64,000 nucleotides of DNA. Source: Bugula neritina (lineage: Eukaryota; Animalia; Bryozoa). How positions within the stretch are numbered: the stretch's first letter is position 1; the number at the start of each line of letters is the position of its first letter. The notes under the pieces were generated by a model. It was not told the origin of the DNA and did not search any database. It saw nothing but the letters and a program-made list of their open reading frames with translations. The stretch lies in assembly GCA_964035545.1 (NCBI GenBank), contig OZ037768.1:6108741-6172740 (forward strand), read 5' to 3'. The position numbers were made by a program, and so were the translations under genes. Of the stretch, positions 1 to 64,000 are shown in pieces.

Positions 1-50
1 TGTTTAAAAATTTGTAGTTTGTTAATATTCATTTATAAAAACTTAAAAAC

Positions 51-270
51 AATGTGATAATGATTTTAGGTACAAATGGCACAGGTAGAAATAGCACAAG
101 TAATAAATGCACAGGTAATAATGGCACAGATGAAAAAGTAGGTAAAATGGCACACTGATGTTTAATTTGCCCAAACCTTAAACTAAAGCCCCCCAAACAT
201 ATCCAAGCCCCCATCCTAAACCCCAATCCCAATATTGAAAATATTTACCTGTGCCATTTTTACCAGACAC
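51..270. mobile_element. Non-autonomous foldback/MITE-like repeat, GGTAAAAATGGCACA family (copy 1)
   Basis: Tandem GGTA(A)AAATGGCACA units at the left, inverted TGTGCCATTTTTACC at the right; a related copy lies at 12969-13135. Confidence 0.6.
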
Positions 271-376
271 CTGTGATAATAGTACTAGTAGAAACTAAGT
301 CATTTTATGTAGCTTTGTAAATTGATATACAAAGGAATGGCCCATGCAATCTAATGAGAATTTTGTTAAAGTCATC

Positions 377-397
377 TTCCTTAGCCTTTAGTGATAC
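377..397 (+). other. U12-type branch point and AC 3' splice site (AT-AC intron)
   Basis: TTCCTTAGC (377-385) then ...GATAC|GGC GTG. The nearby AG acceptors (383-384, 390-391) would put in-frame TAG/TGA in front of GVTLLAFG. Confidence 0.75.
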
Positions 398-3300
398 GGC
401 GTGACGTTATTGGCTTTTGGCAATGGAGCTCCAGATATATTCTCAGCCATAGCTGCTATTGGAAGTATGAAGAGCGGCAGCGATGCCGGGCTAGCTTTTG
501 GTGCTTTACTTGGTACATTTAACATATTATATACTGCAAGTATATTACTTCTTTGATAAATTTATCATAGACATTCATGCATTGAAAAGAAAATGCTTAT
601 ATACCATTTTTATACTAAACAACATTACTACCCGACTTTCTTGTTTTGCTATGCCATACCCCTGGTTACTATAGCTTTTACTGTGCAACAAGATTGTGGA
701 TTATACTTTGCATTGTTTTGCTCATCTTTCACCGCCCTGTGCTGATCGGGTGAAAATATGAAACAACACTTTGCATTGTTTTATATTACCTAAAGTGTAT
801 CTAAACGTATCTTTCAGAGAGTGTGTATGTTGTGGTTTGGTTACAGGAGCTGGAGTGTTTGTGACGGCAGTTGTGTCCGGGGCTGTGATCATAGCCAAGC
901 CGTTTCAATGTATGGAAAGACCTCTGCTTAGAGACATCACATTTTATATCGTAGCTCTATACTACACCTTTTATATCATGTACAGTAGGATGATCACAAC
1001 TCTACAAGCTATAGGTAAGTATTCACCATAGTTATACGTGTCTATGAGCTATACAGCCAAAATACCATATTGATGATGTTTGGTGTTGACATAATATAGG
1101 GTTGCTACATGTTGGTACGAGTATATACAGGTATCATGTGGTGCCTCATCATCACCTGCTGTGGTGTTTCAATACTAAGGAGTATAATTTCTAGGCCAAG
1201 ATTTCTGTCAGTTGAAGAGGATGTTTTGAATGATGTAATGTTGTTAGTGCAAATAACTTGTATGTGTGTAGTATTGTTTTTAAAATTTTATCTTTTGTTT
1301 TATGCAACAAAAACCGACTAGTTGCTATATTTATTTTTGTAATGAATTGTTAAGCACTGCAACTTGCTGTATTTAGCTATAGCTGAAGTTTTGTAGCAGC
1401 ACCTTCTGATTGCTTCCAAGTATTATTTTCCCAATTATATAGATTTGACGTTTAAGTTATTTAATAATTTGTATTATAATAATATGCCAGGGTAATTAAA
1501 CTGTTCAAAATGTGTTTGTTCAAAGAGAAAATTGAGTTATTAAGTTTACTTGCGTGTCAAGATATACAGGATATTTTAATACTTCGGTTTAAGTGAATAA
1601 CTGCCCTGTTGTAGGTTTCCTTCTGCTATACGTAGCATATGTCTTAGTGGTAATAGTAGGTCGGTATATCAGGAAGAGGAAACAGAGTAGCTCCTCCCAA
1701 CCAACCACTCCTACTACTTCTACTGGTGACTTCAGTGTAAATAATAGCATAGGTAAATACTACCATCCCTACACAGTTACTTCAAAATACAAAATATTTC
1801 ATTAAATAATTTGATTTTAACGTGCAGGTAAAAGTGATTTAATTGTGGCAAATGTAGTTATCATTAAAATGGACTTTGTAGAAAGTAGAGACATGCTCTT
1901 AAATTAAAAAATTATAAATTTAAGAGCCACTTGCTATAACTATTACTTATGTGTTGGCATCTGTGTAAGTCAGCTTTTACTGCAATTTAAAGTTTTGTAC
2001 TTTAAACTAGAATAGACCACCTGCTTCTTGCACTAAGGTTGCGGTATAGCTTTGCATGATGACTGGCTGATGTAAAAGTATTATATAGAATAAATATTTA
2101 TAGACTGAGTATAGTATGCTGGGTGCAGTCATTAACTCCAGTACCCAACCAGTGAATTCACTTGCTGTTTATCTTCTTTCAGTTGCCAAGTTGGAGAAAG
2201 ATCCAGATCTTGCCACAACATTCAGTAAACATCTTGCAGAAGGTAATGGGTGAAGAGGGTCATACATTTATTAATAGGGTAAAGCTAGTCTCCCATTTGT
2301 CAAGTTAATGAGCTTTCTAACATGTCATACAGTTACCATGGTAACCATATTCATTGTTGGGGGAGGGAGGGATAAAATGGTTCAATACAAGTTTTCTTGT
2401 TATATTTCTAATATATTTTAACTACCACAAAGTGATCCCTTATTGAATACTATTACCACCTTATATAGGCATGTAACATCGTTGCTAGTTTACTCATATT
2501 GAATACTGTCCCTTGTTAAGACTCCCTGCACCCTCATTGCCCTATGAATCACCAGTGCATGTAGTAAGCATGTGACATCCACCTGTAGTTTCTCTTGTAC
2601 CACATTGTTATACCTGGCAGAGGCTGAGCATGAAGAGAGGTCAAGACCATCTCACCATGACCACCACTCTGATCAGTCTAGTCACTCACAATCAGGTAGA
2701 GTCACCATCTGCTCACCCAATTCTTCTCTATGAAAAACATATCTAGTTGCTGGTCTTTGCATGGCTTGTATGGTGACTAAATCACTATGCAAACAGAGTA
2801 GTTAGTAAATGCTGTCTTTATGAGTATATAAACTGCTTTGTTTTACTCTATTGATCTTTATACAATTAATAAAGACATTTAGTGGAGCCTGCTACGGTTA
2901 TTCAACAATTTATGCTTGTTTATGAAGCAATGGCTTTTGCATAAAGATAATTAAGAGCCTTTATATCATCATTAGTTCTGATCGATTTCTTGTTACAGAT
3001 TATAATTCTAGGTAATGACTTTATATACTAGCACTGCTCTGCTAACTTATTCATTCACAGTGACTTAGGCATTCAATTTTATTGGCCACTTTCAGATTTA
3101 AAAGACGACTCCAAACCGTTTGACAACTCAGAAGGTGATAGTCATTACCCATTCTGCTTATTTCAGCTATTCTATCCACCCTACACTGAAACTCAGCACA
3201 ACTGAGCGCACATTTTATTCTAAATCAATTGGAAATTGGGAATATTTACGTAGTTGGTTTTTGGGGTTTTCTCAATTTACTTTCCAAAAAACTGGTTTAT

Positions 3301-6300
3301 GATTACATTTATTAATTGATAGTTGAAAATTCTGAAAGCTTGTTTTGTGAAGTAAAATTCCTTCATGATATTTGAGTTTTGAAGACCAAAAGAGTGGCTT
3401 AAAATGCAAAAAAATAATCGTATGCTAAAAGCTCTTGACTACCAGAGAGCTAGTACAGTTAATAATTTTTATACAGTCAACTTGTCTCTACATCTTTTCT
3501 CAGTGCTAAAGATTTTAATTAGTTTCAGAGACTAACTGGTTTTAACATAGCATAATTTGGTATGCTAAGCTGCAAGTATAATTAATGCCAGGATACAATA
3601 CTTTTTTATCTGGAAATTCATTTAATAATGACAGCCATTAACCATGAGGAAAAATCAGTGGCTGTGCTATTTCTAAAGTAGCACAGTTATTCTTAACAGA
3701 GAGTTTTGGGCTCATTACTAGGTTATAAGTTTGTCCCTCTTGACATTGACATTAGAGCTGAAACTGTATGGCTCTATATAATTATTATGATGTTATGCCA
3801 CGCTATGAATGAAATGGATCAATGATTTACATAGTAATTATGCTAAGCATTGCTACCTTTGTTGAGCAATGCTGTGTACGTGACTAGCTCAGGTATCCCA
3901 CCATAAGATAATATCTTTCATGGTCCCAAAAGCTCACGTTCTTTTGTGTATGCCAATATGGCCTTTATAAGCAGGAATAGCAAAAATGCTTCTTTTAGCT
4001 ACATATATAAGTTTTACTCATCATCATAGTTTTGTTAGTGTAATATTTTGCAGTTATATCAGTTATAGGGGTATACTAAGTACTAACTCAATATACTTCC
4101 TCTTCTTACAACAGCCCAGTTTTGCTAAGGCTCAGTTGATCAACAATTTCATGCTGATATTAATTCTCATAAGTTTACAATCTGCATGTTAATAAACCCA
4201 TTGCTGGTCTGTGATTATTTCTTTATTGCAGCTATTCAGCTACAATATATCTTCTTGTCGCCACCCTATATTGCTTGTACTCTGCTTACCTGTGTTGCCT
4301 TACCTGGCCTACCTTACCTTTTAGTAGCCTACAGATGATTATTTAGTATTTCTGTTAAATTTCAATTGTAATGTTGAGATATGGAACAAGTGACAATTTA
4401 TTAGTTTTTTCCCCTTAATTAATCGATAAATTTTAGAGTTGTCTTCCTTGGATATACAGTAAGTGTGAAAGGTGCTGGGTTGTTTAGCATGACGTACCTG
4501 GGGCTTTACTGATGGTTCAAATTGAGAATTGTTTTTGATAAAAGGAAGGCATCCTTGCCAAATTGCTACTGTTACATCTCTGAGCTGTGTAGTTTGAGGC
4601 ATAAGAAATGCACAACAGTAAAAAGTCCTTCAATAACAGAGTCTCACTAAATGCTTTTTTATCTGAAAAATTACTTAGTTAGTTCAAATTCTACTGTATA
4701 CTTTTTATGTTTATTTGTTTTGTGCAAATCAAAAATTGGTGTTATGGTCAATTTACACTTGAAACATTATTCACTATAAAAAATGTGCAGAGCTGAGTCC
4801 AAGCTTAATTATTTCATATTTTCTCTTTCACATTCTAAAATAAATGAATTTCAAGGCTAACTCGACCATTTCTGTTTATTTTATTGGCTCATCTGCTAGC
4901 TCTTCGGCAAATCAAACCCTAGATGCCCATAATTTTATTTTTGTAGTCTGAATCATGGTATTAGCTTTGGAGTTTTCACACCTTTGATTTGTATCTAGAT
5001 TAAATCCAGATTGTTTAATGGTGTTGTGAAAATAATTTATAAATTAGCTTTTATTGTTTATTAAATTTCTTTATATGCCGTATTCCATAGACAGCTATAA
5101 TTTCAAGCAAAATTTTTTAGAGGGAATATCAACGAAGTCAATTTTTTAAGAAAATTAACTTTGTGTTGTTTAGATTGGGATGAATCAACTCCACTCATTG
5201 ACAGCGGAAGTATTAGAATAGAAAATAAAAGTAATGCACTCCATGAGTTTCTAAATGCCATAAATCCAATAAGTAAAGAAGAGTGGAAGGAAAAGAAATG
5301 GTATGGAAAAGCCTATCTTGTCATTAAGGTAAATCTTTGAAGTTTGCAAATTTGAAATCAGCGGTCTTCCTATGGAATTTTTTTCAGGAAATGACTATTT
5401 TATTGAAAAATTATTTAAAATGATTATTATTATGTTTTTGTAAAATGAAAACCCCTGTAAGAACCTGTACCTTGCTAGCAGCATGTCATTTGCAGCCATT
5501 TGAACTGGTACTCTTCCTGGCCCCAACAGTGAGCAACGATTCTGTTGGGTGGTTAATTTACTGGTCTACCAAAATAAGTTCCTGGTATTACAGTAATTTT
5601 CTTCATCTATTAATGATATTTATGTATACAGCACCTGTGTATTTTTTAATTGACACAAAATAAATGAGAAAATTATAATAAAAAAAGAAGCTCTCCGTGG
5701 CGGGGAATCGAACCCCGGTCTCCCGCGTGACAGGCGGGGATACTTACCACTATACTACCACGGATTTGCTGATATGCGGAACAGTTATTAGCGTATTTGT
5801 TCATAAGAGTACAATGTTACGCTTGCGCAATCACGTTAGTAGACCAGCGGGCATTGGATTCTTTAATCGCTCTGATCTTTCAGCAAATCCGTGGTAGTAT
5901 AGTGGTAAGTATCCCCGCCTGTCACGCGGGAGACCGGGGTTCGATTCCCCGCCACGGAGAGCTTCTTTTTTATTTTTAAATAAAATTTCTTGAGTAAAAA
6001 GTCCTTTTCAAGTGTTTTAATGAATAATTTTAGGCTCCCATTCAATTCATATTGACAATGACGTGTCCAGTAGTTGATTATGGTGCAGAGAAAGACAATT
6101 GGAATAGACATCTGTCTTGCTTCCAGGTTCTACTTGGGCCAATGTTTGCCCTATTTGCCACCAACCAATACGGTATGCCTACATCTTTCCATGCATAAAT
6201 CAAATTGCATTATGAGAGAATGTGCTAGAAAGATTTTCTTCTTGTGGCATATAAGTATTTATAATTTCCAACTAGACAGCTGTGGTCTATATAAGTATTC

Positions 6301-8711
6301 ATCATTTCGGTGCCATTTTTGCCAATTATCGTTGTGTGTTATTGATAAAATTTAATGCATTTAAAACTTTTCTTACTTGAATAGAAAATAATATTATGTT
6401 AGTGAAAAAGAGATGTGCAATGTTTTAAATTAATTTTTGTTTTGTTGAGCATCTGATGAATTCAGAAGCTGCAGCACACAGAATAAACTCAATAATTGTT
6501 TCTAATGATAGGACTTATTGATATTGTTTTCGATGTGTTACAGGGGTGCTGATCGGAGGAATATTTCCCTTATGGGCTCTCTTCCTTATCATATGTACTC
6601 TGCTCTCCTGCATTGTTCTCTGGCTGTCCAATAACCATTCTCCACCAAAGTGGCATCCAGTTAGTCATTACTTGTCTAGTTATATTTATAATATTGAATA
6701 CAATTCTTACTTGAATTAACGCTATAGCATTTGTTTGCACTGTCAGCCCGCCATGAAGGAATATAAGGTTAAAGAACTACTTTGCTTAGTCAATGTCTGG
6801 CTGTACATCATAAGGTACTGGAAAACTATTTTGGATGTTGGGCTAGACTAAATAATGTTCATGAATAAATCACACGTCACTGGTATTACAAGTAGAGATA
6901 ACTCTGAGATAATATTGGAATACTAGTTGCTGTTGTATCTTACTGGATATAACAGCAACAGGACAAAAATTGGCAGGAACGAACCGTGCAGTTTTTATAT
7001 AGTAAAACAACAACCAATAAAATGTGTCAGCTTAAGGTGTTAACTTTATGTGTCAGTTGAAGGTGTATTCCCCAGTTCAAGGTAGTCATGGTGATATTAC
7101 AGCAAAGGAATAGAACACTTATTTAGTTCTCATAATCCCAAAATGTTTAACCATGTTCAACAGAAAGAGAATGCAGCAGACATACGTTTGCCTGTCCGCT
7201 TATTTCTAGAGCTGCACACTCTATAATGTTTAATATATTCTATAGCAGATTTAGTATGAACAGTTCTATTTATAACTTTATCACATGTTGCTATGTAATA
7301 TTTTGTAGTTCTTCGCTTTCCTTGGCTTTATTGTGGCTGTTATCTGGATATACTCTATTGCAAATGAAGTAGTTAATATTTTACAAGTAAGTTCCCCCAA
7401 TGTTGCCTTGATAATGTAAAACATTTCTATAAAAAGAATGGGATAACAAGCTACTTTATATTATTTTGTTTGAAAACATAAAAATATGTAGGTATTGTGG
7501 GGAAGAATATTTGTCCTGTATTAGGGAAGTGATATTTACTCTTTGTTGTAGTCCATATTGTGTAAAAAGTTCTGCTCAAATGATGTTTCTACTTTAGTTA
7601 ACTGATGAATGCAAATGAAATATAATATACATACAACATAATACAATCCATTATTCAACAATAGTTGGCAGTTAGAAAATGTTACCATATTATGCAAATC
7701 TATTTTTATTTCAGTTGTTTGGAGTTGTCTTCCAGATAAGTAATGCTATATTAGGATTGACATTGTTAGCTTGGGGAAACAGTATTGGAGGTAATAACTC
7801 TTCCTTTAAATTGCTACTCTGATTGTTATTTCATTTTGACTTGCTGTCAAATGTTTCAATAGATAGTGTAATGTGTATAAAGTTTGTTAATCCAGTGAAT
7901 ATGCATGTTTCAAATTTCACATAGTTAATTAACACTATTACTAAATAATTGGCAGAACACTTTAGAATTTATGTAATATAACATGGATGTTTTAGTATGT
8001 ACCTTATAATAGGACTGTTTGATTATTTTTATAGATTTTATTGCCGACACAGCTCTAGCTAGAAAGGGTTATCCAAGAATTGGTATATCAGCCTGCTTTG
8101 GAGGCCCTCTTTTCAGTATCCTTTCAATTGTGTAATGCTTTTGACAAACTCATCTTGAATTTTTTTTAATTTTTCATGATTTCCTTTGCTAATAAGTAGT
8201 TTGATAGATAGTTTCCTCAACACAGTTTACAGATCTTCTGCTAGGAGTTGGAATACCTTTCACTATGGGTTGCATAAAAAATGGCGGTTCTATGGCTGTA
8301 AGTATCATAGTAACTCAAAGAAATAATATCTATTTTTAATGGTCTCGATTTTCATGGTTTTATTTTCAGTTAATTTTGGCTTGTATAAAACAAGTAGCTG
8401 TTGAAATCTTATGTTAGAAAAAAATCTCGCAGTATAAAAATTTTATATTGCCACCCCCAACCACACTCCTTTAGTTTTGTGTTTGTTTACTGATGTTGCT
8501 ATTGTAGTTGGACTTCAACTTTCACCTTATAGTTCTTACTGGTGGTCTATTACTCAGTCTGCTATCCACGTACATCCTTGCTCCATTTGTTCTTAAGTTC
8601 TTCATGAGAAGATGGTTTGGGATTTATCTCATCATAGTTTATGTGTCGTTCTTACTCCTCGCTATACTCACTGAAGTCAATGTCATAAAGGTTGATGTTT
8701 CTAAATGGTAA
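398..8711 (+). CDS. SLC8B1: Mitochondrial Na+(Li+)/Ca2+ exchanger NCLX-like (CCX family), 5'-partial, spliced
   Basis: Frame-consistent exons: 398-512, 847-1014, 1615-1752, 2183-2242, 2621-2695, 3096-3134, 5174-5328, 6034-6172, 6544-6659, 7309-7386, 7715-7790, 8035-8115, 8233-8297, 8508-8711 (TAA). Alpha1 repeat GVTLLAFGNGAPDIF and alpha2 repeat GLTLLAWGNSIGD...GYPRIGISACFGGPLFN are CCX/NCLX signatures. The start lies upstream of the window; the three small loop exons are less certain. Confidence 0.9.
2332..2345. promoter_or_regulatory. Perfect palindromic RFX X-box-like motif (intronic)
   Basis: GTTACCATGGTAAC matches the RFX consensus GTNRCCATGGYAAC; function untested. Confidence 0.3.
5693..5764 (-). 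tRNA. tRNA-Asp(GTC)
   Basis: 72-nt cloverleaf, exact reverse complement of 5888-5959; followed on its own strand by an oligo-T terminator. Confidence 0.95.
5888..5959 (+). tRNA. tRNA-Asp(GTC)
   Basis: TCCGTGGTAGTATAGTGGTAAGTATCCCCGCCTGTCACGCGGGAGACCGGGGTTCGATTCCCCGCCACGGAG: perfect acceptor stem, GTC anticodon, A and B boxes, T6 terminator at 5966-5971. Confidence 0.95.
8116..8232 (+). other. U12-type GT-AG intron
   Basis: Donor GTATCCTTT, branch TTTCCTCAAC (8212-8221) about 11 nt before AG, no polypyrimidine tract; splicing restores GGPLFN-LLLG. Confidence 0.88.
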
Positions 8712-9467
8712 ATACTAAAATGAAGACATCATTGTTTCTAAAACATTTTATAACACATTGTATTCATTTAGATATGTTGAGCTATTGTCAGATCTAGCGG
8801 CCAAAAATTATATAAATGGTATAGAAAATTATATTTATGATCTATGTAATAGTAAATACTAATGTTTATTAAACAATGATTTTGTGTTTTTTAAAAATTT
8901 TAGGCTCAGTTTTAGAGCTTACCATTGATTTCTCAGGAATCGCGTCCAACAATATAAAATGATATTGCATCGTTTCTGATCACAAAACATAATTTATCAT
9001 AATAAAAATATTATTTGATTTTTCTTATGTTTATATAAAGTATACTTGGCATTCTCTTTTTAATTGCCTTCTAACTTGTTTTATAGCATATACTCATTTT
9101 GTTTGAGTTCTGTTAGATATGTGTTGGTAAATTTACTTGTATATACTTTATAAATTGTGTCAGTAAATAACTTTTTAAATAACATTATTGTGATTTGTTA
9201 TTTTTACATAATAGGTTATTTTCAGTAAAATAAATTAAATTGGTATCAAGTTGATATATTAAACTGTTTTAAAATCATTTAAATAATGCATGCGGATGGT
9301 CGTAAAAGTGAAATCATTCCTAATATTATGCAAAATTCATAACAAATTAGAGTCGATGTTGAAAAATGGAATGTCTCAATGTCTATAAACTCATATTTGG
9401 ACAATGTTTGTATTTTATCTTACTTGGTGTCGTTTATTCACACTTGTAGTGATGAGTTTACCCAGTA

Positions 9468-9540
9468 GTCCCCGTGGTGTAATGGCTAGCACATTTGCTT
9501 GCAAGCCAGAGGTCTTGGGTTCGATTGCCCAGTGGGGGCA
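9468..9540 (+). pseudogene. tRNA-like cassette in the 5' LTR
   Basis: A box TGGTGTAATGG, B box GGTTCGATT; acceptor, D and T arms fold; anticodon arm imperfect (TTGCAAG loop, Cys/Ala ambiguous). Confidence 0.6.
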
Positions 9541-9693
9541 ATTATTTTACAAGCTATTTCGGCATTTAGTGAAGTGTAGTAGTAGTGCACCGAGGAGTTG
9601 AGAGGCCAGGGGAGCCTGATGACTGAAGAAGTAGTAGACAGGCCAGTGGAGTTCAGAGAACTGGGTGGGATGTAGTGATGAGATTACCCAGTG

Positions 9694-9765
9694 GTCCCCG
9701 TGGTGTAATGGTTAGCACACTTGTTTGCAAGCCAAGGGTCTTGGGTTCGATTCCCAGTGGGGGCA
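9694..9765 (+). pseudogene. tRNA-like cassette in the 3' LTR
   Basis: 72 nt, GTCCCCG/TGGGGGC acceptor stem, A and B boxes intact, imperfect anticodon stem. Confidence 0.6.
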
Positions 9766-10079
9766 ATTGTTTTACAACACTGCACACACTAAATTTTACC
9801 CTGAATTTAGCTTCTCTTCCGTTATTATAATATTTAATTGCATGTTGGGCGTTGGAAAACTTAAACAGTTACTATAGATACATCAACAAAATTAAATTTA
9901 CCATGGTAACTTGCGCGAAAGTAAGCGACGTGGACTTATTTTCCCTTATAGTCTAAGGTTTTCGCCAATTAGTCAATATAGTCGCCCGACAAGCCTTCGG
10001 AATCCTACTATAAACAGGTTTTAAGATTTAGAGCGGAAAGAGTTACTACAAACTAAATAAATTGAGCTCGATTGTTATT

Positions 10080-10089
10080 GGGAATCCCC
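10080..10089 (+). promoter_or_regulatory. NF-kB consensus site at the 5' end of MOV10-like A
   Basis: GGGAATCCCC matches GGGRNWYYCC; it sits in a CpG-richer patch just before a GTAAG donor at 10116. Confidence 0.45.
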
Positions 10090-12185
10090 GGAAAATACCT
10101 GAAGTACAAAGTATGGTAAGCGTGTATTTAATAAACAGCCTGGCGTTTAAACTTTTTGGTTTAGAGTAGATCACTAGGCATTAGACTTATAAATCAAAAT
10201 TTTGGGACCAAGCTTTCGATGGCTCTATTGTTATTCCTAAAGTACTTGTTTGTTTCAGTTTTGCCCAAGTCAAACTCGTTTACAATTACTTTTACTTTTA
10301 GTTTAATCAACATTGTATGTTTTTAATTATGATTATAATATTAATTATCATTATCATTATGATTATCCTATAGTAATTGGTATGTCTTGTGCTTTTTCAC
10401 TGCATTAGCTTTTACTATAGTTTGCTGTTTATACTTATTGTGCTTATGATTCAGATTGATTTCAAGTTGAGGTAAAAGTTGTGGCACTCAGTGACTCATC
10501 GCTCTCGGAGGCAAGTCAAACTACAGGTAAGGTTCAGGTTGAGGTTTAGTTTTCAATAATAATACTTTGACTACATTTAACGTGAAGTTCAATTTCATGT
10601 TGATATTGGCATTCACACTGACATGCAGATTGTCATTATCCTTGTAAGAAAGATTTGGATGCTCACAACATTGTGATTAAGTTGCACTTTGAGAGTGAAT
10701 TTCAAAGTATGAGTGACTGTCAATGTGAGTTTTGCCATCACCATGACTATCACTATCACTATCAATACCAGTATCACATTCACTATAAGTATCATAATAA
10801 TATTAATTGTTGTATTAATAATATTACTCATAATAAATTATCATTACACAGACATATTAGGTTCTTTCTTAAATAAAAAATCTTCTGCAGTTCACATGTG
10901 TGAAAGGTTCAAAGTTGTTACAAATCTCTCCCAGTGTGCAGATAGCTGCAGTGTCATTGCTTCAAGCAATTTTATTACAGCAATCATGTTATCTAACAAT
11001 AATGAAAACAAATTTGGATACAATTGTTATTTTAATATAAGAAAAAGAATTAATGTTATAAAAGTTATATATATTTATATAAAATTATGCGTTGATTATT
11101 AACTATACAAAATACTACTATCCTGTAAAGTGTAGCTGAAACATTTGGAAGCATCTTATAGGCTAATTCTTTAGGTGTACGAAAATAATTAGCGAAGCAA
11201 GTATAGTGTGTATTAAGGGTAAAATAAGAAACCTTCAACTGCCTTTAAATAAGGAGCTAATGTTAAATTTTGATATGCATACCAAAAAATACTTCTTGCC
11301 ATTATTTTCTATTCTTTATTTATCATTGTATTTTAATTGATTGTACAGAATGTGCCAAAACTATTGAATACTAGGCTTATAATAGTATAATAGCTAGTAT
11401 AATCAAGTTATAGAGATCCCTTAAAGTGCAAATACAAAAATAAGTTTTTAAATGGAAAAAAACTTTCGGCCATTTGTATTTTAAAAAACCTATATTAAAG
11501 CATGCCAGCTATGTTAAAAATTAGTTTGTTTTGCTTATTGGCAACTTCTTGCGATATTAGAAGACTAAAGACTTCCTTATTCTAATCAGCATAAATATAA
11601 TAACTTATTTATCGATAACCATTTTAAATGCAACAGTAATGATTTAAAATTGCTAGGTGGTGGAAAATCTTTTGATACAGAAAAAGTGAATGAGTTTTTA
11701 ATATACTGTTCTTTTTTCGTTACAAGTATCCATATACTGTTGAGCATTAAACAATTTAAAATTTTGTAATAGAAATTATAGAAAATACTAAAAAATTTGA
11801 TTGATTGTCTGAAATTTAAGTTATTAAATGAAGACCTTTTTTAATGCTAATAAAAGTTTGCATTATAAAAATGCGTTTAAGTTCATTCTGATTTATCATA
11901 CATTTTGATATTTACTGCCTTCTCTATTTCTGTGTTTAATCTTATGCCTCATAAATCCATTGATTTCTTTGAATTTTTAGACAATATTCTGCTATCACAT
12001 TTAATGAAGTGGACATGTGGTAAGTTGTGCTTTTTATGCTTCAATTTTAAACTTGTTGCTAATATATTATTTTGTCATTATGAGTATCAGTATTGTTAAG
12101 TTGAGCAAAAAATTGTTATGTGATTTAGGCTAGTAATCTTCTTCACTTATGAGATATGAAGTGTGTAAATAAATTATATTTTTAG

Positions 12186-15100
12186 GGAGCCGTTATCAAT
12201 AACATGTTCTGTCAATAGTACTCGCTACGATTCTAGCAAGGATGTCTCACTGCTGGGGAGTCCTGGTGGAGTCCACAAGGTGCAATACCATGTCTTCAAT
12301 CAAACTTTATCAAATACATACACATTTGTTTCATGTAGTCATAAGTACAAACAGAAACAAGTCAAAGTAACCCTCACAGATGAGTTTAATGTAACTCAAG
12401 GATCTACTCATTTAATTAGCTCAAAAGGTAAGCTCGAAATATCCTAAATAATTATAAACTAAGTTGGTGTCTTTTTGATTATAAATAATATGTTTTTTGT
12501 TTACTTCCATTAATTTGCTTTTTTAATTTGTAGGTTCATGCTGGATTGCAGTACAACTGAAACCAAAATCCACGTGTAGCATGTATTTAAACCTAAGAAT
12601 GGAATTTTTGGCAAGTAGCGGAAAGAAGCTTATCATTGTCAGACATATTAAATGCGACTACATGTCCTCTGAATATTTTAAAATGTTTGAACGTCTTGCA
12701 CCACAAGAACTTGATGAGGTGGAAGAAGAAAATGATGAGGTGTTTGATAACCTGCAAATCATTGAGTATTTTTCGGTAAGGAATATCAGTTTATCGATTT
12801 TAGAGGTAGGTGCATTAATGGAGAAATTGAGAAAAGCCTGTGTTCTAGATTACAAATGTAGCAAAAGAAGTTATGTTCTCATAAGAATTTCAACCTGCGC
12901 CTCAAACCAAAATTTAACAAAAAATTCAGGAACTCATGTTATCTCAATTTCTCTACCACTGCTCTTAAATGTGATTTTAGGTAAAAATGGCACAAATGGA
13001 AAAGTAGGTAAAAATGGCACACTTATGATGTTAAATTTGCCCAAATCCCAACCACAAACTTAAACCCCCAAACTCAAATATTGAAAACATGCCATTTTTA
13101 CCTACTTTTCCATTTGTGCTATTTTTACTGGACACACAGCTCACCATTTGCATTGCTACATGTATAGGGGAAGTTCAAAAAATCTGTAATTGACTGTTTA
13201 AGTAATAAAACTGTCAATATTTTTTGCATAAAATTTTGCAGCCCATGGAATCACTTTTGAAGAGCACACTAGAACTTAAACCGTATGATATACCAGTTGA
13301 GATTCAAAAAATTAAAATTACCAAGTTTGAGCCCAAACAGATGGAAAAACTCAGGTAAATTATGCTAGCAATTCAGTTTTTTTGTTAAATTATTCATTTT
13401 GTGTTCTGTGAGAATTTTTAATGGGTGGTTTCTTACTGTATAGTAAGATAAAAGTTTGCTCATATTTCTATTATTATATAAATCAAAAAATCAATTTACA
13501 TAAAAAGAAAATTTCACCAATGCTGTGCATGACTTGGTAAAATTCACAATTTCTCCATTACTACACATACCTTTAATGTGTTAGCATAGTAGCAACTAAT
13601 TACTGTATGCAGGTTTGTAAACTAATATTAAAATTATAAAATTAACCACATTAGGAAACCTGCATATCAATAAGAAGTATCAAGGTGAAGAGGCTACTAT
13701 TTGATGCAAAGAAGAGTACATTTATTAGTAATAAACCATTATTTAATCATAAAATCGTGTTAAAACTTGTATGATGATTTTAGAGAGAAGTTAAACATTC
13801 AAAGGCTCACCTACAAGAACTACAACCAATACTTTCAAACTTTGATATATTTAGAAGAGGTCCAAATGGTGAAAGACATTCGGCAATATACCATTAAAAG
13901 AACAACTATGGTAAAAGATCGCAAAGATTATAAAGCAGGGATTCCTCGCTACAGGCTTCAGGTAACTTTTAATGTTTCTGCTTTTGCTAAAGCACATTTT
14001 GACAGACAATTGACTGACACACATGCACACACATACACGCGCGCGCGCACACACACACACTAGAAATAAATAAATGAGAAACATCTGATAGGCATTGTAT
14101 TGAGTTACTTTAAATAATATGTTTGGGTTTTAAGCTGCTAATGTTTAAAGCTTCATGTGTTAGTAGAATTTTATCAGTTTATTTTCCGTATACTGGCATA
14201 GGATAATTTTTTTATTGCCTACTGTATAGTCATGAGGTTGATAACTAGCATTGTTATATTTTCACATAATCAGTTATTCGATTAGATTAAATCATTTTAT
14301 GTGTGGCATTCCTGTACACATTGCTTCAGGTGCCGGGGCTGGCTGAAAGAAAGCCTTCAGTGTTGCGCGGAGACAAGCTGCATGTTGCACCACTCCCACC
14401 TGACCAATATAAATATGCAGGATTGGTCTATGATACTTCACAGAACGATGCTTATTTGGTGTTTGACCCAAGGTATGGTTGCATAAATTGCCTTATGTAA
14501 ATTTTCTGAATAAAACATAATGTCCATCTTTCTATCGAAGCATAATTAAAAGATGCGTTGATTCAAGCCAGATTTCTCAAACAACTCTAAGAGTTTTGAA
14601 CTTTGCCTAATGTTAAACAGTTTGAATAAAGTATGTGGTTAACATGATCAATTCATGATCATGGTTAAGAGATCCCAATTATAGAATTATCTTTGCTCAG
14701 GAGAAAGTAAGATCATCATAAGTCAAGATCTGTACAGCGGCTATTTCTGTGGCCTACATCTTTGCAATGAAAAAAACAATTTTTCTACCAAGCATCTTTA
14801 AAAGGCATATTGTGGTAAATATTAGAGTTACCCTCCCTTGTTACACACCACCATAAGAACGCCAATCTAACAGTAACTATTATAACTAGCATTGCCCTTT
14901 TCCCCTCTTCTAATTATACTTCACACTTGGTTGAAACGCATTTTTGTTGACTCATGTAAACCGACAGTTGGACCGAGTTCGGCTCGTGGATGCCGACAGA
15001 CCGAATGTCAGTTGCCGAAATGACCAGTGTCGGTTGCCGACATGATGACTGTTGGCTTACCCGACCGAACTTCAGCCCGCTGTCGGTCAAAGGTTCTGGA

Positions 15101-18100
15101 AGCCTTTTGTCCTGTTAATATAAAAGGAAGCCCATTTCGAGCTTCAGTCACTTGAAGACTGGAGCTCGGACTGGAAGGATCAAGACTACAATAAAGATAC
15201 AGCACACACACTATTTCAACACTCTCTCTTGTCTCTTCTATAACAAGGAGTTATTTTCTCTGCCTGATTCCATTCAATAACCCACAAACTACTACAATAT
15301 TAATTTAAGCTAGAGTAGCATATATCATGTAGTACTTATTTTAATGCAATATTTTGTAGGTTCAAAGACGATGTGGATGTAGATTCAAAAGAGTTTAGAG
15401 TTGAGTTCATAGTAGATCGCCTGATAAGGAAGTTAATGCATAGAGCTGTCGACATGATGAGCATCAATTCTGATTTAGAGCATGTTCTTTTTCCTAAGAA
15501 ACCAACCATTCTGCCAGTAAAAGAACCCAACGATGTGGATATTGAGTAAGTAATAAAAGTTATACCACTACTTTTATTAGACTAGGCGTCGGTATACTGT
15601 TAATTCATTCAAACATTTCAGTCTTATTTGGCTAATAAATACACTTAATGAATTATCCATTGCCGCATATGTTTTTATAATTTTAAGTAGTTTGAACCTA
15701 AAATATGCAGCTTACTTTTATTCAAAAGTTTTCAGCAATCTATTACTTTGAATTAAATTCTGTGAATTGTGTAAAAATGAGAAAATTTGGGTCATCTCTA
15801 ATTTAGATGTTTTGAAAAAGGAGTTGAAGACAATTGGGATCAAATGAATGCTGTGAAGCGTATTCTCTGCCAAACATCTCAGCCTGCCCCCTACATCATT
15901 TATGGTCCTCCAGGAACAGGCAAAACCACTACACTTGTTGAGGCAATTAAGCAAGTATGGTGAATTTAATAGTTATTAATACTATTGTTTTATTTCTGTA
16001 AAAAATACAAAACAGTAATATTAACAAAATTTAAGCAACAATAAACAAAGTTAATTATTATAGTGTGTAAACTTGGGCAGACATGGTGTTTTTTATTTCC
16101 TTGCTATATGGGGTAGGGATTGACAATGCCAATTTCAAAAACAACGAATGGGTGTGAACATATGGCACTTTAAACTAACACATAGCTCAAAAGATGCTAA
16201 TATAATGTACTAATAAGCAATTTATATCTAAAGTCAAGTCTAATCAATTTGTATACTTTTCTGCCAGGTTTGTAAGAGAGATCCGGAGTCGAAAGTACTG
16301 GTATGTGCTCCTCAAAATTATGCTGCTGATCTTATAACTGAGCTGCTGTTGGAGGAAAAGTTTCTGTCTAATTCTCTCCTCAGGTTCAATGCTGTTTCTA
16401 GAAGTTGCTTCGATATATCCGATCAAGTGAGGGCTTTATGTATATCATCATTACTGGCTCAATCCAGTCACTGTTTGTTATTTTCAAGAGTGAACTCCAC
16501 TAAAAAAATTGAATCTGAAGAAATTTGTCTTCTACCAACATGCAATTTGTCGGACTAAACTTGTTGTACATACATGGAATATGTAGTTGATGTTTCTGTA
16601 TTTCATCAGATATTGAGAGTTTCCAATTGCACAGAAAAAGGTGATAAATTGATGCTCCCCCCAAAGTCAGATATTGCCAAGAATCAGATCGTTGTGTCTA
16701 CCTTAATCGCTTCCGGAAGGTATGTTGAACCAAATATATTTTTAAATTTATACAATTTGGTATAACTTTTTTTGAAAATATTTTAGAAGGTAAAGGTAAA
16801 AAAAATTATTAACCCCTGGTAATCAGGCTTTAAAGCTTTCTAACTTTTGATGAATGTTATTTCTCAAATTCATTTTTGTCTGGTTAGCAAAGCTTCCAAA
16901 CTCTAAAGCAAAGTGAAGTTATGGAACACGCATGTCACTAACTTTAGAGAACAAAATGATTTTAAAATTACCTTATAGTTTAATAGGAATGCATAATACA
17001 GTATTAATATACATTAAATGGTAAACTTTTGCAGTTAAACAAATTTTGTGATGATAAGTAAAACATCTGAGCATGATTTAGATGGGTTTTTATATCATAC
17101 TTTTGATTCTTTTCAATAATTGCATGCAAGAAAACTCATTTAGGCTTCATAAGACAAGCACTTGCTTAAGTACTTAATAACATTGCTTTTATGGATGATT
17201 TAATACTTTATTTTTAGTAATTATAGTTTATCATTGATTCTTTCGTTTAAAGAAAAATTTAGATTTGCTTTTTAACAAGTTTTTTAGCTTGCATGTGCTC
17301 TGGCGTTGTTTATTTGTATTTTGTTAAAATCATACATGTAAGAATTATTATTAATTTGAAAGTTTTTAATGCAAATCTTAAATTCGATTTGCCTAATTAT
17401 AGAATGCAATACTGTATTTTTACAGACTTGTGTCAGCAGATTTGAATGACCACTTCACTCATCTGTTTATTGATGAAGCTGGGTTTGCCACTGAACCTGA
17501 GACTGCTATACCTCTTGCGTTACTAGATCCCACGAAAGGTCAGCTGGTGTTAGCTGGTGATCCTGAACAGCTTGGCCCTATTCTCAGATCTTCTTTGGCA
17601 ATTTCTAATAGATTAGGTAAATTATTGACTAATATCTGTCTTTAATTTGAGCTACAAAATATAAAGTTAGCTTGCTGTGAATTAATATCGTTTTTGCAGA
17701 TATGAGTTTACTAGAGCGATTGATGAACACAACAAGTGGCCCATATGTCAAGGACAAACACGGTTCTTACGACAACAAATATGTGACAAAACTCAAGCAG
17801 AGTTTTAGGTCACATCCAGACATATTGAAGGTGCCCAATGAGCTCTTTTATCAGTCAGAATTACAACCATGTGGGAATAAAAAAGATGTTGAAGAGCTCT
17901 GTGACTGCGAGGTAGCTTCAAGTATTTATCTTTTTTTAGTGAAAGCCACAAAATACTATCTAGTTTTATGCCATTTCTTTCAACAGCTTTTAGGTGAAAT
18001 TAACTCGAATTATTAAAACTTGAAAATTGAATTTAAAAAAGCAGTTTTGTGAAAGTGGTTTCAGTGATCTTGACCAGCTCAGAGATAGTGTGTTGAGGGA

Positions 18101-18337
18101 CAGCAAGTCATAGACAATAACATAGGATAAAGAGAGTTGAGAGGTTATAACCTGTACATGCACCCTACCATACTTAAAGTGTTCTTCACTAGTGTGCTAT
18201 GGTAGTCTAAATCACTCCAACACTAAACTTTATTCACAATTTTCTTTGCTACTATTGATGATGGAATTATAAAATATTTATTAATGATAGTTTTTACCAA
18301 GTTATTGAAACAGCTATAATTGCAGATTATTAAATAG

Positions 18338-18381
<44 letters not shown>

Positions 18382-21300
18382 AGCCTGATACTAAAATTAT
18401 TTGTATGTTTAATCTGATTTTTTATCAAAAATTTGAGTAGTTTGTCATCTAGTACTTTTATAACTATTTCATTGGCGTATAAGTTTTTACTTGATGCAGT
18501 TTCTCTTATGTTCTTTAGTTGTTACCCAAAAAAGGCTTTCCATTGATATTTCACCGAGTTGACGGTCGTGAGGAACAAGAAAAATCTAGCCCTTCATGGT
18601 TTAATCGTCTCGAGGTGATTGAAGTCATCAATTATGTTAAAAAACTAATTTTTGGACCTTCAAAAGTTGCACCTGAGGATATTGGAATAATCTCCCCATA
18701 CATTCAGCAGGTTGGTGGAACTACCTGAGCTATATTTATAATCAAGCAGATTTATTTATAGTACTCTGTAATAATATAGTGCTATATAATATATTACTGT
18801 ATAATATAGTACTGTGTAATATAGTACTGTATAATGTAGTACTGTATAATGTAGTGCTGTATAATATAGTACTGTATAATATATTACTGTGTAATATAGT
18901 ACTGTATAATATAGTACTGTGTAATATAGTACTGTGTAATATAGTACTGTGTAATATAGTACTGTGTAATATAGTACTGTGTAATATAGTACTGTATAAT
19001 ATAGTACTGTGTAATATAGTACTGTGTAATATAGTACTGAATAATATAGTACTGTGTAATATAGTACTGTGTAATATAGTACTGAACTGGTGTTGAGAGT
19101 GCTAGGATATCAAAATGTTTATACAAAATATTTAAATAATCTGACAGAACGTTGCCATCTTTTATTTGAAGTACAATTTTTGTTGTTTATTATTGTTTTA
19201 CGGAATTTGGCATGTGTAAATTAATTTTACTAATTTTTTGATAATTACAAGACACTCTAAGTTATTTGATTAAACTGAAATGCTAAAATCACCAGCTGTG
19301 AACAACACTGTCTGCACACTATTTGTTTTGTGAGCATACCATTACAAAACCTTACACGTTAACATATATATATATATAAATTTGATAGGTGAGAAAGATT
19401 AGGCAGGCTTTGAACGATGAAATCAGTGAAGAGGATTTGGCACAAATAGCTGCCCATACTGATGAGATAACTCTGGGGTCAGTTGAGAAGTTTCAGGGAA
19501 ATGAACGAAAAGTTATCATTTTGACCACTGTGAGAGGTGATGCCTCTAATTTTAAACAGGATGTGAAGTTCAATATTGGCTTCCTGAAGAGCCCAAAGGT
19601 GTGTGAAATCTCAAAGTAAAAACTAACTTTTACTTCCAATTGGTTTTTTTTGCTCTCATAGTATCTGTTCCAGTTCAATTTTACTTTTTTTGCAAGACTG
19701 TTATGATTTTAAAAACTTGCTAATCTTTCGAACATAAATTTTTTTAGGCATTTCATATAATTGTGATTTTTCAGGTGTTCTAAAGAAATTTCAAAGTAGT
19801 TTCTAAGGACTTGTGATTCTGGTATATCATACTTATTGGTCTTCACTTATCTGGAAGTGCAGTTGAACAGCTGTTATAATATACTTCATAATTTGATCTT
19901 TAATTCAAATTAGACTTGGATCTTTTTCTAGTTCAGTACTACTGGCTTATTCCGTAGCTGCTATGTGTTGTTCTTCCACCAGTTTGTCTTTCAGATAGAC
20001 TATATATGTAATAGCAGGATTTCTCAAGCTGGACCATGTTGTTACATTCCCATGTCATATTTGTTTCCTGTTTGTTTTCTTTCTTCCTGACCATGCCAGA
20101 TCTTTTTCTTCTTTTGAGACTTATTTATTGACTAGTCCTCTGCTCTGTGTACTGCAACTTCCTCCTCTCAATGTTTATTTGGAGCCCTTTCAAATCTTGC
20201 TATAGAAACTGTTCAATAAACAATTTCATTGCAAATAGTTGTATATAGTGAAGTAAAATGAAGCTTTACAATCTCCTAAAATAGTGTGAATTTAGCAAAA
20301 GTTTGGGTTGAAAATTACAGTTCTTACCTTTCATGAGAATTTTTTTTGTTACTTCTTGCAAAATTATCTACTTTACACAAAAGTGATATTATGAAGTTTC
20401 ATGAAGGCATGCCATAAGTTGCCTTGGCCTGGTATTTAATTATTATGGTTTAGAAATTTATGTTTCAGAGGTTTAATGTGGCCATCACCAGAGCAAAAGC
20501 CCTCCTCATAGTAATTGGTAATCCAATAATTCTCTGTACAGACGACAAGTGGAGGAGGTAGGTGCAGAACAGTTTACAAAATTAGTAGTTTTATTTGATA
20601 TTATAATTAGCATATACATTTATAATCTGTAATATTATACTGCAGGTAGACATTGCATCAGTTTTCTGGTTATGGATGGTATTCAATATGTATACGCATC
20701 TCTGAACATTTATATACGTGACTATTCAATATAATATATTCATCGCTATTCATCTTTTACTGCGTTGTAATAGCAGCTACAGCTATTGACTGTTCCAGAG
20801 TGTTACGCTTTGCTCACACTGCAAGGGGACAACACATAGCTATCTAGCTTGCAGTTGTTACCAACCTAATCTCTAAGTCAATAGAAATGCAGTGCAAATT
20901 TTTTGCTAAACTAAAGGCACCACTTTTAGCTGTAGTGTAAACTAGTCATTGGACTATTAACTTTTACAGCAAGTCTGGGCTTGGTTTGGTCATATTATAT
21001 GTTTTTATATATTGAGTTGAGAGAAACATTTACATCTGTGTCTCTGATACTACAGCCTGATAAGACATATTGTGTCTAATGGAGGTTACATTGGTGATCC
21101 GATTCCAGAGCAGCTGCTTGATGAGAGTGGAATTCGGCAACTAACAGAGGAGATGAATGGTGCTTCAATCAATGAAAGCTGTGAAGGTAACTTCCTAAGT
21201 TTCACATTCGTTTTATTATTAATTTTGTTCATAGTTGAAGTATAAACTCTGTTAGATACTTGAAGTATTTTATAGCTGGAATATAATTTTTTTAATATTT

Positions 21301-21949
21301 TGATATTGGCTCAATTTTTTCGATAAAAATGTGATAAATATGTAAAGTGGAAACATTGTGGGTAAAATATTTTATTCTAAAGCTAAAAGAAAATATACAC
21401 CTAAGTTTCTGCCTTCGTTTGATCATCTTTGAAAAGTTCTACTATTGTAAAATTTCATTTTAATTCACCTTTCTGTTGTTAAACTACTGTATATGCCCAA
21501 AATATGTTAGTGATATATAGTGTAAAACTTTGATGATAAAAATTTAAACATGGTTGCTATTCTTATTTTTGGGGTTTTTTACTTTTACCTCTTACTATAT
21601 ATTTACAAACTCATTAATTCAACCAATGATCTTAATTTAGCCACAGAATTCTAGTTTTATTGAAAATACTGCAAAACATTCTATATAACCAAATATTTTA
21701 TATAACCAGTTATCTATTGATGTTTTTAATTTTTTCTTTTTACATTTAAATGAAGCATAAAGTTTGTGCAAAAATTTAATGCTTTATTGATTTAAAGTCT
21801 TAAACAGTTTTAAAAATATGTACTACCAAGTTAATACAATTTTATGCATAAAATAAGAAGTATACCTTATGGGTGATTTTCTTGTAGCAACTGGAAGAAG
21901 TAACTTTATGTTGCATCAAGATGATACATTTGAAAGAGATCATGTCTAA
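12186..21949 (+). CDS. MOV10: MOV10-like SF1 (UPF1-like) RNA helicase, paralog A (about 870 aa)
   Basis: Exons 12186-12427, 12534-12775, 13242-13354, 13784-13961, 14330-14472, 15360-15545, 15807-15954, 16268-16426, 16610-16719, 17426-17616, 17700-17911, 18519-18710, 19389-19598, 20469-20557, 21056-21186, 21888-21949 (TAA), all phase-compatible. Motifs [65 protein letters not shown]. Start codon uncertain; candidate ATG TG|gtaagt at 12015-12019. Confidence 0.9.
12813..12961. mobile_element. ~150-bp MITE, TIR approximately CAGTRATRGAGAAAT (copy 1)
   Basis: Terminal inverted repeats; homologous copies at 32761-32917 and, inverted, 36360-36496. Confidence 0.65.
12969..13135. mobile_element. Foldback/MITE-like repeat, GGTAAAAATGGCACA family (copy 2)
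   Basis: Long inverted arms GGTAAAAATGGCACAAATGGAAAAGTAGGTAAAAATGGCA / TGCCATTTTTACCTACTTTTCCATTTGTGC; similar to 51-270. Confidence 0.65.
14811..15296 (+). mobile_element. Solo LTR, 486 bp
   Basis: Termini TGTGGTA...TACTACA, 4-bp TSD ATAT on both sides, TATAAAA at 15119, AATAAA at 15190, GC-richer than the host intron. Confidence 0.7.
18766..19085. repeat. 15-bp minisatellite (TAATATAGTACTGTR)n
   Basis: About 21 tandem units; explains the spurious NIVLC and YYITQ ORFs. Confidence 0.9.
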
Positions 21950-22271
21950 ACCTTCACCTGTAAAGACTCCTAAAAGTTTATGCTAGGCGCAGACTTGTAG
22001 GTTTTTTTTAATCGTTTCATTTTGCAGATAAACCATTTCTTCTGCTACAAATATTCTATATAGCTAGGGCTGTTTAAAAATTTTGCTTTAATGTACTTGA
22101 CTCAAGCCCCTAGTATTCTGCTTGAAGGTTTATTGTTGAGCAATTACTACAGGCTGTGAACATCTAAGAGCTAGATATGCTGTTTTATTTATCTGCTTGG
22201 GAGTTTTATGTTCTGCTTAAAAGCTTATTTTTGTAAAATATTATATGAATTATATATGAATACATATATGA

Positions 22272-22414
<143 letters not shown>

Positions 22415-25400
22415 TTTATAATCAAATTCAAGAGTTATTAGCCATACAAATTTTTATTTATATAGTAATTGTTACATATATATTACTTTTATAAAATTCA
22501 GCTTTTGAGAAAACTGTTTTTCTAATTTATTTATTTTCAAAGAAAAGATCATACTAATTTTTATAATTTCCAAGAAGCCTTATATTTTTATATGTTTGTA
22601 ATAATGAAAAGTTTTTACTAGCCTGTATCATTAACCAAGACTCTGATTGAATCTAGTCCAACTAGGTTTCAGTTTAATCAATGTCTTTATGATCACATGT
22701 TTCAAGTTGTAATACAAGCTAATGCTTCACTTTAATGACAACATTCAGCAACATGGCTCAATAAAATTCTCAAATATTTACCGTTAGCTTTCATGAGAGA
22801 CTACAGAATTTTTTTTGTAAACTTTGCCAGCTAAGTATGGAGTGCCAAATGGTCGAAAATTCCCTTATTAACCTATCTCATATGCCTACAACAAAGTATC
22901 TGGCCATTATTCTCTCATATTCTCACAAAACGCTCTCACATGTCTATAATTTGCTCTCATACCCTTATTATTCATCCCCAAACTCTTATTTTTCTCTCTT
23001 ATATGCTCATTATTCAGTCCCATACCTCCTTTATAATTTTTTGACCATTTGGAACTCTGTAACTAACTAATTGAATTAACAATGAAATATTGTTATACCA
23101 AGCCTAATAATTATAAATAATTTACTTTATCCTAATTGTTTAATTGATTTAACATATGGGTTGTTCATAAATCAATGGAAGTCAAGAGTTCGTAATTGCT
23201 ACAGTGAAATATGTAATATACAATTATAATGTTATATTAGCCTACAGTATTATATTAATCATGATGCTTTTAATGAAGGCTATTGTCATATGTAAATATG
23301 GAGACGAAATGAATGCTGAATGGTTGACATGCACATTCATTATTGTGTGTTTGGACTGTAACAATCTCTTTGCTTGAACTACAATAATAAGCACATCTAT
23401 TGTCAGTTTATAATTTTAGTGTGAGGCTTTTAATTCAATAAAATTGTTAGTGATAAAAAATTCACTTAAACAGCCAAAATGTTACGAGCATTGCCTACCC
23501 TTCATCAATGGCAGCGCAAGATATATTAAATACAAGAGATTCTGTTGCTGAAACTCTACATGTTTGCATGTGGTTTGAATATTCACAACACATATAATAT
23601 ATGCAGAGACACTTTTAGTCATTGTATTGCAGTTTGGGTTTCCTATTATTAGTTTAGAATTGGGCAGAAAACTCCCATTGTTGAAATCATTCACTGGTTA
23701 TAGTAGAATGACTCTTGTGCACTTGTATTCCAAGCCGTGGTATCATATCCCTATATTTCAACTTGTTTTAATTTATAATTCAAGAGCAGTGTTTCTCAAT
23801 GTCAAAAAATAAATATTTCGAAAAGCTAATGATATACAATATTCTTCATCGCCTTTGAGCTAGCTAGTTAAGAAAAGCTGACAATCAAGCTTTATAATTT
23901 AGCCTGAACGTGTTGAATTATTTTGTTGATGTTCTAACAATATACTGGAGTGATTTTGCGTTAGCTGATGGTAAACAAACATACACTTCAACTGTATTGC
24001 TACATTTTAAAGAAATTATCTTGAGTAGGCTACAGTGGGAATTGTCTATACAATTGTCAACCTACTCCAATTCCAACAGCTTTTTTATTACACAAGTGCT
24101 AGAGGTGTCTAAAGATCAGAATATATGGCTCTGAAAGGTATCGCTAGTACAATTTTAACAAAGGGATTTTGCAATGAGATAACAAAATATGACAACTAGT
24201 TTATAAAGGTACTTAATGCTAATAAGCTAGTAGTGTGTACTTTATGGTGCCTTCTAATGCTATGTGAGTCATTCATGTCCATCATATACTGTGCTTGAAA
24301 CAGTATAGGGCATCAGCCTAAGGCTTACAAAATTTAGAACAAAGAATCTTATATCAACTAAAATTATACTGAAGTATACATAATTTTTATATGAACTCTT
24401 TGTTGAACTGTGGTATAGGCTTACCAGAATATAATTATATTATACTGTGGTATATAATATAAAATTATATTGTACTGTTTGTACATAACGTGGGGGGGGG
24501 GGCTTGAAAGCTCTTGATTCAACTGTACTGAATTACTCAAACTATTAAGTTAGTTCGTTAGATATAACCAGCACATTTAAGATGTAAATTTTATATGCAA
24601 TGTAGGCCTACCCTATGCAGGGTCTTTAAATAAGGTTGAACCCTGGATCTTGAGCTTCTACAGAAGCAACGTAATTAAATTGGGAATTCTAAAGATGACT
24701 ACCATTTTGGTTATGAAGCTAATTTGTTAAATTATACATAAGTTTTATTTCTTTTGAACCACATTTTGAAAAAAAATTTAAAATAATTATAGTATCTGGT
24801 ATGTGATATTTCAGGTTTCATTTACAGTTCCCAACTTTCATTTGCTTGTTTCCCTCATAGATACGCTCAAAAGTTTAATTTTCTCCTAACACACTATTAA
24901 TTAACCACCTATAAATTAACCAATAAATATATTGTTGTAAGTATAAAACTTATTCTTTAGAAAAGTACTGACACGAACATACACAAATGTTTTAAATAAA
25001 CAACATATAACAATTCTGTGGCTGCTTTATATGGTAGAAGCAGAAACTTGTTGAAAATAGAGCATGCATGCAATACACTGCATGACCATAAAGTTAGAAG
25101 TCTGACATATCAGTTTCCCCTGAATGTTCAAAATTCCCCAAAGGGGGAATTTTTTCCTGGTTGGGAATCCCTGATGGATATTATAATACACTCTATAATA
25201 TAGATATAGATATCATAGCTAACATATTATGACATTTTATCAACAGTTAATCTACTCAGATTTTAAAGACCTTAGACTGTTAAAAACATTAGCATATCTC
25301 TCAATATTGGCTACTAACTGTAGTACCATTACTAACTAATAGTACCACCACTAGGTAACAGTACTACTACTAACAACGTTCTAACAATATTACTGCCAAC

Positions 25401-25689
25401 TAACATTATTAGTACTAACTAATAGTACCACCAGTAACTAATAGTACCCCCACTAGCATCACTTAGGAGTGCAAAGTATCATCACTAGAGAGCATACAGA
25501 CATGCAATGTATGCATGTGTTTCACCTGTTAGCAAAGTACAAAAGCATTTGTGCAGTTATGTACAGATAAGATAGGTTGAACCTTTAAAGTTCAACCTAT
25601 ATTGACTTTTGGTTGTTATTACAACACAACTAATTGATTTTTCTAATCAATAATTGTACATGTGTGTACAATTATTTTTATAATTTAAG

Positions 25690-25868
25690 CATTGGCCAAG
25701 TATGACACATTTGTAAGGTCATGGGTTCAAATCCTGGCAAGGCCATTAGTGATTTCAAGGAGAGCATCTGATTACAACTGCTCGTGTTCAACAGCAAAAC
25801 TGCTCTCAACTCTGCTGTCACCAGTCTTTGACCCTTACAATCAGTAGTTTTCACCGACAAAGGCTTCA
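25690..25868 (+). mobile_element. Degenerate tRNA-derived SINE
   Basis: B-box-like GGTTCAAATCC followed by the AGGCCATTRGTGAT...AGGA-GGCA core shared with the copies at 49268, 58336 and 61931. Confidence 0.5.
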
Positions 25869-27560
25869 AATAAACTTGACCAATCAGGTCAATTCAAATG
25901 AATCAATATCAGTGCTATTACAATAGATAAATTTTATAGACCATGATTACAGAGTGCTTGATAGGGGAGGGGGTTCCCCATCATTAATCAATAGTTAATA
26001 TCTTCAGTATTATGCTTAATGTTACCTGCACATTTGACTCTTATTTGTCCAAACTAAAAGGCTAATGGGGTAAGTTACTAGCTAAATGATTAATTGCAAC
26101 ACCATAATCAGGTATAATAGCATATCATTTATATGCATATCACCTGTAATCATTTGATACAGGCGCAACAAGTTTCAAATTTAGCCTTAACTTTGTATAT
26201 AGTAAAAGAAATCCAATATGAAAACAACCAGAACAAATTGTTTGCAGTAAATTTTACTGTGTGCTATAAGATGTGACCAATTGATTTTGGCAGTTTTTGT
26301 TACTATCATTTAAGGAACATTGAAAACACACTATAATATGTCTAGAGAGGAACGTGGAAAACACACAGCATGTCTGGATATTCAAAACTGAGATTGACTG
26401 AGCAGTTTAGAAACACTCACTTTAAACGAAATTTAACCAACAACTTTTCACCCAATTTCTATTGAACATACAAGCTTCGCCAGCAAAAACAGCATTAAAT
26501 TGAGACATGTTGCCAGCTAAATGTGTTTTCATCATGATTCTGTTTTTGTTACGTCCAGTTTTACCAGAAAGACTGAAGACAAGCATTATGTGTGAAGAAG
26601 CTCAAAGCAATGGTGGCATAGCAGCATTAGTACTCATATAAACCAATAAAAATATCTAAGTATGCATGCTGAATACACTTCGATCAGCTAATCTGAAACT
26701 GTTTACTAGCGTTTTCTGCAGATTACCTGTATAGACTTCCTGGGACCTAAAACTTAAAAACCCAAATCAATTGAAAACTAGTTGTTCCTTGTTAGCCATA
26801 AACTTGTAAAGGGTTAATCTTTGGTGAAAATCCTTTGTTACACACATGTATATGTTGAAATGCTCAATTACTATTCAACATAAATAAAATTATCATGATG
26901 TTTAAAATTCAAAATTATTCTGAAGTTGTCACTCAAGTGCAGTTGGTGTTATAAGCCCTTGAAGATACGCTACTCAATCCCATTAATATGCTCAGTATCC
27001 GTCTATAATTATACAAGTTTAGTAACTAGCTATTCTCAGCACCTAATGATTCATTAAAAACAGGTATCTGTGTTTTATAAAAAGATTAAGAATCCAGTAT
27101 ATGCCATAATACTTTCAAATTAAACACACGCCTTTATGATCTATGACTTATCACACATTGCTATCTCATTTATGAGAAATATTTATATCTCTTGACATGT
27201 TGATATCTCTATTGCACTTTTTTATCTTTATCATTTTATTGCATGCCTACAGTTCCCAAGCAACAACTTTGGCCTAAAATTAGCTATTTCAAGCAGCACT
27301 TAAAAAGTATAGTTCAAGTTGCAATAAGCTGGCAAACATTGTGATGGCCGTGACATGCATCATGTTACTCCTTCCCTGGATCGCCTTTGGACAATAGTCT
27401 TTTGACTGTTCTACAAACACACCGGCTACGCAAATTCTTGTCTCAACTAACATCATTTTTATTCATGCGGCGTGGCGGCAATCTAGGATGCCGCACACTC
27501 TACCCTGCGAAATGGCGGCCTTCACTGCAGCTAGTTGTCGGCAAGACAACCGAACCCGTT

Positions 27561-27615
27561 TGGCCAATCAGAATTAAGCTCCCTTATATAAGCAGGGCAC
27601 TCTGTGCGCCCAGTG
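27561..27615 (+). promoter_or_regulatory. CCAAT + TATA + Inr-like core promoter in a GC-richer, LTR-like segment upstream of MOV10-like B
   Basis: GGCCAATCAG (CCAAT at 27564), TATATAAG (27585), CCAGT about 27 nt further downstream. Confidence 0.4.
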
Positions 27616-27932
27616 ACACTTAGCTAGTAGGATTACTAGTGTATGGTTCTGTTATTATATGTTACTGTCTTTTACCCTGGTACTTTTACATTGTTGAGTA
27701 CTTCAAATATAGTTTATTCTCACAAGAATCACGCACAGTTCTCTTTTTTGGATAAACACAAAGAGTTATGTTCTAGCTTCTCACACGCATAAACCTACAC
27801 TTATTATAGTTATTCACCCAAAACTACGGCAATGTATCTAACCACTTATGCGTGTAAAATAATATGGCTAAAGTGCCGGCCTAGCGTTGTAGCAGTAATA
27901 TTATTGTAATCAGGTCTGAAACCATTTTGTAG

Positions 27933-30900
27933 GCCTCCTTTAGAAATTATAGCAAAGGTGAATGGCTGGCTTTATCCGGATATAAAGATTAATTTGGTTG
28001 GTGATGAGGCTAAGACATACCATGTAGAGTACAAAATCACTAACCAATCAGAAGAAACATTTCAGTTTATTTCCTGTAAGCATGGATACAGAGGAGATCA
28101 AGTTAATGTGAGTCTCAGAGACGAGTTCAACGTTACTAAAGGCTCTGTGCATTTCCTCCAACCTTCAGGTAACTAAAGTTTTTAGATAGATGCATCTCTT
28201 GGTTAAACATTCGGGATTATTTCACATGGTTATTGACTTTTACATTCAAGTGATTTACTGCTTGCACATTTGCAAAGTACTGATTTATGTTTAAATTTAA
28301 ATATAGTTAAAATGCCATTTAATCAAACTTAAGATTTAAAGTGACATTTTCTAATATCTAATATTCTTCAAGATGTTGCTAATACAGAGGACTGCAACAG
28401 AAGCAATTCTGTAAAATTTTGTGTTGTTTTATTTATTGTAATGTAGGGAAGGGCAGGGCTATAGTTGAACCAAAAATTTCGTTTTTGAACACAAGTTCTG
28501 AAGAAATTTTTTGCCAATGAAACTTGATCATATGTTGCTGTTTTTTCTCAGTAAAACTAAATACATAAGCATTTTACTCGCTAGGATAGAGCTAATTTTC
28601 TGACTGTAGGTTTTCTGGCACAACTGCTGGTAGGGAGCAGGTTGAACCACCTGTGTGAAAGTTGAACCAGTGCCATTTATCCTATGATATTAATTGTTTT
28701 ATCTCTTTTGCAAGCTAAAACACGATTTATTAAAGATTATTAATAAAAATAATGAATAAAAATCAGAATAAATTGGCATAAACAAAAACAAAAACTCTAA
28801 ATGTGATCTGTCATTGTAACCATTTAACATCTCAAAGATAGGTGATGCAGAAGACGCTTTAAAACCAAAGCAGTAGTAGCAAACTGGTGAGAAAGGCTCA
28901 GAAAGCTTTCAAATGTTGTTTTCTTTTAATTCATCTATAAATGAGTTACATATATTATAAAGTGGGGTTCTCTCATATAACATCAGAAATTACACAGCAT
29001 GGTTGAGCATAACCAAAGTTTTTAGAGGGCTGTTTAACGATTCGAGATCTTTACTTAATACCAGATGATTTACGCTGCACTGCCTTGCTTTACCATATTC
29101 ATTGCTGTATAGTTAAACTTCCCTAATCTGTTCCCCTGTTTGTTTTTAGTATGTAATTTTTCACCGTTCTGAAAATATTTGCATATTAGTTTGATTGCAC
29201 CGTTGACCTACATTTTCATTTGGTCTATTTGGTGTATGTTTGGATTTTTATTGATGGCAGAAAGACTTTAATTAAGAAAAATATAAACTTAAATCTAAAA
29301 GCTGGTGTGCCCAATTATAATTAACATAGTGAAAATAATTAGTGGGGTAAGTTGTACCTGGTTCAACTCGCCCCACTTCTTATGTGGTTCAATTAACCCC
29401 ACACTGTCATGCTACAAATTATTGTAAATATCTGCTGTGAGTGAAATATTTCTGCAACTTTAGGTTATTGCCCAGCATTGAGATCATGTTGAAAATACAT
29501 GCCTGAATTTATTTGACTGGACTCTTAAAATTTGAGAAGTTATGCAACTCTTCATAAAAAACAAATTTTTAGTTTCCTCATTTTTTATGCATAAAATGTG
29601 AAAAATACTTGCTCACCTGAAAACTTCTGCTTTGATTTTATATATTTCTATATGTCTAGTAATTCACCTAAAACGCTCTTAAGTAAAGGAGGTAAAATAA
29701 TGCAATGATTGAAAGGAAAAAAATTATAACATGCGGTTCAACTAGCCCCATGGTTCAACTATCTCCACTCTCCCCTATTTGCATCTCCTGGCTTAGTGCA
29801 AGAGCTTATATGCCAACAAAAATTAATTATATTATAAACATATAAATCATTTTCAGAAACTGTCCAATTAAAAATTTAAAAAATTTGGATAGCTTGTAGT
29901 ACCTTTGCTTTACCAAAAAGAGCATACTTAATGTAACAATTACAATCTACACCTGCCAACCTAAAGTTACATGTATCAAAGTTTGAATGCTTCTTTTACA
30001 TAGAGCGTCATTTAAGCATTTGGGAAGACAAATCTCAAAATTAGTAAATACCTGAATGATGGCCTTTGCAGAAAAAACACTTTCTTGGTCCTTTGACCTT
30101 ATAAGAAATATGAAATTATTCTCTCCACTCTGCCTGTAAACATTTAAAGCAGCATTCCTCATATCAAGCAGCCATAAAAGAACCTATTGACCTATATAAA
30201 TTATGTGAGAGTTGATTTCACATTTAAAGCTATAATAATTATATAAACATTTTTTTTTAAAATGAGAAGACAATAAGTTGAAATAAACATGCATCTTCTT
30301 TTGGCCAAGTTGACCCATCAAATAGATTTAGAACTCCAGTTACTTATAACTGCAGATGTAGGAATTTTAATTTAGTTTATATAACTGTATGTAAACTTTG
30401 ATGGACTATATACACAGTGTGATTGTGATTATTGTTTTTGCTGTACAATAGAACTATGTTTTACACCAGGACTTAGATGACAGGCCCTTAACACTTTCTA
30501 ACAGATTATCTTCAAGATATTTGTTTAAAGTTATCTTTAATTATTTGTAGTTAGATGCTTGACCTGTTTCTAAGTTTAAGAAATATGACATAACTATGCA
30601 CATAACATAACATGGTTTACATTCAGTTAAAGCTGTAAGAGCTTTGTAATTCAGACATTTGATTATGCAGCCAAATTGTGCATTTATTTTTTGCAGGGTC
30701 TTGCTGGGTGAAAGTAAAACTTACACCAAAAATAGTGTGTGGCATTTATTTGCACATTGCTTTTAAGTTTGCTAAGAGAGGCGATGGTAGAGGAGGAGAT
30801 GAAGGTGAATTAAAGATTATAAGAGATATTGTTTATGATTGTGTTTCTTTGAATGATGCTCAGACTTTCGAAGTTTTGGGTGAGGAAGAGGCCGTGGAAT

Positions 30901-33900
30901 CTGATGAAGAAAATGAAGAATTGTATGATGATCTCGAACTGATTAAATTTGAAGCCAATTGGTGAGTGTTTTACACTCTTTAGATTTTTAGAATTTAGAA
31001 TAGTAATGCTATACAATGAAGAAGCAAAAGCAGGCACAAACATTTAAACGTTCTCAAAGTTTGACTCGCACACACACACGCACACGCGCACGCACAGATA
31101 TATACTATATCGGATAAAATTGGAATCACTTATTTAGATGACTATACAAATTTGTTTCGTATAATAAAGTATACTTATCGGGTCGTTACGGTTAAGTTAT
31201 ATATATATTATATATATGTGTGTGTGTGCGTGCGTGCGTGCGTGTGTATATATATATGTATATATGTATATATGTACATATATATATGTATATATGTATA
31301 TATATATGTATATATATATATATAAAAGGTATTAACACTTTACTTCATTAAAATCATTGTTTTGTTTTGTCATAGGAAATCGGAGTTGGAGAGTTCTCTT
31401 CCCTTAGATGATTACTCTGTTCCAACAAATGTTAAACGGTTAATTCAAATGAAACACAGTCAAGGAAAAGTGGAAATGATGAGGTAAAAGTTATACTATT
31501 GATCTTAAGCTAACAAAATGACTGCAATAATATGTTGTAAGACGTTTTTTGGGTGTGACTTTAGGCTTTAATATGCTTTAATATCCTGATCTAATATTAT
31601 GTATAAGTCAAATTTTCATATCATATATTTCAAACTTACTCCAAGTTACCATTTATGCTGCATGCACTAGCTAAAACTAGCCAAATACTAAAACATTTGG
31701 TAATCAGCACAGCTAAATATTGTACCATGCAACAATTTATTGAAAAACTAAACTCTTTATTTATTTTGAAAAATCAGTTTAAAATTTAAAGTACAGCAAA
31801 CGGAAACAAAACAAAACAAAACAAACCTTACAAAAGCTCTGCCGAAATATTAAGACTACCAAAAAATTTATTTTAAGTTTTGAATAAATCGTACCTTTTT
31901 TTGTAATTTCTGACAATTAGAAATATTCTACTAAATAGGGAAGCTCTGGACATATTTTCTTTGACGTATGAAAACTACAACACCTTTTTCCGGGATATGC
32001 TTCATCTGGAAGAAGTACAACAATGGAAAGATGTAAGGAATTATACAATAAAAAAAGCTGTTTTATTCAAAGACCGGAAATCAGATCCTAATGGTAACAC
32101 AAGATTTAAATTAAGGGTAGGTTTGATAAACAAACTACTTTCTCTTGTTTTAAAAAAAATGGTAATAACTTAAAAACATTAAATATTGCTTACATAAGTT
32201 AGTCTTAGTTTCAAGTTGTGTTAAAAATGCTGTGACTCAACAATTTTGGCAACCTAGTTATGTTTTACAATTTAAATTTGCAATGACCTTCAATCAATGT
32301 TACTTTTTAGATACCAGGGCTGGCTGAGAAGAGACCTTCCGTGTTACGTGGAGACAGATTGCATGTCGCACCACGGCCTCCAGACGAGTTCAAATATGAA
32401 GGATTGGTAAATGATACCTCCTTGAATGATGCTTATCTTGTTTTCAATCCAAGGTGTGCATTTCTATTTTACTTATACATTATACATATACATATACATT
32501 ATATACATATACATCAGTTGAGTTACAGAAATATGATTTTAATAATTGTATGTTTGCTGTGTGAGTACCTTAGTTATGAATCAATTAATGTGCAACGTAC
32601 AGCTGTTAATAATTTGCTCTGTAGTCCAATCACAAAGTCACTTTTATCTTAATAATATAATAAGCTGTTTCCATAGACAAAATGCAAATTTTTTCATCTA
32701 AAACTGCAATTGGTAGATATATTACTTTCCATTCGAAACATATAAGGAAAAAGGTATATGCAGTGATGGAGAAATTGAAAAATTAAGTCTGTGTTCTAGA
32801 TGGGAAATGTAGCAAAGAAGGTTATGTCTTTGCAAGAATTTCAGCCGTCACCCTAAACAAAATTTTGTAAAAAAATAGACTAAAACACCTTGGGCTATTG
32901 AAATTTCTCTACTACTACACCTAAATTTTGTTTTATAATATTTAATTTTCAGTCATTGTACCACGATGCACTACAGATGCTAAATTTTTAGGCTAGTATG
33001 AGTTGGAAAATCTTAATAAATAAGATTTGATAGTTTGAGCTTTAAAATATTTCGTCATATAACACTATAATATCGTATTGCAAATTAATACTACGTCACT
33101 TTATGCAATAGATTTGAGCAAGATATTGATGTGGATTACCGAAAGGAATTTCGAATTGAGTTCACAATTGATCGCCTGAGCTTGAGAATAATGCACAGAG
33201 CAGTAGATATCATGAAAACAGATGAAAGTTACCGAGATGTTCTGTTTCCCAACCTGACTGGTTTAATCTCTATGAGAAACCCAGACACTTTAGACATCAA
33301 GTATGTAAAGTTTATCATATTTCATTTAATACAATCATGGTGCTTACCAATCCTAAAAATATGCTTATTTACAAGAAAATCTTTTAAATTATTGTCTACA
33401 TTCTTACTGTCAACTTGTAACTGTTTTTTGTGAACTTTTTAAGTGTTGTACTTATAAAAATAGTAAACTTGGCTTTACAAATAACTTCTGCTAAGTAATT
33501 GCAACCAAATTTTAAAAGTGCATTTATATTTTCACTGTACTTTTTTCAGAAAAAGGTGTAAACACATCTTTAAACAGGCTGTGCATGAACTTGTATTTAA
33601 AAGTAACCAATGACTCTTTTAACAATTATGATATTGTATTATGTGTATTTGATTAACATATCATATTAATAATAGTTTCTATTTAAAAAATTTCTAATCT
33701 TATGAATTTCTACTGTGTGCTCAGATGCTTTGAAGAACTTATCGAGGAAAACCCAGAACAGCTGAGAGCAGTCAAGCATATAGTTTGTGGGACATCTCAG
33801 CCCGCCCCCTACCTTATATATGGTCCTCCGGGTACTGGCAAAACTACAACTCTTGTAGAGGCAATTAAACAGGTATCTTAAATATCAGCTTAGAAAGTTG

Positions 33901-36900
33901 CTCAAAATAAACTTGACTTTAAAATTTTATACCTTTGAGTGTAGTGTTCATCACATGTATGCTAAGCCATAATGCAAACTGAGCATAACATTTATATGAA
34001 CATTTTTTCACAAAATGGCATTATAATTTTATCTTCAGCCATCTATAGATTATGTGCTCTTATGGCAAAGTGCCATGATGTGGAATTTTTTATGTTTACT
34101 TTTTACTAAAATAGTTTTCTGCTACAAGTGTAGCTTCGAGTCTAAGCAGTTTTATTTCAACTGATGTGTGATAATTTAGTTCATATGTCTGAAAGTATAA
34201 CTATTTTGATTGCAATTTTGTCAAAGTTTGTACTTTTGCGTCTCAAACAAAACTTTACAGTTTTGATATCACAAGCACTTGCTCTCAAAAACTAGAGTAT
34301 GTTTTTAGATTATTTGAATACTAATCATTGGACATTTTAATACACAAAAAATACACAATAAAGCAAATATTTAATTATATTAATTGTTCTGTAATGTAAA
34401 CTCCTTTTACAGTACCATTGGTGTTACCTACACAGCTATGCCTTTGTACGTAAATTTTTACAACAAATTTTTGAGCTTTACAAAATATTTCCTGTTTGTC
34501 TTGACATGTAATTTATATTTATTTTTATACTTGAAACAGTAAATAAAATTAAACTTTGTAAATTCTCAACATGGCTTTTGTTGTAAGCACATGTGTCACA
34601 ACTCCAAACTTGAAGTTCCGTAGAAACTAAAGAGCGGTAAGTGTGACATGTTTTTCTTCTATTGTTTCAGGTCTGCAAAGATAATCCCAAGAGTAGGATT
34701 TTAGCCTGTGCTCCTCAAAATGATGCTGCCGACTTGATAGCTGAGCACCTCCTTGATCATGTGCACACAGATTCTATTCTCCGATTCAATGCGGTGTCTA
34801 GGAGCTATCTTAGCATGAGTGAAGAGGTAGATTGATCATTTTACTTAATTTAGTACACACTCAATACCTCTAGCTTTTAGCTATTTTTTACAATTTACTT
34901 GCTATTTCATATGGGTTTTTGTTCTAAACTAATAAAATGCTAACAAATACAACCAACTAATCAAAGTTCACTTTAATGAATTTGCTTGATTTCTTATGAT
35001 TTTTCCTAGTTATTTTGTCAATTCGGGTTTGTGGACCATGATGAAAAAAACATCACGGTCCACACATATCTATTTAGCTACTAGGACAATGACATTGCAC
35101 TATAATGTTGCAGGACTCGTCTCACAGCCTTTGTTTACTATGCATAGTTACCCTGTATAGTAAATTTTCATGAATTTTGAGCAAACTTCAAATTTTGATC
35201 TTAACTTGCTGATATGTACTAAATAAAGTAAACTGACCCAGATAGCTGTAGACCAAAGAGCAATGGTCATCTATAAGTTTACCAACACGTCTCCTGTTCC
35301 CTATATTCATAGAAAATCTAATGAATAATTTGGAATTGCAAATTATCCTAAGCTGTACTTATCATTAATACTTAATATAATGCAGCAGTGAAGAAATTTA
35401 CAGTAGGAAAGAATATAATTATGTGATATAGAAAATAATAATAATGTTGAATGTCTTACAGATTGTAAACAGCGTAAACTTAGGTTTTGACTATTATTTC
35501 TATTATGTTGTGTTGACAAACCACTTGGGGCGTGGAGGGTGAAACAAATACATATACATGTGCATTTTATGTAATAATACTATTATTATGTAGAATGTAT
35601 ATATATATATAAATATACACATGCACGCACGCACGTACGTATATTTACGTTGCTTATTTGCTAGATCTTTGTTAGCCGTATATAAGTGTATATAAGTGTA
35701 TATAAGTCATATATTACAGAACTGTTGCAGATGTTACAAATGTTGCAGATTCTAAGTATTTCGAATTATAATCGAGATAGAGAAGTGGTGACTTATCCTT
35801 CCAAATCAAAGATAAAAGAGAAGCAAATAGTAGTGGCTACTCTTGTATCCAGTGGAAGGTTCGTTATCTTGCGTTATATGAACTGTGCAGTGAGTTAGTG
35901 TGATCAGTGAATAATTGATTGATTTGTAATTAAAGCTTGGTGCTAGATATTCTAAGTATAATAAATTATATGGATGAACTTTTTATCAATAGTCTCTTTA
36001 GCTGAATGTAAACTTTCGATAATGGCTCTTATTTTTATTATCATTATTGGCTAAAATATTGTTTAGTTTTATTTTTCACAGACTTGTGTCAGCACAGTTG
36101 AATGACCACTTCACTCATCTGTTTATTGATGAAGCTGGGTTTGCCACTGAACCAGAGACTGTTATACCTCTTGCGTTACTAGATCCCAGGAAAGGTCAGC
36201 TGGTGTTAGCTGGGGATCCTGAACAGCTTGGCCCTATTCTCAGATCTTCAATATCAAAAGACTATGGCTTTGGTAGAGTTGATATTAGTCACTTTTCATA
36301 TAATTCAATTTAGTTTATTGTGAAACTTAAATGCATTGTGTGATAATATCATTTAGGTGCAGTATTAGAGAAATTGAAGTAGCCCAAGTTCTTTAATTTT
36401 CCTTATAAATTCTGGTTTGGGGTGCGGGTTGAACATAACTTCTTTTGCTACATTTCTAATCTAGAACACAGGCTTTTTTCAATTTCTACATTACTGTACC
36501 TTCCTCGATAAAACTCTATAGTTGTGAGAACTTTGAGTTTGATTCTTTAAGGCACAAGCCTGTTGGAAAGGCTGATGGCTATGAAAATGGGACTCTACTC
36601 CAAAACCGAAAGTTACAATCCAGACTTTGTCACTAAGCTAGTTCGAAATTTCAGATCTCACCCAGAAATCTTTAAAATACCCAATGAACTGTTTTATGAT
36701 GGAGAGTTGACAGCTCATGCAGATGAAGTTGAGAGAGAGATTCTTTGTGATTGGAAGGTATTAAACTGTTACTTTGCAAAAATTTAAATGTCAACTGCTT
36801 TGCCTCATAATATGCGTGAACCATTTTTTCTTGGGAATGCTGTTTATTGTAAGAATGTACAGCAGTCTCATATGTTTTTATTAAACAACATTTTTGCCTT

Positions 36901-39900
36901 TCTTTGTAAGCACAGAAACTCCTATATGTGAGACAATATTTTGTAAACTAGTGTGATGATTATAATGAATGCATAAATTAATGCTTCATCATTATAATTG
37001 CTATTGATGCTTCCATAAGTGTAGCTTCAAAGCTTAGATGAACTTAAAACATTAATGAAAAGTTCTATTTATATATCTCGATACTTCACAGTTTCTATTA
37101 AAACTCTTACTATTCACTTGGTGCTCAAGTCGGAGATACGACAGCTTTTTTAAAGATTAGCTTGCAAGGAATTCTTGTGGTTATATATTTCAGCTTTTCA
37201 CAATCTTTCTATATGTATTAAATGCTTACATCATATTTTTGCTATTCATAGGTAATAAATTTTATGCGAATCAGTTAATATTTGGAAGAAAAAAAATTAA
37301 ATGTTACTTTTAGTATTTGCCTCGAAAAGGTTTTCCGATGATATTTCATCGAATTGATGGCCGTGAAGAGCAGGAAGAAAGCAGTCCTTCATGGTTTAAT
37401 CGGCTGGAAGTAGTGGAGGTTAAGAAGTATGTGGAGAAGTTGCTGTTTGAACATCCTAGACATGAACCTGAAGATATTGGAATCATTTCCCCATACATTC
37501 TGCAGGCAAGTCACTAAACCATAGTGCTGAATATTTTATGTGTAAATTGACTACATTGAAATAACATTACATTTGGTTTCTTTTAGTAGCCAATTTCCAC
37601 ACTATTGTATTAACATTTTGGCAGCTGACTCTTTTAACTTATCAATAATAGTATTCTGTTCTTCCAACCTTGTTTATTAGTGCAGCAATCAAATCTAAAG
37701 CCAGACAAATTGTAGCTACTTGGTTGCTGGGAATCTAGTTGGTGTATAGTTAGATTAAAGTTACAAGAGGAGCTCATTGGCTATAAGACTTCATTACCAC
37801 CAGGTGTACACTGGCAAAAATCTAACCAATAAGAATACGGCTTGGCATTTTCTGCTATACTAGCGATAAAAATGACCAAATTACCTAATAATACATAATT
37901 TTTTCCAAATTTGCTGCCAAATTTACTTGGATAGTTTAAACAGGTTTATACAAACATTATTTAGCCATAGTGCTTTTGATATACATTTTAAAATGCTATT
38001 TGAGATTAATATGCTCTCACTAAATTCAATAATACTTCTGAGTAGGAGCACCTATAGTTTTGAGTATTAGCACATGAAATAAGTGGAACAATTTGCCTAT
38101 ACACCATTCAGACAACAAATTGAATTCAAATTTAAAAATAGAAATTGACATACTGATCATTCAAACACCTTGCTAAAATCAGAATGCTCCGGTCTAAAAA
38201 CAAATAGCTATGACATAGCAAAAAGTGAACGTTTTGCTCAATAACAGTGATGGGCACTTACTTATAGCTGTAGTGGGAACTATAGAGTTTAAGATCTTCT
38301 CTTATTACAGGTGAAAAAGATAAAACGGGCTCTTCGAGACATAAAAGATGAGCGATTAGAAGATATTAATGTTGACATAGAAGACATTACTGTTGGGTCT
38401 GTGGAGAAATTTCAAGGAAATGAAAGGAAGGTGATTATCATCAGCACTGTCAGGAGTCAGCCTGAACAAATGAAGATTGACCATAAGTTTAATCTTGGAT
38501 TTGTTAAAAGTCCTAAGGTAAACCTGTCAGTCTTAAATAATTTGTTAGATAGCTAGTTATTCTTATATATGATTGTAGAAATGTGCTGCATATGTGTGAT
38601 AACTGGGTGGGTGTACAGGACATTATGTTATAATGTTTATATTTTAAAATACTATTCATAAGGGTAATTGAGGTGTTGATATTATAACAAAGTTTGTGAC
38701 AAATAAAAAATTGGTTTATGTTTCAGAGGTTCAATGTGGCCATCACCAGAGCAAAAGCCCTCCTCATAGTAATTGGTAATCCAATAATTCTCTGTACAGA
38801 CGACAAGTGGAGGAGGTAGGTGCAGAGTTGTTTACAGCCTTGATATGTTTACACAAGTGTGAGAAGAGCTCAAAATTATATGCATTAATGTATAATATAT
38901 GCAACTAAACATTTAAGCAACTTATTTATTCAAGAGGAGTTCATGGCTTCACTGGTTAATTCTACTAGCACACCTTTTTATAGTTTGACTAAATTTCTTA
39001 AGTTAAGTTTGTGACTAAACCAGTCACATTAAACTTACGCTGAAGGAGCTTCCAAAAGGGTTTTTGCAATATATATGTCTGTAAATTATGTGTTTAGAAT
39101 AAAGTTAAGTTTAGAGTTGGGGGTTATTAAAGCCCCCGACTTCAAACTTCATAACCCCAAACTACTGCACTCAGTCACTCCCAACTAGGAGCTGCTTATA
39201 GAACAATTCCACTGGGTTATCTCTATAATACGGTACAATCAACTTGGCCTTTATTGTAAAAATAGCAACTAGATGTTTTGTGTGGCGACAGATAAGTTAC
39301 TGCTTTTGTGAACTATTTTATAGACTCATTCATCAAATTGTTTCCGGTGGTGGATATATTGGCATTCCTATTGACGAGCGTTTACTCCAAGATAATCAGG
39401 GGGAACAGATAACTGGAGACTTGGAAAATTTGGAGTTGTCTTTCCCAGAATATCATGCAGGTATAGGGTAACAGAGATGTAACTGGCTGCTTGCCATACT
39501 GAATACTACATGTAGTGATTGGTCCACTAACGACCACACAAGCAACGAGAGGTTGAAGAATTACTGGTGTTTTGTAGAATGTAGTTTAAATTTATTGATA
39601 AACACTTTAGTTCCACAAGCAACACAGTGAAGTCTGAAATTAGTGCAATTTATGCAGTTACAATATGTAAGATAAAAAAGGTACGATTATGTAATATAAT
39701 AATAACAAATATAAAAACATAAGAAGTAAAAGCAAGTAAGAATATTATGTAGGAATTATTCAAGTGGTAAGATGATAAAGTAATAACTAAAACTGCAGCT
39801 ACTGACCTTTTCGTTTCTCTCTCTTGATAAATATGATATTTTATCCTAGTATAATATTAAAACGTAATACAGAAAGAAGTAAGACCTATAAAAATCTTTC

Positions 39901-41455
39901 CATAATAAAATAATGCCTTTCTTCTCTTTACAAGCTAAAACCCTCTATAACTGAACAGAAAAGGCAGCATCTTATATACACCAGGATTTTAGGTAAACAT
40001 CGCACTTTCGCAACTACATCTGGCCAATCACATTGTGGCACATTGCCTCCACCTGACAGGACCATCCCCTGACAAGCATTGTGACACTATTGCATACCCT
40101 ACGAATGTGCTATTGTGCTATAAAAATTTCATTTCCTTGCTGCTATAATTGTATAGTGAGCTCAGTCAGCTATTTAATGATGACCTTTGACTGCTGTCAT
40201 GTGTAGTTCATTACACTGCAGAAAACCCAAAATACCCGAATAGTACAATTCATTTGTACAGAATAATTATTAGTATCAAACTTGGGTAACTTGCAAATAA
40301 ATTAGCTGCATCAAGTTCATTGCAAAGTTTGTATTGAATTTTCTATAAGAATTGGCTAAAAGTTACATTACCTATTCAACTGATTGATATACATGTATAC
40401 AGTTTCCATCTTCTTAAAAATTTTGCTTTCAAATTAGCCCTATGGCTAATATTGTCAGCTATTGGCATCAATCTATCATATTATAAAAACATCAATATGA
40501 GTGATCTCATTTCAATTACATGAATTCTTTAGAGGCTAAAATACTGTCGCTGGAAATATGAAGCCAATTATTAAACAAAGGTCATTTAAACTCTAGAAAG
40601 TAATCATTTAGGTTATATTTAAATGTAATGTTATATCGATTTTATAGAGATTTTAAATTTTTGGTTTTTTAAATGTCATAAAACTAATACACAAGGATGT
40701 ATAGTAGTGCATTTTTTGGTAGAAATTTATTTACCATGACAGACTGCAAAATTAAGGTATGTGCAGTTTAAAAATTTTTAGGCCAATATTGTAAGGAAAA
40801 ACATTGCAAAGAACATTACGTTCCCATAAAAATCACAAACTATATCCTCAACTATAATTATATAAAAAGTTCATAGTAAAATTTCTTCATTACTGCAGTC
40901 CACAGTGAATTGGCACAATGTGCATGCACATTACAACCTTCCTCAAAAAATGATTAATATACTTGTAGTAGTAGTCATTGTGTTAGTGGTAGTAGTGTTA
41001 GTGGTAGTAATGTTAGTGTTAGTGGTAGTAGTGTTAGTGATAGTAGTGGTAGTGGTAGTAGTGGTAGTAGTAGTGGTGGTGTTAGTACGTAGTAGTGTTA
41101 GTGGTAGTGGTAATAGTGGTAGTGGTAATAGTGGTGTTACTAGTAGTGGTGGTGTTAGTACGTAGTGTTAATAGTAGTAGTAGTTTATGAATCCTATAAC
41201 TAGCAATCAGTGGTAACATTTTAACTTACAGTAATTGTGCCTTTATACTTTATAGATATAAATATGCTGTAAACAATAAATTAATTGACAGCCTGTATAG
41301 ATTTGCTACAAATTTTATGATATATAATCTATATCATGTATATCATATGAATATAATTGCTGTATATTATTATATTACCTCTAGATGCTACAAGTACCAA
41401 TGAGATGAGTGATTATCTCCAGCACCAGGATGATGAATGGCTGAGAAACTATTAG
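27933..41455 (+). CDS. MOV10: MOV10-like SF1 RNA helicase, paralog B
   Basis: Exons 27933-28168, 30697-30961, 31376-31483, 31939-32116, 32311-32453, 33112-33300, 33725-33872, 34671-34826, 35749-35858, 36082-36272, 36552-36757, 37314-37505 (GC donor), 38311-38517, 38727-38815, 39324-39460, 41385-41455 (TAG). All helicase motifs intact. Candidate start ATG GG|gtaagt at 26065-26069, uncertain. Confidence 0.9.
28446..29775. mobile_element. Non-autonomous DNA transposon (Tc1/pogo-like), 1.3 kb
   Basis: TA|GGGAAGGGCAGGGCTATAGTTGAACC ... GGTTCAACTATCTCCACTCTCCCC|TA: imperfect TIRs, TA flanks, repeated subterminal GTTGAACC/GGTTCAAC motifs; no intact transposase ORF. Confidence 0.7.
32761..32917. mobile_element. 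~150-bp MITE (copy 2)
   Basis: CAGTGATGGAGAAAT...ATTTCTCTACTACTA; interior homologous to 12813-12961. Confidence 0.65.
36360..36496. mobile_element. ~140-bp MITE (copy 3, inverted)
   Basis: Reverse-complement similarity to 12813-12961 (CTTTTGCTACATT...CTAGAACACAGGCTTTT). Confidence 0.6.
39511..40215 (-). mobile_element. Solo LTR, about 705 bp, antisense in the last intron of MOV10-like B
   Basis: Termini TGTAGTGAT...TTCATTACA, near-perfect 5-bp TSD CTACA/CTGCA; read on the minus strand the order is CCAAT box (40024), TATATAAG (39978-39971), AATAAA (39596-39591). Confidence 0.55.
40965..41185. repeat. (GTA/GTG)n degenerate trinucleotide repeat
   Basis: Explains the spurious poly-Val ORF. 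Confidence 0.85.
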
Positions 41456-42387
41456 ATTGTTACTTTCTCCATTTAAAGCCCCTTTTATTATACTTTACTC
41501 TCTTTCATTTTGCTACAAAAACTATTTTTATAATAATTTTGAAGTGGACTTCTGTACACTTTGCTATAATTCTCAAATTTTTCCCCTTCAACATTTGCTC
41601 ATTTTTTATTTTATCTCTGTAAACCGATGTTTTAATTATAAAACAATATCAAACTATTTTTATAGATTTTTTAAAATTTCTTTTGCTGTGATCGTCTGCC
41701 ATTACACTTTCTATTTATTCTGTGTTTTCAAGATTATTTGGCTTTAATACACCTTTTCAAGAAAACTAATATTTTCACTATTCTGGCTATTAATAAAGTA
41801 TTAGTAGCATGTGGATTATGATTAAACAAATGAATTAATTGTTTTACTTTTATATTAAACGTGGGAATTTACTAAAATCAAAAAAGTTAATTTTATACTA
41901 CTAAGCACAATTCAGGATTTATATACAACAGCATAGTACGCAGATCAAGAGTAAATATACTGATAAATAAAGGGCATAACTATTAGCCATTGCATTGTTC
42001 ATCCAATGTCTACCATGCTACCTAGGGTTCCTAGAGACCCAGAATAAACGCTGGTTGATTGCTGGCACATGCAGCATATATTATATTAAGTATGTAGTAC
42101 ATACATGTATATATTAGACTGTAATATGCGCGTAGTATGTAAAGTACATATACTATATTTACACACACGTGCACGCAATGAACTCAAAATCTGATCCTTT
42201 CCAGTTCAGTGCGTGCAGGCGCATCTGGCCTGAGTTTACACGCTTTTAGAATGTGCGAATATCTGCAAAAATTTAAATACCTCGCTGCGACCCCCAAATA
42301 CCTTTCGTACGAGTTATCAAACCCACCATACTTTCACTGAATAATAAACGCTTGATTAAGCTTCAGGGTCACGTGTTCAACGACGAA

Positions 42388-42398
42388 GGGGATTTCCC
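42388..42398 (+). promoter_or_regulatory. NF-kB consensus site at the 5' end of MOV10-like C
   Basis: GGGGATTTCCC, preceded by E-box GTCACGTG (42368-42375), in a CpG-richer patch. Confidence 0.45.
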
Positions 42399-43219
42399 GA
42401 TATTGAAAAAGTATGAATTTTATTGATGGTACTTATATCCGTAATGCATCAAAGAGTAAAGATACTGTTGCAGATACATCACTCTGCCACAGAGGGAGCG
42501 CAGCATACAAAGTACATCATACTTCATAGCAGATCGCAAGCATACAAATCATCATGATTATTCGTCATATTGATATTTAATCTACTTTTTCGCATCCTGC
42601 AAAGTCAATCTCAATTTCATAGTGATACTCAGTCTAAAATGATAGCCGAAAATCATACTCATACTGATACTGATAGGGATACTGATACTCATACCGATAC
42701 TTCAAAATGATACTGATAGTGAAACTGAAAGTGCATGCGGTAGTCAATGTCATTACGATTATGATTATCACTTAAACTAGAAGTAAATATGAAAATCATA
42801 CTCCTAGCCATCCCGATAGACGTAGAGTGATGCTCATACTCATAGTGATACTGATACTCATACTGATAGCCATATCTAGAGTGATAGTCAAGAGGAAGAT
42901 AATTACTAATAGTAATACTAATAGTAATTCAAAAACTGATAGTAATTATTAAATCTAAATCAGTAAATGTAGTAGTACTTCTAATTGTCATTTGACTTTA
43001 AGTTTATTGTTTTTTATCTAAAATTAATATAAATATTTTGTAATACCGTTATCACAATGATTATAGATTGATGAAGTCATAAACTATTGCAACTCTAATA
43101 TTAATAAATACATTATAAATCAAACTGTCATTGGCCCTAGACTTTCATTACTAATTTCTTATTTAGGTTGAGTGAATATAAAAACACCGTAATCGTCTGC
43201 TCACTACTGGCTACTGGGC

Positions 43220-46200
43220 ATGGATGGAGATTGTGAATCGAGGTAAGCTGTTACTGTTTGCGTTATTACTTATATGTTATAGATATAGTAGTATATATGC
43301 ATAAAAAATTTTATGAAGTGTATGTTATGCATACTAATACTCATAACTTGCCTTTCATGTTTTTTTTACTAAAAATGTAGCTATTAGTAAATCAAAATAG
43401 GTAGCTATAAATTGGTAATATCAAGGTCGCAGATATTATTGGTTATTAAATTTGTCATCATAATGTGTTGTTTGTTTGTTTAAAGTATGAATGCTATGTA
43501 ATATAAAGTTATAAATATTAACATGTGTATACCTTTTGTAAACTATCATGCAATGCATTAATCCAATCATCTAAGACTGATGTATATTAACGCCTGCTAA
43601 AATTGGAGTAGCTCTTATAATGCACTTGTCTGATTAAGTTGTATGCAATATAATATTCTATGTAAAATGAAGATCAAAAACTGTGCTGCTGATTTATAAA
43701 TTAATTAAATTCTGCTGACCAGTTTAGTATAAGTTTTATATACCGCAGTAGTGAAAATGCTCATGGTCCTTTCTTTTCAATCTGGTCGTTGAAGTATTAA
43801 GTCAGCTATGTACTTGATATTTGGTAATGCACCTGATATTTTCTGCAATTTTCTTACCGTGCAGGTCTTTGGTTGAGATAATAGCCACCGGTGATGGGCA
43901 GGAGTGTTTGATTGACGTGAATGGAAGAGTGAACATCACTAGTAATGTTAATGTAACTCGGTGTGTTACTTACACAGTCATCAATCAAAGCAGCGAGTCC
44001 ATTCGATTTGTTTCCTACAGACATGGGTACAGACAGAACCAAGTTACTGTTGCAATATACGACCAGCACAATGTTAAAAATGGCAGAACATGTGAATTGG
44101 TTCCTTCAGGTATAGTTTGATATAAGCTAGAAAACTTAACTTTCCCAGTTGTTTTTGCTGAATTAGAAAACTGTCAACAACATTTGTCATGTGTAAAACT
44201 AACAGCAAAACAAAAGAAATCAATTTTGGTAACAATCTTGTAATGACAGAAAGCCTGGCTAAAGCTTTTAAAACAGCGGGAGATAAAAAAAATGTTGCAA
44301 ATGTGTAATATGCTGCATCACAAACACAAATGTGTTTTTATATGCAATATTGTGTGTGAAAATATATGACCTCAGCAAGCTCAGTAAAACTTAGCATTGT
44401 GTGTGATGTATTTTGATTGACTTCCAACCACCAGATACCTGTTGGGTGAAAATCAATCTCACCGGAAAAGAACTATGCGGAATAAATATACGAATAAGGT
44501 TCACACTGGCTACTTGCGATGAGCAACATTTTGATATTACAAGAGAAATCAACCTTGATTGTATTGTTGACGATGGAAGAAAGCGTTACCTGTTTTCTCA
44601 GCTGGCTCCCAACAACACCCCTGGTGCTGACGACGACGATGACGATGAAAATTTTGATGATCTACATTTGATAGAGTTTCCTGGATACCAGTAAGTATTA
44701 TCCTGCTACTATTGGGGCATTCTCACAAAAGCAATTTACCATTATAGGTTTGTCAATTAGGCAGCTCAAGTTTTTTATTAATATGGTAAAGGATTACAAG
44801 TGTCTATTATTTAAAGCAAGTTCACTTTGTCTTCTTTTGTCAGGCCTAATAAATGGGAGATTTTTTACCTCTTGATAAACATGGGAGACTTTGCCTCCGA
44901 ATTTTAATTTTTTTATTTAAAAAATAACTTTAAACTACCAGTAGCATTACCGTGTGTCGTAGTTAAGGAAGTAACTCTTTGGTTGTAGACTGTGAGTTAA
45001 TGAATATGACAAAACTTCAGCCATAATTCATAGTTACTTGAGGGTTTTCTACTATTTAAGAGCTGATCTTATCTTTATGCAAGAATGTCTTTCTGCTGCT
45101 GTTTTGAAACCATAAAATATTCCTGATTCCTGTTGTAATTTGAGTGAATGAAGAAGGAATGTATGATGTCATTTCCTGGTGGAGTCAAAATTTTCGCAAC
45201 CATCCTACTCAGCTTCCCAATATCGTAGAGTTTTATAAATTTAATATGATAATACTTCTCAATTAAACTTGAAAACGAAAACGAAATCACCCATTACTTC
45301 TATGCAGCTACTTGGGTTTCAGCAAGCTAACAATACATAAAGTGTAAAGACACTAAGGAGACATGGTTATTCTTACTCTTACATTTTAATTCAACAGCCC
45401 TGCTTATTTTCTTAGGGGCAGGTCTGAATCTGAAGGTGGATTAGAGCGAACTTTGTGGCTTGCTGAGTATCCTATTCCTGATTACGTCATGCAGATGATG
45501 ACTCACTTTATCGTCACCGGGGCTGTCAATATAGACTTTGTGCAGTAAGTCTGGCAAGATAGGTCTTGAAAACCCATGAAGTGATTAAACATGTGTAACA
45601 TCTTTTGTTTTGGAGTTTTTGCTTCTTAGGTTTGGCTAAAAGAGTGTTCCAACAATTGGGATTTGCATTGAAAGTTATTTAAATAAATTGGTTGTCAACA
45701 ATTATATAAAGAAACAAACTTCCTGTAAACTTAAATTAGTCAGCAAAAGATCAGCAAACTTAGAGCAAGACATTTACTTATTGTTTTATTTTACAGAGAC
45801 ACTCTGAACATTCGATATTTGAGCTACGATAACTATGACGAGTATTTCAATAGCATGTTATACTTAGAAGAAATTCAACTACAAAGAGATGTAAGGCATT
45901 ATACCATTCGGAATGGAACACTTTTCAAAGATCGTAATCCAGACAAAGAGGGCAACACTCGATTTAGAGCCGAGGTTAGTTTTAGGGCCGAGGTTAGTTC
46001 GCAATTCAAACTTTAAGCAGCATTAATTACTTATTCACATGTCCGCAGTAGTATAAAGATCCCTTAGCTACACTCTAAACATAATGTTGGAGTTGTGTGC
46101 TCAAGTATATTGATTTTATTCTTCATTTTGTTAATCCAAGTCTTCAATTGCTTCTACATGAGCTCAAATAGTTAGCAAAAGCTACCGCAGTTAGTAAGTT

Positions 46201-49200
46201 TGGCAAGTATAGCTTTTGCTATGGTTTTTGTTGCTCCTATAACTTTCAGACAGCATTTATAAGGTGTTTATTGGATTTTAGGTTATTTGTTTGCCATGGG
46301 TAGTTATTATTATAAATGTTATTTGTAACAAATGCTGTACTTGTATTGCAAGTTGCTAAATATTTATTTAAAATTATTTAATTGGCTGAAAGTTTCCCAA
46401 CTAAATTTACTGGTTGCAATATTACATGTCCGTTGTTTAAGGAGATCTAAAACCCTATAATGCAGATCATAATATGGTCTATGTATTTGTAGTAAATTTT
46501 GTTGTGAATAGTTATTTGGTATATTACCAAACAAAACTGTTTGTGACTTAGAATTTGTTTTGTAAATACCAATAAAATTTTGATACTATAATAATTGTAA
46601 TATTAATATTTGTTAATTTGAATTTAAAACAGTTTTGAGTTTTAATTAGTCATTTGCTTCCAGTTTTAAATTTTTATTATACTTTTTATCAAGATTAGTA
46701 AAATAAGAATTGAAAACAAGAGTTTCAAGAGGAAGCATTGGCCATTGTACCCTTTCAATTTGACTTTGCTGGTGTGTTCGCTTGTGTTTGTGAGAGACAG
46801 TAGATTGATAGCATTGGTGATAATATTTATATAAATACTTCATTCTTTATGGGTTAGCATAGATGTTTCTTGGAATTTTGAAGGAAACTTAATGTGTTCT
46901 TTTGCTTGGCAGCATGTATTGGCTGTGTTTAAAATCTGTTTATTTCAACAATTTTAAATGTGAAAAACATACAATTTTTCGCGTGTCCCCAGTTTATGGC
47001 CGTTTTTCAGTTTTTTCAGTCATTATCATTTTTAGAAAAATGATTTAAATGCATGCATACACACTTTTAGTAAATATCCAGTAAATATTGTGTATAGCCT
47101 TGCGTGTTGCATAAGATGAAGGCAGTTCAGTGGTAAATAAAGCATGCTGTTGTTTAGATACCAGGGCTGGCTGAAAAGAGACCTTCTGTGTTACGTGGAG
47201 ACAGGTTGCATGTCACGCCACTCCCTCCAGACGAGTTCAAATATGAAGGATTGGTGAATGATACGTCACAGAGTAATGCATACCTTGTGTTTGACCCAAG
47301 GTAGTCTGCATAAAATTAGTACTCCTATGTCAAATATAATTTTATTTTTAATTATATTTTATGGTTTGTTCTCGGTTCTACAATCTATTTTTACTGCATG
47401 AACTTAGAGAATTGTACTTCTTGTCTTGAGTGATTTAAGTTAGCCACAAAACTTATGTGTGTGTGTCTGTACACATGTTAATTATCAACAATATTTTTCT
47501 ATTCTAACCTAATATTTGGATGACTGGAAAGGAAATGATTGTTTTAATTAAGGTTTGAAGTAGATGTTGGAGATGTGTTTAATAAAGTGTTTAGAATAGA
47601 GTTCACAATTCAGCGCCTGTCACTCCGTCTAATGCACAGAGCTGTAGAGATCATGAAAGCTGACCAACAGTATGAAGACATCCTGTTTCCCCAGTCTTTC
47701 AATATAAGACCAATGAAACCATTAAACAGCTTTATTTTGGAGTGAGTATGATTGATATGTTTATATTTATTCTACTCCTTTCAGTCATTAGTAAATGAAA
47801 GGTCTAATCATTGATCTAATGCAGGGCACTGGATTAGGGCACTGTGTTACATCATTATAATATATATTACAGTTGTTTTGAGAAATCTATAGAGCGGAAT
47901 AGTGAGCAAGTGACCGCTGTCCGACACATTGTAGCAGGCTCTTCAAGGCCAGCTCCTTACATCATCTATGGCCCTCCTGGCACTGGAAAAACATTCACAC
48001 TGGTAGAAGCTATCAAACAGGTAGGTGCCATGTTGATGGTTTCTCCCAGAAGCAGCCATATTTAAAATTATCCGAGCTAATATGTGTTAAGTCTTGTAGA
48101 ATATAATCTTCTGTAATATTGACAATTGAAGCAGTGATTAAAATATACCACCACCTTTCTATTAGTCCTATTGTCTGTTTTTCTAATTTATTTATTTTTT
48201 TGTGCAAAACAAACACTTCCTTTACAGCAACCCAAATGTTCTATTTCACATCATGATGTTATTGTATGTTACAATTTTTTCAACAAAATGTTGGCTTTGA
48301 CTCTTACCAATATATTAACATACTTCATTTTTAAACCTTAAAGTTGATTATTTTATGTTAAATGATTCTTAGGTGTGTAAAGTTTATCCCAAGTCAAAAA
48401 TCTTAGTCTGTGCTCCTCAAAATGATGCGGCTGACATCATTGCGGAGCGTCTGCTAGACCACGTGTCTGAGAAGTCTATACTCAGATTCAATGCTGCTTC
48501 ACGAAATGCCCAGAGTATGAGTGAAGAGGTAACAAAGCAGGAGTTAGAATTGTCTTTTATATCTGATGCTCTCACAAATTGTATTTATTATAAATTTATG
48601 CATTAAGTTATATTATTTTCTAATGTTGAAATATTGCAGTATAATTAGTTTATTAAATAACAGCATTTTGTGCAACACCTCGAGGTTGGATAAATATAAA
48701 CAAACTACTTTTTGACATCATTTGCATTATGCCATTATACTAATTTAACAAGTGGGTAGAAAGTTTTGTTACTTTAGTTGTTTTTTTAATGGTTTGTAAT
48801 AATAATTGGTTTCAGTTCGGTCAAAACAAGACCTGTCCAATATATTATTTTTCGTAATAATGTCAATGTTTTTTTTGCTTATTGGAAGTTATTAAAAAGT
48901 AGGAAAATTCATTTAGTTCTTGCTTAAGTCTGCTGGGAATTTCTAATTGTTTCAAGCAAAGGCTTTTCAGACTATGAAGCCCACCATTACAAAGTGATAA
49001 GTTATTTTATGTAAGTAACTTCAACAATTGAACTCTGTGTTTGGATTTCTTTTCATAGATACTGAGGATTTCTAACTACAACCAAGTGTTGAACAGAGTT
49101 GTATTTTCACCTAAAAGTGAAATTGCAAAAAAGCAAATAGTGGTTTCTACTCTCACCAATAGTGGAAGGTTGGTTTAATTTTGCTTAGTCTAACTAAATG

Positions 49201-52200
49201 TAAGGTTACTCTGGAAGATGGTAATTTCCGTCTCTAATAAACTGTATATGTTTGATTACTAACTCAGGGAACAGCCGTGGTATAGGGGCTAGTGGTATAG
49301 GGGCTAGAGCGTTGGCTTAGTAAACACAGTAAAGGCCATTGGCGATTTTAGGAAGGGCAGTCAGTTGTAATTACTCCTTCGCCACAATAGTAAAAACTTT
49401 TTTAGCCCTTTTCATGAGAGTTTCTCACAGAGATGGTGACTATAAACTCAAGCGGATCAGTAACTTACACAGCACGATAACACTTTTATGAGATTTTGTA
49501 TATATATATACATATATCTAATATTATTTAGAAATGGCCCATTTTCACTAAAACTGTTAGCTAATGGCTTAGAATTTGGCATTTGTTGCTGTTATTTCAA
49601 GTTACATTTCGTAAGTCAATCTTGTGGTAAATGTACATCTCAAGTTACATATTAAATTACCAGTGATGGTGTAATGGGAGATCTTACAGTTTTGCTTCAG
49701 GACTCATCTTGTAAATCATTGTTGATGGTTTCAGTTATCAAATAATATCACTCACTCAGCTGTAATGCACAATAAAAATGTTGCTGTAGCTTTAGAATAC
49801 ATTATGTTTAAAGGATCACTGTAGGATTTATAGGCTATTTTACAGTGAACTGGGTCTTTTAAAAAAATCTTTTAAAGTTGTCTTTTCATGACTGGGCATT
49901 TAAAGCCATTTATCATTAGATATCTAGCATTTTACTAAATTTCATGAACCATTCAAAAGCTTTACCAATAATATTATAATAATGTTTATTATTTCTAACA
50001 AATCCTCTGTATTTTACTTAGCTGTCCATGTTAGTGTGTGTTGGATAAGTTTAGTTTTTCAAAGTTTTTAATATTTTTTGTGCTACAGTTTGCTAGTATA
50101 TTATTTGGTTTCATTTTTCACAGACTTGTGTCAGCAGAGTTGAATGACCATTTCACTCATCTGTTTATTGATGAAGCTGGGTTTGCCACTGAACCTGAGA
50201 CTGTTATACCCCTTGCGTTGTTATCACCCAAACTGAAAATGGGAGGTCAGCTGGTGTTAGCCGGGGATCCAAAGCAGCTGGGTCCAATACTTCGCTCAGC
50301 TCTTGCTACCCTCCATGGCTTTGGTAATTTTATGTCATAGGCTACTAGGTTTTTATGCCAATTGCTTGGATATGAAGAAATGGTTGTGTTTTATTTCATA
50401 ATATATTTTATCTATAAATCTTTATAGACGTTAGTTTGTTGGAGCGACTAATGGAGGCGCCAAATGGCTTATATTCAAGGGACCAAGATGGTTCCTACAA
50501 CAACAAATTCGTGACCAAATTGCTCAAGAATTTTAGATCTCATCCTGAAATACTGGAAGTTCCGAACCAGTTGTTCTACGAGTTTGAGTTGCAGCCGTGT
50601 GCCGACAAAAGGGAAAGGGAGAAGTTGTGTGGCTGGCAGGTAATTCTATGCTCTCTCCCCCTCTCTCTCCCCCCCTCTCTCTCCCCCCCCTCTCTCTCTT
50701 TCTTCCCCCCTCTCTCTCCCCCTCTCTCTCTTTCTTCCCCCCCTCTCTCAGATAGTGCTATCTATCTAATTGTGCATAGTCTCTAACATCTAACTGAAAG
50801 CTATGCTTTTTGTTGCATAAGTTTTTAGTTCAATGATCATGTATTTAATCAATATACTTGCAATTGACTTGCTTCTGAGTTTTAATTTTATATCATTTGA
50901 TTTTAAAAAGTATTTTAATTACTAACCCAAATAAAAATTGTTTGGAATTTACCTCTATTGATTTATAATTGGCTGCATACATATATGAAGCGTATCGATT
51001 TCTTCAAGCAATTTCAGTTTCAAGTATTTGTGTGGACTAAAGAAGCAATGGAAATATTGATTTTTTATCATGTTTCTTTACATGTATAACATGTTTCTAT
51101 TTTGAACCTCTACGTTTTTAATTCTGCTTGATTTCATGGTGTTTTGCAGTCTATTTTGCGCATTCAAATTGGAAACCTTGATTTGTAGTTCGTGTTTCAT
51201 TTTCTTCAACAAAATCTGAAAATTAAATGAGTAAAACTTATCTTGCAGTAACTAATAAATGATATGTGAGTTTTATTAGTTTATTCTAATTTGTATTCAG
51301 GGCCTTCCGGAGTTCTCCATGTACAGATGGAAGTTTGAAAGCATTGGCTTTCCCTTAGTATTTCGTCAAGTGACCGGCCGGGAGGAGCAAGACAGGAGTA
51401 GTCCCTCCTGGTTTAACAGACATGAAGTCCTTGTAGTTGCTGAATATGTTGAAAACCTTCTCTACGGTTCACCTCGTGTTGATCCTCTAGATATTGGTAT
51501 TATCTCCCCTTATATACAACAGGTGCGATTTATCTTCATGTGTATGACATCGTTGGCTTGCATAATTATTTACAACAAATATTGTTTGTTCCATCAGAAT
51601 AGCAAGTATAACTTCTTATACACAAGGCACTGAATGCAAACAAAAGTTGATTGATATTTTTTAATTTAAACAAATATTCTGCATTCAGTTTTGTAACTAA
51701 ATTACTAACAATGTAATTTCATGTTTCTCTTGTGGTTTAAAGAATTGATTGCCTGATAGTTTCTGCAGATAGAACTATTTAATCTTATCTCCCTCTCTTT
51801 TTACCACTAATGATGCGTTTCAAGTGCCTTCATTTCAAAATAGTCTAAGATGTATGTGACTTTTAACCAAAGGAATATAAATAGATGTAAAATATTTGCT
51901 GCCCAAGTTTTGTAAGAGTTCCATTCTGTTATATACTAATTATATTCAGGTGAAAAAGATACGACAAGCTCTCAATATAATAGGAAATGATCCAAGGTCG
52001 TCTAGCATCAATGGAGACATTCGAGATATTAAAGTCGGTTCAGTTGAGAAGTTCCAGGGAGATGAAAAGGAAGTGATTATCATCAGCACGGTTAGAAGTC
52101 AAACCGATAAGCTAAATATCGACGAGAAGTTTAACCTTGGATTTGTTAAAAACCCAAAAGTAAGGAATACATGCTGGATGACTTATTATTTCTATCTGTT

Positions 52201-53869
52201 TTGGCAAAGCTATAGGGGAGCAGTACGTAGACATCATGTTTGTTTTTGTTGCATTTAGTCTAAAGTGCATTGAGTTGAAAAGGCCCTATAATACAATGGC
52301 ACTGCTGTTTGTCGAGGCACACAAGCTATATTTGGTTAACAGTAATTTGTATTAACCAGAAATATAGGTTTTCCTAATATATGTTGTAATGTATTCTTTC
52401 AAAACAAAGTTTTTTTTTATCTGATCAATTTGAAACCAATTAAATTTTTCTCAGCCATTGTAAATATGTCAACCTAAGTAACATCTTTGGTTTAACTTCC
52501 ACAGCTATGTGGCCGGGACCATGCTCAAGTGACTGGTGTAACATTAATAACAGATAATAGGCTAGCAAGTTAACTTATTATTTAACCCAGAACAGACCCA
52601 TTATCTTTCATCGACAAATTGAAACTCTTAATATAAAAAATGCTGAAATATTTTCAACGTTGCATATTGTCAGGCTTTTCACGCATTTCTGTATTATTTT
52701 AAAAAAATTGCCGCACAATGCTGGACATTTGCTAAACATCATATCTGCAGTTTATGAAGCTGTAGTTACTATAAATAGTCTAAGGAATATACTAACTACT
52801 AAGTTGCGTTTTTTCTACAGCGATTCAATGTGGCTATGACAAGAGCTAAGTCCCTGCTCGTTCTCATTGGAAATCCCTTTGTCCTTTGTACAGATGAGAA
52901 GTGGAGAAGGTATGGAGACTCCAGTGCTAATTGTCTTATTAGCATCTAGACATCTAGTATAACATTGATGTAGCTAGTACTGATATAACTCTTTCAGAAT
53001 GATATAACTCTTTCATAATGTTTCAGAATGATAGCTCATATAGTGCAGGGAGGCGGATACTTGGGTGAGGAACTGAGTGAAGAGTTGCTGCGTATTGAGC
53101 CAAACGAGGAACCAGCAAGAAGAAGGCAGGCTAGAGTCAGCAATCAGCAGTTCATGGGTAGGTTGCATGAATAGACTACCACTAGTTGGTAATACTAGTA
53201 CTTGTTTAGTGATATTCTGCTGCTTAATAAGAGAATTATTAATAAACCACCTTAGCTAGGAAGCTGTTTGTAATAAATAAAGCCATAAATAATTAATTTG
53301 TTTATAAATGTTATTGTTTGGTCAGTTACACTCACTGTTGAGTGTTGGGTACCATTAGTATTGCCGAATTCGAGATTTACAATCACATAAGATACATAGT
53401 TTTCACAGCTAGTTTTTCTAACACCTAATAACTGTAAGGTTTTACATGTATTTGGTAAACTAAAGCTTACCACTAATTGTTGATTAATATTTTACTCTAG
53501 TTTCATAATTGCACTCTGAATTAAAAAAATTACATCAACAAAAAATGTTTTTTCTACCAATTTTTACAATATTGAAAAATTTTTTTTGCTCATTTTAAAA
53601 AAAAAATAGATCAACTTTAATTGAAATGATTCAGTATCCTCCTACTTTGGAGATATTATGATCTGAATTATATGTATTTTAACTATTTATTTAAATATGT
53701 TGTTATGTAATGTCACAAGATGCCCATGTCACGTAGAATATCCTGCTCAATGTAAACTGGAAGGTAGAGAATGCATTGTGGTTTTTGTATTGTAGTTGAG
53801 AGGGAGAGGCGTGGGAGAAGTGATTATTTATTACATCATGATGACCAGTGGGAACACAGAGATGTTTAA
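43220..53869 (+). CDS. MOV10: MOV10-like SF1 RNA helicase, paralog C
   Basis: ATG at 43220 (in-frame TAA at 43190). Exons 43220-43242, 43865-44109, 44435-44690, 45416-45544, 45797-45974, 47158-47300, 47553-47741, 47873-48020, 48373-48528, 49059-49168, 50124-50323, 50428-50639, 51301-51522, 51950-52159, 52821-52909, 53027-53157, 53796-53869 (TAA). [17 protein letters not shown] and [10 protein letters not shown] intact. Confidence 0.9.
49268..49445 (+). mobile_element. tRNA-derived SINE copy (internally deleted)
   Basis: A-box-like GTGGTATAGGGGCTAG (duplicated), AAGGCCATTGGCGAT...AGGAAGGGCA core, 3' part matching 58336-58531. Confidence 0.55.
50650..50748. repeat. CT-rich low-complexity tract
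   Basis: (CT)n/Cn mix just downstream of an exon donor. Confidence 0.8.
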
Positions 53870-55487
53870 GCTTCAAATCAAAAAGTACTGAGCTGAAAAT
53901 CAAACAATTTGTGCCGGAATATTGTTAGTTTTTCATAAATTTTATTTTGCAATTAACCACATTAGCAATGACTTGACTAAATACCCTGAGGAAAAAGTAT
54001 TGGCATAATACATTCTGCCATTTGGGTTTTAGCCATAGTAATACACATGAACACCAAGCAATATGAAATTGGTGACATTTTGGTAGATTTACATATTATT
54101 TAAACTTGCTTTTGTTTAAAAGTTCTAGCTTTAAAAATTAGTAAAATTTTTATTAAGGTGAATCCTACTACCTTGGAGTATGAATCAAAGATTTGTTTGT
54201 AGCTAATTCATAAATTTCAACTGTGAGCTTCTATTCATCTAGTAATTTTACTGATGGTGGTTTCATCATTTTCAGTAATTGATATACAATCATAACATTT
54301 TAATTCTGTCCAGAATAATGTTATTTATTTATTATAAGATCTCAACAGATCGTAATGTTCTATAGAAAAGTGGTTTATTTTTTATTGAAATTTTTACAAT
54401 TATTTCAAGTTCGTTTGGCGTCCTATCACAATAAAAAGTTACTTTTTATGTTTTGACTAGAAGGGTAATTTATTAACAGTTGTTGACCATTGGCTATCCT
54501 ATGTTGTTTAGAGAACTCTATTGGTATACGCTTTGTATAGTATTAGATGTTACATATTCTAGCATAATAAATGATCCTAGATACAAATTATCGATGCTTT
54601 TAGTTTTACATAAACTTAATAAAAAATGTGACTAAGAATATTAACTCAGCTTTATGGAACTGTTGAGGTCCCTCAGTCACCAGACTGCACTATAGAAATT
54701 ACTTGAAATATAAGAGACTAACTTTCAAGACAAATGACTAGCCTTCAGTGAATTTTTTTTATAAAAAATCACATTAACTAAATTTACTAATGTGTTTAGT
54801 ATATTTAACACAACTAATCAGTTAAAAATTATTTTGAAAGTTCAGAATTCATAATAAAAATGTTGCATACCACGAGGCTTGGTATTAACGTCTGCATGCA
54901 GAAAATTCTTGTGCTTATATAATGTTTGAGTAGGAGCATTTTCTCTCCCCCCCCCCCCCAAAAAAAAACTTCGGGTATCTTTATTCAGCAGAGTTAAAAG
55001 GCTGTGAATTTTGATATTTCCCATAAATGCCGGAATAGCCTAGCCATAGGTTATTATTCTTGCAGTGCAGGTGCAACTCTAAGAAATGAAGATATAGTGA
55101 ACAAAAGATATTACTATCAATACATACAAATTTATTAACCTATGAATAAGCTACCTGGTCAATGCAGTAAAAAGTGGTCACTCATTCGCACTCAACACTG
55201 TATGACAAACGTGCAAATTTAATTACAATAATAATCCTACAATATCAAATGAACAATTAGAAATAAATAATTCTCGGATCATTGGAATGGCTAATGAAAA
55301 ATATAGCGTCATACATGATGTCATACATGATGTCATACATGATGTCATACATATACAAATGTACAACTCTGGACGGAAGCAATAAATTTTTCTGTAGGCT
55401 GTTTGCTTCCCGGAGGCTAGCAAATGTATAAAATACTCGAAAACTCTCAACCTTTTCTACGGACTACAACACAAAGTGCATACAGAT

Positions 55488-58400
55488 TTATGATTGACTA
55501 TTTTCAAGTTGACTTTGAAGATTGCCTACTTTCTCAGACCAGTATTCACTACTTTGTTGGAGCTGCATGGACAGCTCCCCGACACGCTGTATCCAGTAAG
55601 ATTTGTCGAGACTTGAGGCATCATCTGTTGATGCCAAGTTCGGACTTTTATTTCTTGTTGGACTTCTGTTTCTCAGACTAGAAGAGCCCTGTAACATGAG
55701 TCCACCAGTCTGTCACGTGACCATAATACAATCTACTAAACTGAAAATTTTCAATTTAGTATTGAGAAATCATACACTCCACTGCACTGCTTGCTAATTC
55801 ATATTTCCAAACCAATGTTTCATGGAATTGTAAAGTAATGTTATATAAATAAATAAAGTCTACACGTTAAAACTTTTATACTACAGAAATGGTAATAAAA
55901 CTTGCACCACATGATTGCACATGAAGAAATTTAATGAACACGTTGAAGATGTTGGTAGTCATATTTTAGGTGCAAATAAAACCTTTTTTATGTTTTACTT
56001 CTAATAATCAATCTGCACCAACACTCAGGCCTATCAAGTGTTTTGTCCAGAGAAAGGTAATGGGAGACATTGGTTAACAAATGCCATAATTACATCACCC
56101 AAGTAGATGAATACAGAGTGAAAACAGTGACACAGATGAAGCAATACTGCAACATTATAGTACATACCCGAATAGATTGACCTTGAGTTCGTAGAGTTCT
56201 GATGAGGTCATCTTTCTGCTCCATGGTTGCTTGTAAAGTGTGTCTGTTAGCTGACTCCCTCTCCAAGTCCATTCTAATCTGCGCATTCTGCTTTTGCATT
56301 ACGGCAAGCTGTACACAAGTATGTAATTTTATTAAAAACAACAATTATGTTTAAAACCCGCTACCTGAACAGGACAAATCGAAGCTAGGTAAGAAAAAAA
56401 GTGAGAATAATTATGTTTAAATACACCACACTGCATAAAATAAGTGTACAGTATAACAGTATGGCCCACAATGCTCACCTGGCTGTTGAGAAGATTGTTG
56501 TTGTCAGCATTAAGCTGTAGCTGCCGCCGTAAGTCATCAATAGTAGCTAGTTTATCCTTCATGTCAGCATCTTGCGCGTGCCTATACATTAGAAATTTAT
56601 ATAAAATATCGTGTTATTGAAACTAATTCTGCATGGAATGGAATTGCACTAAAGATTTTAATTTACAGATGACTCACTCGTATTCCTCGAGCTTTTGCTG
56701 TAGTTGTCTGAGTAGAATCTGCTGACGACTGGAATGTTCTTGTAAACTCTAGTTGAAAGTAAAAAAAAAAAGTGATAAGACAAATCCATGCAGACGGAAA
56801 AAGGATGGAGGGAAATGCAAAACTGCAGGCTAATGGCCATACATAATAGTATACATATATTTCAGAAGCCAATCGAAAATCATGTAACAAAACATATTTA
56901 AAACATAGCATTAATCTAAAATTTCACAATACAGGCGTGACATTTGGCCTTAATTTTAATATGCAATGATATGATTAAATGATATAAAAATCAGACTACA
57001 ATTTTTAGCAACTTTTATATCTGGAGCAGCTACAATTATGAGCTATTGTCTTACTAAAATTACAAAAAATACGAGAGAATAACCCACAAGTTCAATATTT
57101 TTGTTTCCTTGATTACCTTAAGTTTGAGTTGTTCAGTTTTGAGTTCTGCATTAAGAGCTTCCAACTGGTGAACTTTGTTAGTAGAAGATTGAACATCTTC
57201 TGTGAGAGACTTTTTATCCTTCTGCAACTGTCTAATAGTATCCGATTGCTCTCTCAATTTGTCAGCCAACTTTTCGTTTGATCGTCTATCAACAATAATA
57301 TTGGCATTTTCAAAATTTCATTCTTATAATTTTGTATAGAAAAAAGATTCTCTTTATAAAATATTCAAAATGTATAAAAAAATAAAGGTTTTTTTCTCAC
57401 TATCTCCCACCACTCACTTCTGTTCATCAACCCATCCATTGACGTTGCGTACAACTTGCTCGCTCTCTTTCTGCAGTCGATCACCGTTACATCTAACGTC
57501 ATCTAAAGCCGCTTGTAAAGCAGTTACTTCTTCATTAGCAACACGGTGATTGTTTCGAGCTGTCTTAAGATCGTCTTCAACTCTTTCCATCTCCTGACAC
57601 TTAGAATTCAGCTTCTCAGACAGTGTGGCAACTTCTACCTTGGCTAGAACTAGTTCTTCTTCCTGGAACAAATATTTTATTAGCTATGAAAGCAAAAAAT
57701 AGTTCAAACATGTTTCTTCTGCAGCAAGGTTTGAATCCTGATTAAATTAGAATGTCAAACAGCGCTGCAAGAACTTAAGTCATGCTGTATAATTTTTCAA
57801 ATATCTTACCTTTTACTTGCTTCTTAATAATATAACAGTTCAAATAGAACATAAACCAATAGTGTAAATCATAAACACTAAACAACAACAAATGCCCATG
57901 ACTGACTCATCTGAATGCTAATTGAGTTACCATGACTCATAGCACCAATCACTCCGACTCCCACCTGTCAGTGACTGAATAACTGACAGGTACTGGAGGT
58001 GAGTGATAGAATTAACATACCAAAAGTCTACAATCTTTATAGCTACTGTGTACACTGACACATTGAGCTACGGTAAATACCTTAACAGCAAGTTCCTCAA
58101 TAGACTGTTTGTTTCTTTCAGTTTGATTCTGTAACTCATCATGCATCATATGAACCTGCCTCTCGTATTTCTCTAAATCTGTTTTTGCAGCTGTGTTGTA
58201 TTCCTGCAGCTTCTTGATATCCTGTTTCATGGTCTTGACTTTCTTCTCATAATTTGTTACCTTATACGAAATGTGTACATATAAAGTTAGATTGACAGTG
58301 AGTTTAGTTTACAGTTGAAGACTATACTCGCAAAACTATAGTAGCCATCCCTGCGAGAAACCCTGATAGAAAGGGCTTTTAAAGCAGGCTAAGGACTTCT

Positions 58401-61400
58401 TTACTATTGAGGCAAAAAAGTAATTATAACTGAATGACCTTTCTAGCATCACCAATGACCTTCACTGGGAATCGAACCACTGATCTCATGTTTGTAAAAC
58501 CAGCGCTCTAACCTCTAGACCACAGCTCTCACAATTAAATATAATACTCAAGAGCCACTAATGCTTTTTATTTTATGATCAGTCATGTTTGTTAAATTAA
58601 TGTATTAGTTTTATATACTAAATTTATTTTCAAGATCATGGCTGATGAAATACACAAACATAAAACAAAAATCACCAGTGGCTCTGAAGTATTCTTCAAC
58701 TACGGCCTACCTCTTCCACTAGTGCCTGGTTGCTTTTCTCTGTGTGACTGAGCTGCGACTTTAATTGCTTAGCTTGCTTAGATTTCTCATTCAGCTGGTC
58801 TACAGTCTCATTAAGGTTCGACTGCAGAGAACTGAAATCAGACCTAAGTCGAGACAACTCCCTGTCGCTATCCCTAGTCTGTGAGTCTAGAGATTTTACT
58901 TGCTCATGCAGATTGTCTCTTTGCGCACAAGTCTGTAGATTGTTTTGCTCTGCGGCGTCGAGTTTCTGTAAAGCGTTAACTTTCTCTCGCTCACAAGTTT
59001 CCAAATTGAGTAGAGTCATTCGGAGTTGTCCTTCTTTTTCAACTAACGACTCTTTGGTTACAACCAGCTTTGCATTTAGAGAGTCAAACTCATCTTGACA
59101 TTTCTTTAGCAGAGATTCCTTCTCCTTGAGCTACAAAGATTTGTAACATGTCATCATATAAAATACAATGTGTAAGTTAATCAGTTGATGAATGTATGAC
59201 TTTATTTTATCTATGGCTTCCAATATACTTGAAAAAATCACAATCTTGTTAGTTGATATTACTGTTTACCAAGTAAGTAGAACAATAAGAAATATTTTTA
59301 TGCTAAAAATGCAAGTATGTAGCAAAGTGAAAAAAGAAACCTGTTAACTTTGTATTAAAGCTTAAAACTTGGCTTAATTTCAGACAAATTTATTTTTAGA
59401 ATACAAAAGTTACTCACACTTGTGGCAGTTTCTTTCTGCTGCTTTGTAACCTGCTCCATGTCATCTTGCAGCTCTGTTATCACACTCTTATAGTTGGCGA
59501 GCAGACGGTCAACTTCTCGACCTCTCTGCTGCTCTTTTGTGTATTCTGTGTGGCAGGTTTGGAGCTTAGCATCTACTTCTAGATACTAGACACACCATAT
59601 AAATACTTATAGAATGTTACTAACGATATTTAATAAAAATATAATACGATAACATTACCAGTATATATAACTTAGAAAAACAGCATGATAACATGCGAAC
59701 TAACACTCTATTAACAAATTCCACTATCACAATTGCAACGTGTAAAGAATACTTTATTGTGTTTTTAATATTAAGTTACATTGATTAAGAACAAAAATCT
59801 ATCAAACATGTTTACATGTTTACACTTAATCTGTATAAACAAAAAAGTATTTTGACACAAACCTTATCATCCAGCCGTTTGTACCTCTCTTCAGACATGA
59901 GCAGGTCATTCTGTACTCTTTGTAACGAGAGTTTAACAGAAGACTCGCGCTCTAATGCCATGTCTCTCTCTTTAGCTTTACTACTCAACTCATTCTCTAA
60001 TCTAAAACATAGTATTTCATCACATAAAAGACTGTAGAGATTTCACTGTTATATTATAGATATTACAATGTTGGGACTGTAGATATCAAACTACCAGAAT
60101 TATAGATATTGCACTAGTAGATTGTAGAAATTAGATTATTAGATTGAAAAGATTGAAAAATATTTTACAAGACATGTACCAGAAATTAAAATTAAAAAGA
60201 AAAAGCGTCATTTCCAAGTGTTCACACACCACAGAAACTTTTTCCTGTTCCCATAAAACAGTGCTAACTAATGATAATTGATGTCAAAGAAAATGAAAGT
60301 TATAAATTTTGTAATTTAACTATTGATTAACAATAAAGATATCTTGAACTCAATTTAAAAATTATAAGCAGAATTAGCACCAACTCAAGACTAGAAATTT
60401 ATACAACATGGTAAATGTTAAACTTCATTAGAGCTCACTGGTCAAAGAGCTGTTTCATCTCAATGCATTCCTGCTCCAACTGTACATTCTGCTCTACTAT
60501 GGCCGCATTGTCCGTCTGTAACCTCGTAATTGTCTGATCTTGTTTTACATTATCAGACACTCGTGACTTGAGCTGGTCTTTAGTAGTGAGTAACGTCTGC
60601 TCTAGTATCAGTCTCTTCTCCTCATGATGAGCGAGTTCCTGCGCATAGCCCTTGCACTCTGCTCTGGACTCTGTGACATCCGCCTTCAGCCTATCAATGT
60701 CAATCTGCAGCTGGCTGATCTACAGAAAAAGTTTACTTTATTATCAAACTTAGTGAGAAACAAAATATTGGAACAAAATTAACTAGAGAATATTGATTTA
60801 TTTCATTTATTAGACATGTTGTATTTATTAAGAGTGTTAATTATCAATCTTAGTAGGAAATAAAACATTGGGAATGAAATTAATCTTAAGAATATTACAA
60901 AGCAACTCCACAAATAACTGTTTACCAGATATGTATTAGGTTGCTATTCATTGAGAATGGTTATTTAGATATTTTACTCTATTAGTAAAAACAAAGTTCC
61001 TGGACGCAAAGAAAAACGAAGAGCAAACAGAATGTCCAAACTTTATAAAATTTTCGTTTCAACACAGCCTCTGTGCTGGTGAATTACCCAAAGACATCCC
61101 AGCCTCTATTCAATGGAGGCAACTTACTAAGTTCTGAGCGTAAGCTTCTCGTTTTTCTCGATCATTAACATCAATCCGCAGAAGTCTAAGCTGCTCTTCC
61201 AAGACATTCACTTCCTCGGTCCTTTGGGCTTGCTGCTGCTGAAGTGACTGGCACTCAGCTGTGTTTAGCTGAATCAAGTCGTCTCTCGCTTGCAGCTCCT
61301 TCCCCAAGTGCTCCCCAGCCTCTCTCTCAACACTCAAGTCACGCTCCAGCTTCGAAATAGTGTCTTCAAGAGCTACCACCTCGGTGTGGAACCTAACTCG

Positions 61401-63962
61401 AGTCTTTTCCAACTCAACTCTAGTCTCCTGTAAAGTATTTTCCAATCTGTCCACCTGAAACAAGAAAATGCACGTGAGCCCAAGGTCGTTCGTTTAAGAA
61501 GATAGTAAGTTAAGCAATATTCATCACAGGAAGCATTAAATAAATTACTCAAAATCAAAAATATTTCAAATAAATCAACAGCAGCATTGTAAGCAGTTGA
61601 CTAAATATTAGAACAATCAGGTCACAGTCCCCTGATGTCAGTAGAGAAATCTACGACTAATATTCACACACCTCAGATTCTGCTTCTGATATTTTATCTT
61701 GAAGGCAAGAAATGGAGCTCTTTTGAGCCACTTGCTCTTCTCTAATAGTTAGAAGTTGTCTGTTCCTTTCAGTTAACTCGAGAGACGTGCTGTGCAACTC
61801 GTCTTCAATTTGTCTCAGGCGATCATCTCTTTCATTCACCTTTAGAATCACCACAAGATGTTAGTTGAGAGGACAACACTAATAATTCTATGGAGTAAGT
61901 GAAACCCAAATAAAAACCTCATGTTTGTCTAAAGTATCCACCCCTGTGAGAACCCCTCATAGTAAAGGCTTTTTAAGCAGGCTAAAGATTGTGTATTTGG
62001 GGCACAGGAGTGATTGTGATCAGATGTTTTTATTGATACCATCAATGGTCATGCTGTGATTTGAGCCGGTTACCTAGACCATTGCTCTAACCACTAGGCA
62101 ACAGAGGCTCCTTTTAACTATTTATGTAAACATGTGACTACGATTTAAACTAAATTAGGTTATAAATCACACTGTATTATACAAAGCTGATAAATTTTCA
62201 TGTGGCTAGATTGCCAGCGGTTAGCAGAAATTTTGTCTATCATCAATTTTATTGAGTTGGCAGTATTTTAAATAACCTATTCATAAAGAGTAAACATACA
62301 ACAGGCATTACAGCACATGTTAAAACATTTTTCACTACTGTAAATTCTCACCTCTTCATTGTCATACTGATGCTGCTCTTTATACGAGAGGAAATCATTG
62401 TGCAAGTTTGCACATCTCTCCTCACTACTTGCACACTACAAGCACACACTACAGTACAGCTGGGGTCATAAAAAAAAGCAGGTAAAAGCTAAAGACTCAA
62501 CCAAATAGTTGAAAATAAGTAATGGTACATGCAAATAAACCAGTTTATTAACATGCATCTATATTAAATCTTGTATTTATGGTGCTTTGGTGAAATATTC
62601 AAGCACCCACTTTAGGCTCAGTTAATTATTTGTTACAAATTATGCTACTCTAAATAATAGCTCTGGAGATAATCAAAAAGAAGACAATCAGCAAATCATG
62701 TATCAGTGGCGTGGCAATTTGATTAAATTCAACGCAAAAAACAATTTTAATGATGAACACTGAGAAAAAGCGAACTCGAGAAAATCCAACTGCATTGTTA
62801 CTAAATCATTTCTATATATGCCGGGCTCAAAGTTATGAGATAAAGGTGTAAAGTAACCAATCGCAATGCATGCCATGCAACATACAGAGATAGATCTCGT
62901 TTCAGGCAATGATGTATAACTATTACTTAAAGCTGCCACACAAATAAAAGCTAAAAGCACACATGTATGTCTACTGATAACATCTAATAACTTTAATATA
63001 AAATTTATCCGGCTGCTTGAAAAAGCAAAGCTTAGTCTAACCTCAGCTACTCTCTGTTCCAGTTTACTTCTCAACCTCTGAACATTCGACTCATAGTCCG
63101 CTATCTTGTCATGTGACTTGGTCAGCTCTTCCTGCAGGGCTGTGATCTCATTGGTCAATCTTTCTATCATCTCTTCCCGATGCTGAACTTCTCTCTCCAC
63201 ATCCTTCACCTTGTTAGCCATGTTGGTTATTTCTTTTCCTAGCTTTTTGATTTCCTCATCTTTTATAGTGTTCTAAACAATTAGTAGACAACATTGATTC
63301 AAAATTCTAATTTATAACCAACAATGAAGTATCAAATATCATTTATTCAAAATAATACAGGAATCTTATTTAAATACATAAGCTAGATGACTTGCTAAGA
63401 GATAAACATACATTGCCTCGACATTCTGCCAGTTTGCTCTGCAAGCCTTGCTGGTCTTGCATCAGACTTTTAGCATGCTTGTTTCCAGCTAATAGCTTGT
63501 GTTCCAGAACTTCTACCTAGAGTTGAGAATAGCGACAATCAATACAGAAAACTTTATAAAGCTGGAACAGCAAAGATATGGGGGAAGGAAATCAGTTTTT
63601 GGGATACATCTTCATAACTTACCAGCATACTACCTACTTGAACAATGTAAGTCATCAGATGTGTTAAATGAGCATTAGTAAACAGCTGGTCTGAAGTTTG
63701 AAAAAACTAAACTTTATTTTGCCGAAAACTAGCACATTTATTAAAATTTATACGTTTGATAAGAGTTTTAAGGCTGATTTACATGTAAGAGTGTGAGATA
63801 GAATGTTGGCACTGGGTGGGGGAGCTATTTTCTCACCTGCTGCTGCCATTTTGCTGAGCCTGTTTTTTCATGCTGTACACTCATCTCTAGTCTGCTGATC
63901 TCCTCTCTTGCTTCATCCAATGTCTTTTCCATTTCAGATAAGAGTTGTCCTCTACTGGACAG
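55488..63962 (-). CDS. Long coiled-coil protein, PMFBP1/CCDC18-like, 5'-partial, spliced
   Basis: Minus-strand exons approximately 63837-63962, 63417-63517, 63042-63272, 62352-62436, 61672-61839, 61127-61454, 60439-60719, 59863-60001, 59418-59585, 58711-59130, 58081-58260, 57418-57662, 57117-57285, 56678-56748, 56479-56581, 56168-56308, 55488-55688 (stop). Heptad-rich E/K/Q/L sequence; NVNGWVDEQKRSNEKLADKLREQ and C-terminal YWIQRVGELSMQLQQSSEYWSEKV recall PMFBP1-like proteins (from memory). Confidence 0.75.
58336..58531 (-). mobile_element. tRNA-derived SINE (best-preserved copy)
   Basis: Minus strand: GAGAGCTGTGGTCTAGAGGTTAGAGCGCTGG (A box) ... GGTTCGATTCCC (B box), then the shared core and tail. 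Confidence 0.7.
61931..62111 (-). mobile_element. tRNA-derived SINE copy
   Basis: Homologous to 58336-58531 (CCCTGTGAGAACCC...AAGCAGGCTAA...CTCTAACCACTAG). Confidence 0.6.
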
Positions 63963-64000
63963 CTACACCCAAATGAACGTGGAGCTAATTAATTCCGTCC

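Follow-up and report, generated by a model that had tools for sequence, protein, structure and literature searches.

Both the RNA that primes reverse transcription and the mode by which it does so are defining traits of LTR retroelements and retroviruses. To our knowledge three priming modes have been described so far: by the 3' end of a host tRNA, by a half-tRNA cut in the anticodon loop and by self-priming. The last is the mode of Tf1 and Tf2, which, in the account that goes back to Levin in 1995, reportedly use the first 11 nt of their own transcript as primer. Among the TRIMs that carry a pol III module in their LTRs, the plant element Cassandra uses tRNA-iMet. TRIMs in which this module is derived from a tRNA were named Helenus and assigned to the class TRIMp3 (Kojima 2024, PMC10886601). 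Helenus elements of animals have 4-bp target duplications, Gypsy partners and primer sites for tRNA 3' ends (Lys, Leu, Trp, Arg, His and others), and those of fungi have 5-bp duplications, Copia partners and anticodon-loop sites, the duplications in plants being also of 5 bp (PMC10886601). The tRNA-like part of the Helenus LTR does not pair with the primer site (PMC10886601).

The window element and its family

The window, i.e. the whole 64,000-nt stretch of Bugula neritina DNA that was analysed, contains at positions 9445-9776 a genuine LTR element with TG..CA LTRs, a short interior and a perfect target duplication (Table 1). The element is 332 bp long, its two LTRs (107 and 106 nt) enclosing an interior of 119 nt, and has no coding capacity; its LTRs are 91.6% identical to each other and the copy is an old insertion. 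The LTR edge was fixed in two independent ways, namely by the direct repeat together with the ACACT duplication and by the limits of a 30-copy alignment. In this copy an A follows both LTRs, after the 3' LTR because the ACACT duplication begins with A, and the family alignment nonetheless places the edge at CA. An earlier note on this DNA had located the 12-mer AGCTATTTCGGC right after the CA that ends the 5' LTR, and the repeat, the duplication and the family alignment all confirm this position. The 12-mer is present only once in the whole window.

Both LTRs carry a tRNA-like module, of which the box B GGTTCGATT and the TTTT run are legible directly in the window sequence. This feature was absent from the earlier note, and it makes the locus an element of a published kind of TRIM; the window TRIM fits the Helenus/TRIMp3 definition. 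In most other copies of the family ARAGORN assigns a 2-nt "anticodon" to the tRNA-like part, which is therefore not a working tRNA. Elsewhere in the window, a divergent tRNA-Asp(GTC) pair (5693-5764 on the minus and 5888-5959 on the plus strand, each with 62.9 bits in Rfam) looks like real tRNA genes, unlike both "tRNA-Cys" calls. The window also holds a tandem array of a 15-nt unit at 18712-19146 (~29 units, ~90% identity).

The host genome, 216 Mb in 321 contigs, gave 1243 first-look candidates, and these include no fewer than 40 full-length TRIM copies with 85-92% identity. Thirty of them were aligned including the flanks, and edges, duplications and primer sites were counted in this alignment. 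Similarity ends exactly at TGTAG.. and ..TTTTACA, and the 5-bp target duplications are perfect in 17/30 copies and carry one mismatch in a further 9/30. LTR pairs within a copy are 83-100% identical, with two copies having identical LTRs; the family therefore includes old as well as fairly recent insertions. Copies share the 12-mer at LTR+1, a point on which the earlier note had asked for a check: it is exact in 20 of the 30, and the remainder carry one to three changes, several of them at CpG. Column agreement is 0.96 in the site against 0.93 in its surroundings (rank 58th of 321 twelve-base windows), a slight difference because most copies are decayed or dead, so that this count adds little. 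The family, with its LTR-interior junction, is represented in public contigs of the same organism whose libraries are labelled as RNA; in these contigs, which cannot show transcript ends and may reflect DNA carry-over, no position of 9552-9563 differs in 10% or more, whereas 9564 does. Pairs of 12-mers 219-465 nt apart on one strand (C1:19096214/19096442, C5:5015784/5016003 and C7:7830205/7830670) suggest tandem TRIM arrays (LTR-interior-LTR-interior-LTR), as in some Helenus families.

Table 1. Features of the window element, of autonomous families and of the primer site in relatives from other samples. Plain coordinates are window positions.
Feature	Location	Strand	Basis and remarks
Left 5-bp target-site duplication, ACACT	9440..9444	+	identical to 9777-9781
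5' LTR, 107 nt, TGTAG...TTTTACA	9445..9551	+	direct repeat of 9671-9776, ~91% identical; edges from 30-copy alignment
tRNA-like module in 5' LTR, pol III box A/B-like GGTGTAATGG / GGTTCGATT, then TTTT	9468..9540	+	ARAGORN tRNA-Cys(GCA); Rfam tRNA 34.4 bits
Putative primer-binding site AGCTATTTCGGC, complement of host tRNA-Phe(GAA) nt 1-12	9552..9563	+	sequence comparison
Remaining non-coding interior	9564..9649	+	mean column agreement 0.93 across copies; without reading frame
Short predicted hairpin AGTTC-AGA-GAACT immediately 5' of the polypurine tract	9650..9662	+	hairpin likewise placed in clade relatives
G-rich polypurine tract GGGTGGGA adjoining 3' LTR	9663..9670	+	column agreement 0.97, among the best-kept stretches of the TRIM family
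3' LTR, 106 nt	9671..9776	+	direct repeat and 30-copy alignment
tRNA-like module in 3' LTR	9694..9765	+	ARAGORN tRNA-Cys(GCA); Rfam tRNA 50.2 bits
Right target-site duplication, ACACT	9777..9781	+	identical to 9440-9444
Family C, autonomous	L056:1279-5585		4307 bp; 271-nt LTRs, 100% identical; duplication CTTGT; pol L056:2243-5278
Family A, autonomous	L058		~5.3 kb; 410-nt LTRs, 100% identical; duplication ATAAT; pol L058:2744-5965
Site AGCTATTTCGGC at LTR+1	L063, L189, L191, L193		
Site AGCTATCCCGGC at LTR+1	L062, L065		
Site AGCTATCGCGGC at LTR+1	L188, L190		
Site AGCTATCACGGC at LTR+1	L064		
Site AGCTATATCGGC at LTR+1	L066		
Site AGCTATCTAGGC at LTR+1	L192		

Primer site and host tRNA-Phe

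The host genome has five tRNA-Phe(GAA) genes starting with GCCGAAATAGCT (longer start, GCCGAAATAGCTCAGTTGGG), and the reverse complement of AGCTATTTCGGC is exactly nt 1-12 of the host's own tRNA-Phe (12/12). The match proposed in the earlier note is thus exact for this host. So is its claim that pairing ends at the LTR edge, since the next tRNA bases, CAG at nt 13-15, are not complementary to the ACA at which the LTR ends. The 12-mer has 126 occurrences in the genome, compared with 3 of the reversed control, and at least 34 of the 126 have TRIM-specific downstream bases; outside the elements, its reverse complement was located at the five tRNA-Phe genes. One lone 12-mer after CA (L060, C6:9810764), with neither an LTR pair nor pol nearby, was taken as chance or a remnant. 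Within 100 nt on either side of the site no further pairing of at least 7 nt with tRNA-Phe was found.

The site resembles neither of the two described types of host tRNA site. No TGG lies at or near LTR+1 and the sole match of at least 7 nt to tRNA-Phe plus CCA is nt 1-12, so the pairing that marks a canonical 3'-end site is missing; nor does the site pair with the anticodon stem-loop, as in copia and Ty5, pairing with tRNA-Phe being restricted to nt 1-12. The view of the earlier note that the mode would differ from both CCA-end and copia/Ty5 priming is supported. A full-text literature search, with most subscription journals and Repbase outside its coverage so that a prior description may exist, found no paper on a site complementary to a tRNA 5' end.

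Autonomous families sharing the site

Searching the host genome for the 12-mer behind CA without the TRIM T-run yielded three further groups, A, B and C, and in them the autonomous LTR elements with the same site for which the earlier note had suggested looking. Their LTR ends and downstream leaders are unrelated, all read ..ACA followed directly by AGCTATTTCGGC, and they share nothing else alignable with the TRIM in LTRs or leaders. Families A and C are each represented by a full copy with open gag (including a CCHC knuckle) and pol frames, and Pfam analysis of both pol products (L056 and L058) revealed protease, RVT_1, DUF7047, RNase H (PF13456/PF00075) and integrase (rve), in this order. 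The family B copy at hand (L057) is degenerate and without long frames; we infer an autonomous copy of this family solely from a search of the genome with the family C Pol. In this search the Pol proteins of families A, B and D were 43-49% identical to that of family C. Family D has about eleven open copies in the host genome, and in at least 8 of these the 12-mer lies, by coordinate matching only, exactly 744 nt upstream of pol.

The 12-mer is thus common to four autonomous families and the TRIM, and it stands at LTR+1 in families A, B and C, where the junction was read. Such identity, in the face of diverged Pol and, for A, B and C, of LTRs and leaders that cannot be aligned, requires either strong selection or a fresh copy of the tRNA sequence in each cycle. 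The RNase H of the clade is of the cellular/retroviral Pfam type (PF00075/PF13456) and not one of the RT_RNaseH domains usual in Ty3/gypsy, and among PDB structures its integrase is closest to retroviral integrases. DUF7047 was not mentioned in any paper found by the literature search. The partner clade consists of small (4.3-5.3 kb) elements of Ty3/gypsy order, as read from their domains, with four families in the host genome, and these four protein-coding families probably copy the TRIM in trans.

A chimeric element (L059, C5:8190478; L059:1319-5251 corresponds to C5:8190218-8194150) has a family-C-type 5' LTR, a TRIM-type 3' LTR and one perfect duplication, ATATG. Its parts follow each other as C-type 5' LTR, 12-mer, TRIM interior 1-86, a nested 3.4-kb element, TRIM interior 84-119 and TRIM-type 3' LTR. 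The nested LTR element (L059:1666-5109) is flanked by a 4-bp duplication of its own, ATAG, and its LTR is not immediately followed by TGG. A second copy of the chimeric locus, L047, arose by segmental duplication (flanks 94% identical), hence the chimera represents a single event. Two different LTRs would be expected if plus-strand strong-stop DNA of family C (U3-R-U5 with the copied primer) annealed through the shared 12 nt to the minus strand of a co-packaged TRIM. As a single event, the chimera argues for packaging of the TRIM with family C and for a role of the 12-mer in strand transfer.

At the other end of the interior, the autonomous elements have G-runs before the 3' LTR that are equivalent to the TRIM polypurine tract. 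Immediately upstream of the G-rich tract, a hairpin of 4-9 bp is predicted in 9 of the 10 clade elements that were folded (window 9650-9670; L056:5283-5314; L058, L062, L064-L066, L188, L191 and L193 before the 3' LTR), with stems that differ in sequence (TGATC/GATCA, TGAAC/GTTCA, TGATG/CATCA, AGCTT/AAGCT, GCAGCG/CGCTGC, AGTTC/GAACT). The exception is L064, where TGATG/CATCA pairing is nonetheless possible. This predicted hairpin may be a conserved signal for plus-strand priming. The global fold of one whole TRIM RNA was no better than that of shuffled sequences (z = 0.07).

Relatives in other samples and tRNA-Phe variants

Homologues of the family C Pol are very common in metagenome and Logan contigs (749 at E <= 1e-10, mostly on ~4 kb contigs), and one is annotated in the bryozoan Watersipora subatra. 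We read the LTR-leader junction in eleven relatives from other samples, whose Pol is, where listed, 41-57% identical to that of family C. In all eleven the corresponding position is occupied by the 12-mer or a variant of it (AGCTAT-TT/CC/CA/AT/CG-CGGC, plus AGCTATCTAGGC once; Table 1), with possibly two bases between LTR edge and site in L191, and those with both LTRs present end in ..ACA and have 5-bp duplications. Variation of the site is confined to the would-be tRNA positions 5-6 in ten of the eleven relatives, L192 differing also at position 4.

Metagenomes were scanned for tRNA-Phe-type genes with other bases at positions 5-6, using the pattern GCCGDKATAGCTCAGTTGGGAGAGC and excluding C at position 5 (the CG variant), with the CTA variant outside the scan. 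The three commonest sequences were tRNA-Phe(GAA) genes starting with GCCGTGATAGCT (33 identical copies), GCCGATATAGCT (15) and GCCGGGATAGCT (8). These are the exact complements of three of the four position 5-6 variant sites, the tRNA genes coming from other samples and not from the hosts of those relatives. The metagenome contigs also included very dense tRNA arrays (L072, L077 and L089; 33 tRNA genes in 4.6 kb in L072 and 12 in 1.8 kb in L089). In L068, L092, L105, L106, L113, L115, L135 and L141, tRNA-Phe-like heads (GCCGAGATAGCT...GAA anticodon arm) are followed by non-tRNA tails, and these repeats look like tRNA-Phe-derived SINEs.

Proposed mechanism and alternatives

We propose that the window element is a Helenus/TRIMp3-type TRIM which would be copied in trans by the DUF7047 clade, with minus-strand synthesis starting from nt 1-12 of tRNA-Phe(GAA), a reading to which we give a probability of roughly 0.7. 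At the level of sequence comparison, three things are established: the 12/12 complementarity bounded by the LTR edge on one side and by tRNA nt 1 on the other, the conservation across families, and the variation along tRNA-Phe variants. Priming by the tRNA 5' end, as the earlier note had suggested, is well supported by such comparison, in which the host tRNA, the TRIM copies, the autonomous families and the absence of a self-complement all speak for it. The chances are about even for a more specific version. In it, the element's own RNase H would cut tRNA-Phe where its 12-bp duplex with the element RNA ends and so set free nt 1-12, from which the clade and the TRIM would start; a Tf1-like cut would then be made in trans, and a widespread clade would use a fourth priming mode.

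In the proposed cycle, the zinc-knuckle protein encoded by gag would unwind the acceptor stem together with the first part of the D stem, and the site would pair with nt 1-12. A 3'-OH pointing into U5 would then come either from a cut between U12 and C13, which the element RNase H would make in trans by analogy with Tf1, or from the use of a pre-made 12-nt fragment, and from this 3'-OH DNA synthesis would proceed into U5. A 3'-OH at nt 12 needs a cut in the D stem, and we know of no tRNA-processing enzyme that makes one. Later, plus-strand strong-stop DNA would copy the 12-nt RNA up to its 5' end, and the 12-nt copy would mediate the second strand transfer. Such run-off copying would account both for the sharp limit of conservation at tRNA nt 1 and for the fixed site length of 12 nt.

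The 12-mer might instead be a true primer site for another small RNA ending in ...GCCGAAAUAGCU-3', such as a by-product of processing or an RNA transcribed from a tRNA-Phe-derived repeat. The constraint is limited to the first 12 nt, which any RNA with that 3' end fits, and tRNA-Phe-headed repeats with non-tRNA tails do occur in metagenomes. We nevertheless consider this unlikely, as the site varies in step with tRNA-Phe variants from other samples, the reverse complement in the host was located, outside the elements, at the five tRNA-Phe genes, and tRNA-Phe is abundant and universal. It is probable to the same small degree that the 12-mer serves some other purpose, such as packaging, dimerisation or the control of translation, by binding a protein or tRNA-Phe, with priming achieved otherwise. 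Retroelements use extra tRNA contacts outside the primer site, and no known enzyme cuts at the position proposed here. However, the U5 edge adjoins the 12-mer in every readable element but one (L191, with maybe two bases between), neither a TGG-type site nor a self-complement lies nearby, and the chimera is joined exactly at the 12-mer, as a strand-transfer site predicts. Both of these alternatives are disfavoured because the 3' end of the primer sets the U5 edge, and it is this edge that adjoins the 12-mer.

Self-priming of the Tf1 type, in which the site would pair with the 5' end of the element's own transcript before the cut, had been named in the earlier note as one of the outcomes that would overturn its proposal. 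The Tf1-like length of the site (12 against 11 nt), its position next to U5 and the Ty3/gypsy gene order would agree with it. We reject it as highly improbable, since the complement of the own site, at up to 3 mismatches, is absent from all seven LTRs examined (TRIM, families A and C, and four relatives), and the same site stands beside unrelated LTRs, which self-priming would not require. Finally, the tRNA genes predicted by ARAGORN and Rfam, two in number and separated by 226 nt, could be read as tandem tRNA-Cys genes with a chance 12-mer between them and no mobile element. This idea is refuted by the full copies, 40 or more, that are dispersed in the genome with 5-bp duplications of their own, by the defective tRNA-like part in most of them and by the 126 versus 3 occurrences of the 12-mer, the "tRNA-Cys" calls being TRIM LTRs.

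Priming from nt 1-12 of tRNA-Phe would have several consequences. A site for this part of the tRNA implies either a new tRNA cut or a very short 5' fragment as primer, and a different rule of re-copying in each cycle, in which the tRNA 5' end is the point of run-off. The mode of priming also determines where elements are vulnerable: they are silenced by 3' tRNA fragments of the host via the primer site, and the site described here is a possible target for 5' tRNA fragments in host defence. LTR-finding programs seek TGG-type sites and would score these elements as site-less, while tRNA-like LTRs inflate tRNA gene counts, as exemplified by the two "tRNA-Cys" calls in the window. With the window TRIM, the Helenus group also gains a family whose duplications are 5 bp long and whose partner clade is new.

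Comparison with known systems

With Helenus the window family shares short non-coding elements, TG..CA LTRs around a tRNA-like box A/B with a T-run, and many dispersed copies. It further shares a primer site after the 5' LTR (9552-9563), although of an unusual type, a polypurine tract before the 3' LTR (9663-9670) and a tRNA-like part that is neither a working tRNA nor paired with the primer site. It differs in its 5-bp duplications, compared with the 4 bp published for animals, in its partners from the DUF7047 clade and in a site that pairs with tRNA-Phe nt 1-12. Cassandra and Ajax likewise have a small-RNA pol III module in each LTR, which is 5S in these elements and tRNA-like in the window TRIM; for Ajax, a primer site for a tRNA 3' end is given as cited in PMC10886601.

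The half-tRNA priming of copia, Ty5 and fungal Copia elements resembles the proposed mode in that a 5'-derived piece of a tRNA, and not the CCA end, is the primer, and in that the site has no TGG. There, however, the cut lies in the anticodon loop (~nt 39), the site pairs with the anticodon stem-loop, the tRNA is mostly tRNA-iMet and the elements belong to the Copia superfamily, whereas here nt 1-12 of tRNA-Phe (the acceptor strand, nt 8-9 and the start of the D stem) would serve elements of the order PR-RT-RH-IN. Canonical priming by the 3' 18 nt of a tRNA has in common with it the host tRNA as source, a site adjoining U5 and a gag CCHC zinc knuckle, as is typical of nucleocapsid proteins that act as chaperones in the unwinding of primer tRNAs. 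The differences are the opposite end of the tRNA, a length of 12 instead of 18 nt, the requirement for a cut and the far boundary of the site, which here would be the tRNA 5' end and not a modified base. Tf1 and Tf2 share the very short primer (11 vs 12 nt), the site directly after U5, the Ty3/gypsy gene order and the requirement that RNA be cut endonucleolytically where an RNA-RNA duplex ends. They differ in that the paired RNA here is a host tRNA and no LTR holds the complement, so that the elements described here would use a trans version of the Tf1 mechanism.
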